From Octopus vulgaris (taxonomy: Eukaryota): a stretch of DNA of 64,000 nt. Below, piece by piece: positions 1-64,000 of this stretch (positions within the stretch are counted from its first letter, which is position 1; each line of letters begins with the position of its first letter). The notes beneath the pieces were generated by a model that did not search any database, was not told where the DNA came from, and was given only the letters and a program-made list of their open reading frames with translations. The position numbers were made by a program, and so were the translations under genes. Location of the stretch: NCBI GenBank assembly GCA_951406725.2, contig OX597817.1:12338001-12402000 (forward strand), written 5' to 3'.

Positions 1-114
1 TGGCGCTCCGTTCAGGGATTAATATGTCTTTTAATATCAAAATTTGGTGCAAGTCTTTCAAGGATCTTCAAGACATTATTGTATATCTTCTTATCCTCGC
101 TACAGTGTGTAGTG

Positions 115-170
<56 letters not shown>

Positions 171-716
171 ACACACACACATACACACATACATACACAC
201 ATATATACGATGGACTTCAACAGTTTCTGTCTGCAAAATTAATCCATAAGGCATTAGTTGACCTTGGACTATGGTAGGTGACTCTTCCCCAAGGTGCCGC
301 AATGTAGAACTGAACCCGAAACAACATGGTTGCGAACCAAGTTTCTTCACCAGACAGCCATGCCTGTCTTGATGGAACATTTTCTCGGAAGAAATGCAGA
401 TTTCACATTTAAGTTGTGGAAAGTACTATAAAGTAGAATGTGTTAATTAGCTTACAATGATGCGTTCGAGTTCTTTAGCCTTCTGGGAAAACAACAGGAG
501 TATGTATATATGTATGTATGTATGGCTCCCTTTTAGTGAGACAAAACTATTTTCCGGATTCAATTCTCTATTTTTGACATTTTACTGCACATACTTCTCG
601 GTAATGCCAAAACCTGTTTCCCAGCTCCCTTTGCGTCTTCGTTGGAGAACGGGATATTAAGCATCTCTGATACATCTTCCATAGAAAATCTCTAGATATA
701 CAACACTCATATACAC

Positions 717-763
<47 letters not shown>

Positions 764-1103
764 AATAGACAGACAGAGACAGACATGGATGCAGACAGGC
801 AGGTAGGCAGACTCACTGACTGACAGACAAATAGACAGTCAAACAGAGAGAAAGAGAGAGAGAGAGAGGGGGGGAATACATACATCCATAATTAACCTTG
901 TTAATTAATCTGTTTATTAATAACAACTGTATATAATTGATAATGTAATCCTATTAAGGTCGATGGTATACGAAATGTACGTACTAATGTAGTATCAGAG
1001 AAATTAAGTTTATGCGCGCACACAATTTATATATATTAGCGAAACTACAGTTTCTAAAACATCTGGAAAGTAAATATGAAGTGTGTGCGTGCGTGCGTGT
1101 GTG

Positions 1104-1158
<55 letters not shown>

Positions 1159-1540
1159 GAGAGGCATAAAATGTTAAGACACTACACACTGTAGCGAGGA
1201 TGAGAAAATATACAATAATGTCTTGAAGATCCTTGAAGGACTTGCACCAAATTTTGATATTAAAAGACACATTAATCCCTGAATGGAGCGCCACTGCATG
1301 GAACCAAAGATCTCGTCCTCGCCATCCAGATTTAGGTCAGATACCACAATGGCTGAAGGTTTAAAGGATCACAACTTTTTAATATCCTGCATTAGAGACC
1401 TGCATGTTGTAGATGTAGATATCTTCTAAACGCCACTGGACACTCAACAGGAGGTATCTCATTCCAACTAAAGAAGGAAGATCAATAGATCAATAAAAAC
1501 ATCACAACACCAGTGGCGATACTCCAGAAAAGATAAAACA
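1..1540. repeat. two inverted copies of an LTR-like repeat (<1-120 minus; 1172-1540 plus)
   Basis: 1-120 is a close reverse complement of about 1175-1293; the plus copy starts TG, has AATAAA near 1492 and ends CA. Confidence 0.5.
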
Positions 1541-1612
<72 letters not shown>

Positions 1613-1711
1613 TGTGTTAAGTAAATTTCATTTATATTTAGACAAACAGCCCTGACTATTTACTATAGCATTAAATGTTAAATATGTTTATATTTTTGTT
1701 TCTCCTCAAAG

Positions 1712-1821
1712 GTTAACTGATACTGAAAATATATTCTTTCAAAAACATTATCTCCTGTCGCCGCTTTTTCGAAGGAAACTAACAGATACACCAGATAATT
1801 CATTGTCAGTTTTAATGTTTG
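1712..1821 (+). CDS. PXK/Slob-family pseudokinase, internal exon (LTDTENIFFQKHYLLSPLFRRKLTDTPDNSLSVLMFG); gene starts upstream of window
   Basis: tctcctcaaag acceptor and gtaagt donor; open frame; resembles PXK 'LLDLENSLLG...VDVHCFG' (recalled, not searched); phase matches next exon. Confidence 0.8.
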
Positions 1822-1985
1822 GTAAGTTGATTTTGAAATTCCATAATTCTCAATTTTAATGTATTTGCTTCAATTCATATACAGCAGTTACTATGGATAC
1901 GTATCGATTATAATAGTAGAATAAGCCGATGTGCTTCAAGAGGAAAGAGCTGGGATTTACCCTAACTATTATATATAGTCGAATA

Positions 1986-2216
1986 AGGCGGCGAGCTGGC
2001 AGAAACGGTAGCACGCCGGGCAAAATGCTTAGCGGTATTTCGTCTGCCGTTACGTTCTGAGTTCAAATTCCGCCGAGGTTGACTTTGCCTTTCATCCTTT
2101 CGGGGTCGATAAATTAAGTACCAGTTACGCACTGGGGTCGATGTAATCGACTTAATCCCTTTGTCTGTCCTTGTTTGTCCCCTCTGTGTTTGGCCCCTTG
2201 TGGGTAGTAAAGAAAT
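1986..2216 (+). mobile_element. SINE family B (about 230 bp; GGCGGCGAGCTGGCAGAA...GAGTTCAAATTCC...)
   Basis: A/B-box-like head; TSD ATATATAGTCGAATA; other full or partial copies near 3548, 8361, 13245(-), 23305, 33440, 42850(-), 43070, 44114, 46721, 50477, 50712. Confidence 0.85.
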
Positions 2217-2367
2217 ATATATATAGTCGAATATTTAAACCTCAGTTTAACAGAAAAAATATAAAAACAAAAAACTCACCTATCTGTCTTTATTTTTAAA
2301 CCACACTTCATATGAATTGCATCTAAAATTGCTGAGACTCTTTATTGAACTTTTCAATCTCTTACAG

Positions 2368-2465
2368 GTCATCTTCTGTTCGAGATGTCCACAGGTATGG
2401 AACTGGAAGACACCTACCCCAGAGTCGATGAAATGACGTGTTGCGTATATCCAACAGTAACAAAC
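2368..2465 (+). CDS. PXK/Slob-family exon (GHLLFEMSTGMELEDTYPRVDEMTCCVYPTVTN)
   Basis: ctcttacag/gtacgt splice sites; FGHLLFEMxxG is the kinase-like subdomain IX motif seen in PXK/Slob (FGHLLYEMTYG). Confidence 0.85.
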
Positions 2466-2996
2466 GTACGTTGGTTCTATTTCATATTTTTAATACAGAT
2501 TCGTTTTTAAACTATATTTACCACACTATCAATTATATCCTGTAATCTTACTTGTTTTAAAAGACGTGGAAAGCTGTGTTGAAGTACAATGTCTGTGGTA
2601 TTTAGTTACATCTCGTTACGTACGTAAGTTCAATTGCAGCTGAGGTTGATTCTTCCTTTCAGCCTTTCAAAGTCGATAAAGTAAGCGTTGGTCAAGTACT
2701 GATATTAATATAATTGATAAAACCTCCCCACCCGACTTTGAAGCCTTCCTTTTTATCAATAGTTATTAGTTCTTGTTTCAAAGTTGTTACTTGTTTAATA
2801 AGTTGCTTGACATTTGACCGTGTGTTAGCACTTAAATAGCTATATCGAGCCATTTTAATAACACACACAACTGTTTAATTCATTAGGTGTTAAAACTTCC
2901 ATGCCATGACGGTGACCTGATTATCGACACAGCTCTATCAATACAGTTGTCATTATTGGCTGCCAGAATCGCTAGCATGAATTTGAACACAGGACG

Positions 2997-3340
2997 TTAG
3001 TTAGTTAGTTAGTTAATTTTTTGGATCAAAAAGCAAAAAGCAAGGCCATGTAGGGGGACATGGAGTTATGTACAGGGTGGTGTTCATGTAAAGAGTTCAG
3101 GCCACTTGAGGTCAAGGGAGACTTTGAACCGAGCGGTTGTCGGCATCTTCACCATCTCGTCTGGCAGCTTATTCCACGGATCCGCAACCCGGACGGAGAA
3201 AGCCCCTCTCCTTCGATTGAGATGAAATCGTCGCAGATAGAGCTTTTCGGAATGACCCCGCAGCCGACGCTCTGGAGCGAAGGAGTGAAGAACAGCTCTT
3301 TCGAGAGGTTACACTTTCCGCTTATGATGTTGTGAGCAAG
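2997..3340 (-). mobile_element. CR1-type LINE 3' fragment
   Basis: minus frame reads RLRGHSEKLYLRRFHLNRRRGAFSVRVADPWNKLP...FKVSLD; ends in a (TAAC)n tail. Confidence 0.8.
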
Positions 3341-4425
3341 AACGTGAGGCGGACAAAATGCTTTGAGACATTTCGTCCGCCTTCACGTCTCGTGTTCAAA
3401 TTCCCTGAGGTCGTCTTTGCTTTTCATCCTTTCGGGGTCGATGAAATAAGTACTAACTACCTACTAAGATCGATATAATCGACTAACTTCTCGCCTGAAT
3501 TTCAAGCCTTGTACTTATTGTAGAAATTATTATTTCTTGGCTGTTCAAGGCGACGAGCTGGCATAATGGTTAGCTCGCCAGGCAAAATGTTTGGTGGCAT
3601 TTCGTCCGGCTTACATTTTGAGTTCAAATTCTGCTGAGATCAACTTTGCCATTCATCCTTTCAGGGTCAGTAAAATAAGTACCAGTTGAACTCTGGGTTT
3701 GATGTAATTGACTTATCCTTCCCCCCAAACATTCTTGCCTTGTACCAGAATTTGAAGCCATTATTTCTTGGCTGCTCTGAAATCTTTGTTTCTTTTTATA
3801 TTCTCACTTTCATAGAAATAGTAAAGATGAGACTAAGGGGGAATAAAGGAATGAGGAATATATTCGACCAAAGAAGTAAAAATATTATACCATATCAAAA
3901 CTCCATCCAAATATGATAAACCTAATCTGCAGTATAATAATTTGATAGATAGTTAATTTGACAGAGCAAGCATCCACATTTGCATCCTCTATTTCCAGTT
4001 AATTACCGATCAACTTAGTAATTAATTTCCTTCGTTTGAGCCAAAAAGACATCAGGAGTAAAAAGTCTCCTTGCTATTGCTGTTAAGCCGCAGCTCAGCC
4101 CCGAGTAACAATTGTATGGTCAAAGTGTTCCAATTGTGATAATTTCATTTTATTTTCTGGCACAATGTATTTGAACCATATTTCTTAATGTGATTTCTTT
4201 TCCAGCTTTAAGATTACAGGATATAATTTCAAGAAAATTTAACCATTATTGCTGACAGGTCAAACGACTGCGTTCACTGTCCCGTAAAATGGCTTGATCA
4301 TCACAGCAATATATTTTTCTCCTTAGCAATTTATCTCTTTCAACTCTCAGTTTGATGAGCAATGCGAAACCGGTCCTTACTTCAGTTATGTTGAAGATAT
4401 TGAAATTTTTTGTTCCTCTTTTCAG

Positions 4426-4545
4426 GTGCTGGATTTCATTTTTAACAACAAATCTACTCAGCTCCCGACATTAGAAGAACTGTCCAATCTATCTTTCTTC
4501 AGAGAAGTTCCACATCCGGCTTTAAAAGGCTACAGACCTTCTCGA
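4426..4545 (+). CDS. PXK/Slob-family exon (VLDFIFNNKSTQLPTLEELSNLSFFREVPHPALKGYRPSR)
   Basis: ttcctcttttcag/gtaagt; 120 nt, phase 0-0; PTLEELxxLxFF resembles the end of the kinase-like lobe. Confidence 0.85.
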
Positions 4546-4710
4546 GTAAGTGAATCGTTAAAAAGTGTGGAGAGCATAAACAGTTAAAACGTGTTGTGCC
4601 TCATTCAACAGTAGTGAAATTAAACACTCATACACATGTATGTATGTATGTATGTATGTATGTATGTATGTATGTATGTATGTATGTATGTATGTATGTA
4701 TGTATGTATG

Positions 4711-4761
<51 letters not shown>

Positions 4762-4763
<2 letters not shown>

Positions 4764-5020
4764 GTGTTGTGTTCTTGAGCAAGGCACTTTATTTCACGTT
4801 GCTCCAGTTCACTCAGCTGTAGAAATGAGTTGCGACGTCACTGGTGCCAAGCTGTATCGACCTTTGTCTTTCCCTTGGATAACACTGGTGGCGTGGAGAG
4901 GGGAGGCCAGTATGCATGGGCGACTGCTGGTCTTCTATAAACAACCTTGCCCGGACTTGTGTCTAGGAGGGTAACTTTCTAGGTGCAATCCCATGGTCAT
5001 TCATGACCGAAGGGGGTCTT

Positions 5021-5021
<1 letters not shown>
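4762..5021 (+). mobile_element. older CORE-type SINE body (related fragments near 5790-6060, 24090-24250(-), 28960-29115, 30410-30690)
   Basis: GTGTTCTTGAGCAAGGCACTT...GCTCCAGTTCACTCAGCTG shared between the fragments. Confidence 0.6.
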
Positions 5022-5079
<58 letters not shown>

Positions 5080-5213
5080 TGATAAAAATGGTAAGACAAC
5101 AAAAGAATGAAAGAGACCTCGATATTATGTAAATAGAGGAATTTATCTGTAAATATAAGATGTGACAATTATCTATATATATATATAATGTATAAATTAT
5201 GTGCATATTTCAG

Positions 5214-5275
5214 GAACCATTGCCGCAGAATCTCAAAGAGCATCTCCGAATTTTGCGCAAAGGGGTTTCACAAAA
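5214..5275 (+). CDS. PXK/Slob-family exon (EPLPQNLKEHLRILRKGVSQK)
   Basis: atttcag/gtaagt; phase 0-2; similar to PXK 'IPTKLKEALRIAK'. Confidence 0.75.
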
Positions 5276-6208
5276 GTAAGTCATTATTATAAATCTTTAT
5301 ATCAATGTCCCGATTTCTTATACTCCAACCGATAATAGCATTTAATAATATATCTAAGGGTAAGGTGTACAGGACGAGGTATCTGCTGCGGGGTATCAGA
5401 TACTTCTTGGCAACAGTCACGCCCAACGAACCATAACAGGTATTAGGTGAACACGTGCAGAAAGACTTTAAATATAGCTTACCATTCTTATGCTGGGTGT
5501 TGAAGGGCTAGCAGGGTCAATTCTCACCTGATGTTCGAACATTTATTTTTGTTAATTTGTTTTTGTTATTTCTTTAAGAATTTAACAACGATAATCTGTG
5601 TTGGTGGGTTTATTCGTTTTGTATTTGTATGTAGCTAACCCTATTATAGGTTCACTTAAATATTAGGCTGTTATTCATTGACCTGATTGGAAAGTTGATC
5701 AGTGTTTATACCATATTTATAAGTGTGATAAATCTGTTACACCTTTCATGAAACACGATGTATTATTTATTTAAGCTTATTCAATTATGGGAAGGCGCGT
5801 GGGCAGGTGGTTAGAGTGTTGATCTTATGATCATGAGTTCGATTCTCAGACCGGACGATGCGTTGCACACTTGAGTAAGACACTTCATTTCCTGTAACTT
5901 TAATTCACTTACCTGTAAATGAGTACTTGCAACGGCTAAGAGTTAAAATCGTGATGGACTAGCGTGCAGTTCAGGTGAGGTAGCAAAGGTATCCTACTCT
6001 CTGTAGTTTAAACGGAGAGTCGGATAACCTCCGGACTCATTGTAATGTAGGATTCAGACAACCTTATTCACTTATATTTTCTTTTACTAAATGTTTTCTT
6101 ATGGCTATCAATTTATTGTATACGCTTCTCTCTTCTAATTAACTTAAGCTTTTTAATCTTTTCACGATAATATTTCATTATCATTTGTGTAGCGATGAAG
6201 GTAATAAA

Positions 6209-6244
<36 letters not shown>

Positions 6245-6464
6245 ATATGTGACCTCGTGAGTACCACCAGCGATTTTGTTTCCTCTGTCTTCCTTTTTCG
6301 GGATCTTTCCTTCTCCTATGTTTCCGACGAAGAGCTCCGCTCGAAACGTTAAGCCCTCCTTCTTCCCTTCTTTCCTGAGCGTCCAATAATACTTTATTTG
6401 TTCCACGTCCTCGCGTTGCTGTGTTTTTTGCGTGTTTTTTTTTGTGTTTTCTTGTTTGGATTAA

Positions 6465-6549
<85 letters not shown>

Positions 6550-6737
6550 GATAGACCGTTAGCTCGTACACGCATTTTTCTCTCCTTGTTTCTTTTCTGT
6601 GTATCTTTTTGTCGAAGAGCGTAGGCTCGAAACGTAAAAGACTTGTTCTATTTCTATTCCTGAGCGCCATACTAATACATTTGTTTGTTTGTACTCCACC
6701 TGCCTTCGTCTTTTGTTTATTTTCGTTAAACCTCCCG

Positions 6738-6792
<55 letters not shown>

Positions 6793-7211
6793 CGTATATA
6801 TATATAGGCGTAAGCGGCTGTAATTAAGTCAATTTCACCAATGTGTTCAGTCCACTGCGTAAAAGGACCATTTGGACGAAGTGTCAAAATATTACATTAT
6901 ATAATTCGGGCTTAGTAAAATAAATTACTTTGCCACATACTGAACTTAGTAGAAATAACAGCCAAAAAATATGTGTATGTATAGCATTTCTACTACTTAT
7001 AAGAAAATTTGTCTGATCTGTGTTTGTTCTCCAGACATCGCTTCTACCGATGCTGGTTTCGGCAAAAGAGACCGATAGAAAATACTCACAAAGTACATAG
7101 ATCCTGGGGTTTGAGTACGTCAACGTTTCAAGATTAGCCAAATAAAATCAGCATTTCTTTCGTCAGCTCAAATGACTGAAATTTCTTAATTTGGATTTGA
7201 TCCAAATATAC

Positions 7212-7284
<73 letters not shown>

Positions 7285-7510
7285 TATGTTCCAGTTCAAA
7301 ACGAACCTATATATAGGCGTAAGAGCAGGCTGTGTGGGATGGAAGTAGCTTGGTTACGAACGACAGGGTTCCAGGTTGATCCGAACTGCGTGAACAGCCA
7401 TGGAAACTAAGTGTAAGTGGCTACTCCATAGACCGTGCACCCTTAACGTAGTTCTCGGGGATATTCAGCGTAGACGGAAACTGACAAGAAGCCCGTCGTA
7501 TATATACAGG

Positions 7511-7546
<36 letters not shown>

Positions 7547-8586
7547 TGTATGTATGTATATGCTTGTGTGTCTGTGTTTGTCACCCCCAACATCTGCTTG
7601 ACTACCGATGCTGGTGTGTTTACGTCCTCAATAAACCTTAGCCGGTTCTGGGAATCAAAAGAGCGACCGATAGAATAAGTACTAGGCTAACAAAGAATAA
7701 GTCCTGGGGGTCGATTTGTTCGACTTAAGGTGGTGCTCCAGCATGGACACAGTCAAATGACTGAAACAAGTAAAAGAGAGTAAAAGAGAATATAAATATA
7801 TATGGTTTAACTGTGAAACGTCTTCAAATTTTATGCATTACGTTGCATTTTGTTCCAGTTCAAAACGAACCTATTTGCAAATGCAGGCATGATTATATGG
7901 GATGGAAGCACTCCGTCGGTTACGACGACGAGGTTTCCGGTTGATCCGAATCAACGGAACAGCCTGCTCGTGAAATTAACGTGTAAGTGGCTGAGCACTC
8001 CACAGACACGTGTACCCTTAACGTAGTTCTCGGGAATATTCAGCGTGACACAGAGAGTGACAAGGCTGGCCCTTTGAAATACAGGTACAACAGAAACAGG
8101 AAGTCCAATAGAAGTTGTACATAAGCCTCCTCTAGCCACTCCACCACCACCACCACCACCGCTACTGCCGCCGCTGTCACCCTTACGACCATTATTGCCA
8201 TCGAAGTCTTTGTCGTCCGAAGCAGGATCTCACCTCGGTCCAAAACGTCAAGCATCGCTGCCAACGTCGCTGTTACAGCCAACGACGGGTTCAGAACGAT
8301 CTCAGTTATAGGCATTTGTTTGTGAGCGCCTAAATATATAATGGTTGCTTATGATATTATCCGAGGTCGACTTTGCCTTTCCTCCTTTCGGGGTCGATAA
8401 ATTAAGTACCATTTGCACACTGGGGTCGATGTAATCGACTTAATCCGTTTGTCTGTCCTTGTTTGTCCTCTCTGTGTTTAACCCCTTGTGGGTAATAAAG
8501 AAATAGGTTGCTTATGATATTTCCTTGGATGTTTAAATCTAATTGCTATTTGTTTATTTATATATTTATTTCTGTTTCATCCGCAG

Positions 8587-9036
8587 ATCGTCCATTGGGA
8601 GGAAAACAAAACGAAAACGTTCATCACTCACGAATATGGATTTGTTTATGAAAACTACGCAATTCCAAACTACTCAGGCAGAAGCCGAAGAACTATTTAC
8701 ACCTGTGTCACCTTTACCACCACCTCCTAAAACTCCACCTCCAATAGAAGTTGTACATAAGCCTCCTCTAGCCACTCACCACCACCACCACCACCGCTAC
8801 TGCCACCGTCACCCTTACGACCATTATTGCCATCGAAGTCTTTGTCGTCCGAAGCAGGATCTCACCTCGGTCCAAAACGTCAAGCATCGCTGCCAACGTC
8901 GCTGTTACAGCCAACAAAGGGTTCAGAACGATCTCAGACGGTTGCTCCCAATCGAGCTGCATTACTGAGCGATATTGCAAAGGGAGCTAAACTAAAGAAG
9001 ACAAAGGTCAATGATAGAAGCGGTCCTAAATTTTAG
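8587..9036 (+). CDS. PXK/Slob-family terminal exon: basic patch, proline-rich region, C-terminal WH2 actin-binding motif (NRAALLSDIAKGAKLKKTKVNDRSGPKF*); apparent 1-nt deletion near 8777
   Basis: ctgtttcatccgcag acceptor, phase 2 matches previous exon. ORFs 8543-8968 and 8827-9036 join into one Pro-rich+WH2 frame if one C is restored in 'gccact-cacc'. WH2 consensus R.ALL..I..G..LKK. Confidence 0.8.
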
Positions 9037-9948
9037 ATTTCGTCTTGAAATGGTTGCAAGAAGTAAAAAAGTTGAAGCAAAAAACTTACTGCTGAAACGA
9101 AAATTGTATGTGTTCGTGCGCACATGCGCCGTCTGTTCTTGGGCGTGTCAAACGACAAACTTACAACGAGTTTATAATAGATTCAAAAATACATGCGCCG
9201 ACTGGGATTAAAAACAAGTAAATAAGTAATCCATTGAAGCATCTTTAAAATAACTCAAAACAACGGACACTCAGACACAGACCAAAAGGAACACAAACAC
9301 AAAAGGAACACAAGCATGTTCCTTCGCATGACTTAAAGTTTCTTCATGAACGATTCAACAATATAGAAAACTGTATAAAGTTTTTATAAAACTTTATTTT
9401 AAAAAAATACGTCATTTATGACGACAGATGTCAGAAAAATTTCGAAGAAATTGTTGCAAGTTCTATATGAAATTACATTACTATTCAAACGAAAGTAATA
9501 AGTTTCGACAAACATTATTTACTTTCGCCTACAAATGAATTTAACATAAAGGAAAAACAATTCATTAAAAAGCGCAAATGCAGAAAAATATTCTTGCATT
9601 TTTGTAGAGAATATACACTAATAAAACGTATACACTCCTCAAATGAATTATTCATCAAACATGGCAATAGATGCTCGATGAACACATCTGATACCAAAAG
9701 GAAAATAAGGCGACAGAATCTAACAATCTTTGATTCTCATGTCAAGGTTCTAATATCATGATTCTAATATCATGAGCAACGTCGGTCAAGATGTAAGATC
9801 AGTTCGCGGTTTCAGTTCCGTTTCCACTTATTCCAGGAATGTTGCAGGGAATCGCATTGATCTTTTTCGCTTTTCAAATCTACTCCCAAGAATATATACA
9901 GTCTATATCAGAAAAAATATTCGTTCTAACACATAAATTGAGATCCAA

Positions 9949-10039
<91 letters not shown>

Positions 10040-10041
<2 letters not shown>

Positions 10042-10216
10042 GATAGAAATATTAAAATTACTAAGTCTCTCTAAAAGAGATTACGGCAGCGTTCCTGGAA
10101 ATTAATAGTTATCGCCATACTAATATGGCATTCTTATGGCCTCATGGAGCTAATAAGCGGACAGCGTTTTTCTTATTTTTATAAGAATGCCATATTAGTA
10201 TGGCGATAACTATTAT
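10040..10216. repeat. small foldback element, 34-bp perfect arms (10104-10137 / 10181-10214)
   Basis: inverted arms; (TA)n flanks. Confidence 0.7.
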
Positions 10217-10850
10217 TTATATATGTATATATAACTACAAAATTTTCTAAAATATCTAAACAAAATACTTTTCCAGAATTATTTTTACACCCACATAAAA
10301 AATTATTTGTAAACGGATATTAAATTGCAATTACCTTTGTTTTACTTTTTTCCTTTATTACCAGGATTTAAGGACTCAAAGACATTCTATGACTGACTAT
10401 TTTATATAATGTATAAATAGCAAAACTATTTTTGCTAACAACTGTAAATATCATGGGAAATATAAAACAATAATATTTATTGTTATATTGTCATGAATGT
10501 TTAAGAAATATAAGCATTATGTTTGCTTACTAATGTTATAATATCTAGAAAGCATTTTTATCTTTTGTATTTTATTTCTAGGAATGTATCTTCACAACTA
10601 GGCATGGTTGTGAGGTTAAGAAGTTCACTTTAAACAGTGTGGTTCTTGGATTCTATCCCACTGCGTAGCACCTTGGAAAAAGTGTCTACTACTGTAACCT
10701 CGGCTGGCACAATATATTGAAATATAAGTTTGTTAGACACACCTACATTCACACATGCATACGTACATGCATGCATTCGTACGTACATAAATACATATCA
10801 TATTTAGGTTCAACTAAAGAATAACACTTGATTGATTTGAAATTCGTTTG

Positions 10851-10891
<41 letters not shown>

Positions 10892-11799
10892 AGGTGGGTG
10901 GGTAGGTAGGTACGTAGGTAGGTACGTACGTACGTATGCACATACGTTTATACATCCATATATACAAACGAATTTCAAAGCAGTCCAATGTCAGTGCTAG
11001 ACCTAATGTTATTCGAAAGATAATTACCGTGAAGAGGGAGAAAGCGATTACAAGTGGAAAACAGTTTGTTATTGTTGTTGGAAAGGCTTTTGGAATTCAA
11101 ATATTAGACTGAACCTCCAAAATTTAGTAAAATACTTTTCTGTAATCAAATTGCAGTGAAAAAAGTCTTACATTTTATGGTTCATCGGAAAATTGAAAGA
11201 GATTAAATTCAGAAAGTCAGTATTGATATTTGTATGCATGATTAAACTGTTGACTGGATTAGCTCAAGTTATTTTTACGTTTTGAAACATTAAAGTAGCC
11301 GTATATTATATTTTATTTGTAAATCTGCTATTACGATCGGCCGCATATTAATAATTAGTAAATCTATCCATCTTCGATAGAGGCGTAAAATGAGGGAGGG
11401 AAGTCATAACAGCAACATGTATTGAGAAACGTGTAAATGGACTTGATAGATTACTGGATAATGTCTTAGAGAAATCACATTATTCTTGGTGATACAGCAT
11501 TCTATTGCAGCTATATGACGTGTGTTTGCGACTAAGTGACATGTGATGACGATTCACTCCCGAACTGAAATAGACTCTGTATCGTGAATGGTTATGTGGA
11601 CCACTCCTAATGAAAGCCAGAGCTTCCTTAGACATCTACATAAAAATTATTGAGAAAAAAAAATGTTATTTAGATATACTTTTATTTTAGTTGGTTACAC
11701 TATTATATGCTTGTTTATACTCTTATACATTCAAAGTTTACAAATTTCCTTATTTAAATTATGAATCATATTCCTTTTGATAATATCAAAATAATATCA

Positions 11800-12171
11800 G
11801 GCGCAAAGTGGCTGTGTGGTAAGTAGCTTGCTAACCAACCACATGGTTCCGGGTTCATCCCACAGCGTGGCATCTTGGGCAAGTGTCTTCTGCTATAGCC
11901 CCGGGCCGACCAATGCCTTGTGAGTGGATTTGGTAGACGGAAACTGAAAGAAGCCTGTCGTATATATATGTGTGTGTGTGTCTGTGTGTCTGTTTGACAA
12001 CCGATGCTGGTGTGTTTACGTCCCCGTTACTTAGCGGTTCGGCAAAAAAGACCGATAGAATAAGTACTGGGCTTACAAAGAATAAGTCCCGGGGTCGATT
12101 TGCTCGACTAAAGGCGGTGCTCCAGCATGGCCGCAGTCAAATGACTGAAACAAGTAAAAGAGTAAAAGAGT
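11800..12171 (+). mobile_element. SINE family A (tRNA-like head, CORE-like CTTGGGCAAGTG, internal microsatellite, GTAAAAGA tail)
   Basis: near-identical to copies at 13812, 15089, 19973 and 55017 and to minus-strand copies. Confidence 0.85.
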
Positions 12172-12619
12172 ATGATTACAAAACTTCTTTGTAGATGATA
12201 TTTTCTGTTTGGTCGACACTGATTTTTAAATTACTGGAATCCGTTGCTCTACTCATAGCGACCTATGCACTCAAAGCGACTGGCCGTGTGTAAACATCAG
12301 AATGGATAAAAATACACCTATACGATCTAAAGTCTGGCTCTGTGCCTTGTTTGCTATGAATGCGCGAGAGGGATCTTTAGGGCTGCAAAAAATCAAACTA
12401 AAACTTACCTCTCACTGTTCTATGCGAATAACGTCTGGATGTTCTGGTACCATGGGTTATTTTGATTGACAAACCTGAGATGAAACCAACAGCCATTTCA
12501 ATTAGCCGTTTCGAATCCTGCTCGAGACTGACACACTTCAATAACCACTAAATAATTACACACACTATATACTGACACCCTTGTTCCATTTTATTTTCAC
12601 TATTAACCGTCTACGATGA

Positions 12620-13203
12620 GGCCACGAACTATACGATGAAAATCCAGAGTAACTTGTGGTCGGTGAATTTTTGATAAAAATACGAAGGTGGTTTATCGAT
12701 TCAAAAATCAACATCCACGAAATAATCATACTTTCTGATTTTTTTTAATGCTAAAAAACTTCCTGACAACTGTCTTTGTAATCTCCCAAAATATCTTAAC
12801 CATTGGTCCAGCCGTCTAGCGGTGAAGAAAGAACATAAAGAGACGGACAGATGGACATAACGCCCATTATAGTAAGATAGCAAACCTGCCCATCTATGAC
12901 GGGAAATAAAGGGATTGTATTGAAAATTTAAACCCTCTAGATTCACGAACTATACGGGTTAGAGGGCGGGGAAATCCATAGTTAATCCTCGTCGCCGGAA
13001 TTTTAACCAAAAAAAAAAAATCAATGGTGATTTATTAATACAAAACTCAATATCCACTAAATGATCATACCATTTCACATTTTCTTTTTCGCTAAAAACC
13101 TTCCTGATTACCTCCTTCATAATCCCGAAAAATATCGTGCATTGGTCCAGCCGTTTGACCGTGAAGAGAGAACAGATAGACAGACGGGTATAACGCCCAT
13201 TAT
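12620..13203 (-). mobile_element. two diverged tandem Helitron-like 5' fragments
   Basis: shared CACGAACTATACG...CATTGGTCCAGCCGT...GACAGA...ATAACGCCCATTAT units at about 12623-12877 and 12944-13203. Confidence 0.45.
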
Positions 13204-13811
13204 TATTATTATTATTATTCGAATTTTTGCCAGAAGATCAGCTTGGGGAAGGTGGGGATGAGTCGATTATATCGACCCAAGTGTTCAACAGGTACTTATT
13301 TTATCGACCCCGAAAGGATGAAAGGCACAGTCGACCTCGGCGAAATTTGAACTCAGAACGTAGCGACGGGCGAGATACCGCTAAGTATTTCGTCTAGCGC
13401 GCTGATGACCCTGACAGCTCGCCGCATTGGCTACGTTATAATAATGAGAAGCTCTGTTCAGACTAGCTTCATTTAAGTATAATGGATTTACACGTTTACT
13501 AATATTATGGATTAAACGTTAAAGGATACTAGAGTTGGATTATTATGTTTCTTATTTAATTGAAATACTCTTTCAGTAAAGTTTCAGTAAGAGTAAAATT
13601 TAAGATAAAACTAATTTGAGGTAAAACTCAAACAAAATGACAATGTTAAACTTTGGATCAATTGTAATTCATAAACCTATTTCGCTAAATAATTTTATGA
13701 GGACTTTTAAAGATCAAGCTAATATTAGTATTATGAAAAACTAAAAGAACGTCGTCTCTGTATAAAACTCCTTACACAGTACAAAATATTTATACCAAAA
13801 TCCATAATATA

Positions 13812-14330
13812 GGCGCAGGAGTGGCTGTGTGGTAAGTAGCTTGCTAACCAACCACATGGTTCCGGGTTCAGTCCCACTGCGTGGCACCTTGGGCAAGTGT
13901 CTTCTACTATAGACCCGGGCCGACCAAAGCCTTGTGAGTGGATTTGGTAGACGGAAACTGAAAAAAGCCTGTCATATATATGTATATATATATAAGAGTG
14001 TGTGTATGTGTGTTTGTCCGCCTAGCATTGCTTGACAACCGATGCTGGTGGATTTGGTAGACGGAAACTGAAAGAAGCCTGTCGGATATATGTATATATA
14101 TATATGTATGTGTGTGTATGTTTGTGTGTCTGTTTGTCCCCCTAGCATTGCTTGACAACCGATGCTGGTGTGTTTATGTCCCCGTCACTTAGCGGTTCGG
14201 CAAAAGAGACCGATAGAATAAGTACTGGGCTTACAAAGAATAAGTCCCGGGGTCGATTTGCTCGACTAAAGGCGGTGCTCCAGCATGGCCTCAGTCAAAT
14301 GACTGAAACAAGTAAAAGAGTAAAAAGAGT
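13812..14330 (+). mobile_element. SINE family A with internal duplication
   Basis: family match; segment GTGGATTTGGTAGACGG...ACCGATGCTGG occurs twice. Confidence 0.85.
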
Positions 14331-14976
14331 ATAGATTCTAATGATTTTGCATTACTCCTCAACGCACAAAATACATGCGTGACTGCATGTATTTTGGTGA
14401 GAGCAGTTTTGTACTGGTGTATGTATTTTTAGACTGATAACATTTCATGTGTTAAGGCCATCTCTCCAGTTTTTTTTTTATAGAAAATATAGCCAGCTCT
14501 GATTTTATAACGGCGTTTCGTATCCGAGGTGTCAGGTGTGAACAAACAATGAGATGGAAGATGAAAAAATGAATAATAGGCGTATATGCCATATTTCTGG
14601 AGTTTTTGCTTCTTCCTCAGCACCCATCTACCCCATTAATCATCCACAAACTCATTGCTTAAATAGCCACTACATATAGCGTGGTAACGTTATTGGATAT
14701 ACCAATTTGCATATTAAACACATTCTTGGAAGCTGGTACGTAAATATTAATGGCTTGTAAGGCCACGGCATATCGTTATGCAAATACAATATGCTACAAA
14801 GTACATTAAACGTTTTTTATAAGCCAATACTGTGTTCTGCTGTGTTAACAGTGCACTTAAATCGCATGTTAAGGTATGTGAATCTGAGAGGGGAATATGT
14901 TGAATGAAATCGTAATTAGCTGATCCTCCTGTATTTTCCTGTACCCAAAACCAGAAACTTTTCAGCATCCCCTCGT

Positions 14977-15550
<574 letters not shown>

Positions 15551-16674
15551 TATATATATATATGAGTGTGTGTGTGTGTATACATACACATACATGCATA
15601 CATGCATGCATACATATATATATATATATTGATAATTGTCGAGATCCAGTTGATCTCCCAGAAAAGCATCACTGAAACTGTCCTCGACGTCCTGAGTCAG
15701 TCCCAGGCTATAAGAGGCCAGAATAGCAATAATAACAATATTAACATCAATGACATAACAACAACAAAATAACAATAATGTGTGATTAGAGATCAGAGGG
15801 AAGAAGAAAAAAGGGATTACGAGGGGTGGGGAAGAATAGCATTTTAGAAGAGGCTGGGCTCCCCTATTATTAGTTATTTTGTCTCTTTTGTGCATCAATT
15901 ATTTTTTTGCATATCAATTATATTTTTGCTCCTTAATTATTTTTTGCACATCATTTATGTCAGCTTAAACAGCCCCTTTTCAACACATCTTACCCGTTGC
16001 TGCATAACTCCCTTATTTCTTTGACCCTACTATTTCTTCAAAAGACACTTAGGAGGTTAACAGTTAACCCCATTCGTCCTTCCCCTATGTTTTTTTTATT
16101 AATATTTCCACCTCCACCAAGGTCCGGCTTTTCTCTTCGTCCCTTCTCCATTTCCCCCCTTCAGACACTCAGCACAGCTCGCCCCTTCCTTCCCGACCTC
16201 TTCTCTCACTCACCACCACCCGTCTTTCAGCCTCCTCCGTATGTCCCGGGCCACTCATAATCACCCGCATTCACTTTACTCTCTTTTTCCCTCTTTTACT
16301 TGTTTCAGTCATTTGACTGCGGCCATGCTGGAGCACCGCCTTTTAGTCGAGCAAATCTACCCTCGGGACTTATTCTTTGTAAGCCCAGTACTTATTCTAT
16401 CGGTTCTCTTTTGCCGAACCGCTAAGCGACGGGGACGTAAACACACCAGCATCGGTTGTCAAGCAACGCTTGGGGTACAAACACAGACACACAAACACAT
16501 ACACACACACACATATATATATATACATACATACGACAGGCTTCTATCAGTTTCCGTCTACCAAATCCACTCACAAGACATTGGTCGGCCCGGGGCTATA
16601 GCAGAAGACACTTGCTCAAGATGCCACGCAGTGGGACTGAGCCCGGAACCATGTGGTTGGTTAGCAAGCTACTT

Positions 16675-18727
16675 TATTTTAATAATTTGCCACTAGGGCA
16701 GCACACAGAGTAGCTGCGGGCTGGACAAGGACATTAATGGATGATGGTGGTGGTTGATGAAGATGGTGATGGGAGAAGTCAGAAAGCGCCCGCCGACTTT
16801 TGCTTCTCTAAAACAATGTTCTTTTTTTTTTCAATAATTTACAAAATTTCAAAAATTACAAAAATTCAAAAATTTTCACAAAAGTTTCAATTTACAATTT
16901 ACACTTTTAAAAGTCTCTTCAGAGGCAATAAACCTCTGTCACAATGTAACACAATTACAATTTTACGTTACCCGACCGATGAACTCTCTTGCTTTAATGA
17001 CGCAATCGTCCATCGTCAGGCTTCCGCATACAGGTATGACTTGCAAGAGATCCTCCGGGAAAGAATTCTCGATCCTGCACATATCATTTTCGAGTAGGAC
17101 CTCCGCAGCCAGCTGCGAAGGCCACTCGGGATACTCCATGCAGGACCGAAGTCCCTCCCATTGGTTTCTCTTCCTCCTCTTACGTATTTCATTTTCTACA
17201 ATGCCTCCTTTATGGAAGAGGACTACATAAAATTTCTCCGGCATCACAACCGCCGGAGGACACATGGGAGACGCCATCTGGGTGTTACAGTCCGCTGGTG
17301 GCGTCCCGTTCCTCTTTTTCTTTTTCTTTTTACGCTGGGCCTCGGGAGGTTGAGGTTCCGGTGCTATGCGCACCGGGTCCTCTTTTTCTTCCGCAGCCTC
17401 CGGTTCCTTTGGTGGGTCGCCATTGCTCCCCACTCTTCTTTTTCTTTTGGAGGAGGATTTTTCCCCCTCCTCACATTGTTTCTCTCCCTCCATTGGTGGG
17501 GCAGGGAGAGGCTCTGATATTAACTTCTCCAGGATCCTACTCTGGTTCCTGGGGCAGTTTTTCTTAATGTGGCCGGTCTCCGAACACGGGTGACACTTGG
17601 GGGCGCGTCCCTCAAGCATCACCGGATACTTGGACCCGGCCATCTTCAGGAAGTCCGGCAAAACCAGACTCTTGGCTGACTGGGTCCACAGAGTCAAAGT
17701 AGCCTTTGCCCCTTCCAAGTCAGCCGCAGGCTGCATTCTCACGTTCAGGATCTTGGCGCTACCACCACTCAGACTCCGGCGGATGGAATCTTCCACCCAC
17801 TCGGGCTCAAAGCCGGGCGGCAGGCCGCAGACCCATAATCGTATCAATTTTTCTCCCTTATAGCTTGGGAGAAACAGAATCTCTTCGCCCTCAATGGGCT
17901 TACTCGCGAAATCGCAAGCTGCTTTAGGGGAGTCAAATAGCAACCAAATCGTTGCGTATTTGGCTCCCCGTTGAATATATTTAACGGCTGGCATATAATC
18001 TGCCAGCTCGTTCATAATGGTGGCTTTTGGGAAAACCATTATGGTATCGAGCGACCTCGAATATGTCCTCAACACCACGGTTCTGTCCTCGAGCTCCTTT
18101 AAGTACTTTTTGGGAGGTGTCAATTCCCACACAGTGAAATTCCTTGCCATAACTTAAGAAAAACAGTTCAAAATGTTACAAAATAAGTTAGACAAAGAAA
18201 GGAGAATGAAAAAAAGCAACAGAAGGGAAGAAATAAAATTAAAATGGCAGTTCAAAAAAAGTTCTTTTTTTTTACAAATGAATGATAGACGGAGAAAGAG
18301 AGTTCAAATTCAGACAAAGGAATTAATTTTTCTTTTTTTTTTTTTTGTTCACTTTTTCTGCCAAAAATTGTATTCCAGGCCAAATACACTGTTGGTGAAA
18401 CACCTTGGTAAAATAATCCTTGGTAAATCCCGTGGATAACAACGACAATTTCAAAAATAATTTTTGCAGACGTACTACGCCGCCTCAAAATAACAATTTT
18501 CTTTACACTCGACAACAGGCAGAAAAATTATATCTGGAGCAAAGTGGAGCCTTATTATCTGCTAAACAAATATTTAATGCTAAAAAACATTAATGCAAGT
18601 AATAAAACTTCACTTCGCTCGCAAAAATACAAAATTCCTACCTTTAGTCGAGTCTCAAGATTCAATATTTCACGTTGAAACAACGTGGCATCTGGAGCAG
18701 CAAAATAACACGTCCGAACAGTTCAGA
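16675..18727 (-). mobile_element. ORF1-only (HAL1-like) non-LTR retroelement, 2053 bp, inserted into a SINE
   Basis: 16-bp TSD GGTTAGCAAGCTACTT at 16659-16674 and 18728-18743; the host SINE resumes on both sides; single ORF; 3' end ATTAAAATA running into AAG of the TSD (AATAAA). Confidence 0.85.
16963..18150 (-). CDS. LINE ORF1/gag-like protein, 395 aa, CCHC zinc knuckle (CHPCSETGHIKKNC), basic tracts
   Basis: intact ATG-to-stop ORF in GC-richer sequence; CX2CX4HX4C preceded by an RRM-like region as in L1/Tx1-type ORF1. Confidence 0.85.
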   Translation of the reverse strand: MARNFTVWELTPPKKYLKELEDRTVVLRTYSRSLDTIMVFPKATIMNELADYMPAVKYIQRGAKYATIWLLFDSPKAACDFASKPIEGEEILFLPSYKGEKLIRLWVCGLPPGFEPEWVEDSIRRSLSGGSAKILNVRMQPAADLEGAKATLTLWTQSAKSLVLPDFLKMAGSKYPVMLEGRAPKCHPCSETGHIKKNCPRNQSRILEKLISEPLPAPPMEGEKQCEEGEKSSSKRKRRVGSNGDPPKEPEAAEEKEDPVRIAPEPQPPEAQRKKKKKKRNGTPPADCNTQMASPMCPPAVVMPEKFYVVLFHKGGIVENEIRKRRKRNQWEGLRSCMEYPEWPSQLAAEVLLENDMCRIENSFPEDLLQVIPVCGSLTMDDCVIKAREFIGRVT

Positions 18728-19112
18728 GGTTAGCAAGCTACTTACCACACAGCCACTCCAGCGCCTATTTCATCAGTATTTCCCCAAACGTGCTTCTGAA
18801 TCTTCAATGCTTTTTGCTTCCTCCCCTTTTCCCCGAATTATCCTACTCCCCCTTCTTTGTTGTCTTATTTATATCCTTCTTTTTCATCTTTTACTCATTC
18901 TTATGCATTTCATCCCTCCTTCCAGTTTTCCTCTTTCTTCTCCGAATTGCCTTTTTCCTTCTATTCCTATTTTCACCCCACCCCGCTCCCGAACGGCCCC
19001 TTATACTTCCAGTTTTTAACGATATACATATATAAACTATATAAACTTGTACAAGAGCAAACAACCTCCGAGATAGAAACGAGAGATGAATCATCTGGTT
19101 ATTTCGTAAAGC

Positions 19113-19159
<47 letters not shown>

Positions 19160-19548
19160 ACACACACATACACACACACATACACACACACATACATGCA
19201 CATACAAACGCACACACATAAACATGTGTTAAATACGTTAATATCTAAATAAGAGAGTATGATTAACAGAAAATGCGGTGCATCGAACAAATAGGGCGTC
19301 GTGAGACTTTGGTATTTAGATCCAATCGAATTATAACCCTTTAAATAAATCCATCTTTGAATTTCGTTTGTAACGTTTGTATCGATAAAATAACATCAGT
19401 TCACTGAGTGAAATCAGTAAAAGAATGAAAAAAATCTATAAAGCAGGAACATGACCGAATAGCGAATCTGCTGGCTGAATGCAATATTAAAAACTTTTTC
19501 TGAATCTGCTTTCCTTACAACGCACCATCTTTCGTTGAGTATAATGTA

Positions 19549-19912
19549 GGTTGGATGGAACCTACACTCGCCTCCTTATGAGAGCTCAAAATCTCTGGTG
19601 GAAGCGCCATCCAACCAAAATGCAAATATATGGGAAACTACCACCTGTGTCATCTCTTGTGAAAGGTAAGAGAGTCCAGTTTGCTGGACATTGTTGTAGA
19701 GCTGAAAAAGAGGTAATTTCTACTCTTCTCCTCTGGAAGCCATCTACTCGCAATACCAGAGGGCGCATATTCTCCTACCCTGATGTAATCTCCAGGGATA
19801 CAGGCATCCAGCAACAGGACCTCCGTAATGCCATGATGGACCGTGAAGCCTGGCGTAGCATGGTAAATTCCATTGTCTCGACCACGGTCGAACAATGGTG
19901 ATGATGATGATA
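19549..19912 (+). mobile_element. RTE-type LINE 3' fragment
   Basis: ORF 19551-19901 with FAGHC.R...LLW.P...RGR...AMMDREAW; (TGA)n tail; short ATAATGT direct repeat at the flanks. Confidence 0.8.
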
Positions 19913-19972
19913 ATGTTCAAATTTACACGATATATGTAAAGGCACCTTCAAAGTAATACTGATCTTCATTTA

Positions 19973-20374
19973 CCGCGGGAGTGGCTGTGTGGTAAGTAGC
20001 TTGCTAACCAACCACATGGTTCCGGGTTCAGTCCCACTGCGTGGCACCTTGGGCAAGTGTCTTCTGCTATAGCCCCGGGCCGACCAATGCCTTGTGAGTG
20101 GATTTGGTAGACGGAAACTGAAAGAAGCCTGTCGTATATATGTACATATATATGTATATATGTATGTGTGTGTCTGTGTTTGTCCCCCTAGCATTACTTG
20201 ACAACCGATGCTGGTGTGTTTACGTCCCCGTCACTTAGCGGTTCGGCAAAAGAGACCGATAGAATAAGTACTGGGCTTACAAAGAATAAGTCCCGGGGTC
20301 GATTTGCTCGACTAAAGGCGGTGCTCCAGCATGGCCACAGTCAAATGACTGAAACAAGTAAAAGAGTAAAAGAG
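19973..20374 (+). mobile_element. SINE family A
   Basis: family match. Confidence 0.85.
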
Positions 20375-23300
20375 TTACCCAAATATCAACTTTAATATTA
20401 TTCCTACCTGTTCTTACCTGCCTAGTTATGTTGCATGTTGCCAAGAAACAGAGCAGAACACCTGTGACCTATTGACATGCTTGGAATTAATGACTATTTT
20501 AATGAAACTCTAGCCTCTTATCATCTGCACAAGCATTATAACTTTGAGAGACTGTCACTTCAAATACTTGTAAGTTCACGCTCCTGTTGCAGCAAGTGGC
20601 GGTGGCATGGCGAATAGAACGTGAAGGAAGGGGTATGTATTACAGTAAAATACTAAACTTATGAGAAAATTAGGCTTAATTAGGCACACTATTTCTAGAT
20701 CGAATTACATCAAATGAGAAAAGAAATTATCGTAGGGTAGAAGTAAGCTCCTAGGACGTGAAGTCAAGAACACTCCAAACTCCAGCCTAAAGTAATGTCA
20801 CTTCACTTCTGATACCTGTCAATCTGCAATAATGTTCTGCTGCTCTCCATGTATTTACCACTTTAAAGAAAAAGAAATTGCACTTTAATTATGAAACGAA
20901 ATTCAAGGTGTAACTTACTGAATACCGAACAGCTGTATTAGCTGTCATTTAATTGACCAGTAAATTAAGGAATTACTTAACATAATCTAATATAGACACA
21001 ACCTCATTATATTTTCTGTATTATTCCAATGTTTTAAATTAAGTGATATACATACAATCATATATACGTACGTACATGTGTGTGTGTGTGTGTGTGTATG
21101 TATGTAATCTACTGCTAAGAGGATCAGCTACTCTACTTACTGGAACTATGACTTCACGTCCAACTTAGTGTACTTTTCTTTTACATGACTCATGGAATGC
21201 AGCGTTTTAAGACTTGTTGAATCGCACTAATCATAGTCGTACGAGTGCAGAACAATATCATGTAAAAAGAGATTTTGTCTTCGATTTCGTTCTGTGGTTA
21301 AGATAGTTTAAACAGTTTACTATATATGTAATGTTTTAAAAAATATATATCCCTTCAACAAGGATTATGCAAAAGAATCTGAACGAAGAAGGCTAACCTA
21401 AACAATACCTGCATGGAAATGGAGTTAATTAATTATGCACAATCAGGATAAAAACTTTTACTTTCATGAAACAAAATCTGCCGAGTTCGGCTTCCGTTTT
21501 GGAGAGATCAGTTTCCAATACGCTTAACATTTCCAGTAAAGCCAAACAAACTTTAACGGACTAAATTTCAGAAAGTTGCACCATTTCTTCGTGAACCAGT
21601 ATATTCTCATGGATGTTTCTCCTGTAGATCTTTCTGAAGCTTGTTCACTTTTTGGTATAAAATTCGGTAACAGCTTTCAAGATAGAAGAAATAATTGTAT
21701 AATAAAGAATATAGTGACACTGCACCTCCAGTATTCCTTTTATCAATTTTACACCGTATCGAAAACCGAATGCCTTCGAAAAATTAGAATTTCACAAAAA
21801 AAAAAAAACTATGTATAAATATCGAACAATCTAATAGTTTTCAAAGTAACTCTGGAATGTCCCTGATCACTCATTAATAGTTAGGATTAATTACGACTAG
21901 CTAAGATCAAATTGCACCGTGTTTGACTTAACCAGGATCGACAAATTAAATATTAGTATCTATTGAAATAGTCAGAAATAATTATTCGACTATTTTTTTT
22001 ACTTATGCAGGAAATGTAAAAAAAAAAGTCAAAGGCTCACTCAAAGAGCCTTTGTTGGAGGAAAAAGGAAGAAACTCTCCTTAGACAAGAGACACGGGCT
22101 GAATAATTGCAGTATGTGCATAGATATAGTTGATGTTAGGATCTTGCAGATTTTAATAAATCATAGAGTGGGCTCCTAAAAAGGCTATCAAATATCTACT
22201 AAAGACAATCAAGAGCTAAACAGTAGAGTCCAAGCAGTCGAATTTTATAACACAGTAATGGGACGATCCCTTTTCTCACTTTACTTTTCACTACAATGTT
22301 TCATATGGCGCTTGCAGCTTTCCCCTTACATGTTAATATCCAACTATGAGTTTGAAGTAACAGTACTGATACCAACATTTCGGAAACTTGATTACTGCAT
22401 AGAGGATATAAACTATATAAATATTAAAGCACACAACATCCTGATATCAAGCATACACTATTAAATAAACAATTATATTAGCAGGTACTGTCTTAGAAAA
22501 AAAGAGGGGTTCAAGAGGCTGGAGACTAGTGCAGATGGCTTTTATGCATCGTATGGTATCACTCAAACAACGCCTACTAAACAACGCTAGCAAAAATAAA
22601 TATATTATCCAAGTGCTCAAATGTGAAAAGATCAATATCCAACAGGTTGGTAGAATCCCCAAGAATTTCGTTTATGATAACAGAACTGATGTCCTAGCGT
22701 ACCACAGAGACCTGAAAAACAAAAGCATTATACGCATCACAAAAATGTTTACCTAATGAAGTTAGTATTTACATGAAGTCTAAACTCTCTTGGAGTAGTG
22801 GCTGTTACATCAAGTCACGTTTCAAAACGTATGATTTTGCAACCAAAGAGCAAGAGACACCAACGAAATACCAAATAAACCATAAAACCACAGAGAATCA
22901 CTTATACGTTTGCGATGCGACTTGAAATATTGATCTTTGGAAGATTGAAACGTGATCAGTAGCTGCCCAAAATATTATCAAGGTACTACTTCCCATGTCT
23001 ATTAAAATAATATACAATGACATTTGGTGACTGCACTGGTATAAATGTAGACAATTCTCCTGTTATTGAGTACATATCAACACAAGGAACATTGGTAGAA
23101 CATTCAAATCAAAACTTCTGCTAAGTCCGAACATAACAGATCTGATGTTGTTTAGGACAGAAAAGAAAAATGATCTACTGGAGTTAGCTGCATTTGTAGT
23201 ACCAGGACAGGCAAGGCAAACCCGGGATCGCAAAATTTAGCAACTGTCTGCCTAATATGTTAACTTCTAATTTTATCGAAGTTGTTACTAAAGGGAAACT

Positions 23301-24842
23301 ATGAGGCGGCGTACTGGCATAATCGTTATTACGCCGGACAAAATGCTTAGCGGCATCCCGTCCACCTTTGGGTCCTAAGTTCAAATTCTGCCGTGGTCGA
23401 CTGTGCCTTTCATTCTTTCAGGATCGATTAAATAAGTACCCGTTGAGCATTGGAGTTGATTTAATCAACTTATCCCCACCCCCACGAACTTGCTGGTGTC
23501 GTGCCAAAATTCGAAACCACTACAGCGAAACTATGTCTTGTTAGCACGAGGATTCCTTATTTCTTTTCTTTGTTGGTTGTAAAAGGGAGATGCATCCTCT
23601 TCCTTGAGAACTTGCATACACATACATAAAATGCTTGCAAACACACACTCGTATACATACGCACCCATTATATAAATGCAAGTATATCCACATATACGTC
23701 TGTTCATGAGGTCCCACTGATTCATATATTCACAAATCCCTGGAACCCTTCTCCACTTACCAAAAATATACTTTGTCACATTTTTAGCAAGGCGCCTTGA
23801 AATCAGAAGAAGAATTAAAATTACTCTCAAAGAAACAATTACATACATAGATGCATGCATTCATGCGTACATTCATCCTGTCATGCCTGTATATATTGAC
23901 CACGACCACTGAAATTGAGGATCATTAGATAGAATGTACACTACTTTCACTATATAATTGCACTCAGCCCTTCCATCTTGCACCCAGCGAGACATCTAGA
24001 ATGTCACTGATGGGAAGAAAGAGAGTGAGAGAGAGAGTGGGAGAGAGAGAAGGAAAGAGAGAAGAGGAAAGAGAGAGAGGACTGCACCATCATTCGGCTG
24101 GTATATTTTTTGGCTGAGTAGACTGGAGCAACATAAAATGTGTTTTACAAAAAGAATGACATGTACTCAGTCCAGGAGTCCAGTAGTCAAGGAATCGAAC
24201 GCACAACCTTATATTCGTGAGCCCAACACACTTACCACTAAGCCACACAGCTTTACATCTATCCATCCATCCATCCATACATACATACATTCATACATAC
24301 ATACATAATGGCTTGAACTTTGACCCGTCTTGATATAAATTGCCAAGACACATAGGCGGAATATGAAGGTGGAGGGGAGGTGAAATTTAAGCCGGTGGAT
24401 TACTGGGAAGGGGATATGGAGGAGATAAGAAAATATAGTAAACAGAAATGGAGTGGAAAAGAAAGAAAGGAAGAAGGAAGATTAGAAGGAAAGGTCTTTT
24501 GGGTGGCGTTATTTTAGTTATGACTGTCTGAGCAATGCAGACGACTGGAATATTATTGAACGTATCAACATATTAAAATATGTAAGTACAAATTTTTCCG
24601 TTTATCTTATAGTTCACAACCCTCTCCCTATACGTGTCTGTATTTATAAATTGCTTTATTTATGCATCGCTCGCCTCTTTCCTCTTTACACACACATATA
24701 TATATATATATATAATTATGTATGTATGTATGTATGTATGTATGTATGTATGTATGTATGTATGTATGTATGTATGTATGTATGTATGTATGTATGTGTA
24801 TGTATGTATGTATGTATACATGTATATATGCATGCATGGATG

Positions 24843-24878
<36 letters not shown>

Positions 24879-24949
24879 GAGAGATAGATAGATAGATACA
24901 TAAATATATGCATGCCTGTCTATTAACATATAAATACATATATACATGC

Positions 24950-24986
<37 letters not shown>

Positions 24987-25372
24987 AGAGTAAGCACATA
25001 AATTCGAAACAAAGTTCCAGTTCGTCCGACGAACGGGGACGTGAAACTGACTAACAGTTTTTGTAATATTTTTGCTGTTTTTTAATAAAGTATATATGTG
25101 AGAGAGAGACAGACAGACAGAGACAGACAGACAGACAGAAAGAGAGAGAGAGAGATTACATATATGTACGTATGCATGTATGTATGTATGTATGTATGTA
25201 TGTATATATGTATATGTGCATGCCTATATAATACATATATGTATATACACATTAATATGTTTATAGATAGATAGATTAATACATGCATACATACATACAT
25301 ACATACATACATACATACATACATACATACATACATACATACATACATACATACATACATACATACATACAT

Positions 25373-25425
<53 letters not shown>

Positions 25426-25579
25426 CATACATACATACATACATACATACATACATACATACATACATACATACATACATGCATAGACTTGGAACACATC
25501 GTCAAGCTTTGATTCTCTGATTCATTCAACCGTTTTGATATCACAACAAAATATTGGAGAGATTTCACCAGACGTGTCT

Positions 25580-25960
25580 AAAGTGTATATTAAACATTAG
25601 TTAGAAATTCTTTACACCCAACTCAAAAACCTGAAAAAGAAGGGTTGACCCAGTATGGAAGCTCGCTTCATCAAGTACTATGGAAGTTTAAAAATTTATA
25701 CTGAGAATCTTCAAGATATTTCATGTTGCTGTTGTCCAACTTACGTCTTACTGCCTTTACAGTGTTCTTAGAACATTAGGCAGCACTTATAACGTTGGCA
25801 TTTTGATATCCGATGCGAATCATCATGGCACAGGTAACTTTTTCCCAATATTCAGATGGCTTCCATTCTTCCATGCCAGCTAACTTTTCCTCAGCACAAC
25901 TCTAAACTTTATGCTCTCCAAGGTCGTTGACTATTCTCCAATACATGAAGCTGTTCCTGT
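25580..25960 (-). mobile_element. possible Tc1/mariner N-terminal remnant
   Basis: minus frame MEEWKPSEYWEKVTCAMMIRIGYQNANVISAA*CSKNTVKAVRRKLD, HTH-like, with an internal stop. Confidence 0.3.
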
Positions 25961-26462
25961 AAAAGGGGACGTAAACAATCGTCAAATTACCCCGAACACC
26001 ATATATTCTATTTCTAAACATGCTGTTCTTCCTTTTCTTTAATATTTGAGTGAGATTTGATAAATATTTCTAGCAGGTCAAATGACCAGATAGAGGCTCC
26101 TTAATGGGTGCAAATATGTTTAATAGAAAAAATGAGATCTTGAGAAAGATCAAGCGTTAAAGAAACAATAAAAAGTATCGAGAGAAAAGGAAACCACGAA
26201 TGGCGAAAATGTATTTTCGAAAAAATTTCTAGATAGAATTTTTTTCGAAAAATTTTATCCTACATTAGATATTAATTTAATATGGTTCACTTCCGGACTC
26301 TCTCACTTTACGAGAGTTTTTCAGTTCGAATCGCACGTGTCTCGAAGTGTGCTAGAGAGTTTCTATTTTGGATATATTTGGGGTACTTAGTTGTGCTCAT
26401 GACTTAGTGTATGCTTCTTCCATGGGTGTAAGTAAGTATTTCATTTATTTCTGTACCGCATT

Positions 26463-26516
26463 TATCACTGATGAAGGGAAGGTTCTTAAGAACTAACTCT
26501 GAAATCGGGTCCGATA
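26463..26516 (+). ncRNA. minimal type I hammerhead ribozyme motif
   Basis: TATC(A)-CTGATGA-stem II (AGGG..GTTCTTAAGAAC..CTCT)-GAAA-TCGG-GTC-CGATA. Confidence 0.6.
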
Positions 26517-26664
26517 TGGTAATAACGGAATTTTTTTAGAAATTTCTGTCGGCTTTCTTTGAAACACGTGCATGTAGTGACGAATTATAATGGTTATTGA
26601 CGTTGTCTATTTTCGGCATATTTTGGCATTAGAAATTTTTTTCTTTTGCCCTTACTTATAAATT

Positions 26665-26756
<92 letters not shown>

Positions 26757-26772
26757 CATATATATATGTGTA

Positions 26773-26810
26773 TCTTTCTGTTGAAGAGCGTAGGCTCGAA
26801 ACGTAAAAGA
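26773..26810 (+). ncRNA. minimal hammerhead motif, CUGUUGA variant (second copy 6604-6641)
   Basis: TCTTT-CTGTTGA-A-GAGC(GTAG)GCTC-GAAA-CGTA-AAAGA; stems I and II pair perfectly. Confidence 0.55.
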
Positions 26811-26906
26811 CTTGTTTTATTTATATTCCTGAGCGCCATACTAATACAATTGTTTGTTTGTACTCCACCTGCCTTCGTCTTTTGTTTATTTTCATAAAGC
26901 TTCCCG

Positions 26907-26999
<93 letters not shown>

Positions 27000-28154
27000 T
27001 GTATGTATATAAATATGCATGTACTGACGTTTCGGGAGAAGTACTTCGTCAGAGAGACTTTAAAAATGTTTAAGTTAGCTTTTAGCGTGTAGCTTTGGCA
27101 TATGAAGGAAGTTTATGGTTGAAAGTATTAACCAGTCAAAAAGAGTATTAACGAGAATTCAATGGACGAAGTGGTGAGAAATATTGGGAGGAACGGTACT
27201 AAGGAGTCACACAGACACTGAAAGCAATCCCATACCGGAGATGAGTGTCAAATTGTTGCAACGATTTAAGAGTTTGTGTACATTTGCCTACTTACTCATG
27301 TCACCTTTATTTGCTCTTAACTGTTTCCTTCCCATAAACATAACTCAATCCCACATACACATTAAAAAATGTGTTTCTCTTTCCGAAAGAAGGTCTGTGT
27401 TCTATCATCCCATCAAGGAATACAAATTTATACGAATTGTCAACTAAATTCATTTTAATCAACACCAAGCGTCACTAATATTTTCCAGTGAAGGATTGAA
27501 TTACTAAAGATGGAAGCCACGTCTCCCTTAAATCACACCCTCTGTCTAAAAGGGAAAACAAACGTCACACTAATCAATATTATTGCCTGTTTGAAAAGGT
27601 AGGATGGCGATAGCTGAAGCATTTACGAGAATATGTCCATCCATCATGGTTGGCTGGGGGTTAAACCACAGCAAAAACAACGATTAAATAGCGCACGGCC
27701 CGTACATGTCCGACTCTTATAGACAGAGATGGGGGAAATATGCAGGGAGGGGCAAAGACAAAAATAGAAAACGAGAGAAGAGAGAAAAACCGAGACTATT
27801 AGAGAAAGAAACTAATAAAATAACTGTAATTGCAATGACGGATATCTTTGATGTGTGGCGGTACTAAAATGAGAGACCATGTGACACAAATTAAGCAAAC
27901 AGTACATGTCTTGTGTCGCAATGTATATAATTTCAGATGATTTATCTTACACATTTGAGGACAGCAGAGTTTTTTTCTTTTTTTCATTTTCTTATTTTCA
28001 TTTGTTTCGTTGATTTTAATGTTGGACATATATTCCAAACAGATCTTAACATGAATAAATATTTACCATAATTAGGTAATTATATCATGTTACCGATCAA
28101 CAGGCCAATTTAAAATACTAGTGACAGGGGTTGCGAGGCACTATGCAAATTTAC

Positions 28155-28347
28155 ATACACACACACACACACACACACATGTACAAATATATAAATGTAT
28201 GTATGTATGTATGTATGTATGTATGTATGTATGTATGTATGTATGTATGTATGTATGTATGTATGTATGCATGTATGTATGTATGTATGTATGTATGTAT
28301 GTATGTATGTATGTATGTATGTATGTATGTATGTATGTATGTATGTA

Positions 28348-28382
<35 letters not shown>

Positions 28383-28960
28383 ATGTATGTATGTATGTAT
28401 GTATGTATGTATGTATGTATGTATGTATGTATGTATGTATGTATGTATGTATGTATGTATGTATGTATGTATGTATGTATGTATGTATGTATGTATGTAT
28501 GTATGTATGTATGCATGCAGTCATTCATTCATGCATGTATGTATGTATGTATGCATGCATGCATGCATGTATGTATGTATGTATGTATGTATGTATGTAT
28601 GTATGCATGCATGCATGCATGCATGCATGCATGTATGTATGTATGTATGTATGTATGTATGTATGCATGCATGCATGCATGCATGTATGTATGTATGTAT
28701 GTATGTATGTATGTATGTATGTATGTATGCATGCATGCATGTATGTATGTATGTATGTATGTATGTATGTATGTATGTATGTATGCATGTATGTATGTAT
28801 GTATGTATGTATGTATGTATGTATGTATGCATGCATGCATGTATGTATGTATGTATGTATGTATGTATGTATGTATGTATGCATGTATGTATGTATGTAT
28901 GTATGTATGTATGTATGTGTGTGTGTGTGTGTGTGTGTACGTGCGTGTGTGTTTGTGTGT
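28155..28960. repeat. compound (ATGT)n/(ATGC)n/(GT)n microsatellite, about 800 bp
   Basis: directly visible. Confidence 0.95.
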
Positions 28961-29137
28961 GGAGGAGAATGGTTTAGTGTAGCGTTTAGGGTGATGCACC
29001 TATGATCGTATGATTGTGGTTTCGATTCATGGACTGGACGATATTTTGTGTTCTCGAACAATTCGTTTCATTTCGCATGGCTCCAGTCCATTCAACTTTA
29101 GAAAGTGAGTAATTCTATACGAAAACGGCGCCCCGCT

Positions 29138-29672
29138 CGCGAAATTTTATTTCCCACGAGAGTTCCGGACACTAGTTATGAACTCATTTGCATACAGCCA
29201 ATCAGAGCTCAACAATCAAACTAATTTATGAGCGCATTACAAGTGATGGGCGATAAGATAAGGTCTCTTGGGTAAGGAATAACCATACTTCTTTTCTCTT
29301 TGGATAATGCTTGTTGTTCTTGTTCTTGTTTGAACCATGGCTGTCACTGTGTAGTTATTTGTGATATTGTTTACTTTGGAAAACGGTAAGTTGCTAGCAC
29401 ATCACTTTCTATCCACATTTTCCCCGTTCACATATTTACCTTATGGGGCCCTAACAAAATCTGGTAATAGGTATAGATGCAAATCTATCTAATTACTTCT
29501 CCCCTTCTATAATCAGGCATAACTTAGCGATCGGTCGACTTACAACACCATTCTTGAGTTTACTTGGAAGAGTGTGTTTGTTAACTCGACATGGTCAAGG
29601 TGAGCTCTGATTGGCTGTATACAAATGAATTCATTACTGGGGTCCGGAACTCTCGTGGGAAAAAATTTCGCG
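29138..29672. mobile_element. MITE-like element with about 73-bp imperfect inverted repeats
   Basis: 29138-29211 is the imperfect reverse complement of 29601-29672. Confidence 0.65.
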
Positions 29673-30694
29673 TCCCGCCCAAGAGGTGGGAAATATATAC
29701 GATACAGAATGCAGGAAACAAACCTTACGAACCCCTGCCTCGGGGAAGACGTATGTGCGTACTTATGTACGTATATGCCATCTGTAAATATATATTTGCA
29801 CGCACGCACACACACACACATGCATACGTGTAGGACTAATGTAACTTTTCCGATAAGAGACAGTTGAAAATGAAATCAAGCAATCTAAATATTATATACT
29901 ATTTTTAATGTTAACCTCAGTGAATCGAGCACTCTTTGTAAAGTTTCGTTTTTATACAAAACTGGTTCTTGATGTGTCAACTGTCTCTGTTTATCATGGT
30001 TTCTGCATCCCCAGTACATATCACCGTCGGCATCAACTCGTATCCGAGCAGTCAATCTGCAGCGAGTGATTGAGCCTCTTCCACCTGACGGGTGCGAAGA
30101 GAGCCGGAACCTGGGGTGGGTGTTCAGGCCAAGAGCCAGGGGTATTTATCGCAGAAGAAAAATGATGGGGAACGAGGAAGTACGAGTCGCTTCTTTGAGT
30201 CTTCGATGTCTGATCTCGGTCTCATAAACCTCTCTTTGCACTCACACAAATGAAATTGTCATGTGTCCTTATATTTCTATAAAAAGAAAAACGGGGCTGC
30301 TAGAAACACGAGCCTGTCCGGAGAAATGAAGAATGTATTATGCATTTATCTTTATAATGACCATAAATATACACACATGCACACATGCGTATACATCTAT
30401 ACACATACATACACGGCTCAAGATCATAAACCCGTGAGTTCGATTCCCCGGCCCACGGTGTATTCTTGAGCACTTCATTTCACATTGCTCCAGTCCACTC
30501 AGCTGGCAAATATGAGTTCTACCTGTATTTCAAAGGTGCCAAACATTTTGTGTCTCGCTCAATCTCCCTGTGAACTATATTAAGGGCACACGTGTCTGTG
30601 GAGAGCTCAGCCACTAGCCCGTTAATTTCACGAGCAGGCTGTTCCATCGATTGGATCAACTGGAACTTTTGTCATAACCAACGGAGAGCCAGTG

Positions 30695-30743
<49 letters not shown>

Positions 30744-30747
<4 letters not shown>

Positions 30748-31300
30748 ATATAGGATAAAATTTTTTCGGGAAAAATTTTTTATCAATGGCCAGCATATCA
30801 AAAAATGCCTTTAAAGGTAAAATTTATACATAATTTACAAGATAAGGGCAGAAGAAAAATTCTAACGCCAGATACGCTGAAACAAAAAATTGTCGATAAC
30901 CAGTAAATTTATGCGTCTCGAAACAAACCGATAGAAATCTCTAAAAAATTCGTTATTACCATATTGGTCCAATTTCGGAGTTAATTCACAAGAAATTTTC
31001 CCCTCTTCAGCGGCACATACGCGAGATATAAATGAAATACTTATTCATACCCACGGAAGAAGCAAACACCAAGTCCCGAGCAGACTTAAGTACCCCATTT
31101 ATATCTCGCGTATGTGCCGCTGAAGAGGGGGAAATTTCTTGTGAATTAACCCCGAAATTGGACCAATACGGTAATAACGAATTTTTTAGAGATTTCTATC
31201 GGTTTGTTTCGAGACGCATAAATTTAATGGTTATCGACAATTTTTTGTTTCGGCGTATCTGGCATTAGAATTTTTCTTCTGCCCTTATCTTGTAAATTAT
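30744..31300. repeat. Penelope-like foldback element, about 205-bp inverted arms (30830-31034 / 31096-31300)
   Basis: arms are reverse complements; each has CTGAAGA-GGGG..CC-GAAA; flanked by (TA)n; related to 26200-26665. Confidence 0.75.
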
Positions 31301-31580
31301 ATATATATTTATATATATATGTATTAATTCATAAATGAATATGAGGATAAAAATCACGTTAATGATTTTTATCAACTAGACAGCATGTTATGAAAGTTTA
31401 TAGGCAATTAATACATTAAATTAATAATAATGTACATAAGTATGTAATTATATACTTATGCAATTATATAATTATTTATATATATATATATATACTTACG
31501 CATACATAATTATATATATACGCATACATACACATACATATATATACACATACATAAACATATATATATATATATATATA

Positions 31581-32321
31581 CAAATTGAGATAGGGGTTGT
31601 AAATGCAACCCTCCATGGAATAGCATATATCCAATATACTGCTAGTGAAGTACCCAACAAAGTTAATACATAAATGTTAAGGATTGCGTTGCAATCAATT
31701 CATTTACTGTATTATATGGGCAAAGGTAAAATGATTTACCACAAATTACTAATACAAGATAAGAAAATGGAGAAATACATCTAAATCAAATATCAATTAC
31801 CAGATAATACTCAATCACATACTTTATTAAACCACCACATAAGAGACTGTAGGGTTAAACATAAAAAAACAACAAATCAGTGTACATAAAGGAATGTACA
31901 TAAAAAAGTGTACATAAAAGAGTAATGTTGTATAATAAGTAGAATATATATAAAAAAGAGAATATAAATATAAGTAAATATAAATATAAGTATAGATTAC
32001 ATCTTACAGCTGTTTCGGCCATGTAGATAAGTATGTCTCATTGGTAAAATGAGACATACTTATCTGTAAGATGTAATCTATACTTATATTTATATTTACT
32101 TATATTTATATTCTCTTTTTTATATATATTCTACTTATTATACAACATTACTCTTTTATGTACACTTTTTTATGTACATTTCTTTATGTACACTGATTTG
32201 TTCTGTTTTTTTTTATGTTTAACCCTACATTCTCTTATGTGGTGGTTTAATAAAGTATGTGATTGAGTATTATCTGGTAATTGATATTTGATTTAGATGT
32301 ATTTCTCCATTTTCTTATCTT
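31581..32321. repeat. Penelope-like foldback element, about 255-bp arms (31756-32009 / 32064-32321)
   Basis: arms are reverse complements; GGCCGAAACAGCTGTA half-ribozyme on the minus strand at the centre; (TA)n flanks; second copy 51549-51883. Confidence 0.8.
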
Positions 32322-32545
32322 ATATATATGTATATATATATATACATACACAAACATACATATATATACATATTCATATATATTATATACATACATTTAC
32401 ATACATACACACATAAATACACACACACACATATATATATATATAGACATACATTTGTATATATATACATATATGTATATATATATATGTAAACATATAT
32501 ATATACATGCACATAAATATATATTATATATATATATACACGCGT

Positions 32546-32610
<65 letters not shown>

Positions 32611-32915
32611 ATCAAAATAAGCAACAAGATATCAAGAGATGATGCAGTACGACCGTTTCAAGCAGCTCCATTTAATTGAACAAGGCAATCATTACATCAA
32701 TTTAAATGCAGGGATATCCTCAGCTGCATAAATAAATACAATTTTTTAATCAGTTGGACACATTGAATAATTTTACCGCTTGAAACGGCCGTACTACATC
32801 ACCTCTTGATATCTTGTTGCTTATTTTGATTTTATTTACCTTACTTTGAGTTGTATGGATAATAACGCACTGACTTCGTGCTTCAACATAAATACCTAAT
32901 TCAAGTGAATCTCCA
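32611..32915. repeat. foldback element, 53-bp arms (32611-32663 / 32778-32830) plus tail
   Basis: inverted arms; (TA)n on both sides; contains a hammerhead motif. Confidence 0.75.
32642..32729 (-). ncRNA. hammerhead motif with long stem II
   Basis: minus strand ATGCAG-CTGAGGA-...CATTTAAATTGA..TCAATTAAATG...-GAAA-CGGTC-GTA-CTGCAT; 6-bp perfect stem I. Confidence 0.6.
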
Positions 32916-32916
32916 T

Positions 32917-32998
<82 letters not shown>

Positions 32999-33178
32999 CT
33001 GTGTCTGTGTCTGTATGTATGTATGTATGTATGTAAGCAGCAAAGTTGATATGGCCCGTAGAATATGTTCCTGGATTCCCATAGCTTTCCAGTCTTTGGA
33101 CAACGTCTTTCAATAAATCCCGGATAAACCTCCTACACCCGGATATGTCACAGTAAACAATAACTCTCTAAATGACGA

Positions 33179-33239
33179 GATAACTGACGAGATACCGGAT
33201 CAGACTTTTGCCCCGATATCCGAAACTCTGAGTTTTATT
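33179..33239 (+). ncRNA. hammerhead motif
   Basis: GATAA-CTGACGA-GATACCGG..CCGATATCC-GAAA-CTC(T)GAGTT-TTATT. Confidence 0.55.
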
Positions 33240-33356
33240 ATGGCAACCGACTAATAGTCACATATATTATAGATAAATTCCTCTATTTCATAATATCGAG
33301 ATCTCATTCATTCTTTTGTTCTCATTTATTATTATTAATATATATACATACGTACA

Positions 33357-33411
<55 letters not shown>

Positions 33412-33664
33412 GCATATATACATACATACATACATATATGCGAGCTGGCAGAAACGTTAGCGCGCTGGACGAAATGCTTAGCGGTATTTCGTCTGTCGTT
33501 ACGTTCTGAGTTCAAATTCCGCCGGGGTCGACATTGCCTTTCATCCTCTCGGGGTCGATAAATAAAGTACCAGTTTCGCACTGGGTCGATATAATCGACT
33601 TAATCCCTTTGTCTGTCCTTGTTTGTCCCCTCTATGTTTAGCCTCTTGTGGGCAATAAAGAAAT

Positions 33665-33701
<37 letters not shown>

Positions 33702-33806
33702 ATATATATATACATACATACATACATACATACTTACATACATACATACATACATACATATATGTATATATATACATATACGTATATATACATATATACA
33801 TTTATG

Positions 33807-34335
33807 TATTGAATTGGCAACTAAGTTCCCGCCGTTTCTTTAAATTAAATTTTTTTAAAGGTTTAATAAAAAATAACAACTAATTAATCAATAATGTATT
33901 CACCTTTGTTGTTTACAACTTCTTCCCAACGTTCAACAAGGTTTTCAATACCTCGTTGGTAGAAATCACCCGATTTCGACTCGAAAAATTGATCCAACCA
34001 AGCTCTCAATTCTGTATCAGTTTTGAACGAAATTCCGCGCATAGCATTTGAAAGAGATCGAAAGAGGTGGAAATCCAATGGTGCCAAATCAGGAGGTGGG
34101 TGTGGCAGCACTTCCCAGCCATGCGTTTAAATGGCTTCCTTGGTCATATTGGCGATATGAGGGCGGGCGTTGTCGTGCAGCAGAAATCCATGCTGACGAT
34201 TAAGACTTTTCTCTTGAATAGCCGTGTTGAGTCGTTCCATCTGTTGAACATAGAGTCCCGCGTTGACCGTTTGGTTCCGTTCAAGCAATTCGTAATGGAT
34301 AATCCCTTCCCAGTCCCACCATACGCACAACATTG
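33807..34335 (-). mobile_element. mariner transposon remnant (transposase C-terminus + right TIR)
   Basis: MLCVWWDWEGIIHYELL...HDNARPH...PDLAPLDFHLF with a stop and a deletion; TIR-like TA-TTGAATTGGCAACTAAGTT. Confidence 0.9.
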
Positions 34336-34353
34336 TATATATAAAGATTCAAT

Positions 34354-34438
<85 letters not shown>

Positions 34439-34439
<1 letters not shown>

Positions 34440-34769
34440 AATAAATGAAAGAATGGAGTTGAACGACGATTTAACAAAATTCCTTTATTCTCGACATATG
34501 TTTCGAAGGCGGCATAATGCACCCCTTATTCCTTCGAAATTAGGAATATGCAGCCTTCGAAACATATGTCGAGAATAAAGGAATTTTGTTAAATCGTCGT
34601 TCAACTCCATTCTTTCATTTATTTGTTTAAAAAAAAACACACAAATTTCCACACGAAAGCACGTGATCTCTGCCCTTGGCATGTAGATTCAGCCGTGTTT
34701 TTCTGACGTGAATTTGCTACCCGGGTATCGGTTAACCGAATTATCCATACCAGGATAATTCATTCAACT

Positions 34770-34773
<4 letters not shown>
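34439..34773. repeat. foldback element, 72-bp arms (34439-34510 / 34553-34624) plus tail
   Basis: perfect inverted arms containing CGAAACATATGTC; (TA)n flanks. Confidence 0.75.
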
Positions 34774-34816
<43 letters not shown>

Positions 34817-34821
34817 AACAT

Positions 34822-34881
34822 GCATATATATCCTTAAAATTGAGAATATTCGTGAACGCAAAATAATTCTTTTTGGGAACG
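34822..34881 (+). other. WDR64: possible 5' UTR exon of WDR64 (start uncertain)
   Basis: strong donor ggaacg|gtgagt about 630 nt upstream of the acceptor at 35510, which precedes the ATG exon. Confidence 0.35.
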
Positions 34882-35541
34882 GTGAGTCTCGAAGCAATTA
34901 AAGTTATAAATAGTAGCGTGATTTATATATATTTTCTGTTAAGCCGCACACTCTATAATATTAAGTACCTATGCTAAGGTTTATTTCCTTAGTCCTTTAT
35001 GATGTTTTGGAGGAGCATATTTCCAAAGTATATATGTGTTGCAAGGAATTCTTGGGTATATATTTCCTGATAGACTCCAGCTTTATTTTCATGTTTTCAT
35101 GTTAGTTTTTTATTACAGCTTTAAAGCGGGCGAGAATTACATTTCTAATTTGTTAACGCTGTACTTCAAAACGTTAAGCTCTGTCGTCAGGTTTCTTTCA
35201 GTAATTAAGAAATGATTTAGCAAGACTGTCTGGCACTAGATCGTTGCTAGGATATCTGTATCCTTAAATCCTTAAAAATGTTTTAGCCCGAAGGCCGCGG
35301 CCATGCTGGGGCACCACCGCTGTATGTTGAACATAGTTGCCGTACTTTCGTTAATGTATATAAAACTATTATTGTTGTTGTTATTATTATTAATATTGTT
35401 GTTGTTGTTGTTGCTGTTGTTGATATTATCATCATCATTATTCTACAGGGAATTCAGTAAATTTACAACCATGTTTTATCATTAATGTTTTTTCCTATGT
35501 TGCTTTACAGATATTGGTGAAAAGCTGATACACCTAAAACA

Positions 35542-35680
35542 ATGCCGCAAGCTAAATTACGCCGTCCTTACACTAATAATTCTTTCCGCAAGCAACTGGA
35601 GAAATTCCGTACATTCATTAAAGATGTGACGTACAGTGGCTGTGAACTAACCTCTGAGTATCGAAGACAGCTGATAGCTG
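35542..35680 (+). CDS. WDR64: WDR64 coding exon 1 (MPQAKLRRPYTNNSFRKQLEKFRTFIKDVTYSGCELTSEYRRQLIA)
   Basis: acceptor gctttacag at 35510, ATG 35542, donor gtacgc; phase 1 matches next exon; resembles the WDR64 N-terminus. Confidence 0.75.
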
Positions 35681-35820
35681 GTACGCGCTTATGTTGAATT
35701 CCTTTGTAACTAACTAAATATGAACTTGATGACCTCGGCTGTCGTATATGTACGCGTTTTTACATTCACGTTAGAATCTCTCCATATATAGATTTAATGT
35801 AATATTGTAATATTGACCGT

Positions 35821-36123
35821 GGAGGCACATGGCCTAGTGGTTAGAGTAGCGAACTCGCGGTCGAGGGATCGTGGATTCGAATCTCAGACCGGGCGATGTG
35901 TGTGTTTATGAGCGAAACACCTAAGCTCCACGCGGCTCCGGCAGAAGGTAACGGCGAACTTCTGCTGAGTCTTTCGCCACAACTTTCTCTCACTCTTTCC
36001 TCCTGCATCTTGCAGCTCATCTGCGACGGACCGGCGTCCCGTCCATGTGGGGAACCTATACGCTAAGAAAACCGGGAAACCGGCCCTTATGAGCCAGGCG
36101 TGACTCGAGAAGGAACAAACAAA
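35821..36123 (+). mobile_element. SINE family D (head shared with family C, different 3' half, (AAAC)n tail)
   Basis: TSD AATATTGACCGT. Confidence 0.85.
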
Positions 36124-36445
36124 AATATTGACCGTTGTACACCCAGTTTTACACACCTATTTTAATAGAATCTAGGCTACGGATTCGATGAAACAGTAGG
36201 TCAAAACGTCTGGCGATTCATCTAGAAATTCTAGATAAACAGACATTGAACCTGCTTTGCAGAAATTGTCTGTACCAAATCAACCCGACTAGATAGACTA
36301 ATCTTACGAAAATTACCAGAAACTGCGTATTGGTGGTGAGTGAGTACGATCAACGAAATTTTGCCAGATGTTAAATATGATATAGAATCACTTCGTTGAG
36401 ATTTTACTGACTAGCATCTTGTTAGAATGGTAATCTTATTGTTTT

Positions 36446-36670
36446 ATTCTTTTACTTGTTTCAGTCATTTGACTGCGGCCATGCTGGGCAACGGCTTTAG
36501 TCGACCAAATCGACCCCACCAGGACTTATTCTTTGTAAGCCTAGTACTTATTCTATCAGTTTCTTTTACCGAACCGCTAGATTACGGGGACGTAAACACA
36601 CCAACATTGGATGTTAAACAATGGTGGAGGGGAGACAAACACAGACACACAAAGATATACATATACATAA

Positions 36671-36727
<57 letters not shown>

Positions 36728-36745
36728 CATACATATATACATACA

Positions 36746-36779
<34 letters not shown>

Positions 36780-37137
36780 AATCCCCCCAAACGAAGAACA
36801 AACACAAAAAAAAAACAACAACGCGAGGACGTGGTACATGCAAAGTATTAGCTGACGCTCAGGGAGGGATAAAAAGGCAGCTTTAAGTTTCGAACAAAGC
36901 TCTGCTTCAGAAATAGGAAACAGAGGAAAGTCCAAGAGAAAAGAGACGGAGAAAAAAATCGACAACGATTCACATGTGGTTATACGACGGGATTCTTTCA
37001 GTTTCCGTCAACCATATCCACTCACAAGGCTTGGTCGGCCCGCGGCTATAGTAGAAGATACTTGCCCAAGGTGCCACGCAGTGGGACTGAACCAGGAACC
37101 ATGTGGTTTGGGAAGCAAGCTTCTTTCCACACAATTA
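36446..37137 (-). mobile_element. SINE family A with a ribozyme-type element (36780-36975) nested in its internal microsatellite
   Basis: SINE halves flank (TA/CATA)n plus a foreign insert of about 195 bp. Confidence 0.75.
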
Positions 37138-37726
37138 CTCCGGTGCTTTGAAAACTATATTTTTTTTGGTAGTCACTAAGCGCTCAGTTGTCTAATCTAA
37201 TTTGTAAACGGTACCGTGTGTAAGTACAGGTTTCTAACGTAAGCTATGATAACGGTATCGTTAGGTTACAGTACAGACCAAATTTTTTTCCGTGCTAAGA
37301 GAGTAGGCAATAGAAAAAGAAAACTCTGTTTCCTTTCTTCCTCCACCGAAGACTTCGTTTTCATATTCTCTATCATGAGTGGGTCAGCTGATCAGAGACC
37401 ATTCTTTTTGAGGGAGTTGAATACAGTGAAGCAAACAAAAGAACCTCACGCCAGTTTTCTTTGTATCTCTCTACCTCTTACGGTTGTAAACTGCCCTACT
37501 CCACGGTTCTTCTCTGTAGTAAACTTGGTTGTGTCCTAGAGATTTGAGTGTGTTGACACATAACCTTATTCAACACAACTCACAAAATTTCACAAACTAC
37601 AGATCTGTCAACGGCTTGTCTTCTAGACTAGCCACATGACCAACAGCAACTGTCATTGAAACATTACAAACTTACAAATTCTGGCTAATGCTTTTATGGA
37701 TCATTTCATGTTGTTTATTTTCACAG

Positions 37727-37857
37727 AGAATCTCCCTTACGACAAGTTCAGTGAAAAACTACGTCTTTTATTTGGACCGGATATAAAACCTCAAGAAATT
37801 AAGGTTCTTTATAGGAAAATTATCTCGAATCCAGAAGCCACAGTAGACTGGAGTGAG
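37727..37857 (+). CDS. WDR64: WDR64 exon (ENLPYDKFSEKLRLLFGPDIKPQEIKVLYRKIISNPEATVDWSE), EF-hand-like N-terminal region
   Basis: ttttcacag/gtaaag; closely resembles recalled human WDR64 '[28 protein letters not shown]..DWCE'. Confidence 0.9.
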
Positions 37858-38016
37858 GTAAAGAAACATTTCAAATATCTCATCGAAATATGTCACCAAA
37901 TATGTCATCAAACTGAAGTCTGTAACAACGATTTCTGATAAAGAGTGGAAATACCTACAACGTTATATTTTATTACGTTTTAGGTACTTTGAATATTACT
38001 TAATTGTACCTCAACC

Positions 38017-38289
38017 AGAGCCGGCTCAAGGTACCGGCAATTCAGACAGTATCCTACGTCACCGTACGTCTTCGGGGCGCCATGTCATGTGTCTGAAATA
38101 TTCCAAGAAATACAAGGAGAAAATTATGATGATAATATGAATGTAAATTTTACATTTAATTAATCGTAATAAGACATCATATTTATACATTTGAAATTTT
38201 TACCCTTAGTCAAAATTGTTTTAAAATTATATAAATAAGGGAGCCGAAATTCAGCTTGCCTAGAGCACAGCAACTCCATAAGCGGCCCT
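38017..38289. mobile_element. decayed hAT-like MITE
   Basis: CAGAGCCGGCT...AGCGGCCCT termini resemble CAGGGCCGG-type TIRs. Confidence 0.4.
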
Positions 38290-38884
38290 AACTTCAGTAT
38301 CGAAGTATTCACCTTCATATGAAATCCAAACATAGATTTATGTCTTAAAATCTTGAAATATCTTGAAGATTCTCATTATAGATTTTAAACTTCCTGTAGT
38401 TCTACTTCAGGCTTATTACTGTATTCCACAATTATTCACTAATGTTAAGAGGTTGAAATTGTAATCAATTCATATCAGAGCATTCTATATAACTAAGTTT
38501 TTTCTCATAACTAATCCTTTTAGCTAATCAAGATAATTGCAGTGATGGTAGAAAGTCCGTGAGTTTGGGGTGTATGAGCAATGTGAAGGGACATTTCTGA
38601 GCGGATTGTTTCGGTCATCAATTCTGTATTAATCTGAATGAAGTACAAAGCATAATTAATACAAAGCAAAACGCTGACAAGTTCACCAACTTGAAATGTC
38701 ATAGCGTTCATAGATAGAAATTACGGCAAAGTATGCGAATGAACGGTGAGTGAGCTTGGTTTAGCTACTGCTTGGACGATACGTTAGGTAGATTTTAATA
38801 AAGATAAGTTTTGTGGATAAGAAAAGCGATGTTGCAGGAGGAGTGCGACATCTGTATTAATTCAGTGCAACAGCCTGTCAATGA

Positions 38885-39303
38885 TTTACTCTTTACTCTT
38901 TTACTTGTTTCAGTCATTTGACTACGGCCATGCTGGAGCACCACCTTTAGTCGAGCAAATCGACCCCGGGACTTATTCTTTTTTTTTGTAAGCCCAGTAC
39001 TTATTCTATCGGTCTCTTTTTGCCGAACCGCTAAGTGATGGGGACGTAAACACACCAGCATCGGTTGTCAAGCAATGCTAGGGGAACAAACACAGACACA
39101 CAAACACACACACATGCATATATATATATACATATATACGACAGGCTTCTTTCAGTTTCCGTCTACCAAATCCACTCACAAGGCATTGGTCGGCCCGGGG
39201 CTATAGCAGAAGACACTTGCCCAAGATGCCACGCAGTGGGACTGAACCCGGAACCATGTGATTGGTTAGCAAGCTACTTACCACACAGCAACTCCTGCGC
39301 CTA
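38885..39303 (-). mobile_element. SINE family A
   Basis: family match. Confidence 0.85.
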
Positions 39304-39529
39304 TATTTGTGATATTTGTGTCGATTTAGAAGTAGGATTATCAGATAATGCTCATTGGCTCACAAATCTCATATCTGAATTCCTTCCACATCTGAATGGA
39401 AGGAATGAGACAGAACAGCAATGCAAGAACCTAGAGGAGTTGCAAACGTTGTTATCTTCGAGGACGATAACTTCTGATAGGAGTGATACGAGATATGTCT
39501 TCAATGCAAAACTTTTCCTTAGAAAAGTG

Positions 39530-39912
39530 GATGGAAGCACTCCGTCGGTTACGACGACGAGGGTTCCGGTTGATCCGAATCAACGGAACAGCCTGCTCGT
39601 GAAATTAACGTGTAAGTGGCTGAGCACTCCACAGACACGTGTACCCTTAACGTAGTTCTCGGGGATATTCAGCGTGACACAGAGAGTGACAAGGCCGGCC
39701 CTTTGAAATACAGGCACAACAGAAACAGGAAGTAAGAGTGAGAGAAAGTTGTGGTGAAAGAGTACAGCAGGGATCGCCACCACCCCCCTGCCGGGGCCTC
39801 GTGGAGCTTTAGGTGTTTTCACTCAATAAATACTCACAACGCCCGGTCTCGGAATCGAAACCGCGATCCTATGACCGCGAGTCCGCTGCCCTAACCACTG
39901 GGCCACTGCGCC
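39530..39912 (-). mobile_element. SINE family C
   Basis: family match; TSD CCTTAGAAAAGT. Confidence 0.85.
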
Positions 39913-40055
39913 TTAGAAAAGTATGAATGTCACTAAAGCACATTTTTTTCTCTCTATCAGTTTACGGTTTTCTTGTTTAAAAAGAAATCATTGCAAAAGT
40001 ATATTAATATGTTATTTTCGCATATAATCCTTTTGATTTAATCTTTTTATTCCAG

Positions 40056-40158
40056 GTATTCAGCATCTTTAACTCGAATTCGCAAAGATTTAACGGAGCT
40101 GATGAAGGTTCCAGTGTCTTTGATGTATCCAAAAAGCGAAGGGTTGGTAACGCTGCTG
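40056..40158 (+). CDS. WDR64: WDR64 exon (VFSIFNSNSQRFNGADEGSSVFDVSKKRRVGNAA)
   Basis: tttattccag/gtaagt; phase 0-1; VF.VS.KRR motif. Confidence 0.85.
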
Positions 40159-40532
40159 GTAAGTAGTACTCCGTAATGCCCAAGTTAGAGTAGCGGTATG
40201 ATATCTTACAAAACATCTGATGATAATACATCAGTGAAAGTCATGAACATCAAAAACTTTCTTTACGTTCGAGTGAAAAATGATTGTGAATTACGATTTA
40301 GAGTTATGAAGGAACCAAAGAGGATGGTGATCACAAAAAGCAGAACTGCTATGGAAACAATTCAGTTGGTTGGGGATGATTACATTGCAGCAAAGGGTTT
40401 TGTGATCATTCTGGCTTGGGGAAAATTACATAAATACCTTACACGCTCACATATACAAACAGGTATGTATGTATGTATGTATGTATGTATGTATGTATGT
40501 ATGTATGTATGTATGTATGTATGTATATATAT

Positions 40533-40736
40533 CTTTTACTCTTTTACCTGTTTCAGTCATTTGACTGCGGCCATACTGAAGCACCGCCTTTAATCGAGCA
40601 ACTCGACCCCGGGACTTATTATTTTGTAAGCCCAGTACTTATTCTATCGGTCTCTTTTGCCGAACCGCTAAGTAACGGGGACATAAACACACCAGCATCG
40701 GTTGTCAAGCAATGCTAGGGGGACAAACACACACAC

Positions 40737-40776
<40 letters not shown>

Positions 40777-40928
40777 GACGGGCTTCTTTCAGTTTCCGTC
40801 TACCAAATCCACTCACAAGGCATTGGTCGGCCCGAGGCTATAGTAGAAGATACTTGCCCAAGGTGCCACGCAGTGGGACTGAACCCGGAACCATGTAGTT
40901 GGTAAACAAGCTACTTACCACACAGCCA
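40533..40928 (-). mobile_element. SINE family A
   Basis: family match. Confidence 0.85.
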
Positions 40929-40949
40929 TAGTGCTAATATATATATATA

Positions 40950-41401
40950 TTAGCACTATGACCCGGCGTTTCCGGGTCTAGTACTGGTGCTTCTTGTTCG
41001 TTGCCGGGTCGCAGTAGAAATTTCTCACTAAATCAAGAGCTAAGTTTCTTATCGCTTTTCAGCCCGGGCGAGTTTTGTTGTTTATGAGCTAGTTGGAGTT
41101 TTTTTATGAGAGTAATTGATATTCATTGGACTTTGGTTTTCACCTGGAACGGCATAATTATGGAAAATTAGCGGGACTGTGCACATGCCATTAGTCGGAC
41201 AAAAAGGAGGGTAGAAGAAAGAGAAAAACTCGAATTTGGCCGCAAAATAACTTATGGGCGTAAGGGGTCGGTTTATCGATTTTTTTTAGAAAATGCGAGC
41301 CTTTTACGTGAAAAACTGTGGATTTGTATAAAGGACACACAGACACACAGACACACAGACACGCAGATACACAGAGATTTTTCCGTTTGTAGATATAGAG
41401 A
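40950..41401 (-). mobile_element. non-autonomous Helitron
   Basis: 5' TC(TCTATATC), (CTGTGTGT)n near the 5' end, hairpin GACCCGG..CCGGGTC and a CTAA 3' end. Confidence 0.65.
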
Positions 41402-41422
41402 TATTATTAAAAAATTTCAAAC

Positions 41423-41644
41423 CGTGTGTGTGTGTGTGTGTGCATACATACATACACTCATACACACTCATACATACGTAAATACATACACACATACATA
41501 CATACATACATAATACATACATACATACATACATTCATACATACGTACATACGTACATACACACATACATACATACATACATACATACACACACATACAT
41601 ACACACACACACACATACATACGTACATTCATACATACATACAT

Positions 41645-41675
<31 letters not shown>

Positions 41676-41751
41676 TACATACACACACACATACATACGT
41701 ACATTCATACATACATACATACGTACATACATACATACATACATACATACA

Positions 41752-41781
<30 letters not shown>
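41423..41781. repeat. compound (CATA)n/(CA)n microsatellite
   Basis: directly visible. Confidence 0.95.
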
Positions 41782-41782
<1 letters not shown>

Positions 41783-42706
41783 TAGGATATGTGAACCTAC
41801 GTGTAGATCTACAAAAATGCCAAATTTACCGCTATCTCCATAGATTGAAAAACGATGAAAAGCTTTAATCGATTTTCGATCCTTATTAGGGGTCTCAGAC
41901 GCACCTACGGCATTGATCGCATATTATTTATATTATCAATTATTACATATTACTGCATTATTTAATTTTTTACTTGTTTTAGTCATTAGACTGCGGTCAT
42001 GCTGGGGCACCATCTTAAAGGGCTTTAGTCGAATGAATCCACCCCAGTACTTATTTTTTTAAAACCTGGAACGTAGTCTATTGAACTTTTTTGCCGAACC
42101 ACTAGGTAACCGGGACGTAAGCAAACCATTACCGGTTGTAAAGCAGTTGGGGGAAGGGCAAGCACATGCATGCATATATATATATATATATATATAAAGT
42201 TAATCCAAACAAGAAAACACAAAAAAACACAGCAACGCGAGGACGTGGAACAAGTAGAGTGTTATTGGATGCTCAGGAAAGAAGGGAAGGAGGGTTTAAC
42301 GTTTCGAGCGGAGCTCTTCGTCGGAAACAAAGGAGAAAGAAAGATCCCGAGAAGGGAAGACAGAGGAAAAAAAATTGCTGGCGGTGCTCACGAGGTCACA
42401 TGTTGATATATATACATACATTGATACACACACGCCTGTTTTAAATTCAATCATATACATGAGTATTTGCAATGCAAATGAAGGAAAGGCAGATTATCTG
42501 ATACACTCAGTCAAAGTCTAATGTAAATATATAAGAATCTTTATAAATAAGGATTTAAACTTAAGTGTTACGTGGATAAGACTAATCTGACACCTAATTC
42601 CTTTTCTATCCACTGTGTTGCCCAATAAAATAATGGAGGGCATAAGATATTATTTGCAACTTGACCAAATGCTCAAATTTCCAACTTTTTTTTCTTTTTT
42701 TGCCAG

Positions 42707-42813
42707 GAAACTGTCGTAAAAGAGATACTCTGCAAAGTATCCATTACTCAGAAGGTTTAGATTGTTATATAACAGCCTCGTTGAAGGGTGTGGTCACTGT
42801 ATGGAACAGCCAG
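42707..42813 (+). CDS. WDR64: WDR64 exon (GNCRKRDTLQSIHYSEGLDCYITASLKGVVTVWNSQ), WD40 repeat
   Basis: long polypyrimidine tract + ccag, donor gtacga; phase 1-0. Confidence 0.9.
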
Positions 42814-43239
42814 GTACGAAATAATATTAATTTCTGAAATATTGATTTCAAATTTTGGCACAAGGCCACAACAGTTCAGGTGAAGGAGTACATCGACTTC
42901 AGTACTCAATTGGTACTTATTTTATCGACCCCCCAATGGGATCAAAAGCCAAAGTAGACCGCGGTGAAAACTGAACTCAGAACGTGAACACGGACGAAAT
43001 GTCGCTAAGTATTTTGCCCGGCGTGATAACGATTCTGCCTGCTTCACCGCCTTATTAAGTTCTGACATATTTGAGTTCAAATTCCGCTGAGGTCGACTTT
43101 GCCTTTCATTCTTTCTAAGGTCAATAAAATAAGTACCGGTTGAGCCCTGGGGGTAGATGTGATCGACTTACTCCCCTCCTCCGAAATCACAAGCCTTGTA
43201 TCTATAGTAGAAAGGAATTTCTGAAATAGTGTCTTCAAA

Positions 43240-43632
43240 TTTTAGCAAAAGGCCAGCAATTTCGGAGGGGTGGGGGAAGGACAAGTCGATTACGTCGACC
43301 TCAAAGTTCAACTGGTACTTATTTTATCGACTTCGAAAGCCTGAAAGGCAAAGTCGACCTCGGCGAAAATTGAACTCAGAATGTAAAGACAGACGAAATA
43401 CCTATTTCTTTATTACCCACAAGGGCTAAACATAGAGGGGACAAACAAAGACAGACATAGGTATTAAGTCAATTACATCGACCCCAGTGCATAACTGGTA
43501 CTTAATTTATCGACCCCGAAAGGATGAAAGGCAAAGTCGTCCTCGGCGAAAATTGAACTCAGAATGTAAAGACGGACGAAATGCCTCTAAGCATTTTGCT
43601 TGGCGCGCTAACGGCTCTGCCAGCTCGTCGCT
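43240..43632 (-). mobile_element. tandem SINE family B
   Basis: two head-to-tail copies. Confidence 0.8.
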
Positions 43633-44333
43633 TTATTAATTTTTGAAATGTTAAATTTTTAACGTTAGGGAAATATATAACTACGACTCATTTAATTGAC
43701 TTCTAAGTAGTAAAAGACGACGAAGTCAACCCTGGCGGGATTTCGAGTTGGCAACACCAAAGGAGGTATCTAAATTACTGTAACTGACTTAATCCGGCGC
43801 TTTACTGGCTCAGCTACTCGAAAATGTTTGATAAGCACAATGTATCTAACGAATATTAACCTAATGTTGAATGATAATAGGTATACATGAAGAAGGGAGA
43901 AATTCTAGTGATTGAAAATGTACAGTTATTCACATAACTATTGATGCGTGAATAATTTATTAGACATTAATTAACGTAGTGTTTGGATTTCCACCATGAC
44001 TCAGGCAAAAAATTTGAGCACGGCATCATAAACTAAGGAAATATTCGTTAGTCTTGCAATATTCCTGCCTCTTCTGATTGTTGTAACTGCTGTTTAGCTC
44101 CAAGTGACCTTTGCTGGCAGAAACGTTAGCACGCCGGGCGAAATGCATAGCCGTATTTCGTCTGTCGTTACGTTGTGAGTTCAAATTCCGCCGAGGTCGA
44201 CTTTGCCTTTCATCCTTTCGGGGTTGATAAATAAAGTACCAGTTACGCACTGGGGTCGATGTAATCGACTTAATCCATTTGTCTGTCCTTGTTTGTCCCC
44301 TCTATGTTTAGCCCCTTTGTGGGAAATAAAGAA

Positions 44334-44367
<34 letters not shown>

Positions 44368-44739
44368 ACGTGTGTGCGTGTGTGTGTGTGTGTGTGTATG
44401 CATGCATTTATGTATGCATGCAGGTATGTAAATATACATCTTTTAACGAACGTTAAAAAACGGTTATATAATTCGAAGTCTTATACTTCATTATGTGTCG
44501 CCACTATTCCCCATATTTTACTCGTTTCAAAACAAGAATAAATACCAAAATCGTGCGAAGGTGGTGGTGTGTGTGTGGGGGTGATGATGATGCTGATGAT
44601 GACGACGACGATGAGGATAATGACGATGATGGTGCGGAGGAGGAGAGGAGGAGGTGGCGGTGGTGGCGGTGGTGGAGGAGGTGGAGAAGGAGGAGGAGGA
44701 GGAGGTGGAGTATTTACAGTTTCCTTTTTTCCATTTCAG

Positions 44740-44769
44740 CTGCGTCTTCAACATTCTATAAATATTCAC
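44740..44769 (+). CDS. WDR64: WDR64 30-nt microexon (LRLQHSINIH)
   Basis: ttttttccatttcag/gtgagt; phase 0-0; fills the 10-aa gap between ..WNSQ and EPSW.. Confidence 0.8.
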
Positions 44770-45014
44770 GTGAGTACTATTTCCCTCCCATTTTAATGAC
44801 TGGTACGAATAGTAGATATAATGGTGGATACAGAATATAGTTGGGGCAATACACTTAGTACTTTTATTAAGTAAATATGAAGACGAAAGGAATACATAAC
44901 GAGCAATGGTATTGCAGACGAAATAACAAAATGGCTGCACTTTGATATCGGTTGAGTAACAGAAATGGCTTCAAGTAAGCAGTTTAAATTGTATGGATTT
45001 CATAGTGGTAAATA

Positions 45015-46110
45015 CCGTAAATCCTCGAGTATAATACGCAGAGGATTTTTAGGGGGCTGTACCTCCTATCTGCTATTGGCATGTGGTGTGAGAGAGAACC
45101 TGTTAGGTTACGTCTTCACAGTCTCGTGTCCCGATGCAGAAAGAGGTTGTCGTATGGCATCGTACCAGAATCTCACGCTCTTGCGCCATCTAGTGCCAAT
45201 TTGTTTAAATCTGCTGTTAAGGGAGGTAACTGCGCCTACATAACCTAAACCTTGTGTATAATACGCAGCCCTTCTCTAACTTGAGTCAAGGAGGTCTATA
45301 TAACGCCCTCGTAAAAATGTATTATTATTATTGCCTTCTTTATCTTTAGCATCTGTTTAATTTCATCTTTATTTCTTCTCCATAACCTGACATTGCTTTC
45401 GTCAACATCAAATTTTCTTCCGGCGGCCCTATTACTCATGCATATGATATAACTTCAAGTTTAAACATAGCTGAATACGTTCTACGAGGCACTTTATGGG
45501 CATGTAATGTATAAAATGTTTTACTGGAGATTAATGTACAGGTTTAAGTCGCGCTTATAAAAACCCCTAGTAAAGACCCATAGTAGTTCAAGCATTTAAT
45601 ACTGGTATTTAATTAAGTATCAATTGTTTGCCACGGTAATGATGCAAACTGCCAATAGAAATAGCAGGATGAACTATTTAGCGCTAAATTATTAAGCACA
45701 ATTCGTGCGTAATTAAGCCAGCAGCACCTAGTCGAACAAACACTTCCGCGCATGCGTAATACAATAATGGTGATGTTCTTAACTGTTATATGGGAATGTA
45801 AATATGTTTGCAAAAAATTGTTTTTGTTACATGTTATTCTGTGTTCTGAATACTTTTATTTTAATAAATGTTGTTTACTGCAAGTTGTGGATGATTCTTT
45901 TATGACTTCATTGCTTTCAGGCTTAGCTGAAGGTATTTTCGCGCCCGACATCACAAAATGCGTCTGAATAAATATTGCCGGACAGCAAATAGAGACTCGG
46001 ACATTGCTTAGAAAATATTTTTCATTTTTAACCTCGTATATAGTACGCACTAGGGATTTTGACCTTTAAATTTTGGGGAAAAAATGCGGATTATACTCGA
46101 GGATTTACGG
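45015..46110 (-). mobile_element. pogo/Tc2-type internally deleted DNA transposon
   Basis: TIRs CCGTAAATCCTCGAGTATAA / TTATACTCGAGGATTTACGG, TA at left; minus-strand remnant RRTYSAMFKLEVISYA..NRAAGRKFDVDESNVRLWRR (pogo N-terminal HTH). Confidence 0.8.
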
Positions 46111-47099
46111 AATTGTTTATGTATTGTAGTGCTGTTAAAAATGAGCTGTTGGATTCATTTTTGTCACATTATTTGCAATGGCTTCTCTACATTCCCTCTA
46201 GCCTCTAATTTAATTGCACCTTCGCCTCACAGAACCAGAAACAAGTTTTTTTTTATGAGGATCATTGTGGCCTTAGAAGAAAAACACTTGTAGTAATTCC
46301 TATGAAATATAAGCTGATCAAGTCTGAGCGAGGGTAGAACGTATTTAGGTATGCAATGAATTCATTCTCCATTAGACAGAATGTTCGGCTCCACGTCACC
46401 TAGCTATCCTCGCTACTTGATACTTTATTCCTATCAAAATAAAGTATGACCGGGAAAGTTTAGTAGTTTGTTCTGATTTAACGTCATTGGTGAGATACAA
46501 TCAAGATTTATATGTCAACCTATCACCAACATATCCAAATTTGTTTAAACGTAATCCAACAAGACACATACAGTCGATATTTTGAAAGATACTCAAAACT
46601 AAGTTGATTAATACTATGGCGTTTATGGTGTAACTAAGGCATTTCATGAAGTAAGAGAAATCATTAAAATAAATGATCGAAGCCAAGTCATAGACAGCAT
46701 ATTAATATGTTTATCATACTAAGGCTGCGTGCTGGCAGAAACGTTAGCACTCTGGACAAAGTCCTTAGCGGTATTTCGCCCGCCTTTACATTTTGAGTTC
46801 AAATTCCGCCGAGGTCGAATTTTGCCTTTCATCCTTTCGGGGTCGATAAAGTAAGTACCAGTGAAACACTGGGGTCGATGTAATCGATTTATACCCACTC
46901 CACGAACTTGCTGGCCTTGTGTCAAAATTTGAATTCAATATGTTTATCATATTTTAAGCACGTGTGTTGTTGACGAAAGCATCAAAAGCGGATCGATAAA
47001 GAAAAAAGGGACCCGGGTTTTTCATCCGATAAGACCAATTACATGAGATGCTTGAGTTCAAGAAATAACATATATGTATCCTTTTAGTATCGATAACAT

Positions 47100-47752
47100 A
47101 AAGGAAATGCTTAATTAAATCTTAGAATGAGATTGAAACAGTAATCGCTCGATAATGTAAAGTATAGAAGCCATCTTATCATGGCTAACCACATTAGGGA
47201 GGGGGTGTTACTGTAGCCTTATAGCCCCAAGAGATCTTCGTCTCAAGCTGGCTTTAGACACAATATCTGTGTCCTTGGAGTATTTGCAAAGGGAGGCCAT
47301 TCCTTCCTCGCAAGCCTGAGTGATACGCTCGAACTAGTTTCGGGATGTTTGTTCCTCGTCAACGGGCGGTAACCACCAGGTAGCGATGAAAGAGAAGGCT
47401 CCTTTGCAAATAGATATAAGTTTTTCTAATGGCGTCTGCCACTGATGTCGAAAAACGAACAGTAAGCATAATTAAATCTCAGAATAAGATTGAACTTCTA
47501 TACTTTACATTATCGAGCGATTTCTGTTTCAATCTCATTCTGAGATTTAATTATGCTTACTAGTTCGAGCGTATCACTCAGGCTTGCGAGGAAGGGATGG
47601 CCTCTCTTTGCAAATACTCCAAGGACACAGATATTGTGTCTAAAGCCAGCTTGAGACGAAGATCTCTTGGGGCTATAAAGCTACAGTAACACCCCCTCCC
47701 CAATGTGGTTAGCCATGATAAGATGGCTTCTATACTTTACAAAGGAAATGCT
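47100..47752. repeat. compound foldback element with 12-bp TSD
   Basis: arms about 47155-47338 / 47560-47741, nested inner inverted repeat, AAAGGAAATGCT at 47100-47111 and 47741-47752. Confidence 0.8.
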
Positions 47753-47908
47753 GTAATCAGTTAAATAGTTCTCCTATATCCATGTAACTTAGCTATAAGA
47801 AAGTCAATAAAACATTAACGTATTCGCTAGAAACAATGCCACAGGTAAAAGTAAAACGTAATGCTGCGATAACTTTGTCCTTTGAAAAAGTGTTATGGTA
47901 TAACATTG

Positions 47909-48213
47909 TTTGTTTGTTCCTTCTCGAGCCATGCCTGGCTCATAAGAGCCGGTTTCCCGGTTTCTTGGCGTATAGGTTCCCCACCTGGATGGGACGCCGG
48001 ACCGTCGCAGGTGTGCTGCAAGATGCAGGAAGAAAGAATGAGAGAAAGTTGTGGCGAAAGAGTCAGCAGAAGTTCGCCATTACCTTCTGCCGGAGCCGCG
48101 TGGAGCTTAGGTGTTTCGCCCATAAACACACACATCGCCGGGTCTGAGATTCGAACCCGCGATCCCTCGACCGCGAGTCCGCTGCTCTAACCACTAGGCC
48201 ATGTGCCTCCACT
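47909..48213 (-). mobile_element. SINE family D
   Basis: family match; TSD TATAACATTGT. Confidence 0.85.
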
Positions 48214-49283
48214 ATAACATTGTAGCAAACAAGAAGCGAAATTAACTAGTGAACTTGAATATTTACTTTCTTTAAATTTCTGTTAATTAAGCATAGATGG
48301 ATAGGTTGTGGAGCTATCTAATGTGACTCTACTCAGAAGGCTGTAATATCATTTGACAGGAACACGGTATAAAGAAATACATGGAACAACGCGGTAACGT
48401 TAAATACCTTTAATGTGGCCACATATATATATATATATATATACAAGCTGGATGATAAATGATAATGGTTTTATGCGTAGAAGCCATGGTCTTCTCCTGT
48501 GTGTTAACTCCTATCTGCTATTGGCGTGTGGTGTGAGAGAGAACCTGTTAGGTTACGTCTTCACAGCCTCGTGTCCCGATGCAGAAAGAGGTTGCCGTAT
48601 GGCATCGTACCAGAATCTCACGCTCTAGCGCCATCTAGTGCCAATTTGTTTAAATCTGCTGTTAAGGGAGGTAACTGCGCCTACATAAGCATAGCTTAAA
48701 TTGTTTGGTGCAACTAAAAGAATATATTCTGAGAATAATTTTAAAATACGATTAATAATATAATTATTGCTGCCATGACAATCGACCAGTCGAATAAGAC
48801 ATTAACCAAGGTAACGTGTCTTGTAAATAAGCTTAACGTGTGATGGGTTGTCAATGACAGTTTCCAAGTTCAATAATAACACTGGCTGAGATCATAGGAT
48901 AGCTTCATATGCAGGGAAACACAGGAATGGTAAACGTTGGAATGTCACGCATATGCAGTTATGACTGCATTTGATATAGCACCCGTTAATTATAAAGCGT
49001 TTCCTTTCTTTTGATCTTTAACTGTGCCCCACCCCAGCATGATGTCTGTGTAGAACTGGTGAGTTGGTGGGTAGGAAAGTAAGTATTTATGGCCATACAA
49101 TGCTGTGCCGCTTACGTTGATAAGAACAGTTCTGTTTGTTCTTTGGCCAACACTCTACCGACTGGGCAGCTGCGAATGCGAAATAGGTATAAGAGAAAAG
49201 GAAGAACTTCTTATGAATAACTTAAAGCAAATATAATATATAGTCAACTAATAAATCAAAGAAAAATAAGCAATTATAATAAA

Positions 49284-49677
49284 CTAGCAGTATCACCCGG
49301 CGTTGCTCGGGTTTGTAAGGGAAATAACTATATAAGCATTTTTAGAGAGTTATAGCCAAAAAATAGCAAAAAAATGCATTAAAAATAGAAAAAAAATTAT
49401 GGTAAATTTTTTTTTAAATCGTTGACTCATCGTAGATATTTTTAGAGAGTTACTTCCCTTATATAATAGCGAAAAAATGCATTAAAATGGAAAAAAATGA
49501 TGGTAAATTTTTTTTTAAATCGTAGACTCATCGTAGACGCGCGCTAATACCCAGAAAGGCTCGATATGAATCACGACTATAAGATACCCGGTTTTGGTTA
49601 AACTGCACCGCAAAATGTGGGAGTAGTTAGGAATCTAAATCGTAGGAGACACACAACCTTACTTTTATATATAAAGA
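49284..49677 (-). mobile_element. non-autonomous Helitron
   Basis: minus strand starts TC and ends CTAG; subterminal hairpin CCCGAGCAACGCCGGG; inserted between A and T; internal tandem duplication. Confidence 0.8.
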
Positions 49678-49728
49678 TTATCAATTTTAAAATGACATTT
49701 ACATTATAATTCATGATATAATTTTCAG

Positions 49729-49833
49729 GAACCTTCTTGGGTCACAGGTTGTATATATCTACCGAATTTGCGGCGTGTTGCAATCTGTACAGAAAGAAGT
49801 CTCTGCATCTGGGACAGCAAAGGAAAATCACAG
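49729..49833 (+). CDS. WDR64: WDR64 exon (EPSWVTGCIYLPNLRRVAICTERSLCIWDSKGKSQ)
   Basis: attttcag/gtgagt; phase 0-0; SW.TGC.YL..L.R....TER....WD. Confidence 0.9.
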
Positions 49834-50422
49834 GTGAGTTCGAGAAAATATTCCAATATTTAATAAAATAGTGGAATTATTCGTTGTTCCTCCCGATTGA
49901 TTGTACTCAAACGTGGCCACGGTCCACTGGCTAAAACGATTAGAAGAGTCTCCGTTAAACGACTGCTTCAAGTTATTGACTAATTCTTGGTTTTCCTACA
50001 ATGAAACAGTTTACTATCTCTATGAAATAAACTTTAGACTATCACGTTATTACCTATTATCTGCTTACCTGTGAAGAAATAATTAGTTAGGTGAGCGCTG
50101 TCAATGTGTGATGATTGAATAAATTTTAAAATCTTTGGAAAGAAAAAAATAAACATAATTCTTGTATATCAAGAATGATGTTTTTTCCGCTTTATTATAG
50201 GCACAACCTTCATAGTTTTCATATTCCAAATTCTTGCAATCTAAAATTTTTAATTTTAAGGGATTTTATTTATTTATTTATTTATTTTTTTATTTTTGTT
50301 TTTCCTTTTCCTTCTTTATGGTCCTGGAATCAAACGGACTGATGGATCAATTAGTAACCAACTTCGCTTTTTTTTTCCTTGTCTGTTATTATTATGTCCG
50401 GATTTTAAAAAAAATATTTATT

Positions 50423-50478
<56 letters not shown>

Positions 50479-51081
50479 GGCGGCGAGATGGCAGAATTGT
50501 TAACGCAGTGGACAAAATGCTTAGCGGTATTTCGCCCGTCGCTACATTCTGAGTTCAAATTCCACCTGGGTCGACATGTCGTTGCATCCTTTCGTGGTCG
50601 ATAAATTAAGTACCAGTTGAGTACTGAGGTCGATGTAATCGACTATCGCCCCCCCCCAAAAAAAATTCAGGCCTTGTGCCTATAATAGAAAGCATTATTA
50701 TTATAATTATTAAGGTGGCAAGCTGGCAGAATCGTTAGCACTTCGGGCGAAATGTTTAGCGGCATTTTGTCTGCCGCTACGTTCTGAGTTCAAATCCCGC
50801 CAGGGTCGACTTTGCCTTTCATCCTCTCGGAGTCGATTAAACAAGTACCAGTTACGCACTGGGGTCGATGTAATCGACTTAAGCCTTTCACCCACATTTG
50901 AGGCCATGTGCTTCCAGTAGAAAGGATTATTATTATTATTGTTGTTGTTGTTGTTGTTGTTGTTTTTGTTGTTGTTGTTCTTATTGGTGGTGGTGTTATT
51001 GCTATGCTTACATGTGAGAATCGAAATTTATCAGCAGTTTATGTGTGTCATGGTTTTATGCAATTTTCTGAAAAACTATAG

Positions 51082-51299
51082 CACACCATTTACATCCGAC
51101 CTTTCGACAATACGCCACAATGTCTTACATCAGCATTGTTACAAGATGAGAATACTACACAAGACACATTATTAATTGGAGATGATCAAGGCTACATAAG
51201 CATTTTAACAATCAATACTGATGAGGTCATGATGAACCTGTCCGAAGATAAAGCGGGACAAGCATGTAAGATGGTCATCTCTCCAGCCTCTCTGACCAA
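51082..51299 (+). CDS. WDR64: WDR64 exon ([15 protein letters not shown]...[17 protein letters not shown]...PASLT)
   Basis: acceptor aaaactatag (weak tract), donor gtacgt; [10 protein letters not shown] motif; phase 0-2. Confidence 0.85.
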
Positions 51300-51449
51300 G
51301 TACGTTCATTAATCTTTTTTCTTTTTATATTACTAATATGTGTTTTTATGTGGGCGTGAGTATATATGAGTGCATATAAATATATATATGTACTATGTAT
51401 GTGTGCATATATATACACATATACAAACATTATGCATATAGATACATGC

Positions 51450-51550
<101 letters not shown>

Positions 51551-51881
51551 AATTGAGATAGGGGTTGTAAATGCAACCCTCCATGGGATAACATATATCC
51601 AATATACTGCTAGTGAAGTACCCAATAAAGTTAATACATAAATGTTAATGATTGCGATGCAATCAATTCATTTACTGTATTATATTGGCAAAGGTAAAAT
51701 GATTTACCACAAATTATTAATACAAGATAAGAAAATGGAGAAATACATCTAAATCAAGTATCAATTACCAGATAATACTCAATCACATACTTTATTAAAC
51801 CACCACATAGGAGACTGTACCACATAAGAGACTATCTGGTAATTGATATTTGATTTAGATGTATTTCTCCATTTCTTATCT

Positions 51882-51911
<30 letters not shown>

Positions 51912-51912
<1 letters not shown>

Positions 51913-53390
51913 CTATATACTAATAATTAATGTAAGCAAATGTCTATTGTAAGCCAATGACTTACAATACCTTTATAGCCAGGATAATAAACGCAATGTT
52001 AAATAAATTTATAATGAAAAATTATCAGTAAATGAAAATTTGTATAAATATTTGACTATTGGACAATATTACAAATTTATCCAAGGGCCCGGGGTGGGGA
52101 AATGCGGGCTCCTGTGTGTGTGTGCTTATGTTTGTCATGTAGGGTATGGAGAGGGTTGGTGTCTGTAGGGAGTAGCTGGATGTAGAGTGGGTGTGAGTGG
52201 GAGCCGGGTGGGTGTGGGATGGGGGTCGTCCTTTACCATGTGTGTCTTTTTTCTCTTCTTTCATCTTTTTTCCCCGCCGTTTCCCAGCCGGTATTCACCT
52301 CCTCTTCTTCGACGCTGGTACTAGTTTTTGTCTGTGGTACCGTCTCAATCTCGTACTTCTCCCCAGCCTCCATGGGCAGTGGGATACCAACTACTTTCTC
52401 GCACTCTTGCCTTTCCTTAGCCTTCACAGTTGGTGGAGGACAATCCGCTCTAATGTGTCCTTCCAGTCCTCATTTACAGCTCCGCGGAATCCGCCCTTCC
52501 CCTCTAACTCTTAGTATCACTTCTCCGACCATAATGGTCTCCACCATGTTTTCATTATCTTCCGGGGCCACATGTACTATACTACCATGCCTAGGCTCTG
52601 CCTTTGCCAGTTCCTGTAGGGTGTTCTGGTAGCTTGCAGGACCACTACACTATCTTCCATGCCTAGCAGTATGGCAGCCACCACCAGGTTACATTTACTT
52701 CTGGGGTATGTCTTCTACCCTAACCTTGGAAGCACGTCTCCCAAAGTATACGGGTAGAAGAACCACTTCGTCAGTTTTTTCAATGGTGTTGCTGAGTGCA
52801 GTCAGGCGGTAGCTGTCTCCCGAAACTGCACCTCCACCGTTCCATGCTTTCTTCCCTTGACAAGGTAGGAAATCCCTTACCAGACTGGTCTCAGCGCCCT
52901 TTTCAACTTGGGCTGCTGACACTACTTCAATTTTTCCCGTTGCCACCGCGTATGTCCTGTTATTAATCGTCCTCTCCTCTTTTCTTTTAAAACTTCTTGG
53001 TGGCGGGGAGACCTTCACATCGTTCCCATCCCTTTTAAGTATTTCCTTGAATCTGCTCAATTCTTCCAGACTCACATCTTCACTTCTTCCTTTTGCCGCT
53101 TCAGTGTAATTTTTCGTTTCTATTTCCTCGTCGATTCTTTTTAACCATTTTACCATCTCTTCCTCAGACGGCATAAAGTCTGAAGAAGAACTTAAACCTT
53201 TGTAATTCATAACACTATGATCTCCCATTAAACAAGGGAGAAGACGCGCACACCACCGCTACGAAGACAGCTAAAAACACGTGTTACACACAAAGACAGT
53301 AGTTCAATTAACAAACTATAAACCGAAAGCTCACAATGAAGTGCTTACCCCGCACTGCGGACAGTTCTTTGGTCAGAATCCTTCCACAAC
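51912..53390 (-). mobile_element. decayed ORF1-only retroelement paralogous to 16675-18727 (ends approximate)
   Basis: frameshifted translation contains EERTINNRTYA, LLPVYFGRRASKVRVEDIP and EGRIPRSCK*GLEGHIRADCP, colinear with EDRTVVLRTYS, FLPSYKGEKLIRLWVCGLP and EGRAPKCHPCSETGHIKKNCP; flanked by (TA)n and (GATA)n. Confidence 0.7.
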
Positions 53391-53457
<67 letters not shown>

Positions 53458-53458
53458 C

Positions 53459-53492
<34 letters not shown>

Positions 53493-53533
53493 GCAGGCAG
53501 GCAGGCAGGCAGGCAGATAGATAGGTAGGTAGG

Positions 53534-53607
<74 letters not shown>

Positions 53608-53650
53608 TATAGATAGATAGGTAGATAGACAGATATAGATAGATAGACAT

Positions 53651-53698
<48 letters not shown>

Positions 53699-53715
53699 CA
53701 AACAGACAGACAGAG
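53391..53715. repeat. compound (GATA)n/(GACA)n/(GGCA)n/(TA)n/(GA)n microsatellite
   Basis: directly visible. Confidence 0.95.
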
Positions 53716-54180
53716 AGGATGACAATACCTCAGAATTGTAAATTCTTTCGTAAAACAATGTAATACTAAATAAAACAACTCTATATCAGGTCAGGTCATG
53801 CAAGCGTAATATAAGTAGCTATACGGACTCGACAGGCTATTTTTAAGCTTGATACGAACACATATATAGGAGATAGATATTCCAATCAGTAAAAAAAATC
53901 CAGAGTGCACTAAATAACTTTAGATAACCTCTCACATTAAAGTGACGTTAAACATCGTTATCTAGATAAAATGACGTAATAGGTATAATTAAGTTCTAAC
54001 GTTGTAAAAATATGAAATATAAGATTAATCAACTTCAATCACGGATATGCAGGCTTACACACCATTATTTTAATTTAAAAGCTGCTGTAAAAGATAGGAC
54101 AGAAGAGACTATACAAGGAATAGGAACTGTGTCTGTTGGTTTTCCTTGCACATTGGTCGGGCTTACAAAACGCAGAATGT

Positions 54181-54564
54181 GGAGGCGCAATGGCCCAGTG
54201 GTTAGGGCAGCGGACTCGCGGTCATAGGATCGCGGTTTCGATTCCCAGACCGGGCGTTGTGAGTGTTTATTGAGCGAAAACACCTAAAAGCTCCACGAGG
54301 CTCCGGCAGGGGATGGTGGTGATCCCCGCTGTACTCTTTCACCACAACTTTCTCTCACTCTTACTTCCTGTTTCTGTTGTACCTTTATTTCAAAGGGCCG
54401 GCCTTGTCACTCTCTGTGTCACGCTGAATATACCCGAGAACTACGTTAAGGGTACACGTGTCTGTGGAGTGCTCAGCCACTTACACGTTAATTTCACGAG
54501 CAGGCTGTTCCGTTGATTCGGACCAACCGGAACACTCGTCGTCGTAACCGACAGAGTGCTTCCA
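54181..54564 (+). mobile_element. SINE family C (tRNA-derived head GGAGGCGCAATGGCCCAGTGGTTAGG)
   Basis: A and B boxes; TSD ACGCAGAATG. Confidence 0.85.
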
Positions 54565-55016
54565 ATACGCAGAATGCATCTGGGGTTTTTAATTTTTTAA
54601 ATTTTCTCTCAAACAAAGCCATTCGTGCTAGTAAGATATCGTGTGTCCAGAACACCTAACTTTAACCTTTTTGGAGACTAACCTGCGGACTAATAAAAGC
54701 TTTCTGGACAAGGCTCGTTTCATCTACAGTGAATGTAAGAGAAGGTAATTGCTATATTCAATGATACATTTAAGAACCATGAGAAACTCCTTAGCTATAT
54801 GGGCATCCACTTATAACATCACCAAACATGGAGATATTGTAATGGTTGCGCTGTCATTTCAATCTTTCAAGCCAAACACTGCTTGTGAATGCTTCTAATA
54901 TTAAGCCTTCGTGTAACCGTCTGAAATTCTTTCGGCATTATGATAAGTTACCTTAGTGGTATGTTACACTGCGTTTCTCATCTTCCTATATAACAAGCAT
55001 AGCTTCTATTTTTATT

Positions 55017-55199
55017 GGAGTGGTTGTGTGGTAAGTAGCTTGCTTACCAACTACATGGTTCCGAGTTCAGTCCCACCGCGTGGCACCTTGGGCAAGTGTC
55101 TTCTACTGTAGCCTCGGGCTGACCAAAGCCTTGTGAGTGGATTTGGTAGACGGAAACTGAAAGAAGCCCGCCGTATATATATATATATATAAATTTATT

Positions 55200-55238
<39 letters not shown>

Positions 55239-55463
55239 TTATGTGTGTGTATACGTTTGTGTGTCTGCTTGTCACCCCAACATCGCTTGACAACCGATTC
55301 TGACGTGTTACGTCCCCGTATCTTAGCGGTTCGGCAAAAGAGACCGATAAAATAAGTACTAGGCTTACAAAGAATAAGTCCTGGGCTCGATTTGCTCGAC
55401 TAAAGGCGGTGCTCAAGCATGGCCACAGTCATATGACTGAAACAAGTAAAAGAATAAAAGAGT
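55017..55463 (+). mobile_element. SINE family A
   Basis: family match. Confidence 0.85.
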
Positions 55464-56510
55464 AACTATCATTGTAGATTAAACCGGGTCGTCATAGCAG
55501 AAGCTTTTATTTAGCCTATATTTTTCTTGACGGTTTTAATTGTCGATGTTGCCATGTTTAACGATTTAACCACCTGCATCTGACATTTCATATCACCCCA
55601 GTAGTTGCAGTTTTACATCCAATGGAATATTTTCTTCAGCACCGTTAATGGAATTGCAAGTTTTTATTTATTTATTTATTTATTTATTTATTTGTCTTCG
55701 TGATGAGTAAAAAATTGTGTTAACAATTTGCTTGTATAAAAGAAAATACTTGAGGGTGAACCATTGTTGTTTACAAGTCAGAAACCTATTATTATAATAA
55801 GGCAGTGGCATCCCACTGAAAATATTGTCCTCATGAAAAAGAGATATAACATATTAGTGCCAGACAGGGTAACACAAATGAGATATATTGTTTGTGTGAG
55901 GCCTGTGCGTGTGTAGGTTTATGTATAGATACTATACACACACACAGCATACTCATCCGTTCAAGAATTTGGACCTGGAGATCTCCATTTCCAGCGACTT
56001 CGAGGGCCACCTCCCAGTGGTGTCAGACGTCAACGAAGAGCCCTCGACTACAACAAGACGACCAAAGTTTTTTGTTTTTTTTCAAGGTCTGGGGTCTCCC
56101 GCTCCTAAGCCCTAGACCATCACCTAATCACCCTTACCCGTCTTGTTGCTCAACAACAACAACAACAACACACACACATACACATGCTCAAGCATGAGCA
56201 GCGTTACCCAGTGTTGTTGTGCTGTAACACTGAACACTACAATAGAAAAATGCGTGTGGTATGTGTATGTGAATGTGTGTACGCATGCGCAAGTGTGTGT
56301 GTGTGTGTGGCTGAACTGGTAGTAACGTTAGAGCGTGAGACACAAAGTCCAAATCAGAAAGTTCAAATCGCACCTGGTTGGTTTTGTCTAACATTCTTTC
56401 GGGTGGATACAATAGTAGCAGACAAGAGCGGTAGACTGCCAAATTGTTAAAAGCATAGGATGAGATGTCTTACATCTGTTCGGGTACTTTGTGTTTTGAG
56501 TTCAAATTCA

Positions 56511-56923
56511 TTACTCTTTTACTCTTTTACTTGTTTCAGTCATTTGACTGCGGCCATGCTGGGGCACCGCCTTTAATCGAGCAACTCGACCCCGGGACTT
56601 TTTCTTTTGTAAGCCCAGTACTTATTCTATCGGTCTCTTTTGCCGAACCGCTAAGTGACGGGGACATAAACACACCAGCATCGGTTGTCAAGCAATGCTA
56701 GGGGGACAAACACAGACACACAAACACACACACGCATATATACATATATATATACATATATACGACGAGCTTCTTTCAGTTTCCGTCTACCAAATCCACT
56801 CACAAGGCTTTGGTCGGCCCGAGGCTATAGCAGAAGACACTTGCCCAAGGTGCCACGCAGTGGGACTGAACCCGGAACCATGTGGTTGGTAAACAAGCTA
56901 CTTACCAAGCCACTCTTGCGCCT
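56511..56923 (-). mobile_element. SINE family A
   Basis: family match. Confidence 0.85.
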
Positions 56924-57256
56924 ATTACTACCAAAAATTAAGTCCTTCATGGTATAACAAAAAAAAATACCATTTGCTTGGGAAGCTCTTCAGCAAATGC
57001 CCCAGTATTTCAGCTGGACTTCAGGTGGTAGGGAACAGCCCAAGGTGCTTCCATGTCCTGTACATTCAAAGAATATGTGTGCGTGTGGGTGTGTGTGTGG
57101 GGGTTCAGTTGTTGCTTTGTACATCTGCCTATCTATCAATTTATATATATCTCTCTCTCTCAATTTATCTCTCCCTCTCTCAGTTTATCTCTCTCTTTCT
57201 CTCACATACACACAGATATGTATTAGATATATACTATATTCTTGTTCTCTTTAAAG

Positions 57257-57299
57257 GCCAATGCGGCGAAGAAGATTCCATGACGATTGGGTTGTTAAG
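57257..57299 (+). CDS. WDR64: WDR64 exon (KPMRRRRFHDDWVVK)
   Basis: ttctctttaaag/gttagt; phase 2-0; H.DWV.K motif. Confidence 0.85.
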
Positions 57300-57424
57300 G
57301 TTAGTATACTATGAAGAGGATATCAGATGGTTGGTATTTGTGATGTGTATGTGTGTGTGTATGTACTGAGTACTACTTTTGTATCTATTGTAACCCTTTC
57401 CCTTACGAATAAAGTTGAAACCTA

Positions 57425-57461
<37 letters not shown>

Positions 57462-57467
<6 letters not shown>

Positions 57468-57751
57468 AATACCAAATTTCTAAATCTTTCGTAGAGACAT
57501 TTACGGTGGTGGGGCGATAGAATGGTTGTATACTGTCAATCTAACATGAACGTGACAGTAGGGGGTACACCACCGGTGTTTAGCCCCTAGGAAGCATCGA
57601 CGCCTCCTGATGGCTTTGACACATTTTTCCTGTATGTAAGGACACAGGAAAAATGTGTCAAAGCCATCAGGAGGCATCGATGCTTCCTAGGGCTAAACAG
57701 CGGTGGTGTACCCCCTACTGTCACGTTCATGTTAGATTGACAGTATACAAC

Positions 57752-57759
<8 letters not shown>
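57462..57759. repeat. foldback element, about 116-bp arms (57517-57633 / 57644-57759) plus tail
   Basis: near-perfect hairpin with a 10-nt loop between (TA)n tracts. Confidence 0.8.
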
Positions 57760-57789
<30 letters not shown>

Positions 57790-57847
57790 TTATATATATG
57801 CATATATATATATACATATATATATTTATACATATATATATATATAC

Positions 57848-57890
<43 letters not shown>

Positions 57891-58820
57891 CATATATATA
57901 CATATATATATATATTTATATATGTATGTATGTATGTATGTATATGTAAATATATATTACTTGCTTCATTCATTTAACTGTGGCCATGCTTGGACACCGC
58001 CTTGAAGCGTTTTTATCGGCACAAATCGAACCCCAGCAAACCAAGTACCTATTCTGTAGGTATCTTTTGCCGAATGTCTAGGTTACAGGAACGTAAACAC
58101 ACCACCACTTGTTGTCAAGCAGTAGTGGGGGACAAAACACACACACACACACACACACATACCCTACCTCGGATTTGAAACCAAATCCATCGGCTTGTTG
58201 CCTGGCAAAACAAGCGGAAACCCTCCTCATTAGATGATTGATGAGGAAACGCTTTAGGACCTGTACTGGTCAAGGAAAGTTCAGTCCTTCTTTTAAGGTT
58301 TTGACCTACATTATTGACCGTAGCCTATATAACAGAGAATTTTCTATCTCTTCCTCATATGTGTCAGTTATGACCAAGGAGCAACACCGGCTCTTAGATG
58401 TCAGCCGCACCAAGGAGCAACACCCGATTTTGCATCAGCCTTAACCAAGAGCAGCACTTCCCTTCGCCCCTCGCTTGATATGCGAAGAGAGTTTTTCGGC
58501 CGTAAGAAAGCCGATGCCACCTATATCTTCCTTTCTAGTCAGCACCATGACTACCTTACTCTTTCCCTCTCTACTGACAGACAACCTTTTCTACGTTTCA
58601 ACTACTAACCAGCGAGTCATTCTTGTCGTCACCATCACTGAATTTGCTACTGTCTCTGTAACAACCTGTCGGGTAAACGAATAAATACATGAAAATAACA
58701 TTTCTTCCATCTTGGAATTAATTTTTCGATGTTCACTTGTTACGCGAGAACCTTGAAGCGTTACATTTAGAAGTGGGCTACCTCATATCGAATTGATATG
58801 GTACATCACATCTAGCCCGC

Positions 58821-58857
<37 letters not shown>

Positions 58858-58951
58858 GTGTGTGTGTGTGTGTGTGCGCGGGCGACCGCGTGTGTATCGT
58901 TGGCGATTTTCTTTCTCCGTCTTCCCTTCCTTGGACCTTTCCTTTTTCTAT

Positions 58952-58986
58952 GTTTCTGACGAAGAGTTCCGCTCGAAACGTTAAAT
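58952..58986 (+). ncRNA. minimal hammerhead motif (family copies 6320-6354 +, 42294-42328 -, about 36885-36915 -)
   Basis: GTTT-CTGACGA-A-GAG(TTCCG)CTC-GAAA-CGTT-AAAT; other copies carry CCGACGA or CTGAAGC cores. Confidence 0.6.
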
Positions 58987-59208
58987 CCTCCTTTTTTCTT
59001 TGCTTTCCTGGGCGTCCAATAACACTATACTTGTTCCACGTCCTCGCGTTGCTGTGTTTTCTCTTTGTTCATGTTTGGATTAGCTATATATATCCTTAAA
59101 TCCCTAAAAATGTTTTAGCTCGAAGGCCGCGGCCATGCTGGGGCACCACCGCTGAATGAGCTACACTAATATGTGAATCCACCTCTGATACGTGGCACTT
59201 GATCAACA

Positions 59209-59240
<32 letters not shown>

Positions 59241-59520
59241 GTGTGCGTATACGACGGGTTCTGTCAGTTTCCGTCTACAAATCCACTTGCAAAGGCTTTG
59301 GTCGGCCCAAGGCTATAGTTGAAGACATGTACCAAAGGTACCACGCAGTGGGGCTGAAACCAGAACCATGTAATTGAGAAGCAAGCTTGTTACCACATGC
59401 ACATGTATATAGCTAGACATAAATATAAATATAGATATTAATTTATATGAATACATAAGGAATACAATAAACAATTTGCATTCAATCTTTGCATTTGCAT
59501 ATTCTTTGATTCTTTTATAG

Positions 59521-59618
59521 ATACGTTATTTACCAGAATTGAAATGCTTTGTTTCCTGTTCTCCCAGCAGTATATATTCTTTAGTTGTGGAACCAATCGA
59601 AAAGATCTGGAATAATGA
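59521..59618 (+). CDS. WDR64: WDR64 exon (IRYLPELKCFVSCSPSSIYSLVVEPIEKIWNN)
   Basis: ttcttttatag/gtatgt; phase 0-2; IRY...L.CF.SCS. Confidence 0.9.
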
Positions 59619-60039
59619 GTATGTAATTGATGTAAATTTTGAATAAACATTTCATATTAGTTTCATTAATTAAAACCGTTTTTTCTATTGATATTTTAAA
59701 TTGCATATTATTGTTTATGAACCATTTTAGAGTTTATCTTTTGTTTTATATTAAGTGATTTATTACGTGAGTTTGTGCGCCAGTTGTAGTTATATGTAAG
59801 TTATATGGTGTGATTTTATGTGGGTAATGACCTATAAAAGAAATTGTTACGAAACTAGACTATTTACACAGACACACGCATACATATATACACGTGCTTG
59901 TGTGCATACACAGCCACACCCCTACACCCACACACAAACACGCACTGTACGCGCGCACACACGTTTTACGCACACGCACACACACACATACACACACACA
60001 CAGAGGAACATACATGCGCGTAGAACCACAACAAATCTG

Positions 60040-60452
60040 TTTCTTTATTGCCCACAAGGGGCTAAACATAGAGGGGACAAACAAGGACAGACAAAGGGAT
60101 TAAGTCGATTACATCGACCCCAGTGCGTAACTGGTACTTAATTTATCGACCCTGAAAGGATGAAAGGCAAAGTCGACCTCGGCGGAATTTGAACTCAGAA
60201 CGCAATGACAGACGCAATACCTATTTCTATTTCTTTATTACCCACAAGGGGCTAAACACAGAGGGAACAAACAAGGACAGACATAGGTATTAAGTCGATT
60301 ACATCGACCCCAGTGCGTAACTGGTACTTAATTTATCGACCCTGAAAGGATGAAAGGCAAAGTCGACCTCGGCGGAATTTGAACTCAGAACGCAACGACA
60401 GACGCAATACCGCTAAGCATTTCGCCCGGTGTGCTAACGTTTCTGCCAGCTC
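60040..60452 (-). mobile_element. tandem SINE family B
   Basis: two near-identical head-to-tail copies. Confidence 0.85.
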
Positions 60453-61513
60453 AAATCGTGAACCAATCCACGAGGAAACCCCTTATATTTTTTCCGTACA
60501 CTAAATAAAAAGTAGAAAGAATGTACTTATATTCTTATAATAAACTATCACAGCTAATGTCTTTCTTAGATCTAAAATTTAGTTCAGCCCTTCTGGTTGA
60601 AGTTGTACTGCGCGTATAAAATAATTGTTTAAATTATGACGAGACTGCTAATAGCACAAATATGCAAATTAAACTATTCATGCTGATAATAGCTTTATTT
60701 CTGACTGCTTTTCATAACAGTTAAATTCTATGCTATCGATCTGGAAAGGAGAATGGGTACGTCTTCTCTGAGGAACAGTCAACAAACCGTGAAATTGTCT
60801 GTTAGGAAACCCCTGGTCACATCTCTTGACACAACGAAAACAAAGACGTAATGTGAATGTGTTTACATTCTTATATCAGTTAAGAGCAATCTAATATTTA
60901 GAATTTATATCAGCCTATCTATTTGATACTGTATAATGCATAATACATACATGTACATATGCATACACACACATACATACATACATACATACATACATAC
61001 ATACATACATACATACATACATACATACATACATACATACATACATACATACATACATACATACATACGTTCCTCTGTATGTGTGTGTATCTCCAAATTA
61101 AACATTGAAGTCTGGGGTTTGTGATAATATTTTTATTTCGTAGTTTACAAATATTTCAACAATTCTATGTTGACTAATTTTGCATCCTGTTTAGAAACAT
61201 GTCTGAAATTAACGACCCAGTCAAATATGCTGTGCAGATTTTTCTGCACACCATTTATAGAAATCGTTTCTTTGGAACTCTTTTCAAGAATAATATAGCT
61301 GGCATATTTGGTTATCGTTATTTTTAGATAAGTACGTTTGTTATGTCATTGACTATGACTAAAAGCTTCACAGCAAAAAACAACTACAAGCGTTAGGTAC
61401 CGACTACCTAAGAAAGCTATTACAACCCTGTTTATAGCAAAATTTAATTGCATGTAATTGATTTGGATCATTTGCAACACAGAAACAAAATTGTAAAAGC
61501 ATAAAGATGCCGC

Positions 61514-61585
<72 letters not shown>

Positions 61586-62445
61586 TATATATATACAATG
61601 GGACAAGAACGCAAAACATCCAGACAGTTAGGTGATACAAAAAAGGGACAACACAACATCCAGATAGACGATACAAAGAAAACAAGGACGGGTCATTCGG
61701 AGTTTTCTTTCCTCAGTCGAGTTCCAGATTATTTTTGCAATTTTGGCTGGTTATACTCGAGATTGCTCCAATCTGGCCAGCCCCAAGGAAAAACTAAGCT
61801 AAGAGCATTAGATTCCTTGGAAGAAAGCAGCGAATGTATACGAAAACAAGGACGGAAAAAATGGACAATGTTACAGAAATACAAATAACAGGACATAACA
61901 ACAGGTGTCTTTCGACTAAGGACGAATTAAATTAAGCTGGCGCGTGTGGAAGTAAGGCCTTACGGCAAGAATACAAGATTTCATAGGCACAGGGAGGAAT
62001 ACAGATGTTGCACGGACGGCGGCCGAACTAAGAAAGGTTAGGCTTGGCCGAACGTCGGTCACGTGGGGAGTGAAGAGAGAGAGAGGTAGAGGCAGAGGGA
62101 CAGAAGAAACAAGGGGGATGAGAAAAAATAACAGGGATACAGTGAAGTGAAAAGAGGAGGGAAAGTGAGCATGAAGAGAAGGCAAGGAAATGAGAGAGAG
62201 GGAACGAAATAACGAAGAGTGGAATGAACGAAGTAAGTGTGAAGGGGCTGAAGGAAAGAAGGAAAGAATAAAAGAATAGAATCGTACAAAATTTAGATAA
62301 ATATATATTTACATATAAGAGACCATAAGTGCATGTACGTCCCTATTGCAGAAGATATTCAGATCTTCGAAGCTAAGAATTGCTATTTCTATATTTCGTA
62401 AAGTTCTCTGTCGAATAGCAATATCTGTGTTTGTTCTTTTGGCAG

Positions 62446-62579
62446 GATGGTGGAACCAGTTTCTATACCCAAAGGTGTGAATGCTTTTGGTTACTGTAAA
62501 AGTGCACAAATTCTCGCTACTGGAGGTGTTGATAAAATCATTCGAATATGGCATCCACATATGTTTGCACACCCAACAG
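62446..62579 (+). CDS. WDR64: WDR64 exon (EMVEPVSIPKGVNAFGYCKSAQILATGGVDKIIRIWHPHMFAHPT)
   Basis: ttcttttggcag/gtattc; phase 2-1; classic WD40 ATGG.DK.IRIW. Confidence 0.92.
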
Positions 62580-63090
62580 GTATTCTTTTTCACTATGAGT
62601 ATGCAATTATTTTGGTCGTTCAGTGAGACGACACCTTTTACTTGCAATGTCTTGTTCATATACCTGGAGAAAGATAGCATCTCTTCTTATTGTAGACCTT
62701 TTGCCTTCAATTAAGTTGCTAAACTCATTGAAACAATCAGAAATTCACAAAACTTTGGTCACTTCCTCATGATATTTCTAAGTCATGTACTATAAGCTCT
62801 ATAAAGATAATTGTAAGCTCCTGATGAGCCACCTCAGTGTCCTAGTTTTAAAATATCCATTTCATTATGTTAGTAAGGATCTTCGAAAGAGCACGGATGC
62901 AACAAATTATCATTTCATACCCTATATAAAGGCTCTGTACCTTTCTAAGTGATTGATATTGATAACATTTTAAGTCTTTCTACACAAACATAACATCATA
63001 GCCGGCAAACGACACAAAATTACCCTTTTACCGAGATTCTTTAATTATTTTATGTAGAACAAACCAATAATTCAACATTTTCTTATTTAG

Positions 63091-63218
63091 GGAAATTGAT
63101 TGGTCATTTATTTACTGTGAGCGATATTTGTTGCAACGAGAGAGATCAACACATTATCAGTTTATCTACAGCAAGAGTTGTACGAGTTTGGGATATCCAC
63201 GCATTTACAACCTTACAG
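63091..63218 (+). CDS. WDR64: WDR64 exon (GKLIGHLFTVSDICCNERDQHIISLSTARVVRVWDIHAFTTLQ); gene continues beyond window
   Basis: ttcttatttag/gtaaaa; phase 1-0; GH...WD repeat. Confidence 0.92.
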
Positions 63219-63299
63219 GTAAAATTAAATTTGTTATTGTCATCCAACAATTAGTATATTGGATAAACATGAAAGGTAAAATATGGATGTAATCTAAGT

Positions 63300-64000
63300 T
63301 ATGTAATAGTAAGAAGCTCTCAAGTGGGCTGAACAGCAGAAGGTTTTCAGAGAAGAAACTTCACACAAGCAAATGTTTCGGCCCTTAACTTCTTACACTC
63401 TAAAGGGGCCGGGCTGCATCCAGGTCATGACTCTCGATTGCCCTTCTGCTGACACTTTTTAGCCGCTTGGATATCGGTGACTTGTGCATTTAAATCGATT
63501 GGAGATTTCATCTAGTTGGAACTTCACTCCGTTGTTTCAGGCGTTTAAAATACGAAAATATTGCCTTCAGAGGGCATAGAAGTCATTTTTGTTCCTTCTC
63601 GACCAGGTCTCCAGCTGGAATGCTTCACTATTTCTGATATTATCCTTAGGGATTTGGTTCTGTTCTTCCAAGTGACTGAGAGTTGTTTCATTAGATCGTA
63701 AGTAGATTTGCCCACAAACACACTGGCTCCACCTCTGTGGCAAGAACCTTGAACCGGAAGTTGGCCTCCTTCATGCTGGAATGGAGTATAATATCCATCC
63801 TCGAACCTCTCTTCCTGATAATTTCTGGTTGTTTTGTTGATCCTGGGTCTGCTGAGCACTCTTGGTCATCTGTACCACGCAGAAGTCTCCTCATCTTTCT
63901 CCTGGCCTCTGACCACCATTCCATTTTCGTTACACCCAGTTCCCTACCTATTGGCCCGAGTGTGTCCCATTATTTTTCTGATTGTAAGGCTTTCCTTTAC
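63300..64000 (-). mobile_element. decayed LINE-like coding fragment
   Basis: GC-richer stretch with broken minus-strand ORFs (WWSEARRKMRRLLR...); no diagnostic motif confirmed. Confidence 0.3.

What the first reader, a model, noticed from the sequence alone, without database searches (positions are those of the whole stretch)
16659..18743. Intact ORF1-only (gag-like, RT-less) retroelement inserted inside a SINE with a perfect 16-bp TSD
Seen: a 2053-bp unit bounded by GGTTAGCAAGCTACTT duplications splits a family-A SINE. It has a 5' UTR of about 580 nt, one uninterrupted 395-aa ORF with a CCHC knuckle, and a 3' UTR of about 290 nt ending at an AATAAA with essentially no poly(A). No endonuclease or RT sequence is present. 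Established: LINE truncation removes the 5' end (ORF1) and keeps ORF2, so ORF1 with its own 3' end and a TSD is the architecture of HAL1-type non-autonomous elements. Inference: this is a young family that supplies its own RNA chaperone and borrows RT in trans. It is younger than the host SINE.
Basis: partly seen in the sequence, partly recalled or inferred. Interest (0 to 1): 0.8.

Follow-up and report, generated by a model that had tools for sequence, protein, structure and literature searches.

The report
Octopus jumping gene lacking reverse transcriptase
This is a 2-kb repeat, likely from an octopus, that sits inside a short repeat between two identical 16-base target copies and carries one intact gene for a predicted RNA-binding protein but no copying enzyme, so it likely spreads by borrowing the reverse transcriptase of another element, a strategy known from mammals and insects.

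Summary
Observation confirmed. A 2053-bp insert (16675-18727, minus strand) splits a tRNA-type SINE. The 16-mer found once in intact SINE copies is duplicated exactly. The insert holds one 395-codon ORF and no endonuclease or RT frame. The protein is predicted to have two RRMs, one CCHC knuckle and an unassigned C-terminal domain, a type I LINE ORF1 layout. All 13 relatives with an organism name are octopods. In four public runs the unit is multi-copy, roughly 10-25 close copies by depth ratio. Identical and 86%-alike copies also run from the ORF stop into the same 3' sequence, and high-depth contigs reach the same 3' end. A decayed relative lies at 52.2-53.1 kb with no ORF2 seen behind it. 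Best reading (0.72): an ORF1-only non-autonomous LINE family, reverse-transcribed in trans. It works like HAL1, HeT-A and Ag-Sponge but is not a mammalian HAL1. Not shown: TSDs at other copies, the RT donor, absence of ORF2-bearing relatives, selection on the ORF (P=0.06). New variant of a known kind; no cephalopod report found in ten searches.

The parts
18744..18768 (-). 5' piece of the host SINE: start of the tRNA-like head with an A-box-like motif at 18755-18745
   Evidence: SINE contigs go loose at 18767/18768
18728..18743 (.). target-site duplication, copy at the element's 5' side
16675..18727 (-). the 2053-bp ORF1-only element; no terminal direct or inverted repeats
   Evidence: multi-copy in four runs
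18151..18727 (-). 5' UTR, 577 nt, 32% GC, two upstream ATGs; internal promoter inferred, not tested
16963..18150 (-). intact 395-codon ORF, type I LINE ORF1-like protein
17860..18111 (-). predicted RRM-like domain 1 (residues 14-97)
17614..17853 (-). predicted RRM-like domain 2 (residues 100-179)
17554..17595 (-). single CCHC zinc knuckle (residues 186-199)
16969..17235 (-). C-terminal alpha/beta domain (residues 306-394) after a disordered basic linker; weakly shared with some relatives, fold unassigned
16675..16962 (-). 3' UTR, 288 nt: T-rich part, internal A10 (16822-16831), distal 147 nt with a weak hairpin (about 16688-16733); no poly(A) at the end
16659..16674 (.). target-site duplication, copy at the element's 3' side
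16281..16658 (-). rest of the host SINE (B-box-like motif at 16643-16633, body, tail); 86-93% identical to the best other copies in the window
52242..53119 (-). second, decayed member of the same ORF1 protein family (in-frame stops, frame changes), followed by an AT-rich stretch; no ORF2 seen behind it, no TSD found

Best explanation
This is one full-length copy of a multi-copy, ORF1-only element, likely of an octopod, that encodes a predicted RNA-binding protein (two RRMs and a zinc knuckle) and likely moves by target-primed reverse transcription with the endonuclease and reverse transcriptase of another LINE. Shown: the insert, the 16-bp duplication, the single intact ORF, the absence of an ORF2-sized frame, multiple copies sharing the ORF-to-3'-UTR junction and reaching the same 3' end. 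Predicted: the two RRM folds. Inferred from known LINE biology: a promoter in the 5' UTR makes a 2-kb RNA; its own ORF1 protein coats that RNA; a partner LINE's ORF2 protein nicks the target (here on the plus strand after 16674, at a TT|A step, so two T's could pair with terminal A's of the RNA), copies the RNA from its very 3' end, and a second nick 16 nt away gives the duplication. The most likely donor is an APE-bearing LINE of the L1-Tx1 group, which is active in O. vulgaris; that assignment is a guess from ORF1 type and TSD length. The lack of a copied poly(A) and the weak 3' hairpin would fit a donor that recognises the 3' tail.
For: Exact TSD and clean split of a SINE. No LTRs or terminal inverted repeats. 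Two RRMs by AlphaFold2 (blocks mostly at pLDDT 85-96 over residues 11-210), Foldseek (84 PDB matches at E<=0.001, listed rows nearly all tandem-RRM proteins) and VIA (Z 9.4, rmsd 2.4, 79 aligned; Z 9.3, rmsd 2.7, 83 aligned). RRM plus CCHC is type I LINE ORF1 and is found with Tx1 in non-mammalian animals (PMC5203782, passages); in run X3 single-copy-like contigs have depth 6-7 while a 168-nt contig identical to 16894-17061, across the stop codon, has depth 108; in X1 the unique flank has depth 47, and a contig 86% alike across 16909-17031 has depth 264; in X5 single contigs reach 764 and 468 against 49-68 for four of the other listed pieces; a 329-nt contig of a possibly-RNA run (X9) spans 16801-17130, through the stop and the A10. 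One-base insertions at 16680/16681, within 7 nt of the 3' end, stand at depths 3818 and 1316 (X1), 1583 (X5), 155 (X3), 33 (X9). All 12 indels shown (of 43) fall in the UTRs; 0 of 27 ORF substitutions shown makes a stop. A second homolog in the same 64 kb (HMM E 9e-19 and 1e-14) has no ORF2 seen behind it.
Against: No laid contig spans the whole unit. 315 joints and 1171 loose ends were not shown, so a branch into an ORF2 or flanks of other copies would have been missed. Summed contig depth is not a copy number (tool's own warning); my figures are rough ratios. No second TSD was seen: the 52-53 kb relative has none of 8 nt or more and is decayed, so it may simply be truncated. Selection is not established: 12 synonymous of 27 against 7.8 expected, P=0.06, on the best-supported rows only (40 of 234 shown). 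No poly(A) tail, which is unusual for a poly(A)-primed L1-type donor. No Pfam model ties the RRMs to any LINE clade; the link to LINE ORF1 rests on architecture and on ESM Atlas neighbours at 0.88-0.92 (CCHC proteins, ZCCHC3-like). RNA status of X9 is a guess.
Confidence: 0.72

Rival explanations
1. The unit is the 5' half of an autonomous LINE still in the genome. The 288 nt after the ORF is a long inter-ORF spacer with a premature end, and short transcripts are repeatedly inserted but do not replicate as their own lineage.
For: ORF2-bearing relatives could not be excluded: no genome, truncated joint tables, no genomic context for any protein relative. L1-Tx1 elements are abundant and recently active in O. 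vulgaris (13 families, 421 recent insertions; PMC13282606).
Against: Copies from 100% to 86% identity share the ORF-stop-to-3' sequence junction, and high-depth contigs reach the same terminus. The sequence after the stop is T/A-rich with an A10 and no ORF start, like a 3' UTR. The second relative in the window also passes from ORF1 into AT-rich sequence with no ORF2 seen.
Confidence: 0.15
2. It is a processed retrocopy of a host gene, a domesticated ORF1-like gene comparable to ZCCHC3, with no mobility of its own.
For: Relatives are annotated as host 'uncharacterized' genes in Octopus assemblies; ESM Atlas neighbours include ZCCHC3-like clusters at 0.88-0.90.
Against: Ten or more close copies plus divergent ones in each DNA run; no poly(A); the relatives are many, 17-59% identical and often truncated, as expected of mobile elements.
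Confidence: 0.07
3. It is a gag-only derivative of an LTR or tyrosine-recombinase retrotransposon, or is moved by a DNA transposase.
For: The CCHC knuckle resembles retroviral nucleocapsid knuckles; one database protein joins a 38-residue piece like the ORF's N-terminus to an integrase-like domain (P0028), likely a chimeric gene model.
Against: No terminal direct or inverted repeats; a 16-bp duplication is longer than integrase or DDE transposase duplications (recalled); two RRMs before the knuckle are a LINE ORF1 layout.
Confidence: 0.03

Closest known systems
HAL1 (half-L1) of mammals
   Same: Non-autonomous, encodes only ORF1p, needs ORF2p in trans, arose several times (PMC5753468 and PMC3627910, passages). 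Same layout: 5' UTR, one ORF1, own 3' end, TSD.
   Different: HAL1 derives from mammalian L1, whose ORF1 is the coiled-coil/RRM/CTD Transposase_22 type. This ORF has two RRMs and a CCHC, no Transposase_22 hit, no poly(A), and is from an octopod.
HeT-A and other ORF1-only telomeric elements of Drosophila (Jockey clade)
   Same: Gag-like ORF1 only, depends on another family's ORF2; ORF1-only lineages can give rise to new ORF1-only families (bioRxiv 10.1101/2025.06.09.658640, passages).
   Different: Those are telomeric head-to-tail arrays; this is a dispersed interstitial copy with a TSD.
Ag-Sponge (CR1-derived, Anopheles)
   Same: Listed with HeT-A and HAL1 as ORF1-present non-autonomous LINEs (PMC5786205, passage).
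   Different: CR1 clade, mosquito; sequence not compared here.
Type I ORF1p of Tx1/L1-group LINEs; ZCCHC3-like proteins
   Same: RRM(s) plus CCHC knuckle; ESM Atlas neighbours with RBD_ZCCHC3 domains.
   Different: No Pfam RBD_ZCCHC3 hit in the query or 25 relatives; no ORF2; extra C-terminal domain without a usable match.

Membership tests
ORF1-present non-autonomous LINE (the class of HAL1, HeT-A, Ag-Sponge) | Encodes an ORF1-type protein | tested here: met
   two RRM folds plus CCHC; type I ORF1 definition
ORF1-present non-autonomous LINE (the class of HAL1, HeT-A, Ag-Sponge) | No ORF2 (endonuclease/RT) in the element | tested here: met
   no other frame above 175 codons in the insert; no convincing motif
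ORF1-present non-autonomous LINE (the class of HAL1, HeT-A, Ag-Sponge) | Insertion marks of target-primed reverse transcription (TSD, no LTR or TIR) | tested here: met
   for this one copy
ORF1-present non-autonomous LINE (the class of HAL1, HeT-A, Ag-Sponge) | Replicates as a multi-copy family in the ORF1-only form | tested here: inconclusive
   multi-copy, shared ORF-3'UTR junction and 3' end, but no full second copy or second TSD seen; tables truncated
ORF1-present non-autonomous LINE (the class of HAL1, HeT-A, Ag-Sponge) | An autonomous partner LINE with related ends supplies ORF2p | not testable with these tools
   no genome held; no loci for relatives
HAL1 proper | ORF1p of mammalian L1 type (Transposase_22) | tested here: not met
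   Pfam scan at E<=1 gives only zf-CCHC; none in 26 aligned members; model has two RRMs and a knuckle
HAL1 proper | Derived from an L1-clade element by loss of ORF2 | not testable with these tools
   clade is defined by RT, which is absent; no parent found
HeT-A | Telomeric head-to-tail arrays | tested here: not met
   single interstitial copy inside a SINE with a TSD; other copies' places unknown
Tx1-clade derivative | Type I ORF1 (RRM + CCHC) | tested here: met
   this type also occurs in other clades
Tx1-clade derivative | ORF1 or 3' tail groups with a known Tx1 element | not testable with these tools
   no Repbase/Dfam library; no ORF2-linked relative retrieved
Processed retrocopy of a host gene | poly(A) tail before the TSD | tested here: not met
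   no terminal A-run; only an internal A10
Processed retrocopy of a host gene | Intron-containing single-copy parent | not testable with these tools
   no genome held

The most novel reading that the evidence does not exclude
The whole octopod RRM-RRM-CCHC protein family (dozens of lineages at 20-30% identity, in Octopus and Argonauta) is an old ORF1-only clade of retroelements that has diversified without any ORF2 of its own and parasitises the reverse transcriptase of an unrelated LINE through its 3' tail, perhaps one that has no ORF1 itself, such as the single-ORF RTE elements of octopus.
Probability: 0.2. Interest if true: 0.72.

Novelty: new variant of a known kind. Interest (0 to 1): 0.48.

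Why it matters
ORF1-only LINE derivatives are described from three clades: L1 in mammals, Jockey in Drosophila, CR1 in mosquito (PMC5786205). A dispersed family with an intact type I ORF1 in octopods would add a fourth, independent case in a phylum where my searches found none. It would also explain a set of 'uncharacterized CCHC' gene models in Octopus annotations as mobile elements that RT-based classifiers miss. An intact, full-length copy with exact ends is a ready test of an open point: whether ORF1p is needed in cis for trans-mobilisation. The strategy itself is known, so this widens its range rather than adding a new mechanism.

Tried and rejected
No genome is held, so no genome-wide copy count. 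Searches for longer, ORF1-ORF2-fused relatives found none. This is not evidence: one search covered 794-2265 aa yet missed P0027 (801 aa) and P0032 (861 aa), which score 2e-50 and 1e-59 with the same profile, and ORF1 and ORF2 are normally separate proteins. Pfam on 32 of the 49 hits showed no APE or RT domain, weak for the same reason. Locus searches in metagenome and viral contigs found no relative. No listed holder run is on record as RNA. The C-terminal domain folded alone reached only pLDDT 49.5, so I did not run a fold search on it; ESM Atlas gave no usable hit. The viral structure library gave generic RRM proteins. Rfam: three sub-threshold matches; ARAGORN: none. Folding four end segments: only the last 86 nt stood out (z -2.2, 4 of 200 shuffles; the others z -0.3 to -0.7), weak and chosen after the fact. 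The 3' ends of the two window relatives share no match above 9 nt. Target specificity for the SINE head was considered: this SINE family covers 8% of the window, so chance is enough. My C-terminal motif printout had wrong offsets; I use only the alignment for that motif. Bao and Jurka 2010 is not held; HAL1 statements come from papers that cite it.
Full report
Observation. It is part of a common SINE: four other window positions hold it once, and in an alignment with five uninterrupted copies the left flank follows the SINE up to the 16-mer and the right flank resumes it from the 16-mer. So one 16-mer became two when the insert arrived, and the insert is younger than this SINE copy. The SINE reads on the minus strand, head at about 18768; the insert lies between its A-box-like and B-box-like motifs and in the same orientation (box patterns recalled). 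The family covers 8% of the window, so landing in it needs no targeting.

Anatomy. On the minus strand the insert has a 577-nt 5' UTR, an ORF of 395 codons (18150-16963) and 288 nt to the end. No other stop-free frame exceeds 175 codons. A six-frame pattern scan of the window for APE and RT motifs gave four isolated, unconvincing hits, none in the insert. There are no terminal direct or inverted repeats. The 3' part is T-rich, has an A10 at 16822-16831 and goes on for 147 nt. There is no poly(A); the final AATAAA is four bases of insert and two of the duplication. The last 86 nt fold into a weak hairpin (z -2.2).

The protein. Pfam sees only a sub-threshold zinc knuckle. The closest relative is an Octopus sinensis gene model, 59% identical over 68% of the query. 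A full HMMER scan gave 49 hits at E<=0.001, 8 at 1e-10; about six are unrelated multi-knuckle proteins. Of 29 distinct hits looked up, 13 carry an organism name: 12 Octopus (three species) and 1 Argonauta. The window is therefore likely octopod. With 25 relatives as alignment, AlphaFold2 gives two confident alpha/beta domains (residues 14-97, 100-179), the knuckle, a disordered linker and a C-terminal alpha/beta domain (mean pLDDT 77, pTM 0.48). Foldseek and VIA match the first two domains to RRMs. RRM plus CCHC is type I LINE ORF1p, seen with Tx1 in non-mammalian animals, as against the Transposase_22 type of mammalian L1 (PMC5203782, passages). The C-terminal domain is weakly shared with several relatives, which suggests the ORF is complete; its fold stays unassigned.

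Is it a family? No assembly is held. Twenty public runs hold the stretch or part of it, five at half of its words or more, in nine studies. I laid four of them. All 30 bins have depth in X1, 29 in X5 and X3, 27 in X9, and the element interior is covered in all four. Depth is not a copy number, but ratios are telling. In X3, two contigs have depth 6-7 (single-copy-like), while a contig identical to 16894-17061 has 108. In X1 the unique right flank has 47 and element contigs reach 264 and 354. In X5 contigs reach 468 and 764. This points to roughly 10-25 close copies plus divergent ones. The junction from ORF stop into the 3' sequence is bridged by that identical X3 contig, by an X1 contig 86% alike, and by a 329-nt X9 contig that runs through the A10 to 16801. 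One-base insertions 6-7 nt from the 3' end stand at depths 3818 and 1316 (X1), 1583 (X5), 155 (X3) and 33 (X9), close to or above the depth at 16884 (577, 1145, 151, 20). So the distal 147 nt is likely the family's end and not a one-off transduction. Against over-reading: SINE contigs swamped the output, 315 joints, 1171 loose ends, 194 substitutions and 31 indels were not shown, no contig spans the unit, and neither a branch into ORF2 nor other copies' flanks could be seen. Whether this insertion is present in those individuals is also not visible.

Age and selection. The best run holds 0.55 of the sampled words, about 2% divergence by my arithmetic, and several window letters differ from all or nearly all laid depth in all four runs. 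The copy is recent enough to keep its frame and a perfect duplication, but the family spans at least 14% divergence. Of the 27 ORF substitutions shown, 12 are synonymous, 15 change a residue, none makes a stop; 7.8 synonymous were expected without selection, P=0.06. The 12 indels shown cluster at five sites, all in UTRs, which also hold the homopolymer runs. This leans towards a maintained ORF but does not establish it.

A second relative. A profile of the family finds a decayed homolog at 53119-52242, minus strand (E 9e-19 and 1e-14). It has stops and frame changes, passes into AT-rich sequence, and shows no ORF2 in the 2.2 kb read downstream. No duplication of 8 nt or more was found at its likely ends and its 3' sequence is unlike the first element's. 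It fits an ORF1-only habit of the wider family but could be a truncated copy.

Mechanism. Shown: structure, duplication, copies. Inferred: transcription from the 5' UTR, coating of the RNA by its own ORF1 protein, and copying by a partner LINE's ORF2 protein. The first nick would lie on the plus strand after 16674, at a TT|A step that resembles the L1 endonuclease preference (recalled), with two bases of possible pairing to the RNA end; a second nick 16 nt away gives the duplication. L1-Tx1 is my first guess for the donor: 13 families with 421 recent insertions are reported in O. vulgaris (PMC13282606, part 1 of 3 read). The missing poly(A) argues against a purely poly(A)-primed donor and leaves RTE, CR1 or others open. 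Confidence in the non-autonomous-family reading 0.72; rivals are premature-end copies of an autonomous LINE (0.15), host retrocopy (0.07), LTR or DNA element (0.03).

Comparison with known systems. Kojima lists HeT-A (Jockey), HAL1 (L1) and Ag-Sponge (CR1) as non-autonomous LINEs that keep ORF1 (PMC5786205, passages). HAL1 arose several times in mammals (PMC5753468, passages) and kept its ORF for 29-44 Myr in guinea pig (PMC3627910, passages). In Drosophila telomeric elements ORF2 was lost dozens of times (bioRxiv 10.1101/2025.06.09.658640, passages). This element works like these but fails the HAL1 test on ORF1 type and the HeT-A test on location. Ten library searches (listings seen) returned no cephalopod or mollusc ORF1-only family. 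The O. vulgaris repeat paper has no 'HAL1', 'ORF1', 'gag' or 'non-autonomous' in its text or its one listed supplement (one supplement store gave no answer). The octopus brain LINE paper has no 'HAL1', 'Tx1' or 'CCHC' and describes single-ORF RTE elements (PMC9115989, passages). I also saw passages of PMC4494074 and PMC8967140. Repbase, Dfam, deposited octopus repeat libraries and subscription journals could not be searched, and the family may be filed there. Earlier notes of this scan report look-alike ORF1-only elements in other genomes, mostly fungi; these are unchecked and only suggest that the strategy recurs.

Verdict. A real, cleanly bounded element; new variant of a known kind; interest 0.48. 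The boldest reading not excluded is an old octopod ORF1-only clade that uses an unrelated LINE's enzyme (probability 0.2, interest 0.72).

Noticed in passing
window 18684-18699 and 16613-16628: Bases 29-44 of the element's 5' UTR are 15/16 complementary to the host SINE 31-46 nt past the insertion point; 2 of 200 shuffles of the element gave such a match to the SINE. Found after the fact; may be chance, an old SINE scrap, or a pairing that bears on site choice.
   Followed up: partly
window 52242-53119, minus strand: Decayed second member of the same ORF1 family, starting just after a (TCTA)n microsatellite and ending near (TA)n; no ORF2 seen, no TSD found.
   Followed up: partly
window 16822-16831: Internal A10 ending the T-rich part of the 3' UTR; may be an older 3' end to which the distal 147 nt was added early in the family's history.
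   Followed up: partly
window 51715-51891: Long inverted repeat, arms of 42 nt at 98% (about 62 nt with the outer arm), 58 nt apart, next to the decayed relative; MITE-like.
   Followed up: no
proteins P0004, P0006, P0011, P0013: Several unnamed relatives come from contigs of only 1.7-2.2 kb, the size an ORF1-only transcript would have; short contigs are also the norm in those collections.
   Followed up: no
window 19578-19901, plus strand: A 107-codon frame whose translation reads like the C-terminal end of an RTE-type LINE ORF (resemblance recalled, not tested).
   Followed up: no
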